A stretch of 64,000 nucleotides of DNA from Deferribacterales bacterium (GTDB lineage: Bacteria > Chrysiogenota > Deferribacteres > Deferribacterales > Geovibrionaceae). Of the stretch, positions 1 through 64,000 are shown in pieces. A program made the position numbers and the translations under genes. The notes beneath the pieces were generated by a model. The model ran no database searches and was not told where the DNA came from. It worked only from the letters and a program-made list of their open reading frames with translations. The DNA is taken from contig JBFWLW010000006.1 in the NCBI GenBank assembly GCA_050251945.1, positions 64,001 to 128,000 on the forward strand, given 5' to 3'. Position 1 is the stretch's first letter. Each line of letters begins with the position of its first letter.

Positions 1-305
1 ATAATATTAAGTGTCTCGCCCAGATTGTCCGCTTCGCGGAACGCCGCAGTGGCAATGGCGCGTATCGTTTTGCACCCTTTGCTCTCGGCAAGACGCCTGA
101 CATTATTAAGTGTGTTTACAAGTATCTCTATAGTCTCTTTGGGAAAATAGCCGAGGGTATATATGGTGTCGCCAAGACGTATCATCTCTTTGTAATCTTC
201 AAGGACGCGGTAGCTTTTGTCCTTGACCTCGGAAATCTGCAGGCGGAGTGAATTGCTGCCTATGTCGGCAACCGCCACCCGAACGTTATCGTTTGATAAT
301 GCCAT
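1..305 (-). CDS. ppx: Ppx/GppA exopolyphosphatase, N-terminal part (runs off window)
   Basis: Hand translation from ATG at 305 gives MALSNDNVRVAVADIGSNSLRLQI...IRLGD...AIATAAFREA, the Ppx/GppA ASKHA motifs. AGGAG RBS upstream. Not in the ORF track. Confidence 0.9.
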   Translation of the reverse strand, partial: MALSNDNVRVAVADIGSNSLRLQISEVKDKSYRVLEDYKEMIRLGDTIYTLGYFPKETIEILVNTLNNVRRLAESKGCKTIRAIATAAFREADNLGETLNI

Positions 306-319
306 CAGTGCTCCTAAAT

Positions 320-400
320 GAGACTGCTTAGGGCACATGCCCTAGCAGAGACTAATATGAGGTTTCGTTTTCGCGAGGGCTTTATGCCCGGAGCGATCTC
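320..400. repeat. REP-like inverted dimer, copy 1
   Basis: GAGACTGCTTAGGGC..GCCCTAGCAGAGAC, spacer, GTTTTCGCGAGGGC..GCCCGGAGCGATCTC. Homologous to the copies at 5550, 14782 and 31591. Confidence 0.75.
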
Positions 401-419
401 ACATTTTATTACAAGTATA

Positions 420-1766
420 TCAAATTCCGAGGGATTTTTTAACCCGTTTCCTGCCTTTGCGGAATATTCTGATAAGCTCCACCGCCGTTTCCCTTTCCTG
501 CGCCTTTTTCAGCGTAAGCACTGCGAGGATATATCCGCAGGCTGTCAGCACCTTTGCGTCTTTTTCCTCATTCAGCCGTCCCTGCATGTGTGCGCACTGT
601 ACAGAAAGGTCGTTGTATCTGCCCAGACTGTCCTGCAAAGCCCTCAGGCGCGTAAGAACGTCCGCAGTTTTCTCCTCTTTAATAAAGAGAGCGAAAAACT
701 CTATGCAGTAACGCAGCTTTTTGAAAGCGATCCTCACCGAGTGTATCTGCTCGTCCGGTGTGTCGGCACCTACCCCGTCGGTGATGCTCTCCGCCAGACC
801 GAATATCTTGGCAAGCGCTTTGTTTGCCGCTTTTTTCGTATTCACAAATCCTTTGCGCCCTATATGAGCGCGGGAGGATATCAGCTTTTCCCAGCCAGCA
901 AGGTCTATGTTATACTCTTCGGATGTCAGGAAATTTTTCAGTTTTTCATAGCTTTCGTCACGTTCGCCTTTGAAATGTTCCCGCAGAGGCGCAAGCGCAT
1001 CCTTCATCTCGTCAGGAAGCAGTTCGTCATAACATTCAAGCTCTTCAAGATATACGTCCATATCTCTTGCCTTGCCGGTGTAGCCGCCGAGAGTGCGGAA
1101 AAAATTCTTATAGCGCGCTTCCTCCGCATCTTCGTAAACACCTTTCAGCATAGACATTGCAGACCTTGTTCTACGCACCGAAACACGGAAATCGTGCAGG
1201 AACTCCGCATCGTAACCGTTTATTATGCCGTCGGTGTTCAGCCTCATTATCTTTATCAGCTCCCCGTACACCGTTTCCATGGAATCGTGGAGCACAGCGG
1301 AGTCGTCCGCACGGCACTGAACACGCGTGGTGTAGCGCATCATGGGGTCGCCTTTGCGTTTCACATATGCCAAAAGCCCGCCGCCGAAACTTTTCAGTTC
1401 ATCCATGCAGTAGTGGAATGTAAATTCATCCTGCATCTCCGGTGTGTAAATAATGTATCCGTCGGGAAGCGTATAGAGGATGCCTTTGATTTCGTTTGCC
1501 GTGAATGAATGTACGATGATGCCGACAGACATCTTTTCAAAAAGGTGGCGTTTTTCCGATCGCACAGAACAGTCGCCGTTTTTAACATCAGCACTGCCGT
1601 TAAAGAACGCGGTATCTTTCCCGTCGCTGAAAAGCAGGCATCCGGCGCGGACGAGCAGCCACTCAAACGTGTCGTATATACTTATCGCAAGGTCTTTATT
1701 TTTTCTGTATCTGAGCCTGAACTTCCTGTCTGATAAAGGTTTAACGTCCGAAATATAATATGGCAT
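420..1766 (-). CDS. CHAD domain protein (polyphosphate-binding)
   Basis: LHDFRVSVRRTRS, HSVRIAFKKLRY and LQDSLGRYND CHAD motifs; lies between sixA and ppx. Confidence 0.9.
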   Translation of the reverse strand: MPYYISDVKPLSDRKFRLRYRKNKDLAISIYDTFEWLLVRAGCLLFSDGKDTAFFNGSADVKNGDCSVRSEKRHLFEKMSVGIIVHSFTANEIKGILYTLPDGYIIYTPEMQDEFTFHYCMDELKSFGGGLLAYVKRKGDPMMRYTTRVQCRADDSAVLHDSMETVYGELIKIMRLNTDGIINGYDAEFLHDFRVSVRRTRSAMSMLKGVYEDAEEARYKNFFRTLGGYTGKARDMDVYLEELECYDELLPDEMKDALAPLREHFKGERDESYEKLKNFLTSEEYNIDLAGWEKLISSRAHIGRKGFVNTKKAANKALAKIFGLAESITDGVGADTPDEQIHSVRIAFKKLRYCIEFFALFIKEEKTADVLTRLRALQDSLGRYNDLSVQCAHMQGRLNEEKDAKVLTACGYILAVLTLKKAQERETAVELIRIFRKGRKRVKKSLGI

Positions 1767-1768
1767 GA

Positions 1769-2224
1769 TTAAAGCAGAGCCTTCTGCTGTATAAGGTTCA
1801 CAAGGACGCTGTCGTCTATATGAGCTATGGAGCCTTTTTTAAGCTGAAGCCGCAATGCCTTTCCGCCCGTGATGAACGATATGACTTCCGAAAGATCCGG
1901 TTCGTGACCGACAACCGCCAGAGGCGATGCGTGACGCCAGTCGGAGATCGTCTCCAGATAATCCTTTATCTTTGCCCCGGGATTCAGCCGCTCTCTGATG
2001 TCATATTTGACGCCGCATATTTCTGATATTATGGATGCCGTTTCAACTGAGCGCACAGCGGCGGATGTCAGAACTGCCGCGGGTTTATCATATAAGTTAA
2101 AGAAACGGGTAAAGGCGCGTTTTGCCCTGACCTTTCCTTTTTCCGTCAGCGGACGGTCGAGGTCTCTGCCCTTGAACACCTCTCTGTCCTCTGCGTGACT
2201 GTGGCGAATCAGATAAACTATCAT
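1769..2224 (-). CDS. sixA: Phosphohistidine phosphatase SixA
   Basis: LIRHSHAE, DRPLTEKG and VVGHEP histidine-phosphatase motifs. Confidence 0.88.
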   Translation of the reverse strand: MIVYLIRHSHAEDREVFKGRDLDRPLTEKGKVRAKRAFTRFFNLYDKPAAVLTSAAVRSVETASIISEICGVKYDIRERLNPGAKIKDYLETISDWRHASPLAVVGHEPDLSEVISFITGGKALRLQLKKGSIAHIDDSVLVNLIQQKALL

Positions 2225-2321
2225 AGCTGTCCCCGCATTATGTTAATAATACAAGGATACCAGAGGGGACACCGTTATACAAGGACTGGGGTGTGTATTA
2301 ATGTCAGAAAAGTGTAAAAGA

Positions 2322-2549
2322 TTAAGACTGACAGGAGAGTCCGTAGCGGACATAGCTGCGCAGAGCGATAAGGGCAAGATCGGCGAATTTCCCGTCGCCG
2401 CTGTTAAGGGTTATCTGTTCCATGCTGTTAACGGTGAATTCGGCAACCACAGAGCCTTCGGCGTCTTTAACACTGCCTTTGCCGCCTGTTATGCGGACCT
2501 TCCAGCCCGCAAACTCTATATCGCCTGTTTCAAAACTTGAAATTTCCAT
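2322..2549 (-). CDS. Small hypothetical protein (75 aa)
   Basis: ORF with GGAG RBS, co-oriented with its neighbours, protein-like composition. Confidence 0.6.
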   Translation of the reverse strand: MEISSFETGDIEFAGWKVRITGGKGSVKDAEGSVVAEFTVNSMEQITLNSGDGKFADLALIALRSYVRYGLSCQS

Positions 2550-2564
2550 CCGTCAGCTCCGCGC

Positions 2565-2597
2565 AAAAAACGAAAACGGCGGTCGATGAAGACCGCC
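2565..2597 (-). terminator. Intrinsic terminator after satP
   Basis: Minus strand GGCGGTC-ttcatc-GACCGCC followed by GTTTTCGTTTTTT. Confidence 0.6.
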
Positions 2598-2631
2598 ATT
2601 ACCGTTTTGCTTTAACACCTTTGCAAAATTC

Positions 2632-3246
2632 TTACCCGATGGGCAGAACTGTTTTTTTGTAAACTTCGTTGAGAACCTGAGCCGCACCTGCATACATAGC
2701 AGAGAGACCGCAGAGAACGCCTTCAAATCCGGCGAATTTTTTGATGGATGCGCTTTCAAACATATCGCCTATGGCAAGAAGCATGAACAGTATCACAAGC
2801 AGGAAGAAAACAACCTGAAGAGCTTTGTTCAGCTTGAAAGTACCTATGAAAAGAATGAGAGAGAAGAAGCCCCACAGAAACAGATAAGCAGACATTGCCA
2901 CTGTGTCGGGTTTCTCAAATCCCATTTTAGGAAGGACTATTATACCAACGAGGGTAAGCCAGAAAAGTCCGTATGATGTAAAGGCTAATGTGCCGAATGT
3001 ATTTTTCTTTTTCCACTCCATCATGCCCACGATGATCTGTCCGAGACCGCCGTAGAAGATACCCATTGCAAGGATTCCGCTATCCATCGCAAAAAGACCG
3101 ATATTGTGCAGGTTAAGAAGAATGGTTGTCAGACCGAAACCCATAAGCCCGAGAGGAGCAGGATTTGCGGTTGTGTCTGCGAGAACTGTTTCCGCAATCT
3201 GTCCGATAGCCGCGTCTGTATTCACAGCTTCAACTTTGTTGCTCAT
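2632..3246 (-). CDS. satP: Acetate/succinate uptake transporter (GPR1/FUN34/YaaH family)
   Basis: ANPAPLGLMGFGLTT and NTFGTLAFTSYGLFW signatures; multiple hydrophobic segments; GGAGG RBS. Confidence 0.93.
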   Translation of the reverse strand: MSNKVEAVNTDAAIGQIAETVLADTTANPAPLGLMGFGLTTILLNLHNIGLFAMDSGILAMGIFYGGLGQIIVGMMEWKKKNTFGTLAFTSYGLFWLTLVGIIVLPKMGFEKPDTVAMSAYLFLWGFFSLILFIGTFKLNKALQVVFFLLVILFMLLAIGDMFESASIKKFAGFEGVLCGLSAMYAGAAQVLNEVYKKTVLPIG

Positions 3247-4170
3247 ATTCTACCTCCAAAGTGATAATGACTAATCATCAATAAACTTGCGTATTTTCCA
3301 GTTTATCAACCTTTGCTGATTTCTATATACAAACGGTTTTATGACAATGCAATAACTATTTATTCCGAGTGAACAAGGTTAATTAATGCTATATAGTTTA
3401 AGAACATAGTTCTATATTTACAGCATACGCTCTATTAATATTTAAATAAGGCTTTTACTGTATTGTTCAGCATACATTCATCTTTTTATGCACCGGAAAT
3501 GTCCCATTAAAATTACATTATGTTCTATTTTAATTTTTTTATGTCGGATGAAAAATTTTTGCTTACCGCTGACAAATTTTGTCATATGCAACCCTTATTC
3601 TGCGTATTTTACGCCTATAATGAATCTGTAAACACTAATGGTTAATCGAATCACCTTTAAAAGCCATTTGACAGGTTTTCTGTACAGCAGCGCAATAAAG
3701 TTGAGAGAATATATAGAGAATAGAACTATTAATAAAAAAATACAAAACTTTGTTTCTTTTACATTAATTTTGACAAAGCACGAGGCTGTTCTTATTCACA
3801 GTAAATGCTATATTTACAGCTATTATTGACCTACTTTAATGTTTATAACAGATTACTATTTATAACCATAGAAAAACAACAAAAGGTAAGCGGCCTTATT
3901 TTCCATGCTGATAATACACCAAAATGTTTACCAGTTATTACCGCCGTCAGAACGTATGGCAGTAATGATTAGTCAAAATACATGTTAATGATCGTATTAA
4001 CACAGATAAAACAAATTCAGGCATTTATTAAATCAGACTACTATCAGTCTCTTACATGCTTCCAACAGGGATTTTAAATTTAATATTTTTTTTGAAATTA
4101 AATTATCCTGCCATTCCAACCATTTCCGAATTTAAACAAATAAAGATTAGTTTGCGAAACATTATTTATG

Positions 4171-4199
4171 TTGACACCAAAATTAATTTACGAAATAAT
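4171..4199 (+). promoter_or_regulatory. Sigma-70 promoter of the leader peptide/SBP transcript
   Basis: TTGACA (4171-4176), 17 nt, AATAAT (4194-4199). The predicted +1 falls on the A of the ATG at 4206. Confidence 0.7.
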
Positions 4200-4205
4200 C
4201 TATCC

Positions 4206-4280
4206 ATGAATATGAACAGAACTTTCGCTGAAACCTCTTTTTTCTTTTTTGGTTTCTTTTGGTGCTCAGCCTTTGAGTAG
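4206..4280 (+). CDS. Phe/Trp-rich attenuator leader peptide (24 aa, MNMNRTFAETSFFFFGFFWCSAFE)
   Basis: 8 Phe and 1 Trp codons in 24, including FFFFGFFW. Directly followed by a terminator and an aromatic-acid-related gene cluster. Confidence 0.8.
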   Translation: MNMNRTFAETSFFFFGFFWCSAFE

Positions 4281-4308
4281 ACCGTGGAGTTCTGCACGAT
4301 AAGCTTGC

Positions 4309-4345
4309 AAAGGGCTGTGAGAACGAACTCACAGCCCTTTTTTTT
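4309..4345 (+). terminator. Attenuator terminator hairpin
   Basis: AAAGGGCTGTGAG-aacgaa-CTCACAGCCCTTT with an 8-T run (4338-4345), sitting in the 5' leader 43 nt before the SBP start. Confidence 0.88.
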
Positions 4346-4388
4346 GGCTTTAAATCAGTTCGGAAACATATATCGGAGGTATTTTAAG

Positions 4389-5501
4389 ATGAAGAAAACG
4401 GTAATTACGGTTCTTATGCTTCTTGTCTCGGTATGCGCCTACGCCGAGATAAAAATCGGTGCTCTTCTGGCGCTCTCAGGTCCTATCTCAAACCTTGGAA
4501 AGCCCGGTCAGGAGATCATCGACGGTGTCATCGCCGAGGCAAACAAAACGAAAATGCTGGGTGATAAGATAACTGTGGTAACATACGACACCCAGTCGCT
4601 CCCTGACAGGGCGCAGACATATGCAAAGAAGCTGATCGCCAAGGACAGGGTTGACGTTATAGTCGGTCCCAACGGAACCGGCGAGGCGCTCTCTGTTTTA
4701 GGCGAAGCGATGTCCTCCAAAACGCCGATGATGGCATTCGCCGGAGGAACATCAGTTGTAATGCCTGTCCGCCCCTACGTTTTCAAATCCCCCCAGACAA
4801 CCTCAACAGCAATCGAAAAAGCTTTCAACTATCTCAAGAAAAAAGGAATAACAAAAATTGCCGTCGCCGCTGACGCAACGGGTTTCGGTCAGGACGGTCT
4901 CGACCAGATAAACAAGTATTCCAAAGGTTTTACTATTACAGGCATTGAAAAGTTCAACGCAACCGACAACGACGTGACAACGCAGATGTCAAAACTGCTT
5001 GCCGCAAAACCGCAGGCGGTTGTGATATGGACAGTGGGCAGAGCAGGCGCGATAGCCGCAAAAAGCCTGCGCGCGCTTGATCCCAACATACTTATGGTTC
5101 AATCCCACGGCATAGCCGACAACTCTTACCTGAAACTTGCGGGAGCCGCCGCAGAAAACACCGTCATGCCCTCTGTTAAACTGACAGTGGCATCAAGCCT
5201 CCCCGCAAACGACCCCCAGAAAAAAACAATCGACGCATTCATCAAAAAGTACGGTAAACTCATAGACGAAACTTCCGTCCACGCGAGCTATGCTTACGAC
5301 GGTATCAACCTTGTCCTCGCCGCTCTGAAAAAAGCTAAGGCAGAGAAGATACCTCTTCAGCAGGCGATGGAGAAGATAACCAATTTCGTCGGTGTAACAG
5401 GCGTTTACAACATGAGCAAAACAGACCACTGCGGTCTTGACCTCTCTTCAATGGTCATCGTTAAGGTGAAAGACGGCAAATTCGTTCTGGAAGAGATGTG
5501 A
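4389..5501 (+). CDS. ABC-type periplasmic substrate-binding protein (LivJ/PBP1 fold; resembles aromatic-acid-binding subgroup), paralog 1
   Basis: Signal peptide MKKTVITVLMLLVSVCAYA; IKIGALLALSG, DVIVGP, YAYDG and DHCGL motifs. GGAGG RBS supports the start at 4389 rather than 4284. Confidence 0.88.
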   Translation: MKKTVITVLMLLVSVCAYAEIKIGALLALSGPISNLGKPGQEIIDGVIAEANKTKMLGDKITVVTYDTQSLPDRAQTYAKKLIAKDRVDVIVGPNGTGEALSVLGEAMSSKTPMMAFAGGTSVVMPVRPYVFKSPQTTSTAIEKAFNYLKKKGITKIAVAADATGFGQDGLDQINKYSKGFTITGIEKFNATDNDVTTQMSKLLAAKPQAVVIWTVGRAGAIAAKSLRALDPNILMVQSHGIADNSYLKLAGAAAENTVMPSVKLTVASSLPANDPQKKTIDAFIKKYGKLIDETSVHASYAYDGINLVLAALKKAKAEKIPLQQAMEKITNFVGVTGVYNMSKTDHCGLDLSSMVIVKVKDGKFVLEEM

Positions 5502-5534
5502 TTTAACTGGAATAACATGACTTAACATATTATA

Positions 5535-5645
5535 AAAGGTTACGGATATGAGACTGCTTCGTCCTTTCAGTCCTCGCAGAGACAAACACCAGTCTTCGCG
5601 AGGAGCACCAGCGACGCGGCGATCTAAATTCTGCCGTAACCTTTA
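5535..5645. repeat. REP-like inverted dimer, copy 2 (with extra flanking inverted repeat)
   Basis: GAGACTGCTTCGTC..CTCGCAGAGAC / GTCTTCGCGAGGAGC..GCGACGCGGCGATCT, enclosed by AAAGGTTACGG ... CCGTAACCTTT. Confidence 0.8.
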
Positions 5646-5659
5646 TTCCGGAGGAACAT

Positions 5660-6772
5660 ATGAAAAAAGTTCTCATAGCCGCATCTGTGCTTCTTCTAAG
5701 CATATCTGCATATGCAGAGGTGAAGATAGGTGCGCTGCTGGCTCTTACAGGTCCTATATCCAACATCGGCAAGCCTTCACAGGAGATACTGGAGGGCGTG
5801 ATAGCCGATGCCAACAAAGCGAACTTCATGGGCGAACCCATCACCCTTGCGGCATACGACACACAGGGGATGCCCGATAAAACAATGATGTTTGCCAAGA
5901 AATTAATAAACAAAGACAAGGTTGACGTTATAGTCGGTCCAACATCCACAGGCGAGGCAATGTCCGTTATCGGCACCATCATGGATGCCCGGACACCCAC
6001 AATGGGATTCGTCGGCGGCACGCCCCCTGTAGAACCTGTACGCCAGTACATGTTCAAGTCTCCCCAGAAAACATCCACAGCCGTTGAAAAAACTTTCGGC
6101 TACCTGAAAAAGAAGGGATGGACAAAGATAGGCGTTGTTGTGGACGCAACAGGTTTCGGTCAGGACGGACTTGACCAGATAAACAAATACGCCGCCGGAT
6201 TCACAATCACAGGCGTTGAAAAGTTCAACATGACAGACACCGACATGACGACCCAGATGAAAAAAATACTGGATACCAAACCTCAGGCGATTGTGGTGTG
6301 GACAGTGGGCAAAGCGGGTGCAGTAGCCGCGAAGAGCCTGCGCGCGCTGGATAATGACATCCCGCTGATCCAGTCACACGGCATAGCCGACTTCTCATAT
6401 ACAAAACTTGCAGGCGCTGCGGCGGAAGGTTCCATAATGCCGGCACTTAAGATAGTCGTCGCAAAACAGCTTCCCGCGAACGACCCCCAGAAAAAGGCAA
6501 TAGACCTTTTCAACAAACGCTACGGCAAACTGATAAATGAAACATCCGTACACGCAATTTACGCATACGACGGCATAAACCTGATGCTGAACGCTATGAA
6601 ACGTGCAAAAAACGAAAAGATAAGCATCGTTCAGGCGCTTGAGACAACAAAGAATTTTGCCGGAGCAACAGGCGTTTATAACATAACCAAAACAGACCAC
6701 TGCGGACTGGATATGTCCTCTCTGGTCATGGTCAGGGTTAAGAACGGTCAGTTTGTTCTTGAAGATATGTAA
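5660..6772 (+). CDS. ABC-type periplasmic substrate-binding protein, paralog 2
   Basis: Colinear with and highly similar to 4389-5501 (e.g. DATGFGQDGLDQINKY identical); signal peptide; GGAGG RBS. Confidence 0.9.
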   Translation: MKKVLIAASVLLLSISAYAEVKIGALLALTGPISNIGKPSQEILEGVIADANKANFMGEPITLAAYDTQGMPDKTMMFAKKLINKDKVDVIVGPTSTGEAMSVIGTIMDARTPTMGFVGGTPPVEPVRQYMFKSPQKTSTAVEKTFGYLKKKGWTKIGVVVDATGFGQDGLDQINKYAAGFTITGVEKFNMTDTDMTTQMKKILDTKPQAIVVWTVGKAGAVAAKSLRALDNDIPLIQSHGIADFSYTKLAGAAAEGSIMPALKIVVAKQLPANDPQKKAIDLFNKRYGKLINETSVHAIYAYDGINLMLNAMKRAKNEKISIVQALETTKNFAGATGVYNITKTDHCGLDMSSLVMVRVKNGQFVLEDM

Positions 6773-6777
6773 AACTC

Positions 6778-6807
6778 AACGAGGGAGGCATTCGCCTCCC
6801 TTGTTTT
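6778..6807 (+). terminator. Intrinsic terminator after SBP2
   Basis: AACGAGGGAGGC-attc-GCCTCCCTTGTT followed by TT. Confidence 0.6.
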
Positions 6808-6810
6808 AAG

Positions 6811-6902
6811 TCCCACTTTGTAAAAGGGGGATTTAGGGGGATTTTCTTTCCGGCTTTTCAATAACAAATCCACCCCGCCCCTCCTTTGTTAAAGGAGGGA
6901 GA
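6811..6902. repeat. Second REP-like inverted dimer (CCC..CTTT..AAAGGGGG type)
   Basis: The arm TCCCACTTTGTAAAAGGGGGATTTAGGGGGATTT faces the reverse complement of AAATCCACCCCGCCCCTCCTTTGTTAAAGGAGGGAGA; each arm carries its own hairpin. Confidence 0.55.
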
Positions 6903-6978
6903 AAATCAGCTTTTTTCTTTAAATTCTTATTTCATTAGTGTACTATCTCATTCTGTCATTAATTTTACGGTGATTCAG

Positions 6979-8736
6979 ATGGTAAACGGTTTTTTTCTTG
7001 GCAACGAACTGATTGCTCTTGCCGCTGTTGATTCGGGAGTCAAAAGCGCATACGCCTATCCCGGAACCCCTTCAAGCGAGATACTCTCCGCTTTTTCAAA
7101 ATTTGCGCCCGAGCGCTATGCCCAGTGGTCGCTGAACGAAAAGATAGCTCTTGAGCTTGCCGCGGGCGAAGCGATATCCGGTTCATACACACTCTGCTGT
7201 ATGAAGATGGTGGGACTGAACGTAGCCGCCGACCCGCTTTTCAGCGTGGCATATACCGGCGTCGCAGGCGCGATGGTGCTTGTTTCGGCGGACGACCCCG
7301 GACCCTACAGCAGCCAGACGGAACAGGACAGCCGCATGTATGCCGTCAGTGCGAAGGTGCCGGTTCTCGACCCCTGCAACCCTCAGGATGCGTACCGCCT
7401 GACAAGGCTCGCATATCAGATATCCGAAAAATACCGTCTTCCTGTAATGGTCAGACCCGTTATGCGTGTCTGCCACTCACGCCAGAATTTTATGGCTGGC
7501 GACGTTTCAGAGCAGCAATCCCGTGAAACGGTTCTGCATGGAACGTTTCAGAAAGATACTCCGCGCTGGGCGGCGACACCGAAGTTCCGCCGCATCCTCC
7601 ACGAAAAGCTCAACAAAAACCTTGATCTGCTCGCCGCAGAGATGGCGCCGAAAATACCGGAAAAAAGATACGACATGGCAGTTGTCGCCTCAGGCTATGC
7701 ATACGCCATGGCGAAAGACGTTATAAATGAGATGAACCTTCCGTTCGACATGATAAAGGTCGACATGCCCTTCCCTCTGGACAAACAGTTTGTCATCGAG
7801 GCGGAGATGGTATACGACCGCATCGTCGTTCTTGAAGAGACCTTCCCCGTTATCGAGCATAACTTCACAATAAAAACCGAGGGCAGGCTCACCGGACTTG
7901 TCCCCTCCGAAGGGGAGCTTACTGCGGACATCATCGCCGACATCCTGTTCAAAACGGCAGGAATGACCCGCGAAGTTGCAAATACCGGAATAAGCACATC
8001 CGAAACACCTGTTCAGCTTAAGCCGCGCCTCTGCGCGGGATGCGGGCACAGACCCGCTTTCTATGCCATGAAGCTTGCCGCTCCGAAGGGCATCTTCCCC
8101 GGCGATATAGGCTGTTACACCCTTGGCGTTAATCTGAACGCTGTCGATACATGCATCTGCATGGGCGCTTCCATCACTTTCGCGGAAGCCATGAAGCGCT
8201 CCAACCCCGACAAACCCGTGATATGCACAATAGGCGATTCAACTTTCTTCCACACCGGCGTCACGGGACTTACAAACGCCGTGGTCAACAGCGCGCCCAT
8301 AGTCGTGGCGGTGCTGGATAATGAAACCACAGCAATGACAGGCTTTCAGCCCGTTCCCCACAAAACTGGCAAACTCACTATTGAGCTGGCTTGTCAGGGC
8401 GCAGGCGTCAGATACATAGTAAAAGTTGACCCTTATAACCTGAAAAAAGGCGTGGAGGCTCTCAAGCAGGCGCTTGCATACGCGCACACTGACAATTCCC
8501 CTGCGGTGGTGATATTCACCAAAGAATGTGTTACCAAAACGCGGTACAAGAATAAAAAAATTGTTGAAATAAGCGATGCCTGCACCGACTGCTCCATATG
8601 CTATGAGAAGTTCGAGTGTCCGGCAATTTACAGAGACAAAGCGAAGCGCATGGCAAAGATAGACGAAACCGCGTGCGTGGGGTGTATGGTCTGCATTCAG
8701 GTATGCCCGCAGAAGGCCATAGGGGTGAAGAAATGA
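6979..8736 (+). CDS. iorA: Indolepyruvate/phenylpyruvate:ferredoxin oxidoreductase alpha subunit
   Basis: AYPGTPSSEI, NEKIALE, MKMVGLNVAAD, SSQTEQDSR, LCAGCGHR, GDIGCY, IGDSTFFH and a C-terminal ferredoxin domain. ATG at 6979 is in frame with the tracked ORF. Confidence 0.93.
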   Translation: MVNGFFLGNELIALAAVDSGVKSAYAYPGTPSSEILSAFSKFAPERYAQWSLNEKIALELAAGEAISGSYTLCCMKMVGLNVAADPLFSVAYTGVAGAMVLVSADDPGPYSSQTEQDSRMYAVSAKVPVLDPCNPQDAYRLTRLAYQISEKYRLPVMVRPVMRVCHSRQNFMAGDVSEQQSRETVLHGTFQKDTPRWAATPKFRRILHEKLNKNLDLLAAEMAPKIPEKRYDMAVVASGYAYAMAKDVINEMNLPFDMIKVDMPFPLDKQFVIEAEMVYDRIVVLEETFPVIEHNFTIKTEGRLTGLVPSEGELTADIIADILFKTAGMTREVANTGISTSETPVQLKPRLCAGCGHRPAFYAMKLAAPKGIFPGDIGCYTLGVNLNAVDTCICMGASITFAEAMKRSNPDKPVICTIGDSTFFHTGVTGLTNAVVNSAPIVVAVLDNETTAMTGFQPVPHKTGKLTIELACQGAGVRYIVKVDPYNLKKGVEALKQALAYAHTDNSPAVVIFTKECVTKTRYKNKKIVEISDACTDCSICYEKFECPAIYRDKAKRMAKIDETACVGCMVCIQVCPQKAIGVKK

Positions 8737-9242
8737 TTCAGGGAATAATTTGCGGAAAAGGCGGACAGGGAGTCATAACCCTTAACGCCATGATAGGCAC
8801 TCTGGCTGCGAACATGGAAATACCCGCAGTATCGGCGGAAACCCACGGCATGGCTATGCGCGGCGGTTCCGTTGCAACGTACATCAAAATAGGCGAATGT
8901 CTCAGCGCCGCTGTTGCGGAAGGCTCTGCGGATTTCATCATCAGCCTCACCAAAGACGAAGCGCTCAGAAATATCAGCTTTATAAAAAAAGACGGGGTCA
9001 TCATCGTTGACACGGATGAACCCTTTGACATAAGCGGAGTGAAAATAATCTCTCTGCCGGCTTCCGACATAGCGGAGGAACAGTTCGGCGGCAGGATATA
9101 CGGCGGGCAGGTGCTTCTTGGCATATTTCTCGGCTGTTTTGACGGTATTGACACCGGAAAAGCACTTGAAATACTGAAAACTGCACCGAAAATAAGCATA
9201 CACGCCATAGAATACGGAGTCAGATATGCACAAACTCACTGA
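8733..9242 (+). CDS. iorB: Indolepyruvate oxidoreductase beta subunit
   Basis: GKGGQGVI and ETHGMAMRGGSV motifs; ATGA overlap with the iorA stop. Confidence 0.9.
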   Translation: MIQGIICGKGGQGVITLNAMIGTLAANMEIPAVSAETHGMAMRGGSVATYIKIGECLSAAVAEGSADFIISLTKDEALRNISFIKKDGVIIVDTDEPFDISGVKIISLPASDIAEEQFGGRIYGGQVLLGIFLGCFDGIDTGKALEILKTAPKISIHAIEYGVRYAQTH

Positions 9243-10449
9243 CATACAGCTTTTAAAGCTGGGTACGACACTGCACCACATAAAAAAGGCAAACCCTTTC
9301 TATTTTCAAAGATACGAAACGGATAGAATCACCTCTTACGAAGACCTCACAAAAATGCCCTTTATAACAAAAGATATACTCCGTCAGGGATACCCCTTTG
9401 CATATGCGTGTGCAGACACAAAAAGCTGTGTGCGGATGCATATGTCAAGCGGCACCACAGGCAAACCCATCATAAACCCCATGACCGAAGGGGACGTCAA
9501 CCAGTGGGGCGAGATAATGGCGCGCTGTTACACCACGGCAGGTGTAACCGGCGAGGACACAGTTCAGATCACCCCGTCGTTCGGACTTTTTAACGGCGGT
9601 TTCGGTTTCCACTACGGCGCAGAGAGGCTGAAAAGCTTCATAATCCCCATGGGTGCAGGACGTTCACTGCTCCAGCTCCAGTTCATAAAAGACCTTGAAA
9701 CTACGTGCCTCTGCGCAATCGCTTCCTATCCTCTGAGGCTTATTGAAGTTGCCAAACAGGAAGGCTTTAGCTTTAGAGAGACGAAACTACGCGTGGGCAT
9801 CTTCGGTGCTGAAACGTGGACCGACGGCATACGCAGGCGTATCGAAAAAGAGATGGGTATCGAGACGTTCGACATCATAGGCATGACAGAGACAGGCGGC
9901 GTGGGGCTTGGCATAGACTGCAAAGACCACAGCGGAATACACGTCTGGGACGACCACTACATTGTCGAGATAGTCGATCCGGAAACAGGCGAGCCACTGC
10001 CCGACGGGGTGGAAGGCGAAATGGTGGTGACAACGCTCACCCGCGAAGGTCTGCCGCTGATACGCTACCGCACCCGCGACATCACAAAGGTTATAAGCCG
10101 CGAACCCTGTAAATGCGGACTTCATACGCTCAAGATAGCCAGACTGAAAGGCAGAACAGACGATATGCTCAAGGTGAAAGGCGTTAACTTCTACCCTGCA
10201 CAGATAGAATCCATCCTGATGGAGTTCACCGAAATAGGCGAAGAATACCGCATCATCCTTGACAAGAAGAAGGGTAAAGGGGACGTGACCCTTGCCGTTG
10301 AAACAGATACAATCACCGACGATGCAAAGGACAGACTTGACACGAAGCTTTACGATTTCCTCGGTTTCCGCGTGGATGTGCAGTATCTGAAACCGGGTAC
10401 TCTGGAGCGTTCCGCAGGAAAAGCCATCAGGGTTGTTGATAACAGATAG
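9226..10449 (+). CDS. paaK: Phenylacetate-CoA ligase family protein
   Basis: HMSSGTTGKP, LFNGGFGFHYGAE, GIFGAETW, PLIRYRTRD, GRTDDMLKVKGVN and GKAIRVVD motifs. Confidence 0.92.
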   Translation: MHKLTDIQLLKLGTTLHHIKKANPFYFQRYETDRITSYEDLTKMPFITKDILRQGYPFAYACADTKSCVRMHMSSGTTGKPIINPMTEGDVNQWGEIMARCYTTAGVTGEDTVQITPSFGLFNGGFGFHYGAERLKSFIIPMGAGRSLLQLQFIKDLETTCLCAIASYPLRLIEVAKQEGFSFRETKLRVGIFGAETWTDGIRRRIEKEMGIETFDIIGMTETGGVGLGIDCKDHSGIHVWDDHYIVEIVDPETGEPLPDGVEGEMVVTTLTREGLPLIRYRTRDITKVISREPCKCGLHTLKIARLKGRTDDMLKVKGVNFYPAQIESILMEFTEIGEEYRIILDKKKGKGDVTLAVETDTITDDAKDRLDTKLYDFLGFRVDVQYLKPGTLERSAGKAIRVVDNR

Positions 10450-11055
10450 CTATTTCGACGCTCTGGGCAGGTGATATCCGTAACGGAGCGTTATCATGCG
10501 TATCCCGAAAACCAGAAGTGCGCTTACGGTGGCGTTCATGGCAGGCGAAACGCCAGCATGGTGCAGAGCACAGTAAAGCGCGCCGCCCACTATACATGCC
10601 GACGCGTACACCTCGCGGGTAAGAACGAACGGGGTGGCGTTTATCAGCACGTCCCGTATCATCCCGCCCAGCGTTCCGGTCATCACACCGAATATCATAC
10701 TCCCCAAATATCCCACTCCGGCATGGAGAGCTATGTTGATTCCTATCACATTGAACACGCCGAGACCCAGCGCATCCATCCACACAAGCAGGTTATATGT
10801 CCGCTTGACGTGGCTGTGGAAAAGAAACACCACCAGCGCACCGGCAATGGACAGAAAAAGATAGTTCATATCGTTGAACAGGAACGGAGGCACACGGCCG
10901 AGCATCGTATCGCGGATGGTACCGCCGCCCACAGCCGTAACAATGGCGAGGAAGCTGACACCGTAAAGGTCAAGGTTTTTGCGGACTCCAGCAAGCGCGC
11001 CGCTGACAGCGAATGCGAAGGTGCCCAGAAGGTCGAGTGCATATAAAAGCGTCAT
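10450..11055 (-). CDS. TRIC/YadS-family membrane protein
   Basis: Duplicated TAVGGGTIRD / TGTLGGMIRD motifs and DALGLG. Confidence 0.88.
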   Translation of the reverse strand: MTLLYALDLLGTFAFAVSGALAGVRKNLDLYGVSFLAIVTAVGGGTIRDTMLGRVPPFLFNDMNYLFLSIAGALVVFLFHSHVKRTYNLLVWMDALGLGVFNVIGINIALHAGVGYLGSMIFGVMTGTLGGMIRDVLINATPFVLTREVYASACIVGGALYCALHHAGVSPAMNATVSALLVFGIRMITLRYGYHLPRASK

Positions 11056-11798
11056 TCATGATCTCCGGTTGCCGCCGCCGTCACCATGTCGTTTCTGAAC
11101 ATACGGCAGGCGAGATATGAGGTCAGTATGTTGACCGCAAAGATCATATACATTACCACGAGCTGATATACAATAGCTTTCATAGGCGATACCCCCGCCA
11201 TTAAAAGTCCCGCCGCAAGCCCGGGAAGAAGCACCACGCCAAGTGATGCAATATTGTTCAGAACGGGAGTGACCCCGGCGCGCACTGCCGCCACAACAGA
11301 ATCCTTTGCAGCGATGTCCATATTAAGCCCCAGCGCCAGCATCCCCTGAATTGTCGGAATGTTAGCCCTGCACTCTGCGCGCAGTCTGTCCACGCTGATG
11401 CTGTGTGCGTTCATGCAGTTGCCGACCACCATGCCCGCGACAGGAAGAACGGCATTCATCTGGACAGGCACCGCCCCGCTCAGTATCACAGGCAGAAGCC
11501 CAAGCATTGAAGGAAGATAGATTGAAAGGAAACCGCGAACGATATGTCCGCCTTCGGTGTGCGATCTGCCCTTTGCGGTGTAGGCGGCGAACACGGACAT
11601 AAAAGCGGCGAAATATGTCACATGCCATACGTTTTCAAGCCTGAAAATATATTCAAGAACAAGCCCCATGATAAACATCTGAACAACGGAACGAACCGCC
11701 GCAAAACTTATGGATTTGTTCATATTCAGCCCCAAGCGGGACGAAGCAAATATCGTAAACAGAAAAAAAGCAATAATAGCTATGTATGAGCCTGTCAT
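11052..11798 (-). CDS. ABC transporter permease, FetB/UPF0014 family
   Basis: RSVVQM, PVAGMVVGNCMN, GVVLLPG and AIVYQLVV motifs. Confidence 0.82.
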   Translation of the reverse strand: MTGSYIAIIAFFLFTIFASSRLGLNMNKSISFAAVRSVVQMFIMGLVLEYIFRLENVWHVTYFAAFMSVFAAYTAKGRSHTEGGHIVRGFLSIYLPSMLGLLPVILSGAVPVQMNAVLPVAGMVVGNCMNAHSISVDRLRAECRANIPTIQGMLALGLNMDIAAKDSVVAAVRAGVTPVLNNIASLGVVLLPGLAAGLLMAGVSPMKAIVYQLVVMYMIFAVNILTSYLACRMFRNDMVTAAATGDHE

Positions 11799-11964
11799 AT
11801 TCCCTTCCGTTTGTTAAAAAAATTCACTTTCAGCAAATATCTAGTATTTAAATGTTTTTCAAAACTATGTATTGAAATACCTCGACATGTGTCTTATTAT
11901 TGTATCATATATAAACACAATATTTTGTGAATCCTTCTGATTCACACTGATTGAGGGCATTGTT

Positions 11965-14691
11965 ATGGAACCTCTTACTTCCGCAGCATCCCGAAAACAG
12001 AAACTTTTCGATGCCGCGATGATAATTTTTCTGTCTGCCGCCGGATACCTCGGAAACATTGTTAAATTCGAGATATTCTTTAACGTCGATTTCCTTTTCG
12101 GCAGTATAGCTGTCATGTACGCCATCAAACGCTACGGAAGGCTGGGCATAATTCCCGCCTTCATAGCATCGCTTTACACCTATACCCTCTGGAACCACCC
12201 GTATGCAATAATAATCTTCACAGCGGAGGCGGCTTTTGTGGCTTTCGCACGCAGACGGGAAGAGGACATCATAATACTTGACCTCATTTACTGGCTCACG
12301 CTTGGCGCAGGCATGGTATTCGTTTCATATCATTACATTATGGGGCTTCCGACCGAATCCGCCCAGATAGTCATCCTGAAACAGAGCATAAACGGGATAA
12401 CAAATACGCTCTGCGGCTCGCTCATATACCACGGTCTGAACTACTTTCGCAAGATATCCGGCTATAATTTCAGACGGATATCCTTCCGTCAGACGTTTTT
12501 CAAGATAATCATGCTTATCGCCGCAATACCTGCGCTTCTTTACGTTATCATAGGTGTGAAGATGCAGACGGTTTCTCTTGCAGAAGGACTTAAAGATAAT
12601 CTGAACACTATCTACAATACCGCCTCAATCTCTCTGGGGGCGCTCACAAACGACGTAAATAACAAGATCAATCTGATGGCTTCGCTTGAACAGGGACAGA
12701 AACCGCAGCACACTGAAGACCATATGAAAAGCATCCTGATGTCGTCCGACACATTAATGGGCGTGGGCTACGTTTCGCCTGATGCCACAGCAAGGGTTAT
12801 CTTCAGCAAGACAGACGGCAGGCTGACAGAACACAGAAATGTCGATTTGAATGAAAGAGTGATTTACAGACAGACCGCAAAGTCCGGCAATATAGTTTTT
12901 TCCGACCTTCTGCCCGGCAGAATTCAAAGCTCGCAGGGCAATATAATCCTTGCCGTAAAACCTTTATTTAACGGTAATAACGAACTCTCCGGCTATGTTC
13001 AGGGCAGTATAGATTTCAAAACAGCGGGAAGCCTCCTGCAGTCGGTTTCTAAGGATTCCGGTGTTCTGCTGACGCTTACAGACAGCCGCGGCAGAATAAT
13101 CATAAGTACCGATCCCCAAAAAGCAACAGGACAGAAACTCGGCTTTCCGCCCGGTTCATCCGCAGACGATTACGACAGGCGGGGGATTTTCCTCCTCACC
13201 TCCTGTCCGGCAGACAACATCTCCGTCATGACAAAATGGAAAACCGCCTCTTATATTAAGAAAGGAACGCTTGGCGGTTCGGGACTGACACTGACAGCTG
13301 TGGTTCCTCTTTCCGCGCACGTGAAACGCGCGAATGATATCGGATTCAGAGCGTTAAAAATAATCTATATAATGCTCATACTCTGTATTCTTGCCGCGCT
13401 GTTCATAAGCAGACAGGTAACATTCCATCTTGAAACCCTGCGCAAATGCTCCAGCGAGCTGCCTGAAATAGTCCATTCGGGCGGCAGGTTCTCAAGAATC
13501 AATTCTGTCTTTTCGGAAGTGTCAGAGCTTTCAGATAACTTTGTAAACATAGCCGCAATGCTCTCCGCAAAGTTCTCAGAACTTTCAAAACAAAAAGCGG
13601 AGCTGGCTCTGATACTCGACTCAATCCCTATGATCATTTTTATGAAGGACATCAACAACAGAATTCTGAGCGGGAACATGGAAGCGGCAAAAAAGATGGA
13701 TATTCCCTCAGAAGAGCTGGCAGGCAGAAACGTGAGCGACCTTTTTCCGGAACTGTCGGAGGATTTGTATGAGAACGACACAAAGGTTATTACGTCCAAA
13801 AAACCTTTGCTCGGCGTTATACAGAACTACAAACTCGAAGACAGAACCATTGTCGTCAAGACAGACAAAATACCAATACCCGACGAAAACGGGGATGTGT
13901 CGTATATACTGGTCATATCAAGAGACATAACGGATGAACTGAAGGCACAGGCAGATAAACAGCGTATGCTTGAGACCCTTTATCAGCAGTCAAAAATGGC
14001 GGAGATGGGCGCTATGACCGCCGCAATCGCCCACCAGTGGAAACAGCCGCTTAACACGATAGCGCTTCTGACCCAGATACTCAATTCCGACGCGCAGGAC
14101 AACAGCGCCACGAAGGAAAGCATTATCTCCTCCACCGACATGATAATGAAAAACGTGGAATTCATGGTGAACACAGCACATGATTTCACGGAATATTTCA
14201 AAACTACGAAAGAGAAACAGATGTTTCGCGCCTGTGAAACGATATCGGAAGTCTACAGCCTTGTTGAGCCGCAGTACCGCAAGTATAACATCACTGTCGA
14301 GGTTCACGAACACGAACATTTCCTCATATACGGACTGCGCAACGAGTTCAAACAGGTCTGCCTGAATATCCTGAACAACGCAAAAGACGCCTTGGTCGAA
14401 CGCAATGTCGACAACAAAAGAATAGACGTTTTCTATGAAAATGAAGAGAATTTCAGGAAGATAATCGTCACGGACAACGCAGGAGGCATAGACCCCTCGC
14501 TGCTGCCGGACAGAATTTTTGAGATATTCCAGAGTACAAAGGGAGAAAAAGGAACAGGATTAGGACTTTATATCTGCAAGTCTATAATAGATGAGCATAT
14601 GGGCGGAAAAATAACGGCTGAAAATACGGATCATGGAGCAAAATTCACCATATTTCTTCCAATGGATCAGACAATTACGAAGGAGAATTGA
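11965..14691 (+). CDS. Membrane sensor histidine kinase (N-terminal TM bundle, Cache-like, PAS, HisKA, HATPase), paralog 1
   Basis: H-box IAHQWKQPL, N-box NILNNAKDA, DNAGGI, GTGLGL; PAS IFMKD. Confidence 0.93.
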   Translation: MEPLTSAASRKQKLFDAAMIIFLSAAGYLGNIVKFEIFFNVDFLFGSIAVMYAIKRYGRLGIIPAFIASLYTYTLWNHPYAIIIFTAEAAFVAFARRREEDIIILDLIYWLTLGAGMVFVSYHYIMGLPTESAQIVILKQSINGITNTLCGSLIYHGLNYFRKISGYNFRRISFRQTFFKIIMLIAAIPALLYVIIGVKMQTVSLAEGLKDNLNTIYNTASISLGALTNDVNNKINLMASLEQGQKPQHTEDHMKSILMSSDTLMGVGYVSPDATARVIFSKTDGRLTEHRNVDLNERVIYRQTAKSGNIVFSDLLPGRIQSSQGNIILAVKPLFNGNNELSGYVQGSIDFKTAGSLLQSVSKDSGVLLTLTDSRGRIIISTDPQKATGQKLGFPPGSSADDYDRRGIFLLTSCPADNISVMTKWKTASYIKKGTLGGSGLTLTAVVPLSAHVKRANDIGFRALKIIYIMLILCILAALFISRQVTFHLETLRKCSSELPEIVHSGGRFSRINSVFSEVSELSDNFVNIAAMLSAKFSELSKQKAELALILDSIPMIIFMKDINNRILSGNMEAAKKMDIPSEELAGRNVSDLFPELSEDLYENDTKVITSKKPLLGVIQNYKLEDRTIVVKTDKIPIPDENGDVSYILVISRDITDELKAQADKQRMLETLYQQSKMAEMGAMTAAIAHQWKQPLNTIALLTQILNSDAQDNSATKESIISSTDMIMKNVEFMVNTAHDFTEYFKTTKEKQMFRACETISEVYSLVEPQYRKYNITVEVHEHEHFLIYGLRNEFKQVCLNILNNAKDALVERNVDNKRIDVFYENEENFRKIIVTDNAGGIDPSLLPDRIFEIFQSTKGEKGTGLGLYICKSIIDEHMGGKITAENTDHGAKFTIFLPMDQTITKEN

Positions 14692-14754
14692 TATTTTATT
14701 ATTTGATAAATTGCGTACTATCTGCTATAGATGTTGTATCTTACTCTGTAAGAC

Positions 14755-14893
14755 CAGACTGATGACAAAGTTGAAAAAGACGAGATCGCTTCGTCGCTAC
14801 GCTTCTCGCGAAGACGTAAGATACTGTCATTGCGAGGAAGCCGCAGGCTGACGCGGCAATCTCATTGATTTTAACCAGTTTATCAACAACCTG
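14755..14893. mobile_element. MITE-like element (139 bp) carrying REP dimer copy 3, flanked by a 17-bp direct repeat
   Basis: Direct repeat ATCTTACTCTGTAAGAC (14738-14754) / ATCTTATTCTGTAAGAC (14894-14910). Imperfect terminal inverted repeats CAGACTGATGACAAAGT vs reverse complement CAGGTTGTTGATAAACT (12/17). Internal REP dimer at 14782-14863. Confidence 0.7.
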
Positions 14894-14939
14894 ATCTTAT
14901 TCTGTAAGACTTATTTGATTTATTCATTGGGAGCACAAC

Positions 14940-17657
14940 TTGTTGAAGACCGTCCGCATTAATTTTTATGCGGTTTTAGTCATAGCCATGCTCGGTGCGC
15001 TTGGATATGTCTTTAACCAGAATAAACTTGAACTCTTTTTCAATGTGGATTTTCTGTTCGGCGGATTCTTCGCCGTAATAGCCATAAAAAGATACGGAGT
15101 TTACGGTATCTTTGCGGCCGTCATCGCATCATTCAGCACATATTTTCTCTGGAACCACCCTTATGCAATTATAATCTTCACAGCGGAAGCCTCCGTTCTT
15201 GCATATTTCAGCAGTAAAAGCGACGACCTCGTAATAATCGACATACTATACTGGCTGACGCTGGGTTTGCTGCTTGTGTTCTTTTTCTATTCAGGTCTGA
15301 TGGACATAGGAATAAAAAATTCCGCCATAGTATATCTGAAACAGAGCATAAACGGCATATTTAACACATTGTTTGCAGTGACAGCCGGAAACTTGTGGAA
15401 TCTTATCTCAAAGGAAATAGGGCTCAAATATTCAAAAGTTTCCCTTAAATCCATAATTTTCAGCACGATACTGTTCTTAACCGCAGTTCCGGCGCTGTTC
15501 TATATCGTTTCAAACGTGCGCCACCATGCCCGCGAGATATCAAACGATATGCAGCTTGAGCTGAACTCCATGGCAAACGCTGCGGCGCTCTCCACCGACA
15601 ACATTCTGCGTTCCAGCATAACAAGCCTGAACACACTTGCCGATAATATTCAGGAGTGTATCAACGATTCCGGAGTAAACTCTCTGGGCGAGGAGCGTAT
15701 AACAACCGTTCTCCGTTCGTCCGAAGTGTTTCTCGGGCTGGGTTTCATAAAAACCGACAAAACATCCGCTCCTCTATATACATACAGCGGCGGTGAGCTG
15801 AAAAGATATTACGGCAGAGACTACAGTGACAGGAATTACTACGCGCTTGCCGATAAAAGCAAAGATATAATCATCTCGGAAGCGCGCAAAAGCAACCTGC
15901 TTAACCTCAATAATTCTATACTGATAATGGTCAAAGCCATAAGAGGTGCAGACGGAAAAGTATTGGGATATGTTCAGGGCGGCATACAGTTTCAGTCTGT
16001 CTATAACCTTCTGAACACCATATCAAGAGATTCAGGCATCTTTTTCACTCTGGCAGACAAACAGAGCAGAACCCTTGTAACCACAAACCCCCAATATCAG
16101 GGGCAAAACTACATACCTGTCAAAAGTGCGGAAGGCATCATTGAAGATTTCGGCAACAGCATCCTGCAATGGACAACACTGCCAAAAGCCAATAAATCCG
16201 TCATGACCCGTTGGCAGAAGTCTTATTACATTAAATCCGTGCCTGTCAGTTCCGAGCAGTCACTTACCCTCACGGCGGAAATGCCTCTTTCCTCCTATGT
16301 CGCCGATATCATAAATATGGGGCTGAATGCGCTTGCGGTCATATATGTAACAATCATACTTTCGGTCATACTCGCGTGGTTTGTAAGCCGCAGAACCGCA
16401 TTCCACCTGAGCAAACTGTCCTCAAGAACAGCACACATACATGAAAACCTGCAATCCGACTCGTCAGACGGCTGGCCGAACTCGGTTTTCAGCGAGATAA
16501 CCGAGCTTTCCACAAACTTCCGCCAGATGGAGGAAGAGCTTACTAAATATTTCAAAGAACTCAACATACAGAAGAACGAACTGGAAATTATTCTGGATTC
16601 ACTGCCTATCATAATTTTCCTGAAAGACACCAGAAACTACATCACCTTTGCCAATAAGACCGCTTCAAATTTCGTTTCTCTCGGCAGGATAGACAAAAAA
16701 CCTGTCAGCGATATCTTCCGCCACGACCACGCAAGATTCTTCGCCGACGACAAAAAAGTTATGGAAACAAAAAAACCGGTGTTTAAGATAGTGCAGACAT
16801 ACCCGTTTGAATCGGGTGCAATAACTGTCATAACCGACAAGATACCCCTTTTCGGAGAGGACGGAAGCGTTAAGTCAATTCTTGTTATCTCCAGAGATAT
16901 CACAGAAGAACTCAGGGCACAGGAAGACAAACAGAGAACCCTTGAGATACTTTACCAGCAGTCCAAAATGGCGGAGATGGGAGCCATGATAGGCGCAATA
17001 GCACATCAATGGAAGCAGCCGCTTAACTCCATCGCTATTCTGACACAGCTTATCGAAGCGGATGTGGAAGATGAACAGCTCAACACCGAAACACTGATGA
17101 AGAACACATCAATAATAATGAGCAACGTCAGCTTCATGTCGCAGACGGTGAATGACTTCATCAGTTTCTTCAAGCAGGGCAAAACAAAGGAACGGTTCAA
17201 ACCCTGCGAAACGATAATTGAAATATACAACCTGCTGGACAGACAGTTCACTAAGAACAATATCGAAGTGGTTTTTCACGAACACAGGCACTTTGAAGTT
17301 TCCGGCATCAAAAACGAATTCAAACAGGTCTGCCTGAACATAATGAACAACGCCAAAGAAGCGCTTATAAACTGCGAAACAGCAAACAAACGTATTGATA
17401 TCTTTTACGAACACGACGACCTGATGAACAGGATCGTCATAGAGGATAACGCAGGCGGCATCCCGGAAGACCTGCTCCCGAACAGGCTTTTTGAAATGTA
17501 CCAAAGCACGAAGGGCGAAAAAGGCACAGGACTTGGTCTTTACATATGCAGATCCATCATAGAAGAACATATGGGCGGACGCATAATCGCAGAAAATACC
17601 CTTTCCGGCGCCAGGTTCATTATAATGCTCCCTTCCGAGGAAGTAACTGCCTCCTGA
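14940..17657 (+). CDS. Membrane sensor histidine kinase, paralog 2
   Basis: Same architecture as 11965-14691; shared FFNVDFLFG, LWNHPYAIIIFTAEA and YQQSKMAEMGAM blocks; GGAG RBS before the TTG. Confidence 0.92.
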   Translation: MLKTVRINFYAVLVIAMLGALGYVFNQNKLELFFNVDFLFGGFFAVIAIKRYGVYGIFAAVIASFSTYFLWNHPYAIIIFTAEASVLAYFSSKSDDLVIIDILYWLTLGLLLVFFFYSGLMDIGIKNSAIVYLKQSINGIFNTLFAVTAGNLWNLISKEIGLKYSKVSLKSIIFSTILFLTAVPALFYIVSNVRHHAREISNDMQLELNSMANAAALSTDNILRSSITSLNTLADNIQECINDSGVNSLGEERITTVLRSSEVFLGLGFIKTDKTSAPLYTYSGGELKRYYGRDYSDRNYYALADKSKDIIISEARKSNLLNLNNSILIMVKAIRGADGKVLGYVQGGIQFQSVYNLLNTISRDSGIFFTLADKQSRTLVTTNPQYQGQNYIPVKSAEGIIEDFGNSILQWTTLPKANKSVMTRWQKSYYIKSVPVSSEQSLTLTAEMPLSSYVADIINMGLNALAVIYVTIILSVILAWFVSRRTAFHLSKLSSRTAHIHENLQSDSSDGWPNSVFSEITELSTNFRQMEEELTKYFKELNIQKNELEIILDSLPIIIFLKDTRNYITFANKTASNFVSLGRIDKKPVSDIFRHDHARFFADDKKVMETKKPVFKIVQTYPFESGAITVITDKIPLFGEDGSVKSILVISRDITEELRAQEDKQRTLEILYQQSKMAEMGAMIGAIAHQWKQPLNSIAILTQLIEADVEDEQLNTETLMKNTSIIMSNVSFMSQTVNDFISFFKQGKTKERFKPCETIIEIYNLLDRQFTKNNIEVVFHEHRHFEVSGIKNEFKQVCLNIMNNAKEALINCETANKRIDIFYEHDDLMNRIVIEDNAGGIPEDLLPNRLFEMYQSTKGEKGTGLGLYICRSIIEEHMGGRIIAENTLSGARFIIMLPSEEVTAS

Positions 17658-17753
17658 ACACACCATTTTCGGTAGTCACCAACATAGGACGCGTAATCTT
17701 TCCATTACTGGTGTATATTTATAGAATATACACGCAATTTATGGAGGGCATTA

Positions 17754-19223
17754 ATGCTCGAAAGTTTCAAAGAATCCGAAATCCTCTCCAAAGACCAATA
17801 CACTCAGGAACTGAATAATCTCCGCACACAGCTTATAGACGCGCAGTATGAATTCAAAAAATACAAAAGACCGATGATAGTCATCCTCACGGGTCTGGAC
17901 GGCGCGGGCAAAGGCGAGCTTGTAAACTTTATGGCGGACATAATGGATACAAGGCTCATCGAAACCTCTACATTCTGGCAGGAAACGGACGAAGAGAGGG
18001 AACGTCCCTACTACTTCCGCTACTGGAACGCTATGCCCCCGGGCGGGAAACTGGGCATATTTTTCAACGGATGGTACGACAGAACAATACGCCGCGCGCT
18101 GGAATCCAACGACGATCCGGAGGCTTTCGCAAGAGGTCTTGAAGAAGCGGCGGACGTTGAAAAGATGCTCGCACAGGACGGCACGGTAATCGTCAAAATA
18201 TGGGCGCACATAACTAAAAAAGAGCAGAAGAAACGCCACGAAAAACTGATAAAAAAGGGAAAGCAGTCCGAAGAAATATCTAAGCGCGCCCTGTGGTATT
18301 TCAGCAAATACGAAAAGATAACCGAATGTGCGGAAGCCGCATACAAGGCAACCCACAATGAATTCGCCCCGTGGGAGGTCATAGACTGTACCGACAGGCG
18401 CACAAGAGAGATACATTTCCTGCGTGTGATACTTGATAATATGAACCGCGCACTGAAAGAAAATATGCCGAAAAGCAGAACTGAAAATCTGTCCGGTCTC
18501 ACTTTCCCCGATGTTCTCGGCAGTTTGAAACAGCAAAAGGATACAGACCCGAAAACATACCGGAAGGAGCTTGACGGGCTTATCGACGATATAAAACCAC
18601 TGGTATGGGAAGCATATCAGAAGTGCATCAGCACCATGATAGTCTTTGAAGGCTGGGACGCCGCAGGCAAAGGCGGCTGCATACGCAGACTTTTAAGGGC
18701 ATTCGATATGCGTCTTTCAAAGGTAACGTCCATCGCCGCGCCGACGTCGGAAGAGCTTTCCCGTCATTACCTCTGGCGCTTCTGGCGTCAGGTACCGCGC
18801 GCAGGTCACATCGCCATCTTCGACAGGTCTTGGTATGGCAGGGTTCTGGTGGAACGTCTGGAAAATATCACACCGCCCGCCGACTGGTTCCGCGGGTATT
18901 CAGAGATAAACAGCTTTGAAAAGCATCTCAGCGACCGCGGCGTACACCTTGTAAAGTTCTTCCTGCACATAACGGACGACGAACAGCTTGACCGTTTCAA
19001 AGAACGTCAGGAAATACCGTGGAAGCAGCACAAAATAACCGATGAGGACTGGCGCAACAGGGAAAAGAACAATGAATATCAAGACGCTTATAACGAGATG
19101 TTCTTCAAGACCAGCACCAAATACGCACCTTGGAAGATAATACCCGCAAACGACAAAAAAGGTGCGCGGACGGAAGTTTTAAAGCATATAAAAGGAAGCC
19201 TGCAAAAGGTTCTGAACAAATAA
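17754..19223 (+). CDS. ppk2: Two-domain polyphosphate kinase 2 (polyP:AMP phosphotransferase type)
   Basis: GLDGAGKG and EGWDAAGKGG Walker A motifs, FDRSWYGRVLVER, KITDEDWRNR. Confidence 0.92.
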   Translation: MLESFKESEILSKDQYTQELNNLRTQLIDAQYEFKKYKRPMIVILTGLDGAGKGELVNFMADIMDTRLIETSTFWQETDEERERPYYFRYWNAMPPGGKLGIFFNGWYDRTIRRALESNDDPEAFARGLEEAADVEKMLAQDGTVIVKIWAHITKKEQKKRHEKLIKKGKQSEEISKRALWYFSKYEKITECAEAAYKATHNEFAPWEVIDCTDRRTREIHFLRVILDNMNRALKENMPKSRTENLSGLTFPDVLGSLKQQKDTDPKTYRKELDGLIDDIKPLVWEAYQKCISTMIVFEGWDAAGKGGCIRRLLRAFDMRLSKVTSIAAPTSEELSRHYLWRFWRQVPRAGHIAIFDRSWYGRVLVERLENITPPADWFRGYSEINSFEKHLSDRGVHLVKFFLHITDDEQLDRFKERQEIPWKQHKITDEDWRNREKNNEYQDAYNEMFFKTSTKYAPWKIIPANDKKGARTEVLKHIKGSLQKVLNK

Positions 19224-19224
19224 G

Positions 19225-19249
19225 AAAGGCACGCAAAAGCGTGCCTTTT
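19225..19249. terminator. Bidirectional terminator between ppk2 and yajQ
   Basis: AAAGGCACGC-aaaa-GCGTGCCTTTT between convergent genes. Confidence 0.75.
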
Positions 19250-19253
19250 ATCT

Positions 19254-19745
19254 CTAGTTTTTCATGTTTATAAACTGAAGCGGAACATCTATGTCGGATG
19301 TTTTCATAAGCTGGATAACGGACTGAAGATCGTCGATCTTTTTACCTTCAATACGGACACGCTCATCCATGATGGATGCGTTCACTTTCAGCTTTGAATC
19401 CTTTATCATCTTCACTATCTTCTTGGCGTTGTCCTTGCCGAGCCCTTCCTCAATTTTGACTTCAAACTTTCTATGTCCTTTAGATGTATTTTCCGCCTCG
19501 CCAAACGACAGGACGCGTGAATCTATTCCTCTTTTTGAGCAGTGTTTTATCATCATTTCTCTGATAGCCTGCGCTTTCATGTCGTCGTGGGTCACGATTT
19601 TTATGACCTTGTCTTTTTTATTCAGCTCTATTTCCGTGTCGGAACCTTTAAAGTCAAACCTGCTGTCCACCTCTTTCTTAACAAGATTAACAGCGTTGTC
19701 CATTTCCTGCATATCTATCTCATTCACAATGTCAAATGAAGGCAT
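19254..19745 (-). CDS. yajQ: YajQ-family nucleotide (c-di-GMP)-binding protein
   Basis: MPSFDIV, RFDFKGS and GKKIDDLQ motifs; GGAGGG RBS supports the start at 19745. Confidence 0.93.
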   Translation of the reverse strand: MPSFDIVNEIDMQEMDNAVNLVKKEVDSRFDFKGSDTEIELNKKDKVIKIVTHDDMKAQAIREMMIKHCSKRGIDSRVLSFGEAENTSKGHRKFEVKIEEGLGKDNAKKIVKMIKDSKLKVNASIMDERVRIEGKKIDDLQSVIQLMKTSDIDVPLQFINMKN

Positions 19746-19815
19746 TACACCCCTCCGATATTTACTACTATACAAATAATCATTGATTTTACAGCAAATC
19801 AAGTGATAATTGCGC

Positions 19816-21480
19816 ATGAATTTTTTTTGCAGTAAAGACTGCCCCGATACATGCGCCGTCAGGGCTGAATTTAAGAACGGGAAATATCACTTCACAGGCA
19901 TAGCCGAAAGCTGGCAGAAAACGGGCTTTGTCTGTTCAAAATTCAAAGTGTTCGCTGAACGCGAGATAAACTCCGGTATACGTTCATATGAAATGAAGAA
20001 CGGCGAAAAGCGCGAATTTGAAAGCGACAGCGCAGCCGTTTCCGCATTTGGCGATATTCTTGAAAAGTATAAAAACAAAAGAATACTCTACCTGAAAGGT
20101 TCCGGCTCGCTGGCTTACAACATGGGCTACTGGGACAGATTTATGAGCAGTTTTGCACACTGCACAAAGATAACCGGAGGCGTCTGCGGAACCACCGGTG
20201 ACGACGCTCACTCTGCTGACTTCGGAACGGAACTTAATCCGCCCGTCGAAAATATAGCTGACTGTAAAACCGCCATCCTCTTCGGAAAAAATGCCGCCGT
20301 TATAAGTCAGCACCTCTACGCATATCTGAAAGAACTTAAAAAAGACGGGCTGAAGATAGTCTATATAGACCCGATACGGACAAAGACTGCCGATATAGCA
20401 GACAGATACATCAGCATCCGTCCCATGTGCGACGGACTTATTGCCGCGGCTCTGCTCACTGAACTTGGCTTTGAAGACGGACATAACGTCAGCGAGCTTA
20501 TCTCACGCGCAGGAATATCGCAGGACGATCTGCAATACCTGAAAGACGCCATACAATCCGGCAAAACAGCCTTTATAGAAGGTTTCGGCATGCAGAGAAA
20601 CCCGAACGGAATGAACATGATAAGGCTCATCAACCGTCTTGCGGTTAAAAGCGGAAATATCGGCACGCTCTACTACGGACAGGGTTCAAAGCGTTTCTGG
20701 AAGGGGCTTGGCGCCGTCTTTCCTCATTACGTCCACATAGATACAGTGGCAAAAAGACTTGCTGACGGCGAATTTGATCTGTTCGTCAACGTTGCCGCAA
20801 ACCCCGCGATGACCTATCCTGATGCAAAGAACTGGGTCAGGGGCATAAAGAACACACCGACTGTTGTCGTTGACGTTTACCCCACCCGCACTTCGGAAAA
20901 CTGTCAACTGTTCATCAAAACAGGCGGCATCTTCGCGCAGCAGGATTTCATGGGCAGTTATTTCTTCCCTCATAAACACAGGAGAGAAAAGCTCACAGAT
21001 GAACTGGCTGACATAGATATAATTACCCGCCTAAGCAACTGGTTCGGAATAGACCTTAACTTTGCGGAACCGGACACTGCAGTACCGGCACCCAGAGTGT
21101 ACAAAGATGAACGGATAGAGCCTGCAATCCCCGAAGAACAGGGAAAATTCAGCCTTCTGAGCCTTTCGCATCCCGCATATCTGAACAGTCAGCACCTTCC
21201 GAACATAGTCGAAAAGCTGAAAATTGCATTTATTAACCCGAAGGATGCGGCGGAACTTGGCATACAGAATGGCGATAAAATTAAGGTATCCACCGATGCA
21301 GGTCATTACATCGCATATGCAGAAATAAGTGACACTGTTTCCCGAAAAGTAATAATGAGCTATAAAAACGTTCCAATGGTCGCAGGATTCATAAACGACG
21401 CCACGCCGCCAATGCTGACAGATTCCGGCAACGGAATGGTCTATTACGGCATTCCCGCAGACGTTGCTAAAGTCCTTTAA
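19816..21480 (+). CDS. Molybdopterin-dependent oxidoreductase (short, cytoplasmic)
   Basis: N-terminal CSKDCPDTC...C Fe-S motif, IDPIRTKTA, ANPAMTYPD, C-terminal INPKDAAELGIQNGD dinucleotide-binding domain. Confidence 0.85.
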   Translation: MNFFCSKDCPDTCAVRAEFKNGKYHFTGIAESWQKTGFVCSKFKVFAEREINSGIRSYEMKNGEKREFESDSAAVSAFGDILEKYKNKRILYLKGSGSLAYNMGYWDRFMSSFAHCTKITGGVCGTTGDDAHSADFGTELNPPVENIADCKTAILFGKNAAVISQHLYAYLKELKKDGLKIVYIDPIRTKTADIADRYISIRPMCDGLIAAALLTELGFEDGHNVSELISRAGISQDDLQYLKDAIQSGKTAFIEGFGMQRNPNGMNMIRLINRLAVKSGNIGTLYYGQGSKRFWKGLGAVFPHYVHIDTVAKRLADGEFDLFVNVAANPAMTYPDAKNWVRGIKNTPTVVVDVYPTRTSENCQLFIKTGGIFAQQDFMGSYFFPHKHRREKLTDELADIDIITRLSNWFGIDLNFAEPDTAVPAPRVYKDERIEPAIPEEQGKFSLLSLSHPAYLNSQHLPNIVEKLKIAFINPKDAAELGIQNGDKIKVSTDAGHYIAYAEISDTVSRKVIMSYKNVPMVAGFINDATPPMLTDSGNGMVYYGIPADVAKVL

Positions 21481-22012
21481 CAACTTCCCTGAGCGCCCGA
21501 ATCTCCTTATAGAATGAGATACCCGCTACACCTTTGTAGCCTTTGCCTTTAAGCTGACAGACGTTTGCTGTGCAAATCCCGCCGAGAGCATATACGTCCC
21601 TGCCCAAACAGGAAACATCCAAAGCGCCCAGCGGCTTTACTTCATAATCCTTGACCGTATGGAAAATGGGACTGAGCATATAATATGCCGCCTTATTATC
21701 TTTTATCTCATCAATGCAGTGTGCGGAATATCCCACAGACAGAGACTCGTCTACGTTCCCGCACATGTTGTCAGCACCCAGCTGGACACCGTAATACCCA
21801 AGCAAAGCGGCAATCTCCTTTCTCTCTGAAAGTATCAGACGGGCGTCGGGGAGTGCTTCGCGCAGTTTTTTTGCCTCGTCATATATCAGTTCGGCGGGCT
21901 TATTTTTTATACGCAGCCAGAGTGCATCCGCAAAGGGTGAACAACCAACGGCGATACTAAGCCAATCGGCACCCATAGTGTCGTAATCTATTATCTGAAT
22001 TATTTCCATCAA
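21467..22012 (-). CDS. Thiamine-phosphate synthase / TenI family protein
   Basis: GYSAH, YYMLSPIFHT, VYALGGI and GVAGIS motifs. Confidence 0.8.
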   Translation of the reverse strand: MMEIIQIIDYDTMGADWLSIAVGCSPFADALWLRIKNKPAELIYDEAKKLREALPDARLILSERKEIAALLGYYGVQLGADNMCGNVDESLSVGYSAHCIDEIKDNKAAYYMLSPIFHTVKDYEVKPLGALDVSCLGRDVYALGGICTANVCQLKGKGYKGVAGISFYKEIRALREVVKGL

Positions 22013-24855
22013 TCCTTCCCGAAAACCCTTTTAAACGCTGCACGCACCGAACGGCGCAGGTTGTGGTATTCCTCAAGGAGCGCCGTGCCGCCGGACTTGT
22101 ACCCGAAAAATTCCGCCATTCTGTCCAGAAGTTTCTCGTCCTTCGGCAGTCTGGACGTGTCCGTATTGTCGTAAATGCGCACAAGATTCTCAAGGTGTCT
22201 GAAAAACAGATAGCCCTTGTGAAAGCAGTAAAAATCGCGGCTGGTCACGAGTTCCAGATCTTTGAAAAAATGAATGGCATCATGGGTGTTCGGTGTATGG
22301 AGCTGTTCGTATTTGCACCCGTACATGAGCTGGAACATCTGCGCGGAGAACTCTATATCCAGAAGTCCGCCGTAGCCCGCCTTTATGTCGTTCTTCTCAT
22401 ACGGCAGCCCCTTTTCGTTCTCAATGCGCATCCGCATGTCGTATATTTCTTTGACGCCTGCGTCAGCTATCAGACACACATAGAGTGACTGTGCTTTTAT
22501 CCGCTCGAACTCTGCGGCGAGGGGCGAGTTGTAATTTATGACGCTGGAACGCATCAGCGCCTGTTTTTCCCAGAGCATTGCTCCCTTTTTCTGATAATCC
22601 TCAAAGCCCGCAAGGGTCGTTACCAGAGTTCCGCTGGATCCGCTGGGGCGAAGACGCATATCGGTTTTGTAAAGATATCCGTTGTGGCTGTAGGCGCTGA
22701 GAAATGTTATGCTTCTCTGCACCATCTTTGAGTAAAACTCCTGATTTGTTATGGAGTTTTCGCCGTCTGTGGCGCCGTATCCGTCGTAAAGGAAAACAAG
22801 GTCTATATCGGAGCCGAAGCTCATTTCGATACTCCCTACTTTGCCCATCCCCACAAGGAGATACCCGCACGGTTTCCCGTCCTCAGTCATCGGATATCCA
22901 TATTTTTCCGCAAGCTGTTCATAGATATAGCTGAACGCAAAGTCAACCGTACCTCTGGCAAGCTCAGTCAAAGCGCGCATAGTGTCTATGATGTTGCTCT
23001 GCTTGTTCAGATATGCATACCCCGCGTTGAACATGAAAATCTTGTGCCTTATCCGTGCCGCCTCCGGCATCAGGTCGGGCATGTCGCGGTATTTTTCCGT
23101 ATGCTGGATGAAATCCTCTTTTATCTTATCTGCGGTGAAATCTATAGGCTTGGGGTCATAGATATAGTCCAGCAGGTCGCGGTTTTTCATTATCTGGTCG
23201 GTCAGATAGCGGCTGTATGAAAAGATATTGATAAGCTTCTGAATTATGAACGGCGCTGTTGAAAAGAGATCGTGCAGAAGATATATAGTCGTATTGCTCG
23301 CAAGCATCTTTTCAAAATTATGCAGGACGTCCACACTGCCGGATTTTCCTTCAAGCCCGTTCAATATCATAACAAAAAGGGCTTTCAATATCTGCCTGTC
23401 GCTCTTCACACGGGGGCGGTCCTTCTGCCCTTCCATTACCCGCCTTACTATCTTCACGCACTCAAGCGGTTCGTTTATCTTAAGCTGCTTAAGTATACCC
23501 GCCGCCTCTTCGTCGGATATGTCCCCGTCGAAAACAAGAAACACGCCTTCGTCCGCTCCGGCATCGGTGAACAGTTTTGAAAATTCATCGTTCACCTGTT
23601 TTGTCACGGCAGCATATCTCTTTTCAAAATCAGCGGCGGAAGAAAACCCGCACCTTTCCAGATACAGCGGATAGGTATCCGACTGTTCCGGAACGATATG
23701 CGTCTGACGTTCGTTCTCAATCTGCGCCATGTGTTCTAGTTTCCGTAGAAAGCAGTAGCTTTCGCGAAGCATTTTTGAAGTTTCCGGGGTCATAAGTCTG
23801 TTTTTTGTAAGAATATCCAGACTTTTCAGCGTATTCGGGTTAAAAATAGCCTTATTTGATGGATAATTGATTATCTGCAAGGTCTGAACGACAAACTCTA
23901 TTTCGCGTATGCCGCCATATCCGAGCTTAACGTGTTTAACGTTGCTTCCTTTAAGTTCAACCCGCTTATTTATCTTCTTTTTTATGTCCTGAAGGTCGTT
24001 CATAAGGTTGAAATCCAGACTTCTGCGAAAGACGAAAGGTTTTACAGCTTTTTTGAAAGCTTCCCCAACCTCAAGACTTCCCGCAACGGGAAGCGCTTTC
24101 AGAAGCATCATCCTTTCCCAGCTCTGTCCGTATGTTTCGTAATAGGTGTCGTATGCGCGGACAGGCATGGCAAGAGCGCCCCTGTCCCCGTCCGGACGCA
24201 GGCGAAGATCCACTCTGAACACTATCCCGTCCTTCGTCCGCTCGCCTATATATCTTGTGACATACTCGGCAACTCTGCTGAAATATGCATGATTATCAAT
24301 TGATTCGGCTCCGTCCGTGCTGCCGATGTCGCAGCCGTAAACGTATATTACGTCTATGTCAGAGCTGAAATTAAGCTCCCATCCGCCGAGCTTTCCCAGC
24401 CCTATTATACAAAAACCCACCTCGTTGTTTTCCTCGTCTCTCGGTGTTCCGTGCTGTTTTTTAAGCTGAGTGTCGGCAAACTGATAAGCCGCCTCACAAC
24501 ACGCCGAAGCGAACGCCGACACATGTGCTGTGACATCAGCGCATGAAGCGCCGAAACACATATCCTCTGCGGCGATGCAGACGTATTCCCTCATCTTTAC
24601 AGTGCGCAGGTGCTCCATGAACTCTGTTTCCGTCATAGAGGATACGTCGGCTTTCATTATATCATCAAGGATGGTTTGCCTTTCGCGCACGGTACCGAAC
24701 AGCTCCACAGCATTTTTCATTCTGCATGGATTGTTCATCAGCCAAGTGCCGATATACTCCGAGTGCCTTGATATGTACGCCAGAACCTTCGCATTTTCAG
24801 GCGATATGCCCTGTTCAGCTGCGCCCGCCTCTGTCTGTTTCTCTTTCTCTATCAT
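22009..24855 (-). CDS. glnE: Bifunctional glutamine synthetase adenylyltransferase/adenylyl-removing enzyme
   Basis: Two nucleotidyltransferase domains: GKLGGWELNFSSDID/DLRLRPDG and GKVGSIEMSFGSDID/DMRLRPSG. Confidence 0.95.
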   Translation of the reverse strand: MIEKEKQTEAGAAEQGISPENAKVLAYISRHSEYIGTWLMNNPCRMKNAVELFGTVRERQTILDDIMKADVSSMTETEFMEHLRTVKMREYVCIAAEDMCFGASCADVTAHVSAFASACCEAAYQFADTQLKKQHGTPRDEENNEVGFCIIGLGKLGGWELNFSSDIDVIYVYGCDIGSTDGAESIDNHAYFSRVAEYVTRYIGERTKDGIVFRVDLRLRPDGDRGALAMPVRAYDTYYETYGQSWERMMLLKALPVAGSLEVGEAFKKAVKPFVFRRSLDFNLMNDLQDIKKKINKRVELKGSNVKHVKLGYGGIREIEFVVQTLQIINYPSNKAIFNPNTLKSLDILTKNRLMTPETSKMLRESYCFLRKLEHMAQIENERQTHIVPEQSDTYPLYLERCGFSSAADFEKRYAAVTKQVNDEFSKLFTDAGADEGVFLVFDGDISDEEAAGILKQLKINEPLECVKIVRRVMEGQKDRPRVKSDRQILKALFVMILNGLEGKSGSVDVLHNFEKMLASNTTIYLLHDLFSTAPFIIQKLINIFSYSRYLTDQIMKNRDLLDYIYDPKPIDFTADKIKEDFIQHTEKYRDMPDLMPEAARIRHKIFMFNAGYAYLNKQSNIIDTMRALTELARGTVDFAFSYIYEQLAEKYGYPMTEDGKPCGYLLVGMGKVGSIEMSFGSDIDLVFLYDGYGATDGENSITNQEFYSKMVQRSITFLSAYSHNGYLYKTDMRLRPSGSSGTLVTTLAGFEDYQKKGAMLWEKQALMRSSVINYNSPLAAEFERIKAQSLYVCLIADAGVKEIYDMRMRIENEKGLPYEKNDIKAGYGGLLDIEFSAQMFQLMYGCKYEQLHTPNTHDAIHFFKDLELVTSRDFYCFHKGYLFFRHLENLVRIYDNTDTSRLPKDEKLLDRMAEFFGYKSGGTALLEEYHNLRRSVRAAFKRVFGKD

Positions 24856-26798
24856 TTCGTCTCCGGTAAAAGTATTTTAAACTCGCACCCTTCGCCCGGC
24901 GCGCTGTGAACCTCTATGAAACCGCCGCTGTCCATCACCACCTGTTTAACGGTGGCAAGTCCAAGCCCGGCTCCTTTGCGTTCTTTTGTGGTAAAAAACG
25001 GTTTGAACATGTTTCTCTGGTCGTTTTTGTCTATACCGCGCCCGGTGTCTTTCACCCTGAGTTCAAAGAACATTCCGTAATGCATTTCATTCTTTGAAGT
25101 AGTAACGGTTATAATGCCCCTCTTGTCCATGGCGTCCGCCGCGTTCTGGCAAAGATTGACAATCATCTGTATGTATCTGCTCTCTGCTATCTTTATCATC
25201 ATTCCTTCAGACGTGTCGGAATAAAGGATTGAAACGTCCGGCGGCAAAAGGTTCGACGCGATGTCGATAGCCATGGAAGTGAGCTCTCTTCCATATCTGG
25301 GTTCCGGTTTCTCCTCTGTGTTCCGTGCGCTTTGCAGAACTTTCTGGATATACATTCTTGCGCCGTCCACAATACCGTTTATACTCTCCAGATGCAGTTC
25401 CCTCTTTTCATCGTCATCTGCGCGCTCCGCCAGCCCGAACTGCAGAGATATGTTCTGCAATATATTGCTGAAATCGTGCGCCATTCCCGATGCAAGCGTT
25501 CCAACCGCCTCGCGTCTCTGTGCAAGATAAAAGCTGTTCTGCATGTTTTTATAATCCGTGATATCCGTGAAGACCGAAAGTACCGCCTGCGTACCTTCGC
25601 TGTCCATGAGTATTGCACTCACCGACACGTTCATTATTTCGCCGCTGCTTTTGACAATACCAAACTCTCCGAAGTTTTCCACTTCCCCTTCGTGCATGTT
25701 ATCCAGTCTGACGCGGAACTTTTCTTTTTCGCGCACATAGTCAAAAATGTTTCCATTTGAGTTTTCGGAACATTCAAGCTCACGGAACTTGCTGTTCTGT
25801 TCAATAATATTGCCGTTTTTGTGATGCACGACAATATATTCGGGAATCGCCTGAAAAAGACTTTCGTTCTTTTTGCTCAACATGTTCAGGTGGCGGGTTC
25901 TGTCTGCTATCTCATCGGAAAGTTTTTTATTAACTCTGAGCATCTCGATTATTATAAGCAGGATAAGCGCGCCAAGGGGCAAAAACACAATTACAATCGC
26001 ATAATCGCCCGCCCATGGGAAAAAGCTGAAGACAAACTGCCTCTTATACTTCTCCGTGGTGTATATAAGGCAGAATTTTGTGCCGTGAACTGAAAAATCG
26101 TAAAAGCCCGCCTGTCTGCTGTCATATTCTGCCGTGTTGCCGTGTTTGATGCCCGCTTTCAGCCTGATCAGCTCCTGAATCTCGCGGTTGTTGGGATACG
26201 CTCTGACATCGTCGATGATAAGCTCGCTCCTGCCGCCGCTGTTCACACCGTTCCAGTAGCCTTTTATCCCCTTGTCATCCATAACGGTGAAGATGTCGTA
26301 TACGGAGCCGCTGAAAACGCCATCGCGCATAACCGGATAGATGAATATCATGTTGCGGCTGCTCTCTAAGTTAAGAAGACCGATATAGACCTCTCCGCGT
26401 TTAACGGTTGAGGCTATTTCGTCATTTTTTGGCGCAGGGATTGAGCAGTCGTCCGCCCCAAGTGTGATACTTTTAATTATCTCAAATCCGCTGTCGGTTA
26501 TGCCCGTGCTGAAACATTCCCCAATGCTGTAATGCTTATCTATAAATTCAGAATATTTCTGGAGGCGCTCCTCCATTTCCTGCGGGTTTGCCGCCGCGGC
26601 AACGTCCCCAAGGTTGTCCTCCCGCTCGTGGAGGATATGCTCAATGAAACGTCCGATGAGTTTAGAATTGCCCGACGCTTCCGCGGAATACTTGCCGGTA
26701 AGGCTTTCGTCGGACTCCCGACCTGAAACAAGTATCACCACGCTGCCTATGGCAACAATAAACATCAGTATTATAAGTCTGTTAAAAAATCTAAACAT
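24852..26798 (-). CDS. PAS-containing sensor histidine kinase (NtrB-like core)
   Basis: GMAHDFSNIL, NLCQNAADAM, DTGRGI, PFFTTK and GAGLGL motifs; two TM segments. Confidence 0.9.
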   Translation of the reverse strand: MFRFFNRLIILMFIVAIGSVVILVSGRESDESLTGKYSAEASGNSKLIGRFIEHILHEREDNLGDVAAAANPQEMEERLQKYSEFIDKHYSIGECFSTGITDSGFEIIKSITLGADDCSIPAPKNDEIASTVKRGEVYIGLLNLESSRNMIFIYPVMRDGVFSGSVYDIFTVMDDKGIKGYWNGVNSGGRSELIIDDVRAYPNNREIQELIRLKAGIKHGNTAEYDSRQAGFYDFSVHGTKFCLIYTTEKYKRQFVFSFFPWAGDYAIVIVFLPLGALILLIIIEMLRVNKKLSDEIADRTRHLNMLSKKNESLFQAIPEYIVVHHKNGNIIEQNSKFRELECSENSNGNIFDYVREKEKFRVRLDNMHEGEVENFGEFGIVKSSGEIMNVSVSAILMDSEGTQAVLSVFTDITDYKNMQNSFYLAQRREAVGTLASGMAHDFSNILQNISLQFGLAERADDDEKRELHLESINGIVDGARMYIQKVLQSARNTEEKPEPRYGRELTSMAIDIASNLLPPDVSILYSDTSEGMMIKIAESRYIQMIVNLCQNAADAMDKRGIITVTTSKNEMHYGMFFELRVKDTGRGIDKNDQRNMFKPFFTTKERKGAGLGLATVKQVVMDSGGFIEVHSAPGEGCEFKILLPETK

Positions 26799-26892
26799 AT
26801 ATTCTTCTTATGATTATTCAACAGTGCTTGACCTAAGCCACTGTTATGCCATAATTTTAAAAAGCAAATGTCAATTGTGCAAGAGGTATATC

Positions 26893-28728
26893 ATGTCAGA
26901 CACTTTTAAAAAGCTTAACGCGCCTCAATCCGTTGTAAAAAATGCGGACAAGCTGCTTAAACCTGCTTCATACGATATCCGTGCCTATGTGGGCGAACCG
27001 GGGAATTTCTTCACTGAAAAGGCGGTTCTGACCCCCGAAGCGATTGAAACAATAGGCAGGATACTCGGCTGTCAGGAATTCGTTCTGCGTTCGGGAGTCC
27101 GTATGAGTCTTAAAGCTGGCGACACAATTGTGATTGGCTACGACAACGGTCCGACATCGGAGCCGCTGGCGGCGGCAATGGCGAAAGGACTTGTAAGTCA
27201 GGGGATAAACGTTTACGACATAGGCACATCATCCTCCGGTCAGGTATATCAGAACCAGAACCAGCTCGGAGCGAAGGCGCACGTACAGATAACCCGCTCA
27301 CATGTCGAGGTGACAACCAACGGTGCAAAGTTCGGTATTTCCACACAGGGCATTCACACCTATCTTCTGGAACAGATGAACGTCTTCCTCAAGGAACAGT
27401 ATCCGGTCAGAAATCTGCCCGAATCTGAATACGGCAAAATATACGATAAAAAAACGGAAGGCAGAAAAGCGTATTTCGATAAGATGAAAGCCGTATACGG
27501 CGAATATTTTGCGAAAAGGGATAACTCCATGGTCGCCGTGAACCTTTTCGGCGGCACCGGACTTCAATATAAAGACCTGTTCCTTGATATTCTCGGTAAA
27601 GATACGCTCATTCTCGGTGACAACATAGACGTTAACAGCGGCAACGTTCTTGCAGACCCCACCCGAAAAGAGATGCTGGCAAAAGTTCCGCACCTTCAGG
27701 AAGCGCTGGAAAGTGGCAAACGCGTCCACTCCTTTGACCTTGACGCCGACAGAGGCTCACTTACGGAAGGTTCCGAAGCACTCACGGTTTCAGGAACGGG
27801 ACATTACCTCGGCGACGCACTCGCTTTTATTCTTGCCGACCACAAGCTGAAACTGACTCTGCCGGCTCTCAAAGCCTTTCTTACGAAAAAAGGCATTAAC
27901 CCTACCAACCTTAAAGCCATAGATAAGATAGCGAAAACTTTCTACATAGACGCAAGATATACCGGAGCGGTGAAACAATATGTCGAAGCCCTCGGCGGGA
28001 CAACCGTATTTCACCCGAAAGGTCACTCCCTCTGGAAAGAGACAATAACGGAAAACATGAAGCTACTGTCATCTCTGGCAGGATACGACTCCATCGACCT
28101 GTTCGTTCAGGAAACAGGTTACAGAGACCTCCAGATAGAGGCAAGTCTGCACTTCTTCTCCACGGACACTAAGGACGGAATTCCCAGAGACGATGCTGTG
28201 GAGAATATCTTCATCCTTGAACAGGTCATAGACGCTCTCGGTATTAATAAACTGGCTGACTACTTTAAAACGATACCCGCCAGATTCGCTACAAAAGAAA
28301 TACGCACCGTTTCCGCCTCAAACGAACAGAAAGAACAGATAACCGCGGAAGCAGTTGCGGCATTGCGTGAGCTGTTTACGGGTAAGACAGGATTTGACGT
28401 TACGGAGTTTGAAGGTCAGATAAGAGTTGATTTTTCCGAAGGATTCATAATGTACGGAATGTCTAACACGTCGCCCAAACTGACTTTCATGGCGGAGGGA
28501 AGCACAGTCGAAATGCGCAATAAAGCGCTTGCTTTCGTTTTGGCGCTGCACAACAGCCTTAAAAAGAAATACGGCGACAGCGAACCCATGGATCTCTCAG
28601 AAAACGATTTCTTCGTTAAAGACAGCTCGTACGGCATGACGGAACCCGATAATGTTACCATGAACGATAAGCCGGCTGACGATTTTATCGTATGGTGCGG
28701 TATAGAAAAAAGTACAATGGATTACTGA
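26893..28728 (+). CDS. Alpha-D-phosphohexomutase (PMM/PGM) superfamily protein, divergent
   Basis: YDIR, IGYD, phospho-Ser loop ITRSH, metal loop FDLDADR, SNTSPK. AGAGG RBS supports the start at 26893. Confidence 0.78.
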   Translation: MSDTFKKLNAPQSVVKNADKLLKPASYDIRAYVGEPGNFFTEKAVLTPEAIETIGRILGCQEFVLRSGVRMSLKAGDTIVIGYDNGPTSEPLAAAMAKGLVSQGINVYDIGTSSSGQVYQNQNQLGAKAHVQITRSHVEVTTNGAKFGISTQGIHTYLLEQMNVFLKEQYPVRNLPESEYGKIYDKKTEGRKAYFDKMKAVYGEYFAKRDNSMVAVNLFGGTGLQYKDLFLDILGKDTLILGDNIDVNSGNVLADPTRKEMLAKVPHLQEALESGKRVHSFDLDADRGSLTEGSEALTVSGTGHYLGDALAFILADHKLKLTLPALKAFLTKKGINPTNLKAIDKIAKTFYIDARYTGAVKQYVEALGGTTVFHPKGHSLWKETITENMKLLSSLAGYDSIDLFVQETGYRDLQIEASLHFFSTDTKDGIPRDDAVENIFILEQVIDALGINKLADYFKTIPARFATKEIRTVSASNEQKEQITAEAVAALRELFTGKTGFDVTEFEGQIRVDFSEGFIMYGMSNTSPKLTFMAEGSTVEMRNKALAFVLALHNSLKKKYGDSEPMDLSENDFFVKDSSYGMTEPDNVTMNDKPADDFIVWCGIEKSTMDY

Positions 28729-28742
28729 TACGATAGGTCGTA

Positions 28743-28773
28743 ATTGCCGGAAGATTCAAACACTTCCGGCAAT
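28743..28773. terminator. Hairpin between convergent PMM and lpxC
   Basis: ATTGCCGGAAG ... CTTCCGGCAAT inverted repeat. Confidence 0.6.
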
Positions 28774-29678
28774 CAGACCATCCCCTGTGGTTTCAATTCT
28801 AACTGCGTGAGACCCGAATGTTTCTCATCGGGTACTTCTATGATTGAATACGAGTCTTTCGACTCTAAGAGAAGTCTTGCAAAAAGGTTATTCATCTGGT
28901 GACCGGACTTATAGGCGCGGATGTGTCCGAATATCCGGTATCCTGTCAATGAGATGTCGCCTATCAGGTCAAGCACTTTGTGTCTGACGAACTCGTCGCT
29001 GAAACGAAGTCCCTCAGGGTTCATTATGTAATCGCCGTCAATGACCACGGCATTCTCAAGGCTTCCGCCCTTTGCCAATCCCATCTGCCAGAGCGATTCG
29101 ACCTCCTGTTTGAATCCGAAGGTGCGCGCACCGGCTATCTCGTCTGCAAACGACTGTTCATCCACCTGAAAGAACGCTCTCTGCTGACCTATGGAACCGC
29201 TTTCAAAATCTATGTCGAATGTGACCTTAAAGAAACGCGAGGGGATTATCTCAACCCACTTGCCGTCCTTTTCCAGTCTGACCTTTTTATTGAATTTCAG
29301 ATATTTTCTGGGTTTACCCAGTTTTTTTAAGCCGACAGCGGCTATCATGGGGATAAAGGGCTTTGCCGAACCGTCAAGGATCGGAACTTCCGGTCCGGAA
29401 ACCTCTACCATGGCGTTATCCACACCCATTCCGTAAAGAGCGGACATGATATGTTCTATGGTGCTGACAGCATGTTCGCCGCATTTTATGGTTGTGGCGA
29501 GCATAGTTGACGTTACGGCATACGGCGTTACGCGGGTGTATTCAGACGCAACATCGCTCCGTCTGAAACAGATTCCTGAATCGGCAAAGGCGGGATGGAC
29601 GGTCATTGATATCTTCTGACCTGTGTGCAGCCCGATGCCCTCGATTGTAAAACTCTTTTTAATTGTTGTCTGTTTCAT
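28773..29678 (-). CDS. lpxC: UDP-3-O-acyl-N-acetylglucosamine deacetylase
   Basis: GIGLHTG, TIEHIMSAL, EVPILDGSA, ARTFGF and RHKVLDLIGD motifs. Confidence 0.97.
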   Translation of the reverse strand: MKQTTIKKSFTIEGIGLHTGQKISMTVHPAFADSGICFRRSDVASEYTRVTPYAVTSTMLATTIKCGEHAVSTIEHIMSALYGMGVDNAMVEVSGPEVPILDGSAKPFIPMIAAVGLKKLGKPRKYLKFNKKVRLEKDGKWVEIIPSRFFKVTFDIDFESGSIGQQRAFFQVDEQSFADEIAGARTFGFKQEVESLWQMGLAKGGSLENAVVIDGDYIMNPEGLRFSDEFVRHKVLDLIGDISLTGYRIFGHIRAYKSGHQMNNLFARLLLESKDSYSIIEVPDEKHSGLTQLELKPQGMV

Positions 29679-29689
29679 GCCCAGAAAAG

Positions 29690-29706
29690 AGCAATATGTG
29701 TGCCAA
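29690..29706 (-). promoter_or_regulatory. Sigma-54 (-24/-12) promoter of lpxC
   Basis: Minus strand TTGGCACACATATTGCT matches TGGCAC-N5-TTGC. Upstream palindromes at 29723-29738 and 29744-29760. Confidence 0.8.
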
Positions 29707-29804
29707 CGCTGAAACCCGCCACTGACAAGAATTTGTCAATAATTTGTATGAAAAATACAACAAAAAGGCGGGCTGTTATGTATTATTTTAGATACAGTTG
29801 ACTG

Positions 29805-31124
29805 TCAACCCCTGTAAAGATCTTTGAACAGCATATACTCTTTTATGAAAGAGAGTTCCACTTCCGTAACGGGACCGTTTCTGTGTTTTGCGATGATAAC
29901 TTCGGCAATTCCTGCTCTGTCGGACTGCTTGTTGTACACCTCGTCGCGGTACAGGAAGATGATCATATCGGCATCCTGCTCAATTGCGCCGGATTCACGA
30001 AGGTCGGATATCATCGGGCGCTTGTCTGCTCTCTGTTCAACACCACGGTTAAGCTGTGAAAGAGCTATGACGGGGATATTCAGTTCTTTTGCAAGAGCCT
30101 TGAGCGATCTTGATATCTCCGATATCTGCTGTTCGCGGTTATCTCCTTTCGTTGCACCCATAAGCTGAAGGTAGTCCACGAATATAAGGTCAAGCCCCTG
30201 TTCACGCCTTATCCTGCGGCATTTTGCACGCAGTTCAAGCGGTGTGATGGCTGGGGTGTCGTCTATGAACAGCTTCATATCGCCAAGAACACCTGCGGCG
30301 CTTGCCAGCTTCTGCCACTCCTCCATGGAAAACTTGCCGCCTCTCAGCTTGCTGGACTCAACGCCCGCCTGTGCGGCGAGAAGACGCTGTGCCAACTGGT
30401 GGGAGGACATTTCAAGGGAGAAGAACGCAACGCTGCGGTTATCTCTGTATGAAGCGTTGAGCGCAAGGTTAAGAGAAAACGCAGTCTTACCCATACCGGG
30501 ACGTCCGGCAACAATAACAAGGTCGGAGTTCTGCAGACCGTTCGTAACTTCGTTAAGGTCTTTAAAGCCTGTGTTGATACCGGAAAGCTGATCACTTCTG
30601 TGGAAGAGACTGTTCAGCATATCCAGAGTTTCATGCATCAGCGTACTCAGCGGCTGAACACCGTTCTTAAGCTTATGTTCCGCCAGAGAGAATATCCGTT
30701 TTTCTGCATTTTCAACAACTTCCGCCACATTCTCCGGCTGTTCGTAGCTGAATTCGGTAATCTCAACCGCAACGCCGATGAGCTGGCGCAGAGTTGCCCT
30801 GTCACGGACGATCTCCGCATAATGCCCGACGTTTGCGGAAGTGGGGATGATGTCCACAAGGGAGGAAACGTATTCAACGCCGCCAGCCCTTTTAAGGTCT
30901 TCATCAGACATTGAACCGATCACGGTAACAACGTCAACAGGTTTCCCCTGTTCCTGCAGCCAGAGTATCTTTCTGTAAAGGCTCTGGTGGGCGGGAATAT
31001 AAAAATCGTCCGCCTGTATTTTGTCCACAACTTTATCAAGAGCCTTATCATCAAGGAGTATCGAGGCGATGACCGCCTGTTCCGCCTCTTTGTTGTGCGG
31101 CGGAACACGTCTCATATCAGACAT
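29805..31124 (-). CDS. dnaB: Replicative DNA helicase
   Basis: PPHNKEAEQAV, GRPGMGKT, VDYLQL, LSQLNR and DLRESGAIEQDAD motifs; no intein. Confidence 0.98.
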   Translation of the reverse strand: MSDMRRVPPHNKEAEQAVIASILLDDKALDKVVDKIQADDFYIPAHQSLYRKILWLQEQGKPVDVVTVIGSMSDEDLKRAGGVEYVSSLVDIIPTSANVGHYAEIVRDRATLRQLIGVAVEITEFSYEQPENVAEVVENAEKRIFSLAEHKLKNGVQPLSTLMHETLDMLNSLFHRSDQLSGINTGFKDLNEVTNGLQNSDLVIVAGRPGMGKTAFSLNLALNASYRDNRSVAFFSLEMSSHQLAQRLLAAQAGVESSKLRGGKFSMEEWQKLASAAGVLGDMKLFIDDTPAITPLELRAKCRRIRREQGLDLIFVDYLQLMGATKGDNREQQISEISRSLKALAKELNIPVIALSQLNRGVEQRADKRPMISDLRESGAIEQDADMIIFLYRDEVYNKQSDRAGIAEVIIAKHRNGPVTEVELSFIKEYMLFKDLYRG

Positions 31125-31125
31125 G

Positions 31126-31569
31126 TTATTCTGCTTTCACATTAACTTTTACTTCGGCGTTGATATCCATGAATATTTTGACCTTTATGCTGTATTCGCC
31201 CGGTTCTTTTATATGGTCTTTCATGGCGATGTCTTTTTTGTCCACCTCAACACCGGCATCGAGCAGGGCTTTCGCGATATCAGAAGACGTGATGGCTCCG
31301 TAAAGCTTTCCCGTGTCCCCGCCCTTGCCTGTAATGGTTATGCCTGTCTTGTTAAGCAATTCGGCAAATGCTTTCGCTTCAGATATTTTAAGAGCTTCAC
31401 GGTCTTTTGCCGCCTGTTTTTTAGATTCCAGCGCCGCAATATTTGCAGGTGTCGCTTCAATGGCAATCTTCTTTTTGAACAGGAAGTTCTGCGCGTAGCC
31501 GTCCTTTGCCTCTTTTATCTCGTCTTTTTTCGCGACGCCTTTTACGTCTTGAAGAAATATTACTTTCAT
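31126..31569 (-). CDS. rplI: 50S ribosomal protein L9
   Basis: [32 protein letters not shown] at the true start; the tracked extension to 31680 runs through a repeat. Confidence 0.96.
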
Positions 31570-31590
31570 TGTTCTGTCTCCCATTCCATC

Positions 31591-31664
31591 GACTGCTTCG
31601 GACACAGCCTCTGCATAGACAAAAAAAGTGTCTTCGCGAGGAACAATGTAACGAAGCGATCTCA
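31591..31664. repeat. REP-like inverted dimer, copy 4 (degenerate)
   Basis: GACTGCTTCGGAC..CTCTGCATAGAC / GTCTTCGCGAGGAAC..ACGAAGCGATCTC. Confidence 0.7.
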
Positions 31665-31666
31665 TA

Positions 31667-32140
31667 TTAATTGTTGTCAATATCTGCTAAAACATCAACT
31701 ATCTCATTGAAGGAATAACCCTTTCTGTAAAAATGAGCAATACATTTCTGTTTAAGCTCATAGGGGGTTTTCGCCTTCTTCGTTTCCATATACCGTCCGA
31801 CCATCTCCGCAAGCTGAGCCTTAGTGTCGATGCCCCGTTCGTCCGCTATGTCCTGCATATCGTTCAGGTCGGCGTCCACGCCCTTTTCGCGAAGCTCTTC
31901 GACTATGCGGTATTTACCATAACCCGATCTGAGCCTTGAGGCTATGAGATTTTTTCTGGCGCTGCCGTCATTTATGTAACCGTAATCTTTCAGCTTGACG
32001 ATTGTTTCGTCCGCCGCTTCTTCGCCGAAATGCTCCGCTATTTTTGCACGCATCTCGTTCTCGAAAAAATCACGCCGCGCAAGCACACGAAGTGCGTACT
32101 CGAATGGGGTTTTACTCCGTATCTTCCTTTTCGGGAACAT
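31667..32140 (-). CDS. recX: RecA regulator RecX
   Basis: [28 protein letters not shown] and RKGYS motifs; downstream of recA. Start taken at the in-frame ATG at 32140. Confidence 0.87.
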
Positions 32141-32150
32141 CTTCCGCCTG

Positions 32151-33224
32151 TCAGCCGGAAAATCCGGCAAGTTTCAGCCTGAGGTCATCGGGACGTTTCG
32201 CCCATTTGAACGCCTCGTCCGCCGTGATGTATCCTGCCTCTATATGGTCAATGAGGGACTGGTCGAACGACTGCGAGCCGTAAATATCCCTTCCCTGCTC
32301 AATGAAATCCGTTATTTCGTGCAGCCTGCCCTTGTCGCTTATGCACTCTTTAACCGCGCCTGTGGCAATCATAACCTCCACAGCCGGAACTCTGCCCGGT
32401 ATATCGGTTCTCGGCACGAGCCTCTGGGAAATCACCGCGTTCAGGACAGACGCAAGCTGTAATCTGATCTGTTCCTGCCTGTGCGGTTCAAACACGGATA
32501 TGATCCTGTTGACTGTCTCCGGCGCGTCCGAAGTATGCAGAGTGGACATAACAAGGTGTCCGGTCTCCGCAGCGTGGAGAGCTGTCTCAATTGTTTCCGC
32601 ATCCCGCATTTCACCCACAAGTATCATATCGGGATCCTGCCTGAGCGCTCTTTTCAATGCCTCGGAAAAAGAGTTGGTATCAGACCCCACCTCCCTTTGG
32701 GAAATGGCGGACAGCTTATCCTCGTGAAGAAACTCAATTGGATCCTCCACGGTGATTATATTCATCTTTCCGGTGCGGTTGATAAAATCTATCATCGCAG
32801 CAAGAGTTGTCGATTTCCCGCTTCCGGTGATACCGGTCACCAGCACAAGTCCTCTCTGTTTTCCGGATATCTCTTTTATGACGTCCGGCAGAAGCAGGCT
32901 GTCAATATCCGGCACCTTTTCCGGAATAACACGAAAAACCAGCCCAATCATGCCGCGCTGTATGTATGCATTTACACGGAATCTCGCTATGCCGATCAGG
33001 GCATATGCAAAGTCCGCCTCTTTGCGGTCTTTGAACCCGGACTTAAGGGAGGCGGGCATAATGCTCCCCGCCATCTTAACTGCGATCTCCGCAGTGACAG
33101 TCTCAAAGCCTGTCAGAGTCTCCATATCACCGTGCAGACGAACAACCGGCGGTCTGCCGACCTTGATATGGACATCCGAAACGCCGAGAGAAGCAGCCTT
33201 CGCCAAAACCGCGTTTATATCCAT
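32151..33224 (-). CDS. pilT: Type IV pilus retraction ATPase (PilT/PilU family)
   Basis: SDVHIKVG, GITGSGKSTT, ITVEDPIE, ALRQDPD, GEMRD and ETGHLVMSTLH motifs. Confidence 0.93.
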   Translation of the reverse strand: MDINAVLAKAASLGVSDVHIKVGRPPVVRLHGDMETLTGFETVTAEIAVKMAGSIMPASLKSGFKDRKEADFAYALIGIARFRVNAYIQRGMIGLVFRVIPEKVPDIDSLLLPDVIKEISGKQRGLVLVTGITGSGKSTTLAAMIDFINRTGKMNIITVEDPIEFLHEDKLSAISQREVGSDTNSFSEALKRALRQDPDMILVGEMRDAETIETALHAAETGHLVMSTLHTSDAPETVNRIISVFEPHRQEQIRLQLASVLNAVISQRLVPRTDIPGRVPAVEVMIATGAVKECISDKGRLHEITDFIEQGRDIYGSQSFDQSLIDHIEAGYITADEAFKWAKRPDDLRLKLAGFSG

Positions 33225-34246
33225 TATTCCTCTTCGGAAACACGTGTTCCTTTAAAATCGGCAACGGCGAATTTGGCACGAATTTTTGCCTCAAGCTCTG
33301 CCGCAGCTTCAGGGTTGTCCTTAAGCCACGTCCTTGAGTTCTCTTTGCCCTGACCTATCTTCGCATCGCCATAGCTGAACCATGCACCGGCTTTATTGAT
33401 ATATCCCGCTTCCACTCCCATATCTATGAGCAGACCTTCGCGGGAAACGCCTTCGCCGTACATAATGTCGAACTCTGCCGTTTTGAAGGGGGGCGCAACC
33501 TTGTTTTTAACGATCTTCGCTATACCGTGATTGCCCACAACCTCTTCCTTCTCTTTCAGAGCCTGAGATTTCTTTATCTCTATACGCATAGAAGCGTAGA
33601 ACTTGAGTGCGTTACCGCCGGTTGTGGTTTCGGGGTTGCCGTACACAACGCCTATTTTTGAACGGGTCTGGTTGATGAATATCAGCGTCGTCTGTGACTT
33701 GTTGACGATACTGGTAAGCTTTCTGAGTGCCTGACTCATCAGTCTTGCCTGAAGTCCCATATGCGAATCGCCCATTTCGCCCTCTATCTCCGCACGTGGA
33801 GTGAGTGCCGCAACGGAGTCAATGACGATGATGTCGATTGCACCGCTTCTGACCAGTGTTTCTGTTATTTCAAGCGCCGCCTCGCCACTGTCGGGCTGAC
33901 TGACAAGAAGGTTGTCGGTGTCAACGCCTATCGCTTTCGCATATACGGGGTCAAGTGCGTGTTCGGCATCTACAAAAGCCGCCGCACCGCCTATTCTCTG
34001 CGCCTCCGCTATGGCATGAAGAGCGATGGTGGTCTTACCGCTGGATTCAGCTCCATAAATCTCGATGATTCTTCCTTTCGGGAAGCCGCCGACACCAAGG
34101 GCAATGTCTAATGACAGAATACCCGTGGAAACAACCGGAAGCTTCTCGTGGGGCTTGTCGCCCAAACGCATTACGGCGCCCTTTCCGAAATCCTTTTCTA
34201 TCTTGCCCAGAGCAAGCTCAAGGGCTTTTTTCTTGTCCTGATCCAT
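33224..34246 (-). CDS. recA: Recombinase A
   Basis: [36 protein letters not shown] and GGNALKFY motifs. Confidence 0.99.
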
Positions 34247-34322
34247 CTCGCCTCCGATCTCTTTATTTTAACAAATTATATTACTATAAAATCTGTCCCA
34301 TGAAAACAGCCTTTTAATAACA

Positions 34323-34353
34323 TATATAAGCGACAGATTCTGTCGTTAATATA
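34323..34353. promoter_or_regulatory. Palindromic operator candidate between recA and the glycan island
   Basis: TATATAAGCGACAG-att-CTGTCGTTAATATA, arms match 12/14. Confidence 0.55.
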
Positions 34354-34392
34354 TAACTGTACAACACAGGTATCTTAGATTAAAATTTTCTC

Positions 34393-36126
34393 ATGGAAAA
34401 TACGTTCAACATCGAAGAACACCTGAGAACATATACAGCAGGCTTCTCGCAGCCGCAGGTGCCTCACGGGGCGTTCAGGTCTTTCATCGACACCGAACTG
34501 AAATATTGCGGACATTTGAACAAAAGCTATGTCCAGCAGTACGGACGGATATTCCACCTGCTGAGAGACAAAATAATACTTCCCAATCATAATAAATTTA
34601 ATCTGCTTCCCGTCTTTGAGGAACTGGCAAACCTTATGCGCAGAAGCGGCATAGTTCTGCCGCCCGCAGAGAACGGACAAAGGATAATCAACGCTTTCAA
34701 AAACTCATACGACGACAACGACACCTACTGGAAACTGAACATTCTGCGCATGGACATGGTCGTAAGATCGTTCATGAACTGCTCTGATAAAGCGGAATTT
34801 CTGGAAAAAATGTCGTGTCTTAAGTCTTCCGAATGTTTCAGAAATAAAGACGAACTGCGTTTCTTTGCACAAAACCTGAAAATGCTCTTCCCTTCGGCGG
34901 AAGAATTCATGGCGTACTACGCAAAAATATTCACTCCGGCATATTCCGAAAGAGATATCACAGCTTTTAAAGCGGGAATTATCTGGGTAGTGGAAATATC
35001 GTGGGGTATCGCATACAAGGAACACCGCGCCCACATGGCGCTGATGGAACCGCTCATAGGTGTTCTGAACGGGGCGTTGAAAAAGCAGTATGACGAAGCC
35101 GTGTTCTATCTGCATTTCCCGCTAAGCCACATATACCTGAACCTCTGCCACACCCAGACAGAGTTTAAGGCTTTCAACGAAAAGGTCGAAAAGCCGATAT
35201 CCGCATATATGCCGGTAAACATGAACAGGTGGAACATCAAACCTGTTCAGCGCAAAAACAGCAATAAACGCATAGGCTTAGTGTTCGACAGACTTGTCGG
35301 AAGCTCACCTGTCAAATTGCTGATATCGCTCCTTAACTATATGAAAGACGAAAAATATGAGCTGTACGTTTACGACATGGGCTATGTTGAAAAGGCGCCT
35401 TCGCAGAAAGAATACATCGACGAAGTCCTCGCCGCCGGTGCAAAATACACCAACGGACACGAGCTGGCAAATTCCGGCGCAGACAGATACTACAGCCATT
35501 TTGAAAAATGTGCGGCACTCAGAAATGCTGTGATAAAAGATGAAATAGATATCCTTATCGCCACAGGCAACAGAACTCAGACAACCTTTATGCTTGCCGC
35601 CAGAACCGCACCTGTGCAGATGTACTGGGATCACGGGAACCATGAATATGACGTTGCCGGAATAGACAAGCGCATCTGTCATTTTGACGACGGGTACAAA
35701 AACGAATTCGTGTTCTCCCGCTTCACCCTGCCGATGCTTCCGAAATACCTCGCTCCCGACGAAGAGAAGAAAAAAACCGAGGCGGCTGAGATAAAGAAAA
35801 AACTCCCGCAGCATAGGGTTGTTCTGGGCAGTATCGGGCGCATTATGAAACTTTCCGATGAATATCTGGAGACAGTTGCCGATATATTAAAACAGAACCC
35901 CGATGCTGTATACCTTGCCTGCGGAGACGGTCCCATTGCGGAAAAACGTGTGAAAGTCCGCGAGCTGGGCATTGAGGATCGCTTTATCTTCACAGGGTTT
36001 GTGGATCCTCACATATACGGGCACGTTATAGACATCTACCTGAACACTTTCCCGCTCGCAGGCGGCGAAAGCGTTAACGAATTCAGAGCCAAAGGTGATA
36101 ATAAATATGTCGTCTCTCTCAACTGA
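34393..36126 (+). CDS. GT41-like (OGT/HMW1C/SPINDLY C-terminal fold) glycosyltransferase
   Basis: DEIDILI, ARTAPVQ, GSIGRIMKL and DIYLNTFPLAGG resemble the GT41 catalytic region. Confidence 0.7.
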   Translation: MENTFNIEEHLRTYTAGFSQPQVPHGAFRSFIDTELKYCGHLNKSYVQQYGRIFHLLRDKIILPNHNKFNLLPVFEELANLMRRSGIVLPPAENGQRIINAFKNSYDDNDTYWKLNILRMDMVVRSFMNCSDKAEFLEKMSCLKSSECFRNKDELRFFAQNLKMLFPSAEEFMAYYAKIFTPAYSERDITAFKAGIIWVVEISWGIAYKEHRAHMALMEPLIGVLNGALKKQYDEAVFYLHFPLSHIYLNLCHTQTEFKAFNEKVEKPISAYMPVNMNRWNIKPVQRKNSNKRIGLVFDRLVGSSPVKLLISLLNYMKDEKYELYVYDMGYVEKAPSQKEYIDEVLAAGAKYTNGHELANSGADRYYSHFEKCAALRNAVIKDEIDILIATGNRTQTTFMLAARTAPVQMYWDHGNHEYDVAGIDKRICHFDDGYKNEFVFSRFTLPMLPKYLAPDEEKKKTEAAEIKKKLPQHRVVLGSIGRIMKLSDEYLETVADILKQNPDAVYLACGDGPIAEKRVKVRELGIEDRFIFTGFVDPHIYGHVIDIYLNTFPLAGGESVNEFRAKGDNKYVVSLN

Positions 36127-37009
36127 ACACAAACTGCCGGAAATAACCGTTCCGGAAGACTATAATTATCTTGCCTTCTTTATTTCACTCAACTGCAATC
36201 TGAAATGCCATTACTGCATTAATCTTAACGATAAAAACTCTTCCAGAAAGGACATGGCGAAACACCACATGTCAGGTTCCGACTGGGCAAAGGCTATAAA
36301 CAGGCTTTACATAGGCAGGGACGATCTTCCGGTCACCATTCAGGGCGGAGAACCTACCATTCATAAAGACTTTTACCAAATAGTCAACGAAACCGACGAC
36401 AGTATAAAACTCGACCTGTTAACAAACATGGCATTCGATCCGGAAGAGTTCATCCGGAACGTTCCCGCATACAAATTCACCCGCGAGGCGAAATACGCGG
36501 CAATACGCGTCAGCTATCACCCCGGGTACAACGACATAGACGTTCTCATAAAGAAAACTCTGCGTATGGCGGAAGCCGGATTTTATGTGGGGCTGTATTC
36601 CGTTATGGTGCCGGAGAACAAAGAACACATAGAAGAAGTTATGGCTCGCTGCAAAGGGATCGGCATAGATTTCCGCGTTAAGGAATATCTGGGCTTCGAT
36701 GGCGAAAAATGGCACGGGCAGTATAAATACATGGACGCCATAAGTCAGAACGTCCGCAAAAACTGCATGTGCAGAACCACAGAGCTGATAGCGGGTCCCA
36801 CGGGACACATTTTCCGCTGTCACTCCGACCTTTATGCGAACAGAAGCGCCATCGGGCATATACTCGACCACGATTTCAAAATCGAGCAGATTTTCCGTCC
36901 GTGCGAATGGTACGGATTCTGCAATCCGTGCGACATAAAAGTCAAAACAAACAGATTCCAGATATTCGGACACACAAGCGTCGAGATAAAGGACGTACAT
37001 GACCGCTGA
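36107..37009 (+). CDS. Radical SAM protein 1
   Basis: CNLKCHYC, QGGEP, Cys-rich C-terminus (C..C..CNPCD). Confidence 0.9.
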   Translation: MSSLSTEHKLPEITVPEDYNYLAFFISLNCNLKCHYCINLNDKNSSRKDMAKHHMSGSDWAKAINRLYIGRDDLPVTIQGGEPTIHKDFYQIVNETDDSIKLDLLTNMAFDPEEFIRNVPAYKFTREAKYAAIRVSYHPGYNDIDVLIKKTLRMAEAGFYVGLYSVMVPENKEHIEEVMARCKGIGIDFRVKEYLGFDGEKWHGQYKYMDAISQNVRKNCMCRTTELIAGPTGHIFRCHSDLYANRSAIGHILDHDFKIEQIFRPCEWYGFCNPCDIKVKTNRFQIFGHTSVEIKDVHDR

Positions 37010-38060
37010 TAAATATGCAATAGACAGCCACAAACTGAAATATCATCCGGACAGGGTTGCCCAGTTTCTGAAAACAGGGGACACTGCGCCTGTCTATGTG
37101 GAAATTTCCCCCACGGCCTTCTGTAACCACAGATGTGTGTTCTGCCATTACAACTACATAGGACATGAAGGCAGCTTTGCAAAGGGCAGAATGCTCAGCC
37201 TTATCGACGAGCTTGCGGATGCAGGAACAAAATCCGTTGTTTTTGCGGGAATAGGCGAACCGCTGCTGAATCCTGAAACCGTACCTGCTGTGGTGAAGGC
37301 AAAAAAACTCGGAATTGACGCAGGCATGAGTACCAACGGCGCATTAATGAAAGACGGACATATCCCTGAACTGGTACAAAACCTGACATGGATACGTTTC
37401 TCATTTAACGCCGCCACACCCGAAAAATACGCGGAAATTCACCATACAAAACCTGAAGACTTTGAAAAAGCTCTTGTGAATATAGAAAAACTTGCGAAAG
37501 AAAAAAAGCGGGCAGGTGCGTCCGTAACTATTGGTCTGCAATTCATATTGCTGTCGGATAATCTGAACGGAATAGATTCTCTTGTGGGGCGGGTCAAAAA
37601 AGCCGGAGCCGATTATTTCTCAATGAAACACTTCTATGAGCATGAAAAAAATTCAATGAAATGTTCGTCAATAAACGAAGAACAGGAAAATATGCTGAAA
37701 GCTGTTTCGGCAAAATATTCCGACCCGAAATTCAGCGTTATTCTCCGCAGCCGTGAAAACCTGAACAGGACACGGGTATATGACAAATGTATGGGGCTGC
37801 CTTTCATCGTCTATATCAGGGAAAACGGGGACGTTTACACCTGTTTTTCCTACCAGCACGATGAAAAAACCGTACTTGGAAACATAAACAAATCAACCTT
37901 CGCCGATATATGGAAATCCGGCGCTAAAAAGGATGCTGTTGACTATATAAACAACTGCATTGAAAAGAACAACTGTCAGCCGAACTGCCGCCATCATCAG
38001 ATAAATAATTATCTGTGGGAGCTCACGCATCCTTCGGTTGAACATATAAACTTCATTTAG
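36999..38060 (+). CDS. Radical SAM protein 2 with SPASM/twitch-like domain
   Basis: CNHRCVFC, GIGEP, C-terminal C..GDVYTC..CQPNC. Confidence 0.92.
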   Translation: MTADKYAIDSHKLKYHPDRVAQFLKTGDTAPVYVEISPTAFCNHRCVFCHYNYIGHEGSFAKGRMLSLIDELADAGTKSVVFAGIGEPLLNPETVPAVVKAKKLGIDAGMSTNGALMKDGHIPELVQNLTWIRFSFNAATPEKYAEIHHTKPEDFEKALVNIEKLAKEKKRAGASVTIGLQFILLSDNLNGIDSLVGRVKKAGADYFSMKHFYEHEKNSMKCSSINEEQENMLKAVSAKYSDPKFSVILRSRENLNRTRVYDKCMGLPFIVYIRENGDVYTCFSYQHDEKTVLGNINKSTFADIWKSGAKKDAVDYINNCIEKNNCQPNCRHHQINNYLWELTHPSVEHINFI

Positions 38061-38069
38061 AAGGCGAAA

Positions 38070-38849
38070 ATGCAAGAGACTGCAAAAAACATACGAAGAA
38101 ACATAATACGCATGGCAAACGCTTCAAAGAGTCCGCACGTCGGCTCGGCACTTTCGTGCGCGGACATTCTTACAGTACTCTATCACAATATTTTAAATCT
38201 GCCGGAACCCGCAGACGAAACAAGGGATTACTTCCTTCTGTCAAAAGCCCATTCCGCAATGGCGCTGTACAGCACTCTCAATTCAAAAGGGTTTCTGAGC
38301 GATGAACACATGATGAGCTATTACCAGAACGGAGGGATACTTCCGGCACATACCGACAGGTTTACAAACGACTACGTTGAAATTTCAGCAGGAAGTCTGG
38401 GACACGGTCTGCCCATCGGGCTTGGTATTGCAAAGGCAATGAAACTCCAGAAAAAGCCCAACAGGGTGTTTGTGCTGATGGGTGACGGAGAAAGTCAGGA
38501 AGGTTCCGTTTGGGAAGCGGCAATGCTCGCGCCGAAACTGGAACTGAACAACCTCACTGCGATGATAGATTATAACAACCTGCAAGGATACGGACGCGCT
38601 AAAGAACTGGTCGCATACGAACCGGTCAGAGACAAATGGGAAAGTTTCGGCTGGGACACAGTGTGCATAAACGGGCATGACTATGACGCAATTTCGGATG
38701 CTCTCTCATCCCCATCCGGCAGACCGAAGATGGTAATCTGTAACACTATAAAAGGTAAAGGCGTTTCCTTCATGGAAGATCAGCTTATCTGGCATTATTA
38801 CATTGTCACCGACGAGCATATGAAGAACGCTCTGGAAGAGTTATCATGA
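38070..38849 (+). CDS. Transketolase, N-terminal (TPP-binding) subunit
   Basis: HVGSALS, LSKAH, GSLGHGL, GDGESQEGSVWEA and KGKGVSFME motifs. Confidence 0.93.
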   Translation: MQETAKNIRRNIIRMANASKSPHVGSALSCADILTVLYHNILNLPEPADETRDYFLLSKAHSAMALYSTLNSKGFLSDEHMMSYYQNGGILPAHTDRFTNDYVEISAGSLGHGLPIGLGIAKAMKLQKKPNRVFVLMGDGESQEGSVWEAAMLAPKLELNNLTAMIDYNNLQGYGRAKELVAYEPVRDKWESFGWDTVCINGHDYDAISDALSSPSGRPKMVICNTIKGKGVSFMEDQLIWHYYIVTDEHMKNALEELS

Positions 38850-39760
38850 GAAACAGAATAGCGAAAAGGATATATGAAAAAGCAAAAGACGATGCGTCTT
38901 TATTTCTGATTTCAGGAGACGCTGGACTCGGAGTATGGGAGCCTTTTCAGAAAGATTTTCCGGACAGATTTCTGAATCCCGGCGTAAACGAGGCATGCGA
39001 TGTAGGCATGGCGGCAGGACTGGCACTCTGCGGTCATAAAGTTGTCTACTACAACATAGCGCCGTTTGTCGTAATGCGCCCCTATGAGCAGGTTCGCAAC
39101 GACGTATGCTATCAGGAACTTCCGGTCATATTCGTCGGAACGGGAAGCGGCATAACCTACGCACCGGCAGGAATGACACACTATGTAGTTGAGGATATTG
39201 CACTTTGCAGGACACTGCCTAATATGAACATCTTCTCCCCGTGCGACCCGCTGGAAGCCGACGCCGCATTCGCATATGCATACGAAAGCAGAAACCCCAC
39301 CTACATCCGTATCCCGAAAAACGGAGAACCTGAACTTCACAAATGTCCGATAAAAGATATCACTCTTCCGCAGGTTATCGCGGAAGGCAAAGACGTTCTT
39401 CTGATATTCCACGGTTCCATTTCCGATGAAGTTCTTACGGCATGCGTCGAGTTGGATAAAAAAGGGATATCCGCCTGTGCGGTTTCAAATCCTTGCGTAA
39501 GCACTGTTTCAGAAGCAATTCTGGATATGATAAGTATATTTCCGGCGGTTTTCTGTATTGAAGAGCATTTCCAGATCGGCGGGCTGGGAACCATTCTGGC
39601 AGATTCGTGCAACCAATTTTCAATACACAAGAAAATATATAAAATGGGCATACGGAACCATTATATACACACTGTCGGAAACAGAGATTTCTTAAGAAAA
39701 CATTTCGGCATAGATTCGCAGTCAATCGTTACGGCTGTTTCGGAGGTACTCAATGGGTAA
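38846..39760 (+). CDS. Transketolase, C-terminal subunit
   Basis: GMAAGLA, RPYEQVRND, GMTH and IEEHFQIGGLG motifs. Confidence 0.93.
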   Translation: MRNRIAKRIYEKAKDDASLFLISGDAGLGVWEPFQKDFPDRFLNPGVNEACDVGMAAGLALCGHKVVYYNIAPFVVMRPYEQVRNDVCYQELPVIFVGTGSGITYAPAGMTHYVVEDIALCRTLPNMNIFSPCDPLEADAAFAYAYESRNPTYIRIPKNGEPELHKCPIKDITLPQVIAEGKDVLLIFHGSISDEVLTACVELDKKGISACAVSNPCVSTVSEAILDMISIFPAVFCIEEHFQIGGLGTILADSCNQFSIHKKIYKMGIRNHYIHTVGNRDFLRKHFGIDSQSIVTAVSEVLNG

Positions 39761-40415
39761 ACTGGTGGAGATCATAACAAAACTGCATAAGAAAACCCAA
39801 AGGGACTACGTTGGAAGAATGGTCGACGAAAAAACACACTGTATGGACGTTGCAAAGCAGTATGGCGCCGATTACTGGGACGGAGACAGGCGCTACGGAT
39901 ACGGCGGGTATAAATATGACGGACGCTGGAAATCAGTTGCGGAAGACCTTATCCGCATGTACGGACTGACAGACGATTCAAAAATCCTTGATGTAGGCTG
40001 CGGAAAGGCTTTTATTCTTTACGAAATAAAGAAAATTCTGCCCGGCTGCCGGATTGCGGGTCTGGACATATCCGAATACGGACTTGCAAACGCAAAAGAG
40101 GAAATAAAAGAATTCCTGTTCAGACACGACGCAACAAAACCTCTTCCGTTCGGCGACAAAGAGTTCGATCTTGTATTCTCCGTTACAACTTTGCATAACT
40201 TTAAAATTTACGAACTCAAAACTGCATTGACAGAGATAGAGCGTGTCGGCAAACAGGGATATGTCATGGTAGAGGCATACAGAAACTCAGTGGAGCTTTT
40301 CAACCTTGAATGCTGGGCGCTGACCTGTGAATCCTTCTTCCGTCCTGACGAATGGATATGGCTCTATAAAGAATTCGGATACACAGGCGATTACGAATTT
40401 ATATATTTTGAGTGA
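39753..40415 (+). CDS. Class I SAM-dependent methyltransferase
   Basis: ILDVGCGK, GLDISEY, LPFGDKEFDLV; conserved-looking YWDGDRRYGYGGY. Confidence 0.88.
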   Translation: MGKLVEIITKLHKKTQRDYVGRMVDEKTHCMDVAKQYGADYWDGDRRYGYGGYKYDGRWKSVAEDLIRMYGLTDDSKILDVGCGKAFILYEIKKILPGCRIAGLDISEYGLANAKEEIKEFLFRHDATKPLPFGDKEFDLVFSVTTLHNFKIYELKTALTEIERVGKQGYVMVEAYRNSVELFNLECWALTCESFFRPDEWIWLYKEFGYTGDYEFIYFE

Positions 40416-40424
40416 TACCTTCCC

Positions 40425-41531
40425 CTATATCTGCTTCATGAGCGCCATGCAGTCTTTAACGATAACATCCATATTATCGTAATGATATTTTCCCATTCTG
40501 CCAAGGCTGTAGCAGTCTTTGGGGAGCATGGACAGATATGAGGCGGCTCTGCTTATCTCCGACTTTATCGGGTAAGGATACAGCTTATTATTAAAACTGG
40601 GGAACTCTATTCCCAAAAGAGTATCGTTCGCCTTATATCCTGTAAGTATCTTGTATTCAACCACTCTCGTATAAGGCTCATCCCCTGCGTAATGTATGAA
40701 ATGATAGGGATCGGGAGTAACCCTCTCAACAGGCAGTATCAGCTTTATGAAGTCTCGTCCTATGTATCTCAGTTCGCCCAGACAGTAATCAAAAACACTG
40801 TCTATGGAGGCGGTATTTATTACTACATCACCGCTGTGCCACTCTCCTGCCGCATATACTCTTTTGTTATCAAGATCAAACTGTTCAACGGGAGAATTGA
40901 AACGGACGTCGCACCCCTGAACGCATATCTCAAAATAATCGTTATATCCGTTGAGTTTCACCGGATATGCAATGAGTTTCTGCCCCTCGAAACACTGCTT
41001 TGATCCTGTTTTCAAAGTTGCGCCTTTCGGGGAAAAGCTGAACTCGTCCAGCTCTTTATTATTCTTTACCTGCCACATTTTTTCAGAATATGTATGGATA
41101 AATTTATTATAAAGCGTTTCCCCTATGGAATTCTGCCAGTACTCCTCAAAGTTCTTTGAATCATCCACGCCTTTTCTGCTGTCAAGTTCGTGCCTGATCT
41201 TGTCATAATCGGGCATATCCTTTATCTCGTCTTCATGTATCGGATATGTATAGAATCGGTCGTCCTGCGAGACATAGGTCATCGTGTGGTGGCTAAGCTC
41301 CCTGAGCTCAAGAAATCTGGTAAAATAGTCATGAACATACATTTCGTGAAGATTTATAAGAAGATGATGCGGACCGAACGTATAAGGGTGTCCATGGTAA
41401 TAATAAGTTCTGCACCCGCCGCCGAGAACGTCCGATTTTTCCAGAAGTTTAACTTTGAATCCTTTTTCTCTGAGCATAAGAGCGGCAGTGCATCCACTGA
41501 AACCTCCGCCGATTATAAGTGCGCTTTTCAT
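40425..41531 (-). CDS. FAD-dependent NDP-pyranose/furanose mutase-like protein (Glf-like)
   Basis: IIGGGFSG, YTFGPH, YSEKMW, YTRVVEYK, YPYP and LGRMGKYHY motifs. Confidence 0.75.
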   Translation of the reverse strand: MKSALIIGGGFSGCTAALMLREKGFKVKLLEKSDVLGGGCRTYYYHGHPYTFGPHHLLINLHEMYVHDYFTRFLELRELSHHTMTYVSQDDRFYTYPIHEDEIKDMPDYDKIRHELDSRKGVDDSKNFEEYWQNSIGETLYNKFIHTYSEKMWQVKNNKELDEFSFSPKGATLKTGSKQCFEGQKLIAYPVKLNGYNDYFEICVQGCDVRFNSPVEQFDLDNKRVYAAGEWHSGDVVINTASIDSVFDYCLGELRYIGRDFIKLILPVERVTPDPYHFIHYAGDEPYTRVVEYKILTGYKANDTLLGIEFPSFNNKLYPYPIKSEISRAASYLSMLPKDCYSLGRMGKYHYDNMDVIVKDCMALMKQI

Positions 41532-41552
41532 GTATATCTCCCGAAGAAAATG

Positions 41553-42302
41553 TTATTTAAGTAAATTTACGAATTCTGATATATCAACTTTTATTTCCGA
41601 TTGTGTCTGAAAATTCTGCCATTCTGCGGCAAGATGCATTATTTCAACACTGCGGTTGTAAAAATCTTCATATTTTATCAAAGATGTCAGAACCTTTATA
41701 TATGCTTCCGTTCCGTTTGCACCGGAAGAATATATCCCGAATATGGAATCATAATTCTTAAGTCCTGAGTAATATACCTGTATGATATCAAGCGGGGAAT
41801 TTATCTTCATCCCCTGCTTTTCTGCAAGCCAGAATATAAAAGCGTGCCTGCTTTCAAAATTTATTTTTAAGCTGTTAAAAAAGCCCATGGGCATAAAGCC
41901 TATCGGCGACCCGAACATTGAGAGTTTGCCAAGATTTGCGAGGAAGAAAAAGAATCTGTTGGTACTGTTAATAAAAATATCCGAACGGTACGCGTAAACA
42001 TAGCCTTTGTCTTCAACATTGATGATTCTGTCCTTATTTCCGCGGCGGATAAGTTCACGCCCGATATCTGACGTACCGCTGTCCGCAAAAACAACATTCT
42101 CATTAACTTTAAAAGCCGCCTCCAGTACATCGCAGAAGACGGGAACAGATGCGTCGTCGAGGTCCTCACAACCGAGCACCTTCATTCCGGTTCCAGAGCT
42201 GTAAGGCTCAAATCCTGACACATTTCCGCTTTTGATCGAATAAACGATACAGGCGTTTTCAACGTCTTCTTTATATTTGTTAAGTGATTCAGGCGAGATC
42301 AT
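41553..42302 (-). CDS. Hypothetical protein
   Basis: 249-aa ORF coupled to its neighbours; no motif recognised. Confidence 0.7.
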   Translation of the reverse strand: MISPESLNKYKEDVENACIVYSIKSGNVSGFEPYSSGTGMKVLGCEDLDDASVPVFCDVLEAAFKVNENVVFADSGTSDIGRELIRRGNKDRIINVEDKGYVYAYRSDIFINSTNRFFFFLANLGKLSMFGSPIGFMPMGFFNSLKINFESRHAFIFWLAEKQGMKINSPLDIIQVYYSGLKNYDSIFGIYSSGANGTEAYIKVLTSLIKYEDFYNRSVEIMHLAAEWQNFQTQSEIKVDISEFVNLLK

Positions 42303-43683
42303 TTTCTTTCCATGAATCTTTTATTTTTGACAGCAATTCCTGTTTTGTATACTTCTTAAGCCCTGCGGGTCTTTTAACCGGAAAGCCGTAACGCTCTGCT
42401 TCCGGCAGGCAAAAATAAGGTCTCATGTTCGCAGGATCGTAACTTTTCTCAAACAGTTCATTGCCCTCGCGAATAAAAACACCCCAATTTCTTGCAACTG
42501 TCCAGCCTTTATATATTTGCGGAAGTTCCACGGCAGATTTCAGTAACGCCGCCGTTTCCGCCATTACGTGCCTGATCTCATCACTCTGCGTCTTGATCAG
42601 ATAATAATCTATCGATTCGTTTTTCAATTCAGATTTCGCGATACACCTGCAACCTTCTATGCTGCCTGTGACAAAATCATCGTAAATAAGCACTTCTCTG
42701 AACTGCTCCGTAAAATCGGGATTTGACGCTAGGCATCTGTTTTCTCTGCTTGCCGGCATCAGAAGAATGGTTTTATCTCTGTAGTCCCCTCTTGGAATGT
42801 TAAAGTTCGCTCTTCGCAGAAATACAGGCGCAAATTTATGGTCATACAAAACAGACATAAGATGATCATTATCAAAATAAGTCGGATTTCCAAATCCGTA
42901 CGCAATGAAAACACCGTCAGGCTTAAGTTTTTTTGATATGAGTTCCAGATAATCAAGAAGAGCATCCACTGAGAACTCCAGCAGATTGGCATTTGAGAAA
43001 ATAATATCGTAACTGATACCGGAGTTTTTCAGAACGTTCAGTTTCCACCACGGATACTGGACACATCTTTTTTCCGTTTCCACACTTTCGATGTACTGTT
43101 CCTGCGGGATATACACGTCGCTATTTCTTGTATAAAATCCGTCACAGGAAAAATTCACCTCAGCGGCAGTCTGCCTGAAACCGCTGCCGTAAAGATATGT
43201 ATTCTGATAATGGTTAAGCATATAAAAGCTTTCACAGGCTTCCACCTGATGATAACTTATTTCATTATGCCTGCTGAGATAAAACGCCAGCAATCCGTTG
43301 CCCGGACCTATATCAAGTATATTCCGGTTAGGCATCTTCATTATAAGGTTATAGAGCAGCAAATCTTTCAGCATGTTCTCAAACGGAACTATGAGAGGTC
43401 TGACATCAAAATGCTGCCTCTGGAATCTCAGAACATCCACCGCAACACTGACAAGAATTTCAAGCTCTTTGTCTGAAAGTCCGCCAAGCTCGTCCATTAT
43501 GGGGGCATATATCCCTTCTGACATAGTGTTCAGTATCTGTCTTAAATGAGAGATATTTTTCACCCGTACGGGGTAACCGTTCTTTTCAAAAACATCAAGC
43601 GAGTGGCGCGCCTTTTCACGCCAGTTGCTAAGCAGTCTGGAATGCAAATCTTCGTTTTCTCTGTAAAGGTTTATATCAAGCAT
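42289..43683 (-). CDS. Putative sugar methyltransferase (class I SAM)
   Basis: ILDIGPGNG, YDIIFSN, LKPDG. AGGTG RBS supports the ATG at 43683. Confidence 0.72.
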   Translation of the reverse strand: MLDINLYRENEDLHSRLLSNWREKARHSLDVFEKNGYPVRVKNISHLRQILNTMSEGIYAPIMDELGGLSDKELEILVSVAVDVLRFQRQHFDVRPLIVPFENMLKDLLLYNLIMKMPNRNILDIGPGNGLLAFYLSRHNEISYHQVEACESFYMLNHYQNTYLYGSGFRQTAAEVNFSCDGFYTRNSDVYIPQEQYIESVETEKRCVQYPWWKLNVLKNSGISYDIIFSNANLLEFSVDALLDYLELISKKLKPDGVFIAYGFGNPTYFDNDHLMSVLYDHKFAPVFLRRANFNIPRGDYRDKTILLMPASRENRCLASNPDFTEQFREVLIYDDFVTGSIEGCRCIAKSELKNESIDYYLIKTQSDEIRHVMAETAALLKSAVELPQIYKGWTVARNWGVFIREGNELFEKSYDPANMRPYFCLPEAERYGFPVKRPAGLKKYTKQELLSKIKDSWKENDLA

Positions 43684-44458
43684 TCTGTTCACCTGAAATA
43701 ACACGGTTTAAGACGCTTTCTTCATAAGCTTTTCTGACATACAAAGCATCCACCCAGCAGGTTTTACCAAGTCTGATATTCTTATAGATATGTGATATGT
43801 CGTAAAGAGCGTAACCGAAAGGGATAATATGCGATTCGAGAGCATAGAAGGAGTTGCCTTTCCCGTAAAGGTCATCGAAAGACAGCTCGGTGAGAATAAT
43901 ATCCACTCTGCCTGCTCCGATCATTTCCGCCGCACCTTTCAGCACCTCGTTTTCAAACCCCTGCACATCTATCTTAAGCAAGTTGATATGCCCGATACCG
44001 TTTTCCCTGCAATAGCCGTCGATGGTGAGAACCCTGCACTCCTGCGTATTTGCAGGCTGTGTGAGACATCTGTTCACTTTCTTATGGCTCTGTGATCTGA
44101 CAGCCATTGAATCGCTTGATATCCTGTTAAAGCTGTTCGCCGTCGATTCTTCATATTTATAAAGGGTTATAATATCTTCGGACGCTCCCAGCCCCGCGTT
44201 TACGGCTGTTACATCCCGATAATCCGCGCATTTGGACTTCAGAATATCAAAACAATCTGAATCCGGTTCAAAAGAGTGGATGACGGCATCCGGCACTTTT
44301 TGTTTAAAACCGGCGACGCTCTGCCCGATATTCGCGCCCACGTCAAAAATGACCGGTTTATCAATATCCTTCAGAAGCAGATCAAATATCCTGTCTCTGT
44401 TAAAGAAGCTTTTATCCAGCTCGTTTATTTTATATATTTTATATTTTCCAAATCTCAA
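43676..44458 (-). CDS. FkbM-family methyltransferase
   Basis: FDVGANIG, SFEP and LLKIDVQGFE motifs. Confidence 0.9.
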   Translation of the reverse strand: MRFGKYKIYKINELDKSFFNRDRIFDLLLKDIDKPVIFDVGANIGQSVAGFKQKVPDAVIHSFEPDSDCFDILKSKCADYRDVTAVNAGLGASEDIITLYKYEESTANSFNRISSDSMAVRSQSHKKVNRCLTQPANTQECRVLTIDGYCRENGIGHINLLKIDVQGFENEVLKGAAEMIGAGRVDIILTELSFDDLYGKGNSFYALESHIIPFGYALYDISHIYKNIRLGKTCWVDALYVRKAYEESVLNRVISGEQNA

Positions 44459-45246
44459 GAAAGCACCCCGTTTTTATGCATCATATGTCTTTTTCGCACC
44501 CATTCGTCAAAATGAGACATGTCGCGGCACGGCGAAAAATCGTATTTCTTTACGGCTTTATCAATAGACAAACTGAAAAAAGGTTTAGGCGTATTTTTAC
44601 GGTCAACAAAAGAAGACGATCCCGTGACAGCAACTACCTTCTCAGCCATACCGCCGAGCGTTGTGACCGCTCCAGTTCTCAGATTAACTATATCAAAACC
44701 TTCAAGCGGACGCAGTACAGAAATAAAACCGGCTATTTCATTTACACTTATAAAATTACTGAACTCTTTGTCACTGTTGTATAAAACAATATCTTCGTTC
44801 CTCTCTGCCCGGCAGAATATGCGGGATGGAAGGTTTGTAGTATTTTTTAGACCAAGAACGGCAGGGATGCGCAGGCATAGAGCGTTTATCCCGCTCTCTC
44901 TTATCATGGATTCTCCCATGAGCTTGCTGGCACCGTATAAAGACGCTTCATAACAGGGTGAATCCTCCGTAAGAACACCCGACGGATTGTCCCCGTATAC
45001 GGACGCCGCCGAAAAGAAGATAAAATCGCGTACCTTACCGGATAGGCATTTATCAAGGATTTCCTGCAGATAGACTAAATTTGACGTAATTATATCCGTT
45101 GCGGATGACGGCGGCGATTTCGCTGCCATGTGAAAAACCCTGTCCGCTTCGGAAATGTTTCCGGTTATCTCCGCTCCCTCAGAACGCAGAACCTCCGCCA
45201 GCATAGACCCGACGTCGCCCTGATCGCCTGTCAGAAACAGTTTCAT
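44455..45246 (-). CDS. NAD-dependent epimerase/dehydratase (SDR)
   Basis: TGDQGDVG, HMAA, SAASVYG and YGASK motifs. Confidence 0.85.
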   Translation of the reverse strand: MKLFLTGDQGDVGSMLAEVLRSEGAEITGNISEADRVFHMAAKSPPSSATDIITSNLVYLQEILDKCLSGKVRDFIFFSAASVYGDNPSGVLTEDSPCYEASLYGASKLMGESMIRESGINALCLRIPAVLGLKNTTNLPSRIFCRAERNEDIVLYNSDKEFSNFISVNEIAGFISVLRPLEGFDIVNLRTGAVTTLGGMAEKVVAVTGSSSFVDRKNTPKPFFSLSIDKAVKKYDFSPCRDMSHFDEWVRKRHMMHKNGVLS

Positions 45247-46317
45247 TTAGACAAACCTCAGATGTTCTCTGTCGGCATCAAGATATTCCAGTATCATCCT
45301 GTTCTTTTCGTTGGCAACACAGTGGTGCGAACAGACATGCGACGGATTTATCTTAAAAAACTTATCTTTGTCAGAGAACCAGAAGTCTTTGAATCTGATA
45401 TCTTTTATGCTGCCGATAAGCGCTTCGGAAATATTGTACGCTTTGTCCTGACAAGGATAAACGTTCTGGTCTGCTCCGATAACAGGAAGTATCTGAAGAA
45501 ACGGACACCAGTTATATGATTTTGAAAAAGATTCCAGCTGAGTGTGATAAGCTTCAAAAACCTCAAAAGAATCATCTTCCAGCGTATTTTTAACTTTCAG
45601 ACACTCTGCTTTTGCTTCATTGAATATTGAGCTGTGATATTCGTTGTTCTCCGCACCGCTGTTGCTCACTATACATGGGGAAAGCTTGATGCTGTCCGCT
45701 CCCAAATCCTTCATTTGTGAAGCAAAATCATATATATGCCTGTAGTTTTTGTTATCTATTATAAAAGAAAGACCGAGAAAGCACCTGCCGTTCAGTTTTT
45801 TGAATTCAGATATATTCTTGATGAGCTTGGAAAATTCGCCTTCTTTCACAGACCTGTATTCGGAGTAGCTTTTATCATCCCACCCGTCAACTGAGATGCG
45901 AAGCCATGAAGCGTAATGTGCAAAATATTCAGCGGGTTTTCCTTTGAGCATGGATCCGTTTGTAAGCGCTGCGAAACGGATATCCGTTTCTGAAAGCGCT
46001 TTAAGAACATCCTCGAAATACGGATAACTGAAAGGTTCGCCGCCGCCGCTGAACGTTATCGCTTTAACGCCCATTTCGGCACAGTCTTCAATGATCTCAA
46101 GCATCTTTTTCCGTGGTATCATGTCCTTGACATTCATATCCTGCCCCAGCTGCAAATTCTCCGACCTGTAGGCACAATACCAGCAGTTGTGATTGCATCT
46201 GTTGGTGGGTTTTATGCGGATATGCACAGGGGCAAGAACAGCAGGATTTTCAGCAGGCAGAGAATCCAGTTTATCCTTAAAATGAAATATTTTATATTTT
46301 GTATATTTCTGACTCAT
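45247..46317 (-). CDS. Radical SAM protein 3 with SPASM/twitch-like domain
   Basis: CNHNCWYC, FSGGGEP, C-terminal CPF..VYPC..CSHHC. Confidence 0.92.
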   Translation of the reverse strand: MSQKYTKYKIFHFKDKLDSLPAENPAVLAPVHIRIKPTNRCNHNCWYCAYRSENLQLGQDMNVKDMIPRKKMLEIIEDCAEMGVKAITFSGGGEPFSYPYFEDVLKALSETDIRFAALTNGSMLKGKPAEYFAHYASWLRISVDGWDDKSYSEYRSVKEGEFSKLIKNISEFKKLNGRCFLGLSFIIDNKNYRHIYDFASQMKDLGADSIKLSPCIVSNSGAENNEYHSSIFNEAKAECLKVKNTLEDDSFEVFEAYHTQLESFSKSYNWCPFLQILPVIGADQNVYPCQDKAYNISEALIGSIKDIRFKDFWFSDKDKFFKINPSHVCSHHCVANEKNRMILEYLDADREHLRFV

Positions 46318-46320
46318 ATA

Positions 46321-47205
46321 TTATTCCGCTTTTTTATTAACGAACAGATAGTTGCTCATATCTTTGTTATGCATAAGTTCTGAGTTCTCTTTCAATTCCA
46401 GAACATAACCGAGTTCTTCAAAAAACCGGAAAACATGCTCATGCTCTTTCATGCTGATATCCAGTTCGATATAGACCTCTTTTGCTTTCAGAAGTGTTTC
46501 CTTCATTCCTGCCAGAACTTTAGGCTCGTTGCCGTCAACGTCAATTTTTATTTTTGTGGGGACCGGCGCATCGTATAGCTTTATAAAGTCATCTATGCTC
46601 ATAGTAAGGCATTGCATGGTAAAAGACTTTTCTTTGTTGATATTATAAGGCGGTTCCCCGCCGACGTTATTGAAAGCTCCGCCTTTGGTGAACTCGCGTA
46701 CAAAAAAAGTTTCCAGCCCTGTACCGCTGTCCGCAGCCAAAGGAACTATGGTGCACCTGTCCAGTATCCCGTTCATAAAAAGATTTTCATAAAGAACCTG
46801 AACGTTGTTCAGTTCCGGTTCAAAGCTGAACACACGCAGTTTTTTGTGAACAGCGGCAGAATAAACGGAATACATGCCTACATTTGCCCCTATATCATAG
46901 AAAACGTCGTCGTCTTTAAAGCCGTTTATCCAGTCGATGATCATGCGTTCTTCGTCAAAAAGCGATTTGGCACGCCACAGAAGCCTTCCGTGGTCGCTTT
47001 TAAAAAGTGCCGTGCTGCCTCCGCCAAGATCCACCTCTATACACGAATGAAGCTTCTGCCTCAATTCAATTGCCAGCCTGTTGTTTGAGTTGAGCCTGAA
47101 CAGAAATATTATAATATCCGCCGCTCTTCTCAGTATCCTGACAGCAATATTCGGTTTATAGCCGAACTGGGCATGTTTCTTAGGATTTGTATCAAAAATT
47201 CCCAT
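46321..47205 (-). CDS. FkbM-family methyltransferase
   Basis: YDIGANVG, SFEP and IKIDVDGNE motifs. Confidence 0.9.
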   Translation of the reverse strand: MGIFDTNPKKHAQFGYKPNIAVRILRRAADIIIFLFRLNSNNRLAIELRQKLHSCIEVDLGGGSTALFKSDHGRLLWRAKSLFDEERMIIDWINGFKDDDVFYDIGANVGMYSVYSAAVHKKLRVFSFEPELNNVQVLYENLFMNGILDRCTIVPLAADSGTGLETFFVREFTKGGAFNNVGGEPPYNINKEKSFTMQCLTMSIDDFIKLYDAPVPTKIKIDVDGNEPKVLAGMKETLLKAKEVYIELDISMKEHEHVFRFFEELGYVLELKENSELMHNKDMSNYLFVNKKAE

Positions 47206-47218
47206 TATATAGCTCCAC

Positions 47219-48280
47219 TCAATTTTTTCCGTAGCACGATTTGCAGATCATAGGGATATCACCTTTAAGATGTGTCTTTCTGAACTCTTCAAAAACTTCG
47301 CCAAACCATAGTTTGTTAAAATCTTCATATCTCCCCAGATTCATAATGGACGGATCGGCTATTATGCAGCAGGGAACGATATATCTGTCTGAAGTGAGCA
47401 AAAATCTTTCAAAAGGCCAGAAACATATATTCTCATCGGAAAATCTGTCGGCAGCGAACCAGAAAGTGAGTTCCACCCCGCAGTCCGACGCTTTTTCTGT
47501 GACATTTTCTATCCATTCGCCGCCCATGTTGAAAAGCCGCTGCCCTTTGTTATCAACGGCAACGCTTGAGGTATTGAACCAGTCGCGCAGTTCCAGACTC
47601 ATGGTAAGTCTTTTAAACCCCATCTCGGCGGCAATTTCAACAAGACCCGCCGCCTCGTGAATATTCTGCTGCTGAAGAACGCTCCACATGCGGGTCATAT
47701 CAATGCCGGTTTCTCTGCAATACCCGTTAAGCTTCTTACAATTATCAACTATCCTGTTAAAATCGGCGCCTGTTCTTATCTTTTCAAACGTCTCTTTTGT
47801 TGCGCCGTCAAATGAAACCTGCAATTCTCCGACATTCGCGTCTATGATCCTTTTATAGTTTTCATTCAGGTGCAGAACGGAACCGTTGGTAGTTGTCCTG
47901 ACCCAGATATACCTTTCGGAAGCATATTTGACCATGTCAGGAAATTCTTTCTGCAAAAAAGGTTCGCCTATCCCCTGTATCTTTATTTCAACAAGTCCGT
48001 ACTGGTCGTCAATAAAACTCTTAAAATCATCCAGCGAGAGATCCTCCGCTCTTGAATATCTGCCGTAAGACGGAAACAGACAATGGGCGCACCTGAAATT
48101 ACACCTGCTGACGTTCTCAATGTCCGCTTTAACAGGCATGTAATCCACTTTGACCTTTTTCCCTGATGCTTTAAATTTCGTATAATTTTCAAGGCGTTCA
48201 GGATATTTTTCAAATCCGGAGTTCATCATGGCGTCATATCTGACGGAGTCTGGCTTTGGGACAGGCAAAGAGAATTTCAA
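47219..48280 (-). CDS. Radical SAM protein 4 with SPASM/twitch-like domain
   Basis: CNFRCAHC, GIGEP, C-terminal CFWP..VPCC..CKSC. Confidence 0.92.
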   Translation of the reverse strand: MKFSLPVPKPDSVRYDAMMNSGFEKYPERLENYTKFKASGKKVKVDYMPVKADIENVSRCNFRCAHCLFPSYGRYSRAEDLSLDDFKSFIDDQYGLVEIKIQGIGEPFLQKEFPDMVKYASERYIWVRTTTNGSVLHLNENYKRIIDANVGELQVSFDGATKETFEKIRTGADFNRIVDNCKKLNGYCRETGIDMTRMWSVLQQQNIHEAAGLVEIAAEMGFKRLTMSLELRDWFNTSSVAVDNKGQRLFNMGGEWIENVTEKASDCGVELTFWFAADRFSDENICFWPFERFLLTSDRYIVPCCIIADPSIMNLGRYEDFNKLWFGEVFEEFRKTHLKGDIPMICKSCYGKN

Positions 48281-48486
48281 ACTGCACCTTTTATAAAACG
48301 GAATATTTTCTGAAATTTCATTACAAAAACATATTATATTTTATCGGATACAATATCAATAATATAAGGCTCCGATGATTTATCAGTGACCAAAATCAAA
48401 CGTGACAATACATGCTTTTTATATTATTTTCAAAAAACCATATTATTAATATAAATCAGCAAAAACAAATCTGAGAGAAAATTATC

Positions 48487-49878
48487 ATGCAAAACAGCAA
48501 TTCATCAATATTCGCCAGTTCGCACCCGAAATGCGGTACAAACCTTCTGCAGGCTATTCTCTCCGCAATAACAGGATACAGAGATTTTTTCGACTGTTTT
48601 GAAGATTATAAACAGACACTGCATGATATGGTCATTGAGCAATACGGCACAAAGCCCGTTGACCACGAAAACATGATAGAGATAGGAGCCCGTGTCTTTT
48701 TTAAAGAAAACGGTCTCGATGTCACACTAAGACTTGAAAGAGAGAACAAGCAATACGAATTTTTCACAATTTTTCTGGATTTTGATTTCGTCAAAAATAT
48801 CCTCGGCGCCGATCCGTTCTTCTATGCGCACCACGCGGCACCAGCCGATTTTATTAACAGTAAATTCGGCAGTCTCGTTAAACATAAAATATTTATCATA
48901 AGAGATTTCAGAGATGTCGTAAATTCATACAACAAATTTGTAACCCAATCCGAAGCACACTATAACCTCATGAACGTTTTAAACGATTACGACAGCTTTC
49001 AGAAGATCCAGTATTTTAATCTGGACAGATTTCATTATCTTGCTGGCACATGGAAGCAATATGTTACGCAATATCTTGGCATGAAAGATAATATGCTGTT
49101 CATCAGATATGAAGACCTCGTAAGCTCCCCCGAAAAAGAAATAAAAAAACTTGCAGATTACATAGGACAAGATATAGACGACGCAAAAATTGCAGATATC
49201 ATCTCGAAATATATGAATGTCAACCTTGCTGACGTTGAAAGCTACCACAAATTTTTCAGACATTATTCAGGTTCTGAGAAACGAACGGGTGAGTGGAGCC
49301 TCTTTTTCAATGATTATCTCACTGAAAAAGCCAAAGAACTGGTCGGCGACCTGCTTGTGGCACTTGGATACGAAAATGACAGCAGCTGGACTCAGGAAAA
49401 ACATTCACTCCCCCAACTATCTGATTTCAAAGTAAGGCTCGACAATGCATGCAGGCATTACGATCTCGAATTTTCCAGAACAAATGCTGTCATGTATATC
49501 AAAAATATAAATTCCATCATTGCTGATAACAAAGTCGTTTTTTACGGTGCAGGCTCTTATATGCAGCGTCTGCTGAAGGTGTTGGATCATAAAGAAAACA
49601 TCATGTTTTGCGTGGACGACAATGCGCAGAAACTCGGAAGCCGGACAGGGGAACTCCCTGTTTATGATAATAAAGCGCTGATAGAAAAATTTATGGATTA
49701 TGATCTTGTAATGCTCACCGTAAACCATGAGTACAGTTTCAATCTCCGGCATAATCTAAATCAATTTGAGTTTCCGTCCTTCAAAGTTCTCGATATCTTC
49801 AATCATGACATTGACATACTGACTCTGTCAGACACAAACATACTTATGCTGAAACAAGAGTTATACGGTAATGGATAA
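48487..49878 (+). CDS. Sulfotransferase with C-terminal Rossmann-like accessory domain
   Basis: PAPS-binding SHPKCGT, IIRDFRDVVNS and IRYEDL motifs. Confidence 0.85.
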   Translation: MQNSNSSIFASSHPKCGTNLLQAILSAITGYRDFFDCFEDYKQTLHDMVIEQYGTKPVDHENMIEIGARVFFKENGLDVTLRLERENKQYEFFTIFLDFDFVKNILGADPFFYAHHAAPADFINSKFGSLVKHKIFIIRDFRDVVNSYNKFVTQSEAHYNLMNVLNDYDSFQKIQYFNLDRFHYLAGTWKQYVTQYLGMKDNMLFIRYEDLVSSPEKEIKKLADYIGQDIDDAKIADIISKYMNVNLADVESYHKFFRHYSGSEKRTGEWSLFFNDYLTEKAKELVGDLLVALGYENDSSWTQEKHSLPQLSDFKVRLDNACRHYDLEFSRTNAVMYIKNINSIIADNKVVFYGAGSYMQRLLKVLDHKENIMFCVDDNAQKLGSRTGELPVYDNKALIEKFMDYDLVMLTVNHEYSFNLRHNLNQFEFPSFKVLDIFNHDIDILTLSDTNILMLKQELYGNG

Positions 49879-51094
49879 ATCGTATATTAAATTTCTGAAT
49901 AAATACTCCGGCATGGAATTCAATGAAGATTACCACTCTGAGGAGACTCTCCGTTTCATAAACAGCCTGAACACGCACTCAGACAAGAAAAAGATACTAA
50001 TCTTCGCCTCATACGATCTTCCTGTCGATCCTTTTCGTCAATATATGCCTTTTTTATGTGACAGTTTCGACTTTTTCATAATTTTTTCCAATTCGGTTCA
50101 GAACTCGCCCGAACTGCAATCGGCAAAGGATTTCACCACTATCAGAAACAATTATGCACAGCTTAAGCAGATACTTGAACACGGTTCTTACGATCTGATA
50201 CTCTTAGCGAACATAAACCTTTACTGGCAATGGCGGTTCAGCTTTGTAAAAACTTTCGCAAAGGCACCTGTAATCTGTTACGAAAGAGACTTCATGACAA
50301 AAATGCATGTCAGAAACACGGACGAAATGGCTCTTCTGCTCCATGGAAAAAGAGAATATGCAGAATTCATCATGGAAACAGGGGACAACCTTCTGAAAAA
50401 TGCAGACGGCATAGTGTGCCACTTCTCAGACACTGCCGTAAAGATGCTGAACAGACACAACAGCAATATATACAGCTATATACCTGTGTGGTCTTCAAAC
50501 CATGCGGAAACCGCTGTCACAACCTCTGAAAACAAGCTTGTATACGGCGGTTCACTCACGCCGGAAGGAGACAGAACCCCCCACGGAACATTCGGAAACC
50601 TTCTTCCGATCTTCTCATCTTTCACCAAACATGCAGAAGTGGATATATTTGTCAGAACCGAAGACAGAGAAACTGACTGGCAAAACTACAGAAACTGCCC
50701 TCAGATTAAAGTTTTCAATAACATCGGCTATGATGAATACATAAAAACCATATCAGGAAATTATCTTGCTGGATTGTGCGTCATGAATTTCAGCCGCATA
50801 AATGAGACGTCAAACATCGCTTATAAATATATTTTTGTTACGAAGATATTCGCATATCTTGCCGCAGGTCTTCCCGTCATAATATCTTCGGAATATGATT
50901 CCGCGGCTTCATTTTTAACAGAGAACGGGCTTGGAGTTGCATATTCCAATCAGGACATCTTTGCCGATGACTTTTTTCCGGACATTGACGCTATCCGTAA
51001 AATCGGGAAAAACGTCAGTGAATTTGATTTCAACGCCCTCTTGATGAAGCAGAAAGAACAGTTTCTGGAAATATTCAGCAAAACCATGCTTTAA
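49871..51094 (+). CDS. GT-B fold glycosyltransferase-like protein
   Basis: LVYGGS and TKIFAYLAAGLPVI motifs. Confidence 0.7.
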   Translation: MDKSYIKFLNKYSGMEFNEDYHSEETLRFINSLNTHSDKKKILIFASYDLPVDPFRQYMPFLCDSFDFFIIFSNSVQNSPELQSAKDFTTIRNNYAQLKQILEHGSYDLILLANINLYWQWRFSFVKTFAKAPVICYERDFMTKMHVRNTDEMALLLHGKREYAEFIMETGDNLLKNADGIVCHFSDTAVKMLNRHNSNIYSYIPVWSSNHAETAVTTSENKLVYGGSLTPEGDRTPHGTFGNLLPIFSSFTKHAEVDIFVRTEDRETDWQNYRNCPQIKVFNNIGYDEYIKTISGNYLAGLCVMNFSRINETSNIAYKYIFVTKIFAYLAAGLPVIISSEYDSAASFLTENGLGVAYSNQDIFADDFFPDIDAIRKIGKNVSEFDFNALLMKQKEQFLEIFSKTML

Positions 51095-52695
51095 ACGGGC
51101 TTTATAAGAGAAAGAAGATATTTTGCCAGTTTTTCATCTTTCTTTTCAGCAAGATATTTTCCCTGTAATTTTCTGACATTCTCTTTAAGCTGCCGGTAAT
51201 CCACTTTTTTAATCTTTTCCGCAATTAACGGAATTTCATCGTATCTGACGCTGAAACCGATTTTGTTGTCGTTGACAAACTCTCTGTGGGTCACAAATTC
51301 ATCGTTAACTATCATCGGGAGTCCCGCCGCAAGATATGTCACCATCTTTGCCTGAAAAAGCGAATTAAAATGAACACGGCATATTCTTTTGTATTCTTCG
51401 TTTATATTAAGCAGATTAAGCCCGAAATCATAATCCTTTATCGCGGACGGCAGATCGAAACCCGAAACAAAATCTTCCCAATAAAAGTTTTTTTCTGTTT
51501 CAAGATGATCATACGGCGGTCTGAATCTGTTTCCTGAAAAATTGAAAAGATGCACTTCTATCCCCTGACTGCAGATATCCTGAAATACCCTGTCAAGAGT
51601 CGCTACCTGATGCATCGCTTTTTCATGAGAATATGCGATGTTGCCTGTGTAGCAGACTTTATAACTGCGTTCAGGCAGCGTATCTGAAAATGTAAACGAA
51701 TCCGGTTCCTGAAAATAATCGGTAATATGGCAGGTTTTTGCATCTTTCAGCATGTGCTTTGAAGCGTATTCGCCACCGCAGTTGGTTATCACACCGTCAG
51801 CGGCAAGGGTTATTTCACGCTCCAGATAATCGAGCATCTCAACAGTCCCGACATCACAGCCTAACCATTCGGAAATATTTTCAAAGCTGAGATCGAATGA
51901 ACCGTTCAGGCAAAAATCCGTTGTTGAATGAACAAAACATAACTTTTCTCTGTATTCAGCCATTAAATCATATACAAAAACGTTGTCATGGGGTCCGGCA
52001 TGAAAACACACAAGTATGTCCGGTTTTATGGAATCAATCATCCTTTTAATTTCGATAATGCTCCGGTGCGCGCAGAAAACTGAAGCGAAATGCTCATTTT
52101 TGTAATATACGTTTGAGCCTGTGATATATATCTTAACAAGATCAAAATATTTGCTCAGAGTATCTGACGCCACCGTTATGAAATCCCTTCTGTCGTCCAT
52201 CAGAACGAGGCACAAAACAGGCTTACCTGTGCCGTGAAAAGTCGTAATGTTCAGATATTCTCTTGCGGCAGTCAGCATTTTCTCTTCTTTATACGGCAAA
52301 AACACTTTTTCCGGCGAAATACCATATTCAGAACAGAATTTTTTGATGCTGCCGCTATTCCAGTAGCCGAGCAATATGATATGATCGAAATCTATGTCCC
52401 CTATATCTTTTATATCTGCCAGCGGTATGGAAAAATTCTCTCTGGTAAATCCGGAATCAGTTGAAACGTCTTTTATAACACACTCTATTTTCCCTTCCGG
52501 ATAAAACTCTGCAAATTCCTTAGAATGTTTGCCGTCGCCATAAAGCACAACTTTTGAACCTTCTGTTTTTCCGTATGCGACATCCGCCGCAAGACGCGGA
52601 TTTCGCACATAGAGATAGTCATGATAAAAGTCTTTTGTCAGCCTAATAAACACTTGTTCATATTTTTCTGTCATGTCTCTGTTATCGTACTCCAA
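51091..52695 (-). CDS. GT-B fold glycosyltransferase-like protein with N-terminal Rossmann-like domain
   Basis: VCYTGN, YDFGL and AKMVTYLAAGLPMI motifs; start may be the ATG at 52674. Confidence 0.7.
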   Translation of the reverse strand: MEYDNRDMTEKYEQVFIRLTKDFYHDYLYVRNPRLAADVAYGKTEGSKVVLYGDGKHSKEFAEFYPEGKIECVIKDVSTDSGFTRENFSIPLADIKDIGDIDFDHIILLGYWNSGSIKKFCSEYGISPEKVFLPYKEEKMLTAAREYLNITTFHGTGKPVLCLVLMDDRRDFITVASDTLSKYFDLVKIYITGSNVYYKNEHFASVFCAHRSIIEIKRMIDSIKPDILVCFHAGPHDNVFVYDLMAEYREKLCFVHSTTDFCLNGSFDLSFENISEWLGCDVGTVEMLDYLEREITLAADGVITNCGGEYASKHMLKDAKTCHITDYFQEPDSFTFSDTLPERSYKVCYTGNIAYSHEKAMHQVATLDRVFQDICSQGIEVHLFNFSGNRFRPPYDHLETEKNFYWEDFVSGFDLPSAIKDYDFGLNLLNINEEYKRICRVHFNSLFQAKMVTYLAAGLPMIVNDEFVTHREFVNDNKIGFSVRYDEIPLIAEKIKKVDYRQLKENVRKLQGKYLAEKKDEKLAKYLLSLIKPV

Positions 52696-52872
52696 GATAA
52701 ATGGTCAGCCGCCTTATTTCAGTATATACTGAATTATCTAACCGACGCCACCTTTTCATAATATTTTTTTAACGTTTTAACAACGTGGATAAACATGCCC
52801 TTTTAGCTGGACTATCAATTAAGCAATGCTATAATATTATCAATAATAATCATTCAAATAGTCGGTTAATTA

Positions 52873-53769
52873 ATGAAAATACTTATAATCAAGCTCGGCT
52901 TTTCAGAAACACTTGATCCGGAAATAGGCAAGGTCACTTCTCTTGGGGACGTGCTGAGAACAACACCCATCCTGTATGCTTTGAAAGAAAAGTATTTTGA
53001 ATCGCACATCACATGGCTGACAGACGAATCCGCCGCTCCCCTGCTCCATTACAACCCGTACATAGACAGGCTGCTCATCTGGGACAGTTTCATCGGTTTC
53101 CAGCTTATGAGTGAACGTTATGATATAGTGATAAACCTTGAAAAGATAGGCGGTCTCTGCGCCCTTTCAAACCGTATCAACGCATGGAAGAAATACGGCT
53201 TCAGATTCGACGAGACAACAGGTTCATACGACGTTTACGAAGGCGCTGAATACGCCCTTGACCTCTGCCTGAAACGAAACATAAAAAAGAACAACATCAG
53301 GATTTGGCAGGAAATACTTGTTGAAATGGTTGGCGTCGCATGGGCACAGCAGCCGTATATCCTTGGTTACAAGCCTAAATCTTCCGAAACTCACGATGTG
53401 GGATTCAACTTTAAGGTCGGAACAAAATTCCCTGAAAAAGCATGGGACGATGAAAAATGGAAACAGTTGGGAGAGCTTCTTTCAGCGGACAACAGAACGT
53501 TCTGTTACCAGCAGGGGCTTTCAAATCTGTACGAATACATTGACTGGATAAACTCCTGTAAAACACTTATAACCTGCGACAGTCTCGGTCTGCATATCGC
53601 TCTGGCGCTGAACAAGAACGTGATAGGTCTTTTCGGCCCCACAAACGCCACTGAGGTCTTCTTTTACGGAAGATCATCACACATCAAAAAGGACACAATG
53701 AAGCTTATAGATGCGCAGGAAGTTTTCGACGTTTATAAAAAAGCTGTCGACCGCGGAGTAAGCGAATGA
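52873..53769 (+). CDS. GT9 (heptosyltransferase-like) glycosyltransferase
   Basis: SLGDVLRTTP, ITWL and DSLGLHIALAL..IGLFGPT motifs. Confidence 0.88.
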   Translation: MKILIIKLGFSETLDPEIGKVTSLGDVLRTTPILYALKEKYFESHITWLTDESAAPLLHYNPYIDRLLIWDSFIGFQLMSERYDIVINLEKIGGLCALSNRINAWKKYGFRFDETTGSYDVYEGAEYALDLCLKRNIKKNNIRIWQEILVEMVGVAWAQQPYILGYKPKSSETHDVGFNFKVGTKFPEKAWDDEKWKQLGELLSADNRTFCYQQGLSNLYEYIDWINSCKTLITCDSLGLHIALALNKNVIGLFGPTNATEVFFYGRSSHIKKDTMKLIDAQEVFDVYKKAVDRGVSE

Positions 53770-54902
53770 ACATAAAACTTTCACTGGTGACTTCAACACA
53801 TAACGCATATCCGCATAACTTTGACGAACTGGGTAAATCTCTGGAACAGGAAGGGATCGACCTTGAGATAATATATGTTAACGATCCTTACGGAAATTTC
53901 CACGATAATATCTCAAAAAGCGGTGAAATCAGGCGGATAACACCACCGAACGGACTGGGGTATTTCAATTCCATGAGATTCGGTCTTTTGCAGACCACAG
54001 GCACCTATGTATATTTTCTGTCAGACGACGCAAAACTGAACGACATCAGTTTCCACGCCAAAGCCATTAAAGAGCTTAACGGCGGCGCAGACCTTGTGTT
54101 CAGCAGATCGGAGATATCTTCGGAACACGGAAGCTATATAATGCACCACCCGTTCAGACAGTCTTATGTCCCCGCTGAATTTCTTCGTGAGTGGTACAAT
54201 CTGCGGATGATATTTGTGGATTATTTCAGTTTCAGCAGCTTTATGTTCCGTAAAGACATGCTTATGAAAGCCGAAGCTTTTATATCCACCTTTCCCTACG
54301 CACTCTCTCTGGACACTGCAACGATACTTAAAACCATTCTTTTAAGCAAATCCATTGCATTCGTCGACTGTGTTTCCGCCACAAGGCACAACACGGGCAT
54401 CAGCAGATACAACAACGACAAGAGCAACATGACCGATCAGGTGGTAAACCACTTTGCAATCCCTCTGGATGTTTCAGAATTCATAGATAAACTGCATATC
54501 GGTCAGGATCTGCACAACGAGCTTAAAGTTTTTTTCAACCAGTACGCCATCTATTCATTTAACGCCATAACCTCCGACTTTTATCAGACATCAAATCAGA
54601 TGATATTTGACAGTATGGAATTTGACAGCCTCCTTAAAGGCAGAGAAGTATATATCTACGGACGGGGCTGGGTTGGACTTGCGCTGTTTGACTATCTCAA
54701 AGATTCAGGCATCCGCACAAAAAGCTTTATAGACGATTTCAAAACGGACGAATCCATCCTTCCGTTCGATAAATTCAGCTCCATGGAGCATAAAAACACT
54801 TCGGTGATAATAGCCAGCTACAAGTGTTCTGACGTTTTTAAAATATATAAGAAACTCATAGGCTTAAAAGATATCGAAGTGATAGATCTCATGAGAGTAT
54901 GA
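53766..54902 (+). CDS. GT2-like glycosyltransferase with C-terminal Rossmann-like domain
   Basis: LSLVTST, IIYVND, TGTYVYFLSDD; C-terminal YIYGRG..FIDD. Confidence 0.7.
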   Translation: MNIKLSLVTSTHNAYPHNFDELGKSLEQEGIDLEIIYVNDPYGNFHDNISKSGEIRRITPPNGLGYFNSMRFGLLQTTGTYVYFLSDDAKLNDISFHAKAIKELNGGADLVFSRSEISSEHGSYIMHHPFRQSYVPAEFLREWYNLRMIFVDYFSFSSFMFRKDMLMKAEAFISTFPYALSLDTATILKTILLSKSIAFVDCVSATRHNTGISRYNNDKSNMTDQVVNHFAIPLDVSEFIDKLHIGQDLHNELKVFFNQYAIYSFNAITSDFYQTSNQMIFDSMEFDSLLKGREVYIYGRGWVGLALFDYLKDSGIRTKSFIDDFKTDESILPFDKFSSMEHKNTSVIIASYKCSDVFKIYKKLIGLKDIEVIDLMRV

Positions 54903-54903
54903 G

Positions 54904-57471
54904 ATGATAAACGCATTTGTCCCGACACTGAACAATGAAAAGACCATAAGACGCGTTCTGAAAACCATCAAGGCGCAGACAATACAACCGTCAAGATTCA
55001 TAGTTATCGACAGCGGATCCACCGACGGCACAGAAAATATATGCCGCGAAGAAGGTTTTGAATTCTATCCGCCTTCATATTTCGGAGTTGATGGTATCCT
55101 CGGTCTCGGCAGAGCGAGAAACCGCATATTGGAACTAATTGACACGCCTTATCTTCTCTCCGTTGACAGCGATATCATACTCCGTCCAGACCATATAGAG
55201 AACCTTTTGCCTATACTAAAGAACAACCCCAAACTTGCGGGCGTTGCGGCAAAACAGATAGAGCTTAACCGCACGGAGATGGGCGACCGATGCCGTGCGC
55301 TGGTGGATATGCGCGACCTTTATAAACCGCTGGGTTCCGAAACGGACGAATACCGCGAATTTCTGCTGGGTTCAAACAGTATATACAGAACAGAGGCTCT
55401 CCACAAAGCGGGCATAGCCGAAAACGGCAATAAATACCGACCGTTCGACGACAGCCTTATGTCCAACTATGAAGACGTGGATATCGGCATAAAACTCAAA
55501 AAACTCGGTTACGACCTGCTCTGGCACCCCGCCCAACATACTTATCATCTGCAAAAAGACGATGTCGCGAGCTATCTTAACCGCGCGTACCGCTACAGAG
55601 TGTTCAAATGGTCCATGCAGGGTGCATTTCAGGACGAAACTCTTTACCGCAAAAAAGCGGAGCACAATATAAACTACACCCGGATGGGGCTTGATATTAT
55701 AACCGAAAAATCCAGAAGCTATCTGGTATACCCTTATATCCTTGCGGGTTTCAAATTCTTTCTGGAAGACGTTTTGAGATTTCAGGAAAATAATCCCGCT
55801 GCACAGCGGATTTATAATTCGTTCATAAAATCTCTGGAGCATTTCACATCCGGCAAAATCAGACATGGTGTCATTGAATTCAACAAAGAAGTTCTGGACA
55901 AAATAGACCTTTCACCGACAGACGAAACGGACGATGAGATATTTGAATGGTTCCGCTCCCTTGCATCTCTCGACGTTCTCAATAAAAAATTCCCCGCCAT
56001 GCACGACACAAAGCTGACGGAAACGGATAAAGCTCTGAAAACGAAAGCAGTGGAAGCGTCCATGCTCCGTATGGAATATGAAAAAGGTCTCAATGCATAT
56101 GGCAGTTTCAGAGTAATGGTCGTCAACCTGCCGTGGAGGCAGAACGGCAGGGCAGGCGTTAACGCCGGAAGCCGCTGGCCGCATACATACGATATGTCCC
56201 GCTATAAGGCGAATTTGCAGCCTTACATACCCTATCCTTTCTTCATGGGGCATCTTTTCTCACTGCTGAAAAACAGCGGAATAAGCGCATGGATGACGGA
56301 CTGTGCCGCCGAAGGATACGCACCTGAAGAATTCATATACGAAGCCTTCGGATACTCGCCCGATCTGCTTATAACGGAGACTTCCGCCCCGTCGTTTGAA
56401 AATGATATGACGATCCTGAAACAAATAAAAGAGTTCCTGCCCGATACAAAAATATGCGTGACAGGTTCACACGCCGGCTTCCTGAAAGAGAACGTTCTGG
56501 ACGAGGAATACATCGACTTTGCCATTCAGGGTGAGTACGAGCTTTCCGCTCTGGAGCTTTCAGAATGTCTGAAAGAAGGCAAAACCTACGGACATATTGA
56601 CGGACTGATACACCGTTGGGGAATCAATCCGCCCCGCAAAACCACCGATTTTGCCGCATTGCCGCGACCTGAAAGAGTAATCACGCCATTTTATAACTAT
56701 AATGACCGACCGGTGAGCGCTCTTGCGTATCCTTCATTCCAGACTCAGCTTTCCCGCGGCTGTCCGTACAAATGCTGTTTCTGCCAGTGGGTGCATACAA
56801 TCTACGCTGACGGATACAGGAAAGCCGATACTGATACCATTGTAAAAGAGATTCTCGACGCGCAGGGAAAATTCGGAATCCGGTCGTTTTATCTGGACGA
56901 CGAGACATTTAACATAGATAAAAAACACCTGCACAATTTCTGCGAATCACTGGAAAGGCACGGTGTAAAATTGCCGTGGATGGCTATGGCGCGCGCTGAC
57001 GGCGGGCTTGACGAAGAAATTTTAATCCGCATGAAAAACAGCGGTCTCATCGGGCTTAAATTCGGCATAGAGAGCGTGGATGAAAAAGTTCTGAGCGAGA
57101 TAAACAAAAAACTTGATATCAGAAAGTGCGAAGAGAACCTTGCGCTTTGCAGAAAACTCGCAATAGAGATACACCTTACTTTTTCCATCGGCTACCTTAA
57201 CGACACACAAGAGACAATTCAAAGGACATTCGACTGGATGAAAGAGCAGAATCCCGATTCCCAGCAGGTTTCCATAGTGACTCCTTTCCCCGGAACACCC
57301 ATGTATGACGAGCTTATCAAAAAGGGTGTTTTGGTCGATGATAATCTTAAGGATTTCGACGGTCACAATGCCCACACTTTCCGCGGAAATCTCGAAAGTG
57401 ACGAGATAGTGCGGCTGAAAGATAAATGGGTCAAAGACTGGGCAGAACACAAAAACAGAGGCACAAATTGA
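54904..57471 (+). CDS. Fusion: N-terminal GT2 glycosyltransferase plus B12-binding radical SAM domain (radical SAM 5)
   Basis: N-terminal VPTLN, VIDSGSTDGT, VDSD, YEDVD; central B12-binding-like region (CVTGSHA, IQGEYE); SRGCPYKCCFC, DDETF, FGIES, TPFPGT. Confidence 0.88.
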   Translation: MINAFVPTLNNEKTIRRVLKTIKAQTIQPSRFIVIDSGSTDGTENICREEGFEFYPPSYFGVDGILGLGRARNRILELIDTPYLLSVDSDIILRPDHIENLLPILKNNPKLAGVAAKQIELNRTEMGDRCRALVDMRDLYKPLGSETDEYREFLLGSNSIYRTEALHKAGIAENGNKYRPFDDSLMSNYEDVDIGIKLKKLGYDLLWHPAQHTYHLQKDDVASYLNRAYRYRVFKWSMQGAFQDETLYRKKAEHNINYTRMGLDIITEKSRSYLVYPYILAGFKFFLEDVLRFQENNPAAQRIYNSFIKSLEHFTSGKIRHGVIEFNKEVLDKIDLSPTDETDDEIFEWFRSLASLDVLNKKFPAMHDTKLTETDKALKTKAVEASMLRMEYEKGLNAYGSFRVMVVNLPWRQNGRAGVNAGSRWPHTYDMSRYKANLQPYIPYPFFMGHLFSLLKNSGISAWMTDCAAEGYAPEEFIYEAFGYSPDLLITETSAPSFENDMTILKQIKEFLPDTKICVTGSHAGFLKENVLDEEYIDFAIQGEYELSALELSECLKEGKTYGHIDGLIHRWGINPPRKTTDFAALPRPERVITPFYNYNDRPVSALAYPSFQTQLSRGCPYKCCFCQWVHTIYADGYRKADTDTIVKEILDAQGKFGIRSFYLDDETFNIDKKHLHNFCESLERHGVKLPWMAMARADGGLDEEILIRMKNSGLIGLKFGIESVDEKVLSEINKKLDIRKCEENLALCRKLAIEIHLTFSIGYLNDTQETIQRTFDWMKEQNPDSQQVSIVTPFPGTPMYDELIKKGVLVDDNLKDFDGHNAHTFRGNLESDEIVRLKDKWVKDWAEHKNRGTN

Positions 57472-58484
57472 ACATTCTCATAACAGGCGGCTGCGGCTTT
57501 GTCGGCAGCAGTCTGGCACTGAATATAAAACAGAAATATCCGCAATACGATGTGACCGCGCTGGACAATCTCCACAGAAACGGCAGTGAACTTAATATCC
57601 CGATACTCCACGAGGCGGGGATAAACTTCATACAGGGCGACGTGCGCCGACCGGAAGACCTTGAGCCGCTCCGCTATGACCTCATGATAGAGGCGAGCGC
57701 GGAGCCGTCTGTAATGGCGGGACTTAACGGCGACGACAGGTATCTGATGGAGACGAATTTCGGCGGACTGTTCAACTGTGTCCGTTCGGTGCTGGACAAC
57801 AGCGCAAAACTGATCTTCCTGTCAACCAGCAGAATCTTCCCCATGTCCGCCATAAACGGGCTGGAATACATTGAAGAAGCGTCCCGCTACACCATGAAAT
57901 ATGGACACGGCATCGCGGAGAACTTCCCGAAAGAAGGGACACGCTCCCTTTACGGCATGAGCAAATATGCGGGTGAGCTTCTGATAGCAGAATATGCCGA
58001 GATGTTCGGGCTTAAGTCTATAATAAACAGATGCGGGCTTCTGGCGGGCAAAGGTCAGTTCGGCAAAACCGATCAGGGAGTTGTTACCCACTGGGCGGCA
58101 AGCTACATTTACGACAAGCCGCTAAGCATCTTCGGAAACGGAAAACAGGTGCGCGATGTTCTGAACGTGCGCGACCTCTTCCGCCTCATTGACATGCAGA
58201 TGCACAATTTTGACAGGTTCCGCAACGAACTCTTCAATGTTGGCGGAGGCATAAACAACTCGCTGTCCATATTTGAACTGGACGCGCTCTGCAAGAAACT
58301 GATCAGAAATAAAGAGGTGCCGTTCATGCCGGAACGGGTACTGGATATAAAATATTACGTCACAGACAATACAAAGATACAAAGTTTCGGCTGGTCGCCT
58401 GAAATTTCAGCGGAGGAAACTCTGAAAGAGATAACAGACTGGCTGAAAGAGAACAAAGAGGAACTGAAATGGATATTTGCCTGA
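57468..58484 (+). CDS. NDP-sugar epimerase/reductase (CDP-paratose/tyvelose epimerase-like SDR)
   Basis: [14 protein letters not shown] and GKQVRDVL motifs; TTG start at 57468 with AGAGG RBS overlapping the upstream stop. Confidence 0.85.
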
Positions 58485-59530
58485 TAACCGGAAGCGGCGG
58501 ACTGATAGGCTCGGAGGCGGCGGAGTTTTTCTCTGCGCATTTTGACAAAGTGATAGGCATCGACAACGACATGCGCTCCTATTTCTTCGGACAGGGAGCG
58601 TCAACCTCGTGGAACGTTGCCCGTCTTTCGGAAAAACTCAAAAATTATGAACATTTCAACATAGACATCAGAGATTTTGAAAAACTGGAAAAACTCTTCT
58701 CGGAATACGGCACGGATATAAAGTTCGTTCTGCATACCGCGGCACAGCCCAGCCACGACTGGGCGGCGAAAGAACCCTTCACTGATTTCGGCGTGAACGC
58801 CAACGGTACGCTGAACACTCTGGAAGCCGCAAAGAGACACTGCCCCGATGCGGTCTTCATCTTCACATCCACAAACAAAGTATACGGGGATACGCCGAAC
58901 CTTCTGCCTCTGGTGGAGCTTGAAACACGCTGGGAAATTGATGAAAGTCACCCCTATTTCGCCAAAGGCATAGACGAAACCATGTCTATAGACAATTCAA
59001 AACACTCCATTTTCGGCGCAAGCAAGGTTGCGGCGGATGTCATGGTTCAGGAATACGGACGCTATTTCGGCATGAAAACTGGGGTTTTCCGCGGCGGATG
59101 CCTGACAGGCCCCAACCACTCCGGCGCTCAGCTTCACGGTTTTCTGAGCTACCTGATCAAATGCGCGGTCACCGACACCCCCTACACCGTTTTCGGCTAC
59201 AAGGGCAAGCAGGTGCGCGACAACATCCACTCTTTCGATATGATAAATGCTTTCCGCCATTTTTATAAAGCACCCCGCTCCGGCGCAGTGTATAACATGG
59301 GAGGAAGCCGGCACAGCTGCTGTTCCATGCTGGAAGCCGTCGCTATGGTCGAAAAGCTGACCGGCAGACCGTTCCGCCACACATACACGCAAGACAACAG
59401 AAGCGGCGACCATATCTGGTGGATAAGCGACGTTTCAAAATTTAAAGCCGACTACCCTGAATGGGACTATACGTATAATGTCGAACAGATTATTTCCGAA
59501 ATATATGATACTATGAAACAAAGATTCTGA
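58469..59530 (+). CDS. NDP-sugar epimerase (CDP-paratose 2-epimerase-like SDR)
   Basis: [30 protein letters not shown] and GKQVRDNIH motifs. Confidence 0.88.
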
Positions 59531-59538
59531 GGTTCATT

Positions 59539-60642
59539 TTGAGAGAATACACTATTGAAGACATCTCCTACACAATAACCGAATACTGCCCCGGACCATG
59601 CCGTTACTGCTCTATATGGAAGCAGGAGGACAGGCGCGGAGAAGAACTCACCGATGCAGAACTGGACAGCATCTTCTCCTCAAAACACCTCGATCTGAAA
59701 AAGGTTCACCTCACAGGGGGCGAACCCCACATGAGCGACACCTACCTGCGCGTTGTGGACAGCATCTACCGTTTCCACGACAGCGTTGTAATAGATTCGC
59801 CCATAACGGGCTGGTTTCCCGAAAGGCACGAAGAGATAGCGAAATACGTTCTCAAAAAGCACCCGCTCTATCGTCTGGATATCTCCCTCGACGGCGACGA
59901 GGAGACCAACGCAAAGATACGCCTTCGCAAAGACGGCTTTAAATCGGCGATGGAAACCCTTGAGCGCCTGAAAAAACTGAAAGGACTGGTTCTGCGCTTT
60001 CAGTTCACTATTTACAAAGAAAACCTGCATCTCATCGAATGGATATACAACTTCGCAAAAGAGATGGGCGTGGGGCTTTATATCGGCTACGGACGGTTCA
60101 GCAGCGAACGCTATAAGAACACACAGGACAATCTGGAAAAATGCACCCTGAACAAGAACAGTTTTATCTGGACCGACGACGAGCTGAAACTGATAGACGA
60201 ACAGCTTGTAAAGATAGGCTACGACAAAGGGCGCTACAGAAGCAAATATCTCCTGCAAAAAGCAGTTTACGAAGGAGAGAAGATAGACTTCAACTGCTAT
60301 ATGGGCGGTCGGAGTATAGATATCGACCCATACGGCAACGTATTCCCATGTCTTCTGTGGCTGAACTATCTGAAAATGGGCAATGTGCGCAAAGCCGGCA
60401 GTCTGGACAAGGTTCTCGAAGACGATCAGGCGCAGGACGTTCTCACCATGATACGCTCCAAACAGTGCCATGAGGACTGCCTTTACACCTGCGCAAACAA
60501 AATGACGCTTATCAACCCTGAGATACCAGCCGTCGGCATGATACGGTATCAGGGAAAATACGGATACATCTTCAGCGAAAAGGACGTCATCCCCGTTAAA
60601 CCGTGGTGGTATGACGAATACGTCCAGAGGGGCATAATTTGA
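59539..60642 (+). CDS. Radical SAM protein 6 with SPASM/twitch-like domain
   Basis: CPGPCRYC, LTGGEP, C-terminal CYMG..GNVFPC..CHEDCLYTC. Confidence 0.9.
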   Translation: MREYTIEDISYTITEYCPGPCRYCSIWKQEDRRGEELTDAELDSIFSSKHLDLKKVHLTGGEPHMSDTYLRVVDSIYRFHDSVVIDSPITGWFPERHEEIAKYVLKKHPLYRLDISLDGDEETNAKIRLRKDGFKSAMETLERLKKLKGLVLRFQFTIYKENLHLIEWIYNFAKEMGVGLYIGYGRFSSERYKNTQDNLEKCTLNKNSFIWTDDELKLIDEQLVKIGYDKGRYRSKYLLQKAVYEGEKIDFNCYMGGRSIDIDPYGNVFPCLLWLNYLKMGNVRKAGSLDKVLEDDQAQDVLTMIRSKQCHEDCLYTCANKMTLINPEIPAVGMIRYQGKYGYIFSEKDVIPVKPWWYDEYVQRGII

Positions 60643-61697
60643 TCTGGTTCGACCTTGTTACGCCGAAATCCGTTATGTTCTTCCGCCCCTTTATAGAGGG
60701 CATAAAGGCGCGCGGCAAAACCGTTCTCGTCACTGCACGCGAAGGAGACGGCTATAAAGAGGTGGTTGACCTGCTCAACCTCTATAAAATCGAGTTCGTG
60801 AACCGCGGATACTTCGGCGGTGCGAATCTCGGAGACAAACTTAAGGCATCAATTCACCGCCAACTTGCGCTGATGGAATACATCGAAAAATGCAGTATAA
60901 CCAAGCTGGTCTGCCTTTGCAGCGTGGACGCCAACCGCGTTGCTTTCGGGCTTGGTATACCGATAATCAATTTTTACGACATCCCCCTTTCAGACCATAC
61001 GGCAAATTTCCGCAAAGCTCTGCCGCAGGCAAGGCTCACGCTGCCCCTTTCAACAAAGGCGTTCAGACCGTACATGGTACCGCAGAGCATTTTCGAGCGC
61101 TTCTCGCTGGAACCGGAACAGATATTCTCATACAATTTTCTCGACGTCGTGGCATGGCTCCACGACTTTGAGCCGGATATCAACTTTTTCAGAGACTTTC
61201 TGAAATCCCGCGGACTGGACACGAACAAAAAAACAATTGTGGTGCGCGAGGAAGAGTTTAAGGCGTCATACGTAGGGAAAAAATATCCGGTGCTTTACGA
61301 AGGGCTTGAGCTGATAAAAGAAAAAATGAACGTCAACATCGTCCTTATCCCCAGATATGAGGCGGAGCCACTTAAAGCGATGTTTCCCTATGCCACAGTT
61401 CTTGAGGAAAAGATGGTTATCCAGCACCTTCTGGCGTTCGCCGACCTTTTCATCGGCGGCGGCGGAACGCTTAACTCAGAGGCGTGCTACTTCGGCACAC
61501 CCGTAATATCCACCCGTTCGTTTATCTCCCACTATGACAAACTGCTGATTGACAGCTCGCTCATGGAAAAAGCGGACACAGCGGAAGAGCTTCTTGAAAA
61601 AGCACAGCAGATAATATCAAAACGCCATGATCCGAAACCGCTGTTCGATACCATGTCTTTTGATATGGACAGCATTATTGAGGAGATACTTAAGTAA
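60639..61697 (+). CDS. DUF354-like GT-B fold protein
   Basis: IWFDLVTPK, VTAR, AFGLGIP and DLFIGGGGTLNSEA..GTPVIS motifs. Confidence 0.8.
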   Translation: MIWFDLVTPKSVMFFRPFIEGIKARGKTVLVTAREGDGYKEVVDLLNLYKIEFVNRGYFGGANLGDKLKASIHRQLALMEYIEKCSITKLVCLCSVDANRVAFGLGIPIINFYDIPLSDHTANFRKALPQARLTLPLSTKAFRPYMVPQSIFERFSLEPEQIFSYNFLDVVAWLHDFEPDINFFRDFLKSRGLDTNKKTIVVREEEFKASYVGKKYPVLYEGLELIKEKMNVNIVLIPRYEAEPLKAMFPYATVLEEKMVIQHLLAFADLFIGGGGTLNSEACYFGTPVISTRSFISHYDKLLIDSSLMEKADTAEELLEKAQQIISKRHDPKPLFDTMSFDMDSIIEEILK

Positions 61698-61903
61698 TGT
61701 TTACGGAAACGAATATCCGCTCCATCCTGAAAGCCGTTTCATGGCGGTTCTTCGGAACCATGACAACTATCATAATAGTCTATGTTATGTTCAAACGGCT
61801 TGATGTCGCCATTTTCACAGGACTTCTGGAAACCGTATCCAAGATAGCTCTGTATTTTGTTCATGAACGCATCTGGAACAAAATACCCGTCGGAAAGCAG
61901 TAA
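61697..61903 (+). CDS. DUF2061-like small membrane protein
   Basis: [10 protein letters not shown] ... LYFVHERIW pattern. Confidence 0.8.
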
Positions 61904-62796
61904 TGGATCTTTCATATCTGGACAGGCTGGAGGCGGAAAGCATACACATAATCCGCGAAGCCGCGGCAGAAGCGCAAAAACCGGTCATGCTCTATTCCAT
62001 AGGAAAAGATTCGTCCGTGATGCTTCATCTCGCCATGAAAGCGTTTCATCCGGCAAAACTTCCTTTCCCCGTCATGCACGTTGACACCAAATGGAAATTC
62101 CGCGAAATGATATCTTTCCGCGACGAAACGGCAAAACGTCTGGGGCTTGATCTTATCGTATACACAAACCCCGAAGGTCTGGAAAAAGATATCAATCCTT
62201 TCATACACGGCAGCAAACTGCATACGGACATAATGAAGACCGATGCGCTGAAGCAGGCGCTTAACATGCACGGATTCGATATGATATTCGGAGGCGCAAG
62301 GCGCGACGAGGAAAAATCCAGAGCGAAAGAACGCATCTTCTCTTTCAGAGACTCAAACCACAGGTGGGATCCGAAAAATCAGCGTCCCGAACTCTGGGGA
62401 CATTACAATACAAAGCTGAACAAAGGCGAAAGCCTCCGCGTGTTTCCGCTTTCAAACTGGACAGAGCTTGACGTCTGGTTCTATATCCTTCGGGAGAAGA
62501 TTCCGGTCGTTCCGCTGTATCTGGCGAAAGAACGCCCCGTTGCCGACGTTGACGGAGTTCTCATCATGGCAGACGACGGCAGGATGCCAAAACAATACAA
62601 TATCACTATGAAATCGGTGCGTTTCCGCACACTTGGCTGTTATCCGCTGACGGGTGCTGTACCCTCAGAGGCTTCCACTCTTGAGCAGGTTATCGAAGAG
62701 ATGATGATGTCCACCCTTTCGGAACGGCAGGGACGGATAATCGACTTTGACCAGTCAGGCGCTATGGAAAAAAAGAAGACGGAAGGCTACTTTTAA
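61903..62796 (+). CDS. cysD: Sulfate adenylyltransferase subunit 2
   Basis: [33 protein letters not shown] and RFRTLGC motifs. Confidence 0.97.
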
Positions 62797-64000
62797 TGAG
62801 CAGACTTGAAGAATACATGGCAAAGGATGCGGCGAAACAGATGCTGCGGTTCATAACCTGCGGAAGTATCGACGACGGAAAGAGCACGCTGATAGGCAGA
62901 CTGCTGCACGAATGCAGGGCAGTTTACGACGACCAGATGGCGGCTGTCGTAAAAGACAGCAAAACATCCGGCACAACAGGCGACGAACCCGATCTGGCGC
63001 TTATAGTCGACGGACTGCTGGCGGAACGCGAACAGGGCATAACAATAGACGTTGCTCACCGCTATTTCTCCACATCAAAAAGAAAGTTCATAATTCTCGA
63101 CACCCCCGGACATGAGCAGTATACCCGCAACATGGCAACAGGTGCATCAAACGCAGACCTCGCCGTGATACTTATAGACGCACTGAAAGGCATCAGCCCC
63201 CAGACCGTACGCCATTCCTATATAGTCAAACTCATGGGAATCAAAAACGCAGTTGTCTGTATAAATAAGATGGACGCAAAAGGCTACAGCAAAGATATTT
63301 TCGATAAGATAGCCGGAGATTATGCAAAAACAGCCGATAAAATAGGTCTGTCTTACAGAATAATTCCCGTTTCAGCCCTTAAAGGCGACAACGTGACATC
63401 AAAAAGCGATAAAATGCCATGGTACGACGGCGAGAGCCTTATCGAAATTCTGGAAAGCGCTGAACCCGATGCGCCTTCATCTCACGGTCATCTGAGACTT
63501 CCCATACAATACGTTCTGCGCCCCGACAAAACTTTTCGCGGTTTCTGCGGACGTATCGAATCCGGCGGCATCAGCACAGGAGACAGTATCACCGTTCTGC
63601 CGTCCGGCGTGTCCACCCGCATCAAATCAATCTCAATCGGCGGCAGAAATGTTGAAACCGCTTCCGCTCCGCTTTCAGTGACATTCACAACCGAAGACGA
63701 AGTGGACATAAGCCGCGGAGACATGATAGTTCATGACAAAAAATCCGTCCTGTTCGGAAGCGGGTATACCGCAAACCTTATCTGGATGGATTCCGAGCCG
63801 CTGAAACTCAATTCGCGCTATATTCTGAAATGTGCGGCTGGAAGTATAGGCGCTCATATAAACACCATCTTCAGCAGAACGGACATATCGACACTGAACA
63901 GCGAACCCGCATCGTCACTCGGCATAAACGACCTTGCGTCGGCGGGCATTTCTCTGGACGCTTCCAGACCGTTCGACACCTACGACATGTGCCGCGCAAC
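62796..64000 (+). CDS. cysN: Sulfate adenylyltransferase subunit 1 (GTPase), partial; runs off window
   Basis: Hand translation from ATG at 62796: MSRLEEY..LRFITCGSIDDGKSTLIGRLL..DGLLAEREQGITIDVA..DTPGHEQYTRNMATGAS..NKMD. Confidence 0.95.
   Translation, partial: MSRLEEYMAKDAAKQMLRFITCGSIDDGKSTLIGRLLHECRAVYDDQMAAVVKDSKTSGTTGDEPDLALIVDGLLAEREQGITIDVAHRYFSTSKRKFIILDTPGHEQYTRNMATGASNADLAVILIDALKGISPQTVRHSYIVKLMGIKNAVVCINKMDAKGYSKDIFDKIAGDYAKTADKIGLSYRIIPVSALKGDNVTSKSDKMPWYDGESLIEILESAEPDAPSSHGHLRLPIQYVLRPDKTFRGFCGRIESGGISTGDSITVLPSGVSTRIKSISIGGRNVETASAPLSVTFTTEDEVDISRGDMIVHDKKSVLFGSGYTANLIWMDSEPLKLNSRYILKCAAGSIGAHINTIFSRTDISTLNSEPASSLGINDLASAGISLDASRPFDTYDMCRA

Follow-up and report, generated by a model that had tools for sequence, protein, structure and literature searches.

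A predicted leaderless phenylalanine leader-peptide attenuator upstream of two aromatic-acid-type binding-protein genes in Seleniivibrio

The genus Seleniivibrio carries, upstream of two genes for periplasmic binding proteins (SBP1 and SBP2), a short and apparently leaderless open reading frame (ORF) packed with Phe codons and followed by an intrinsic terminator. We consider it probable, on comparative sequence grounds, that this element is a transcription attenuator of the ribosome-mediated, leader-peptide type, which responds to charged tRNA-Phe and controls SBP1 and SBP2. The window, which is the whole 64,000-nucleotide stretch of DNA analyzed here, corresponds to C6:64001-128000 of a 3.07-Mb genome with 46.6% G+C. 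A preliminary description of this DNA had proposed an apparently leaderless Phe-codon leader with a terminator and an antiterminator, turning on the SBP genes under Phe shortage, and this core reading is supported by comparison across 7/7 Seleniivibrio genomes. Such an element would add the phylum Deferribacterota to the range of classical leader-peptide attenuation, here in leaderless form. It would also have an unusual cargo, consisting not of the de novo Phe pathway but of two orphan aromatic-acid-type SBPs beside an extra IorAB-PaaK module.

Promoter, leader ORF, and their conservation

The candidate promoter consists of the -35 hexamer TTGACA (positions 4171 to 4176, plus strand), which is identical at all seven Seleniivibrio loci, and the -10 hexamer AATAAT (4194 to 4199, plus strand), separated from it by a 17-nt spacer. 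The leader ORF, MNMNRTFAETSFFFFGFFWCSAFE, occupies positions 4206 to 4280 of the plus strand and comprises 24 codons and a TAG stop codon (4278 to 4280). It contains one Trp codon and is enriched in Phe codons (8/24), and the putative regulatory run TTT TTC TTT TTT GGT TTC TTT TGG, encoding FFFF G FF W, lies at 4239 to 4262 (plus strand). The nucleotides CTATCC are all that separate the -10 hexamer from the leader ATG at 4206, and no purine-rich Shine-Dalgarno sequence is found at this ATG because the promoter fills the stretch where it would lie. The preliminary description had named the TTGACA-N17-AATAAT promoter, the ATG at 4206 without a Shine-Dalgarno sequence, and the 24-codon ORF with 8 Phe and 1 Trp, and we recovered all of them at the positions that it gave.

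The distance of 6 nt from the end of the -10 hexamer to the ATG predicts a transcript start at or beside A4206. Transcription thus apparently starts at or next to this base and the leader ORF is apparently leaderless, with the 5' end predicted from promoter geometry. The start region has the features of a leaderless gene, namely, an AUG start and no Shine-Dalgarno sequence, and the start codon is ATG in 7/7 genomes. In a consensus scan of positions 3200 to 6000, the promoter at 4171 matched 11 of 12 consensus positions, and the other five sites matched 9 of 12. As these six sites compare with 6.2 expected from shuffles, only the quality of the site at 4171 is exceptional. The nearest upstream gene (2632 to 3246) is encoded on the opposite strand, which leaves the promoter at 4171 as the sole candidate promoter for SBP1. 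We also scanned the whole genome for ATG-started ORFs of 8 to 50 codons that have at least 5 identical residues in 8, lie outside long ORFs, and are followed by a terminator. Among the 19 candidates left, the only ones of the Phe type were two nested starts of the leader ORF.

All seven Seleniivibrio genomes, including that of the window, have the TTGACA promoter, an ATG 6 to 7 nt past the -10 hexamer, a Phe-rich uORF, and a terminator before SBP1. The orthologous uORFs contain 6 to 8 Phe codons and exactly 1 Trp codon (7/7), and the distance from the T run of the terminator to the SBP1 ATG is 20 to 45 nt. Five genomes share the core SFFFFGFFWCS, down to its nucleotide sequence, and the remaining positions of the peptide vary. 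In the other two genomes (G001 and G003), in which SBP1 is 70 to 71% identical, the leader encodes a different peptide of 28 codons, MIENNVNTLFSGFFFSFFFCFWHSDCHE or a variant of it, with 8 Phe and 1 Trp in frame. The peptides of these two clades have nothing alignable besides the Phe/Trp run. In both clades, the non-T bases within this run are either at codon position 3 (TTC) or make up whole codons (GGT, AGC, and TGC). Because these bases respect codon phase, the T-rich tract is conserved as Phe codons. The freedom of the peptide to vary outside the Phe run is expected of a sensor and not of a functional peptide. The preliminary description had suggested a search for Phe-rich uORFs upstream of orthologous SBP genes and had held that a tract not kept as Phe codons in relatives would speak against its reading. 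Phe-rich uORFs are present in all seven Seleniivibrio genomes, and the tract is kept as Phe codons in each of them, including in the clade with the other peptide.

Beyond the genus, the leader element was not found at the loci that carry the 55 to 58% identical orthologue (0/4), and no Phe run was found in uORFs before SBP homologues of other genera (0/23 loci, several with <250 nt of upstream DNA). At the locus L021, an SBP homologue is preceded by a weak aromatic uORF match with 4 aromatic residues in 8. Likewise, in the 1.5 kb before iorA homologues, 23 loci from other genera showed no credible Phe uORF. Stop-to-stop frames rich in F occur close to iorA at three loci (L031, L032, and L034) but were discarded, as they run into repeat elements or into the start of iorA. 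The frame FFYCFCFFIFRI of this kind at L044 was also discarded, as it is without a start codon. A metagenome scan with the SBP alignment returned 313 pattern matches, none of which was confirmed, and a metagenome scan with the promoter/leader DNA pattern returned no matches. The order-wide pattern TTYTTYTTYNNNTTYTTY had matches in 63/63 genomes at numbers near those of a reversed-pattern control and was set aside as too unspecific.

Predicted terminator, alternative helices, and competing explanations

The predicted intrinsic terminator (4309 to 4348, plus strand) has a 13-bp stem whose arms (4309 to 4321 and 4328 to 4340) are 100% complementary, a 6-nt loop, and a U8 tract (4341 to 4348), with a folding energy of -22.1 kcal/mol. 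The 13-bp hairpin with 8 Ts ahead of the first structural gene in the preliminary description is thus present where it had been placed. All 7/7 genomes have a terminator downstream of the uORF and ahead of SBP1, and the 40 nt between the end of the U tract and the SBP1 ATG at 4389 contain no promoter-like site, from which it follows that SBP1 expression would need read-through.

The 145-nt leader RNA is predicted to fold at -50.3 kcal/mol, compared with -32.9 ± 3.6 kcal/mol for shuffled sequences (z = -4.9), and 0/200 shuffles fold as well. In the minimum free energy (MFE) fold, region 1 (4217 to 4228, plus strand), which spans codons 4 to 8 upstream of the Phe run and would form the 5' strand of an anti-antiterminator helix, pairs with positions 4284 to 4294. 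The latter belong to region 2 (4284 to 4297, plus strand), which starts 4 nt past the stop codon and has either region 1 or the 5' arm of the terminator as its partner. The resulting helix 1:2 has the Phe run in its loop, and the terminator follows 3' of it. In the competing helix 2:3, the 3' half of the predicted antiterminator (4302 to 4324, plus strand) overlaps the 5' arm and loop of the terminator, with 4289 to 4297 pairing with 4317 to 4324 and 4302 to 4306 pairing with 4312 to 4316. Since GUUCUG (4289 to 4294) is common to helices 1:2 and 2:3, the two helices are mutually exclusive. When the first 66 nt were masked as ribosome covered, the nascent RNA preceding the 3' arm of the terminator folded into both sets of antiterminator pairs, a fold that buries 13 nt of the terminator 5' arm and loop. 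The predicted antiterminator is weak, at -11.1 kcal/mol compared with -22.1 kcal/mol for the terminator, and with a ribosome placed at the stop codon, the antiterminator was nearly abolished in the fold (-4.8 kcal/mol).

These folds bear on the two antiterminator pairings of the preliminary description. All four segments that it named are present, and the pairing of GTTCTGCAC (4289 to 4297) with GTGAGAAC (4317 to 4324) recurs in the folds, whereas that of CAGCCTTTG (4267 to 4275) with CAAAGGGCTG (4308 to 4317) is absent from every MFE fold and was rejected. By eye, the segments of the latter pairing carry a matching double change in G002 and a C-A mismatch in G004 and G005. Folding of the two conformers, which had also been suggested, predicts exclusive 1:2 and 2:3 helices, of which helix 1:2 (4217 to 4228 with 4284 to 4294) had been overlooked.

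With region 1 masked, a hairpin sequesters 13 to 14 nt of the terminator 5' arm and loop in 4/7 genomes, with both clades represented; in the remaining 3/7 genomes, the MFE structure of the nascent segment is a different fold. The diverged clade has an analogous helix 1:2, in which GUGAAC.CCCUG pairs with UAGGGGUUCGC, and an analogous 2:3 fold built from partly different sequence. Region 2 starts 0 to 6 nt after the stop codon and 20 to 22 nt after the Trp codon in both clades. The leader combines helix 1:2 as a predicted anti-antiterminator with a stop codon placed for a terminating ribosome to mask region 2.

Across a MAFFT alignment of the seven leaders, 87.1% of cells pair in the "off" structure, compared with 29.5 to 54.3% with slid partners, a control that is tilted toward the predicted structures because one of the aligned sequences was their source. 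The covariation score of the "off" structure was reached by 2/500 shuffles. For helix 1:2, 84.4% of cells pair and 3/11 pairs changed on both sides among the seven leaders (alignment A2), some of which may reflect a shifted helix, as the alignment between the clades is not structure aware. The terminator pairs in 95.6% of cells across the seven genomes. For the "on" structure, 78.0% of cells pair among the seven leaders, a value reached by 47/500 shuffles, and 0 pairs changed on both sides. Genome by genome, shuffles as good as the helix 1:2 duplex numbered 37, 12, 14, 9, 72, 4, and 6 of 500, a moderate margin, and shuffles as good as the antiterminator numbered 27, 32, 240, 226, 204, 9, and 22 of 500 (27/500 in the genome of the window). 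The three highest antiterminator counts (240, 226, and 204) belong to the genomes whose nascent segment takes a different MFE fold. Overall, these comparisons support the predicted terminator and helix 1:2 well, and the antiterminator helix 2:3 is plausible, with moderate support from the folding models and no covariation.

Taken together, the predicted structures suggest the following sequence of events. Transcription would begin at or next to A4206, and ribosomes would load on the 5'-terminal AUG. When Phe-tRNA is ample, the ribosome would reach the stop codon (4278 to 4280) and cover region 2, and after its release, region 1 would pair with region 2. With region 2 either covered or paired in this way, the terminator stem (4309 to 4340) would form, and transcription would end at the U tract. 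When Phe-tRNA (perhaps also Trp-tRNA) is scarce, the ribosome would instead stall within 4239 to 4262, between regions 1 and 2. This stall would block helix 1:2 and free region 2 to pair with the 5' arm of the terminator (4289 to 4297 with 4317 to 4324), and the resulting antitermination would let RNA polymerase read into SBP1-SBP2.

Other explanations of the same features have to be weighed against ribosome-mediated attenuation. The small ORF could encode a functional hydrophobic micropeptide, such as a membrane peptide, that has its own terminator, with SBP1 expressed through constitutive leak-through or from an unrecognized promoter. The peptide is indeed very hydrophobic, SFFFFGFFWCS is invariant in 5/7 genomes down to the nucleotides, and the Phe-rich core and the Trp are kept in the other two. 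However, a peptide selected for its own function is difficult to reconcile with the free variation outside the Phe run and with two clades that share no alignable peptide beyond the Phe/Trp run. Also against this explanation are the WWW uORF of the same architecture before trpE, the conserved distance from the stop codon to region 2, and the short gap of 20 to 45 nt between the terminator and the SBP1 start, in which there is no promoter-like site. We regard this explanation as quite improbable.

Highly improbable, in our assessment, is control of the terminator in trans by an RNA-binding protein, a tRNA, or a small ligand, in which case the ORF would be incidental to a U-rich leader. The weak support for the antiterminator and the high conservation of the promoter spacer and leader within the genus would fit this explanation, yet the U-rich tract keeps its frame relative to a conserved ATG and stop codon in both clades, and no Rfam family of the relevant kinds (T-box, riboswitch, or Phe_leader) reaches its gathering score in 3200 to 4600. 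Even at E values up to 10, this region gave no T-box, riboswitch, or leader family, including Phe_leader RF01859; the eight matches at that limit, all far below threshold, were to eukaryotic snoRNA/miRNA-type models and one Pseudomonas sRNA. The U runs in 4236 to 4259 and the coupled small ORF are also reminiscent of UTP-sensitive attenuation as at pyrBI, where RNA polymerase is slowed on long U tracts when UTP is low. This last explanation is barely credible given that the downstream genes are unrelated to pyrimidine metabolism and that the U tract is interrupted in step with the codons.

Putatively gated genes and the adjoining iorAB-paaK unit

SBP1 (4389 to 5501, plus strand) is preceded by the Shine-Dalgarno sequence GGAGG (4375 to 4379, plus strand) and encodes a periplasmic binding protein with a signal peptide that matches Peripla_BP_6 (Pfam E = 6.5e-50). 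SBP2 (5660 to 6772, plus strand) encodes a paralogue of the same family with 68% identity to SBP1. The spacer between the two genes contains a repeat element (5535 to 5644), and no terminator was found in it. In phmmer searches against solved structures, SBP1 matched receptors of Rhodopseudomonas palustris and 7YLT (E ~1e-37), the latter being the binding protein of the Variovorax auxin-degradation operon, with E values ranging from 1e-37 to 1e-28, whereas Leu/Ile/Val-binding proteins matched at E ~1e-17. SBP1 is therefore nearer to solved aromatic-acid binders (the CouP-like proteins of R. palustris and the SBP of the Variovorax auxin operon) than to amino-acid binders. The top 14 Foldseek matches all belong to the aromatic-acid-binder group, and entry titles among them name complexes with p-coumarate, caffeate, and 3-phenylpyruvate; as the SBP1 model is poor (pLDDT, 61.7), these matches were used solely for their entry titles and their agreement with the sequence search. 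These similarities suggest that SBP1 and SBP2 are aromatic-acid-type binding proteins, with an aromatic acid as the putative ligand. The contig carries no Liv-type permease gene. The only public RNA run with any of the stretch, a metatranscriptome (0.06 of sampled words), yielded two contigs over 4699 to 5023 with 90 to 95% identity and none on the leader when compared with 3900 to 5500.

Downstream of the SBP genes lie iorA (6979 to 8736, plus strand), with ATG 6979 as its likely start and not TTG 6886, iorB (8733 to 9242, plus strand), and a PaaK-family ligase gene (9226 to 10449, plus strand). These three genes have overlapping ends and adjoin the SBP genes in 7/7 genomes. The scores of IorA (579 versus 651 bits) and of the ligase (358 versus 646 bits) fall below the curated NCBIfam cut-offs. 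A terminator-like hairpin followed by TTTTAA lies just 3' of SBP2 (6780 to 6803, plus strand) and probably ends or dampens the transcript controlled by the attenuator. A comparable hairpin follows SBP2 in 4/7 genomes, and two of these hairpins are strong. Before iorA, we read by eye a promoter-like segment, TTTAAA-N17-TACTAT (6918 to 6946, plus strand), that is conserved within the clade of the window. The hairpin and this conserved segment lead us to regard iorAB-paaK as a neighboring unit and weaken the link between the switch and IOR. The unit probably has its own promoter, with some read-through possible. The preliminary description had the attenuator switching on the downstream genes, which would stand for the two SBP genes and probably does not hold for iorAB-paaK.

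A second IorAB pair is encoded elsewhere in the genome without a ligase or binding proteins. The genome also has pheA (prephenate dehydratase), as do 30 of 31 related genomes, and so the cell is not dependent on salvage; no Phe leader was found upstream of pheA in this genome. A switch that opens under Phe shortage would fit the scavenging of Phe or a Phe precursor and not Phe catabolism, and it argues that the neighborhood serves Phe supply and not Phe breakdown. The SBPs could scavenge an aromatic precursor of Phe, for example, phenylacetate or phenylpyruvate, and IorAB together with the PaaK-like enzyme could turn phenylacetate into phenylpyruvate and thence toward Phe. By analogy with Methanococcus maripaludis, the neighborhood and the direction of the switch suggest that phenylacetate or phenylpyruvate may be taken up to make Phe. 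More speculatively, charging of tRNA-Phe (and tRNA-Trp) might directly control the scavenging of arylacetates (phenylacetate and indole-3-acetate), which a dedicated, genus-specific IorAB-PaaK module would reductively carboxylate into aromatic amino acids, all within an order-wide and undescribed use of leaderless attenuators in Deferribacterota. We hold this broader proposal only tentatively and think it rather doubtful as a whole. If it were true, it would provide the first regulatory signature of an IOR cluster working anabolically in a bacterium.

Predicted leaderless leaders of the order and known attenuators

The same genome encodes MNIFAAKTNVKNWWWRSSSE about 320 nt before trpE, which we named from its translation (it reads as anthranilate synthase component I). 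This ORF has the promoter and start arrangement TTGACT-N17-CATTAT-N6-ATG and two terminator hairpins downstream. In two whole-genome scans, it was the sole other small ORF to unite a promoter-on-ATG, an amino-acid run, and a terminator before a related gene. The scan for leaderless candidates gave six short ORFs with a terminator, among them C3 and C21; its candidates C6 minus strand and C23 were dismissed, as no related gene lies downstream of them. Across the Deferribacterales, a WWW or WWWW uORF is present at 29/30 trpE loci, and a promoter with at least 9/12 matches ends 5 to 8 nt before the uORF ATG at 27/30. The three exceptions to this promoter placement are a contig end without upstream DNA, a cut promoter, and an 8/12 site. 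The geometry of the Phe leader is thus standard for trp leaders of this order, and leaderless leader-peptide attenuation looks like a habit of the Deferribacterales and not a one-off. In a crude genome-wide test, promoter-like sites ending 5 to 8 nt before the ATG of long ORFs were not commoner than at other distances. Leaderless starts therefore seem particular to attenuator leaders and not a general habit of the genome.

Leader-peptide attenuators are well known from Escherichia coli, where they include pheL-pheA, pheM-pheST, and trpL, and the Phe leader is represented in Rfam as Phe_leader RF01859. Like E. coli pheL and pheM, the Seleniivibrio element has a short, Phe-packed uORF, an intrinsic terminator ahead of its first structural gene, predicted helices 1:2, 2:3, and 3:4, and a stop codon sited for a terminating ribosome to cover region 2. 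Unlike pheL and pheM, the Seleniivibrio leader has no Shine-Dalgarno sequence, its promoter abuts the ATG, and it matches no Rfam model. Region 1 of E. coli pheL and pheM lies over the Phe run, whereas that of Seleniivibrio is upstream of the run, which would place a stalled ribosome within the loop that helix 1:2 closes. A further difference is the cargo, which consists of two binding-protein genes and not of pheA or pheST. In the open-access literature, we found no description of leader peptides in Deferribacteres or of a Phe leader before binding-protein genes.

Leaderless attenuators as such have already been described. In Deinococcus deserti, 14 leaderless leader peptides were predicted, including one for trpEGD, with 5' ends mapped by dRNA-seq (PMC4007540), and leaderless polycysteine sORF attenuators were reported in mycobacteria, which are Actinobacteria (bioRxiv 10.1101/834739). 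The preliminary description recognized no described leaderless attenuator in front of aryl-acid binding proteins; the leaderless mode itself has precedents such as that of D. deserti (PMC4007540). As in these systems, the Seleniivibrio uORF is enriched in a cognate amino acid and precedes genes with a putative link to it. The leader start codons in D. deserti and mycobacteria are at or 1 nt from the 5' end of the transcript, compared with a 5' end predicted from the promoter in Seleniivibrio. Seleniivibrio further differs from them in its phylum, Deferribacterota, and in a cargo of aromatic-acid-type uptake proteins.

For the possible fate of the scavenged compounds, the closest parallel is Methanococcus maripaludis, which uses aryl acids to make aromatic amino acids by way of IOR (Porat et al., cited in PMC4162585). 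Compared with that route, the one proposed for Seleniivibrio is predicted from its genes, with IorA and the ligase below the NCBIfam cut-offs and the enzymes probably under their own promoter. As in the M. maripaludis route, IorA, IorB, and an aryl-acid-activating ligase are encoded, here beside the regulated genes, and a switch that responds to Phe shortage would fit anabolic use of aryl acids. The attenuator thereby offers a testable handle on the direction of IOR clusters in anaerobes.

Elements in the intergenic spacers and the likely start of iorA

The spacer between the paralogous periplasmic binding protein genes SBP1 and SBP2 measures 159 nt in the window versus about 58 to 90 nt in the other Seleniivibrio genomes, and it is occupied by a repeat element (5535-5644) with the inverted repeat AAAGGTTACGG / CCGTAACCTTT on either side. 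Related copies of this repeat occur at numerous intergenic sites in the same genome, and in three related genomes they are also found between SBP2 and iorA. This SBP2-iorA spacer is an insertion hot spot throughout the genus; in the window it contains a terminator-like hairpin 3' of SBP2 (6780-6803), the palindrome CCCTCCTTTGTTAAAGGAGGG (6879-6899) and, 5' of iorA, the conserved sequence TTTAAA-N17-TACTAT (6918-6946), which resembles a promoter. The longest iorA frame opens at TTG 6886. Because the family profile begins to align only at residue 36 of this frame and the N-terminal sequence MVNGFFLGNE, read from ATG 6979, is kept across the genus, iorA likely starts at ATG 6979 rather than at TTG 6886.

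A tryptophan leader before trpE

Elsewhere in the genome, trpE is preceded by the WWW leader peptide MNIFAAKTNVKNWWWRSSSE (contig C1, minus strand, L066:1678-1847:-). Its promoter ends 6 nt 5' of the leader ATG, and two tandem terminator hairpins follow the peptide ahead of trpE. Across the Deferribacterales, a WWW uORF is present at 29 of 30 trpE loci (L067-L096), with the same promoter-on-ATG geometry at 27 of the 30. The trpE leader had no Rfam match at threshold, the best being the trpB motif (26.6 versus 59 bits).

Related genes beyond the window

A second IorA/IorB pair is encoded near rimP-nusA on contig C1 (L100:4536-6853), without ligase or binding-protein genes; its IorA is 38% identical to that of the window. 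This second type occurs in most genomes of the order, and the window's type is patchy. Outside the genus, no leader peptide was found before the 55 to 58% identical SBP1 orthologue of family f4, genus g7 (L008-L011). A promoter-like TTGAC site lies about 90 nt 5' of this orthologue, overlapped by the palindromes TTAAACAATGTTT and TTAACC...GGTTAA. This arrangement suggests that a regulator binding the DNA controls the gene.

The tryptophan codon of the Phe-rich leader

The Phe run of the leader before SBP1 ends in a single Trp codon (4260-4262 and orthologous positions) in all seven genomes and in both versions of the peptide. Given this conservation, the proposed switch might also respond to Trp. 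Such a response, if true, would suit the indole substrates of indolepyruvate oxidoreductase and the auxin-binding relative of SBP1, the Variovorax auxin-operon binding protein (7YLT).
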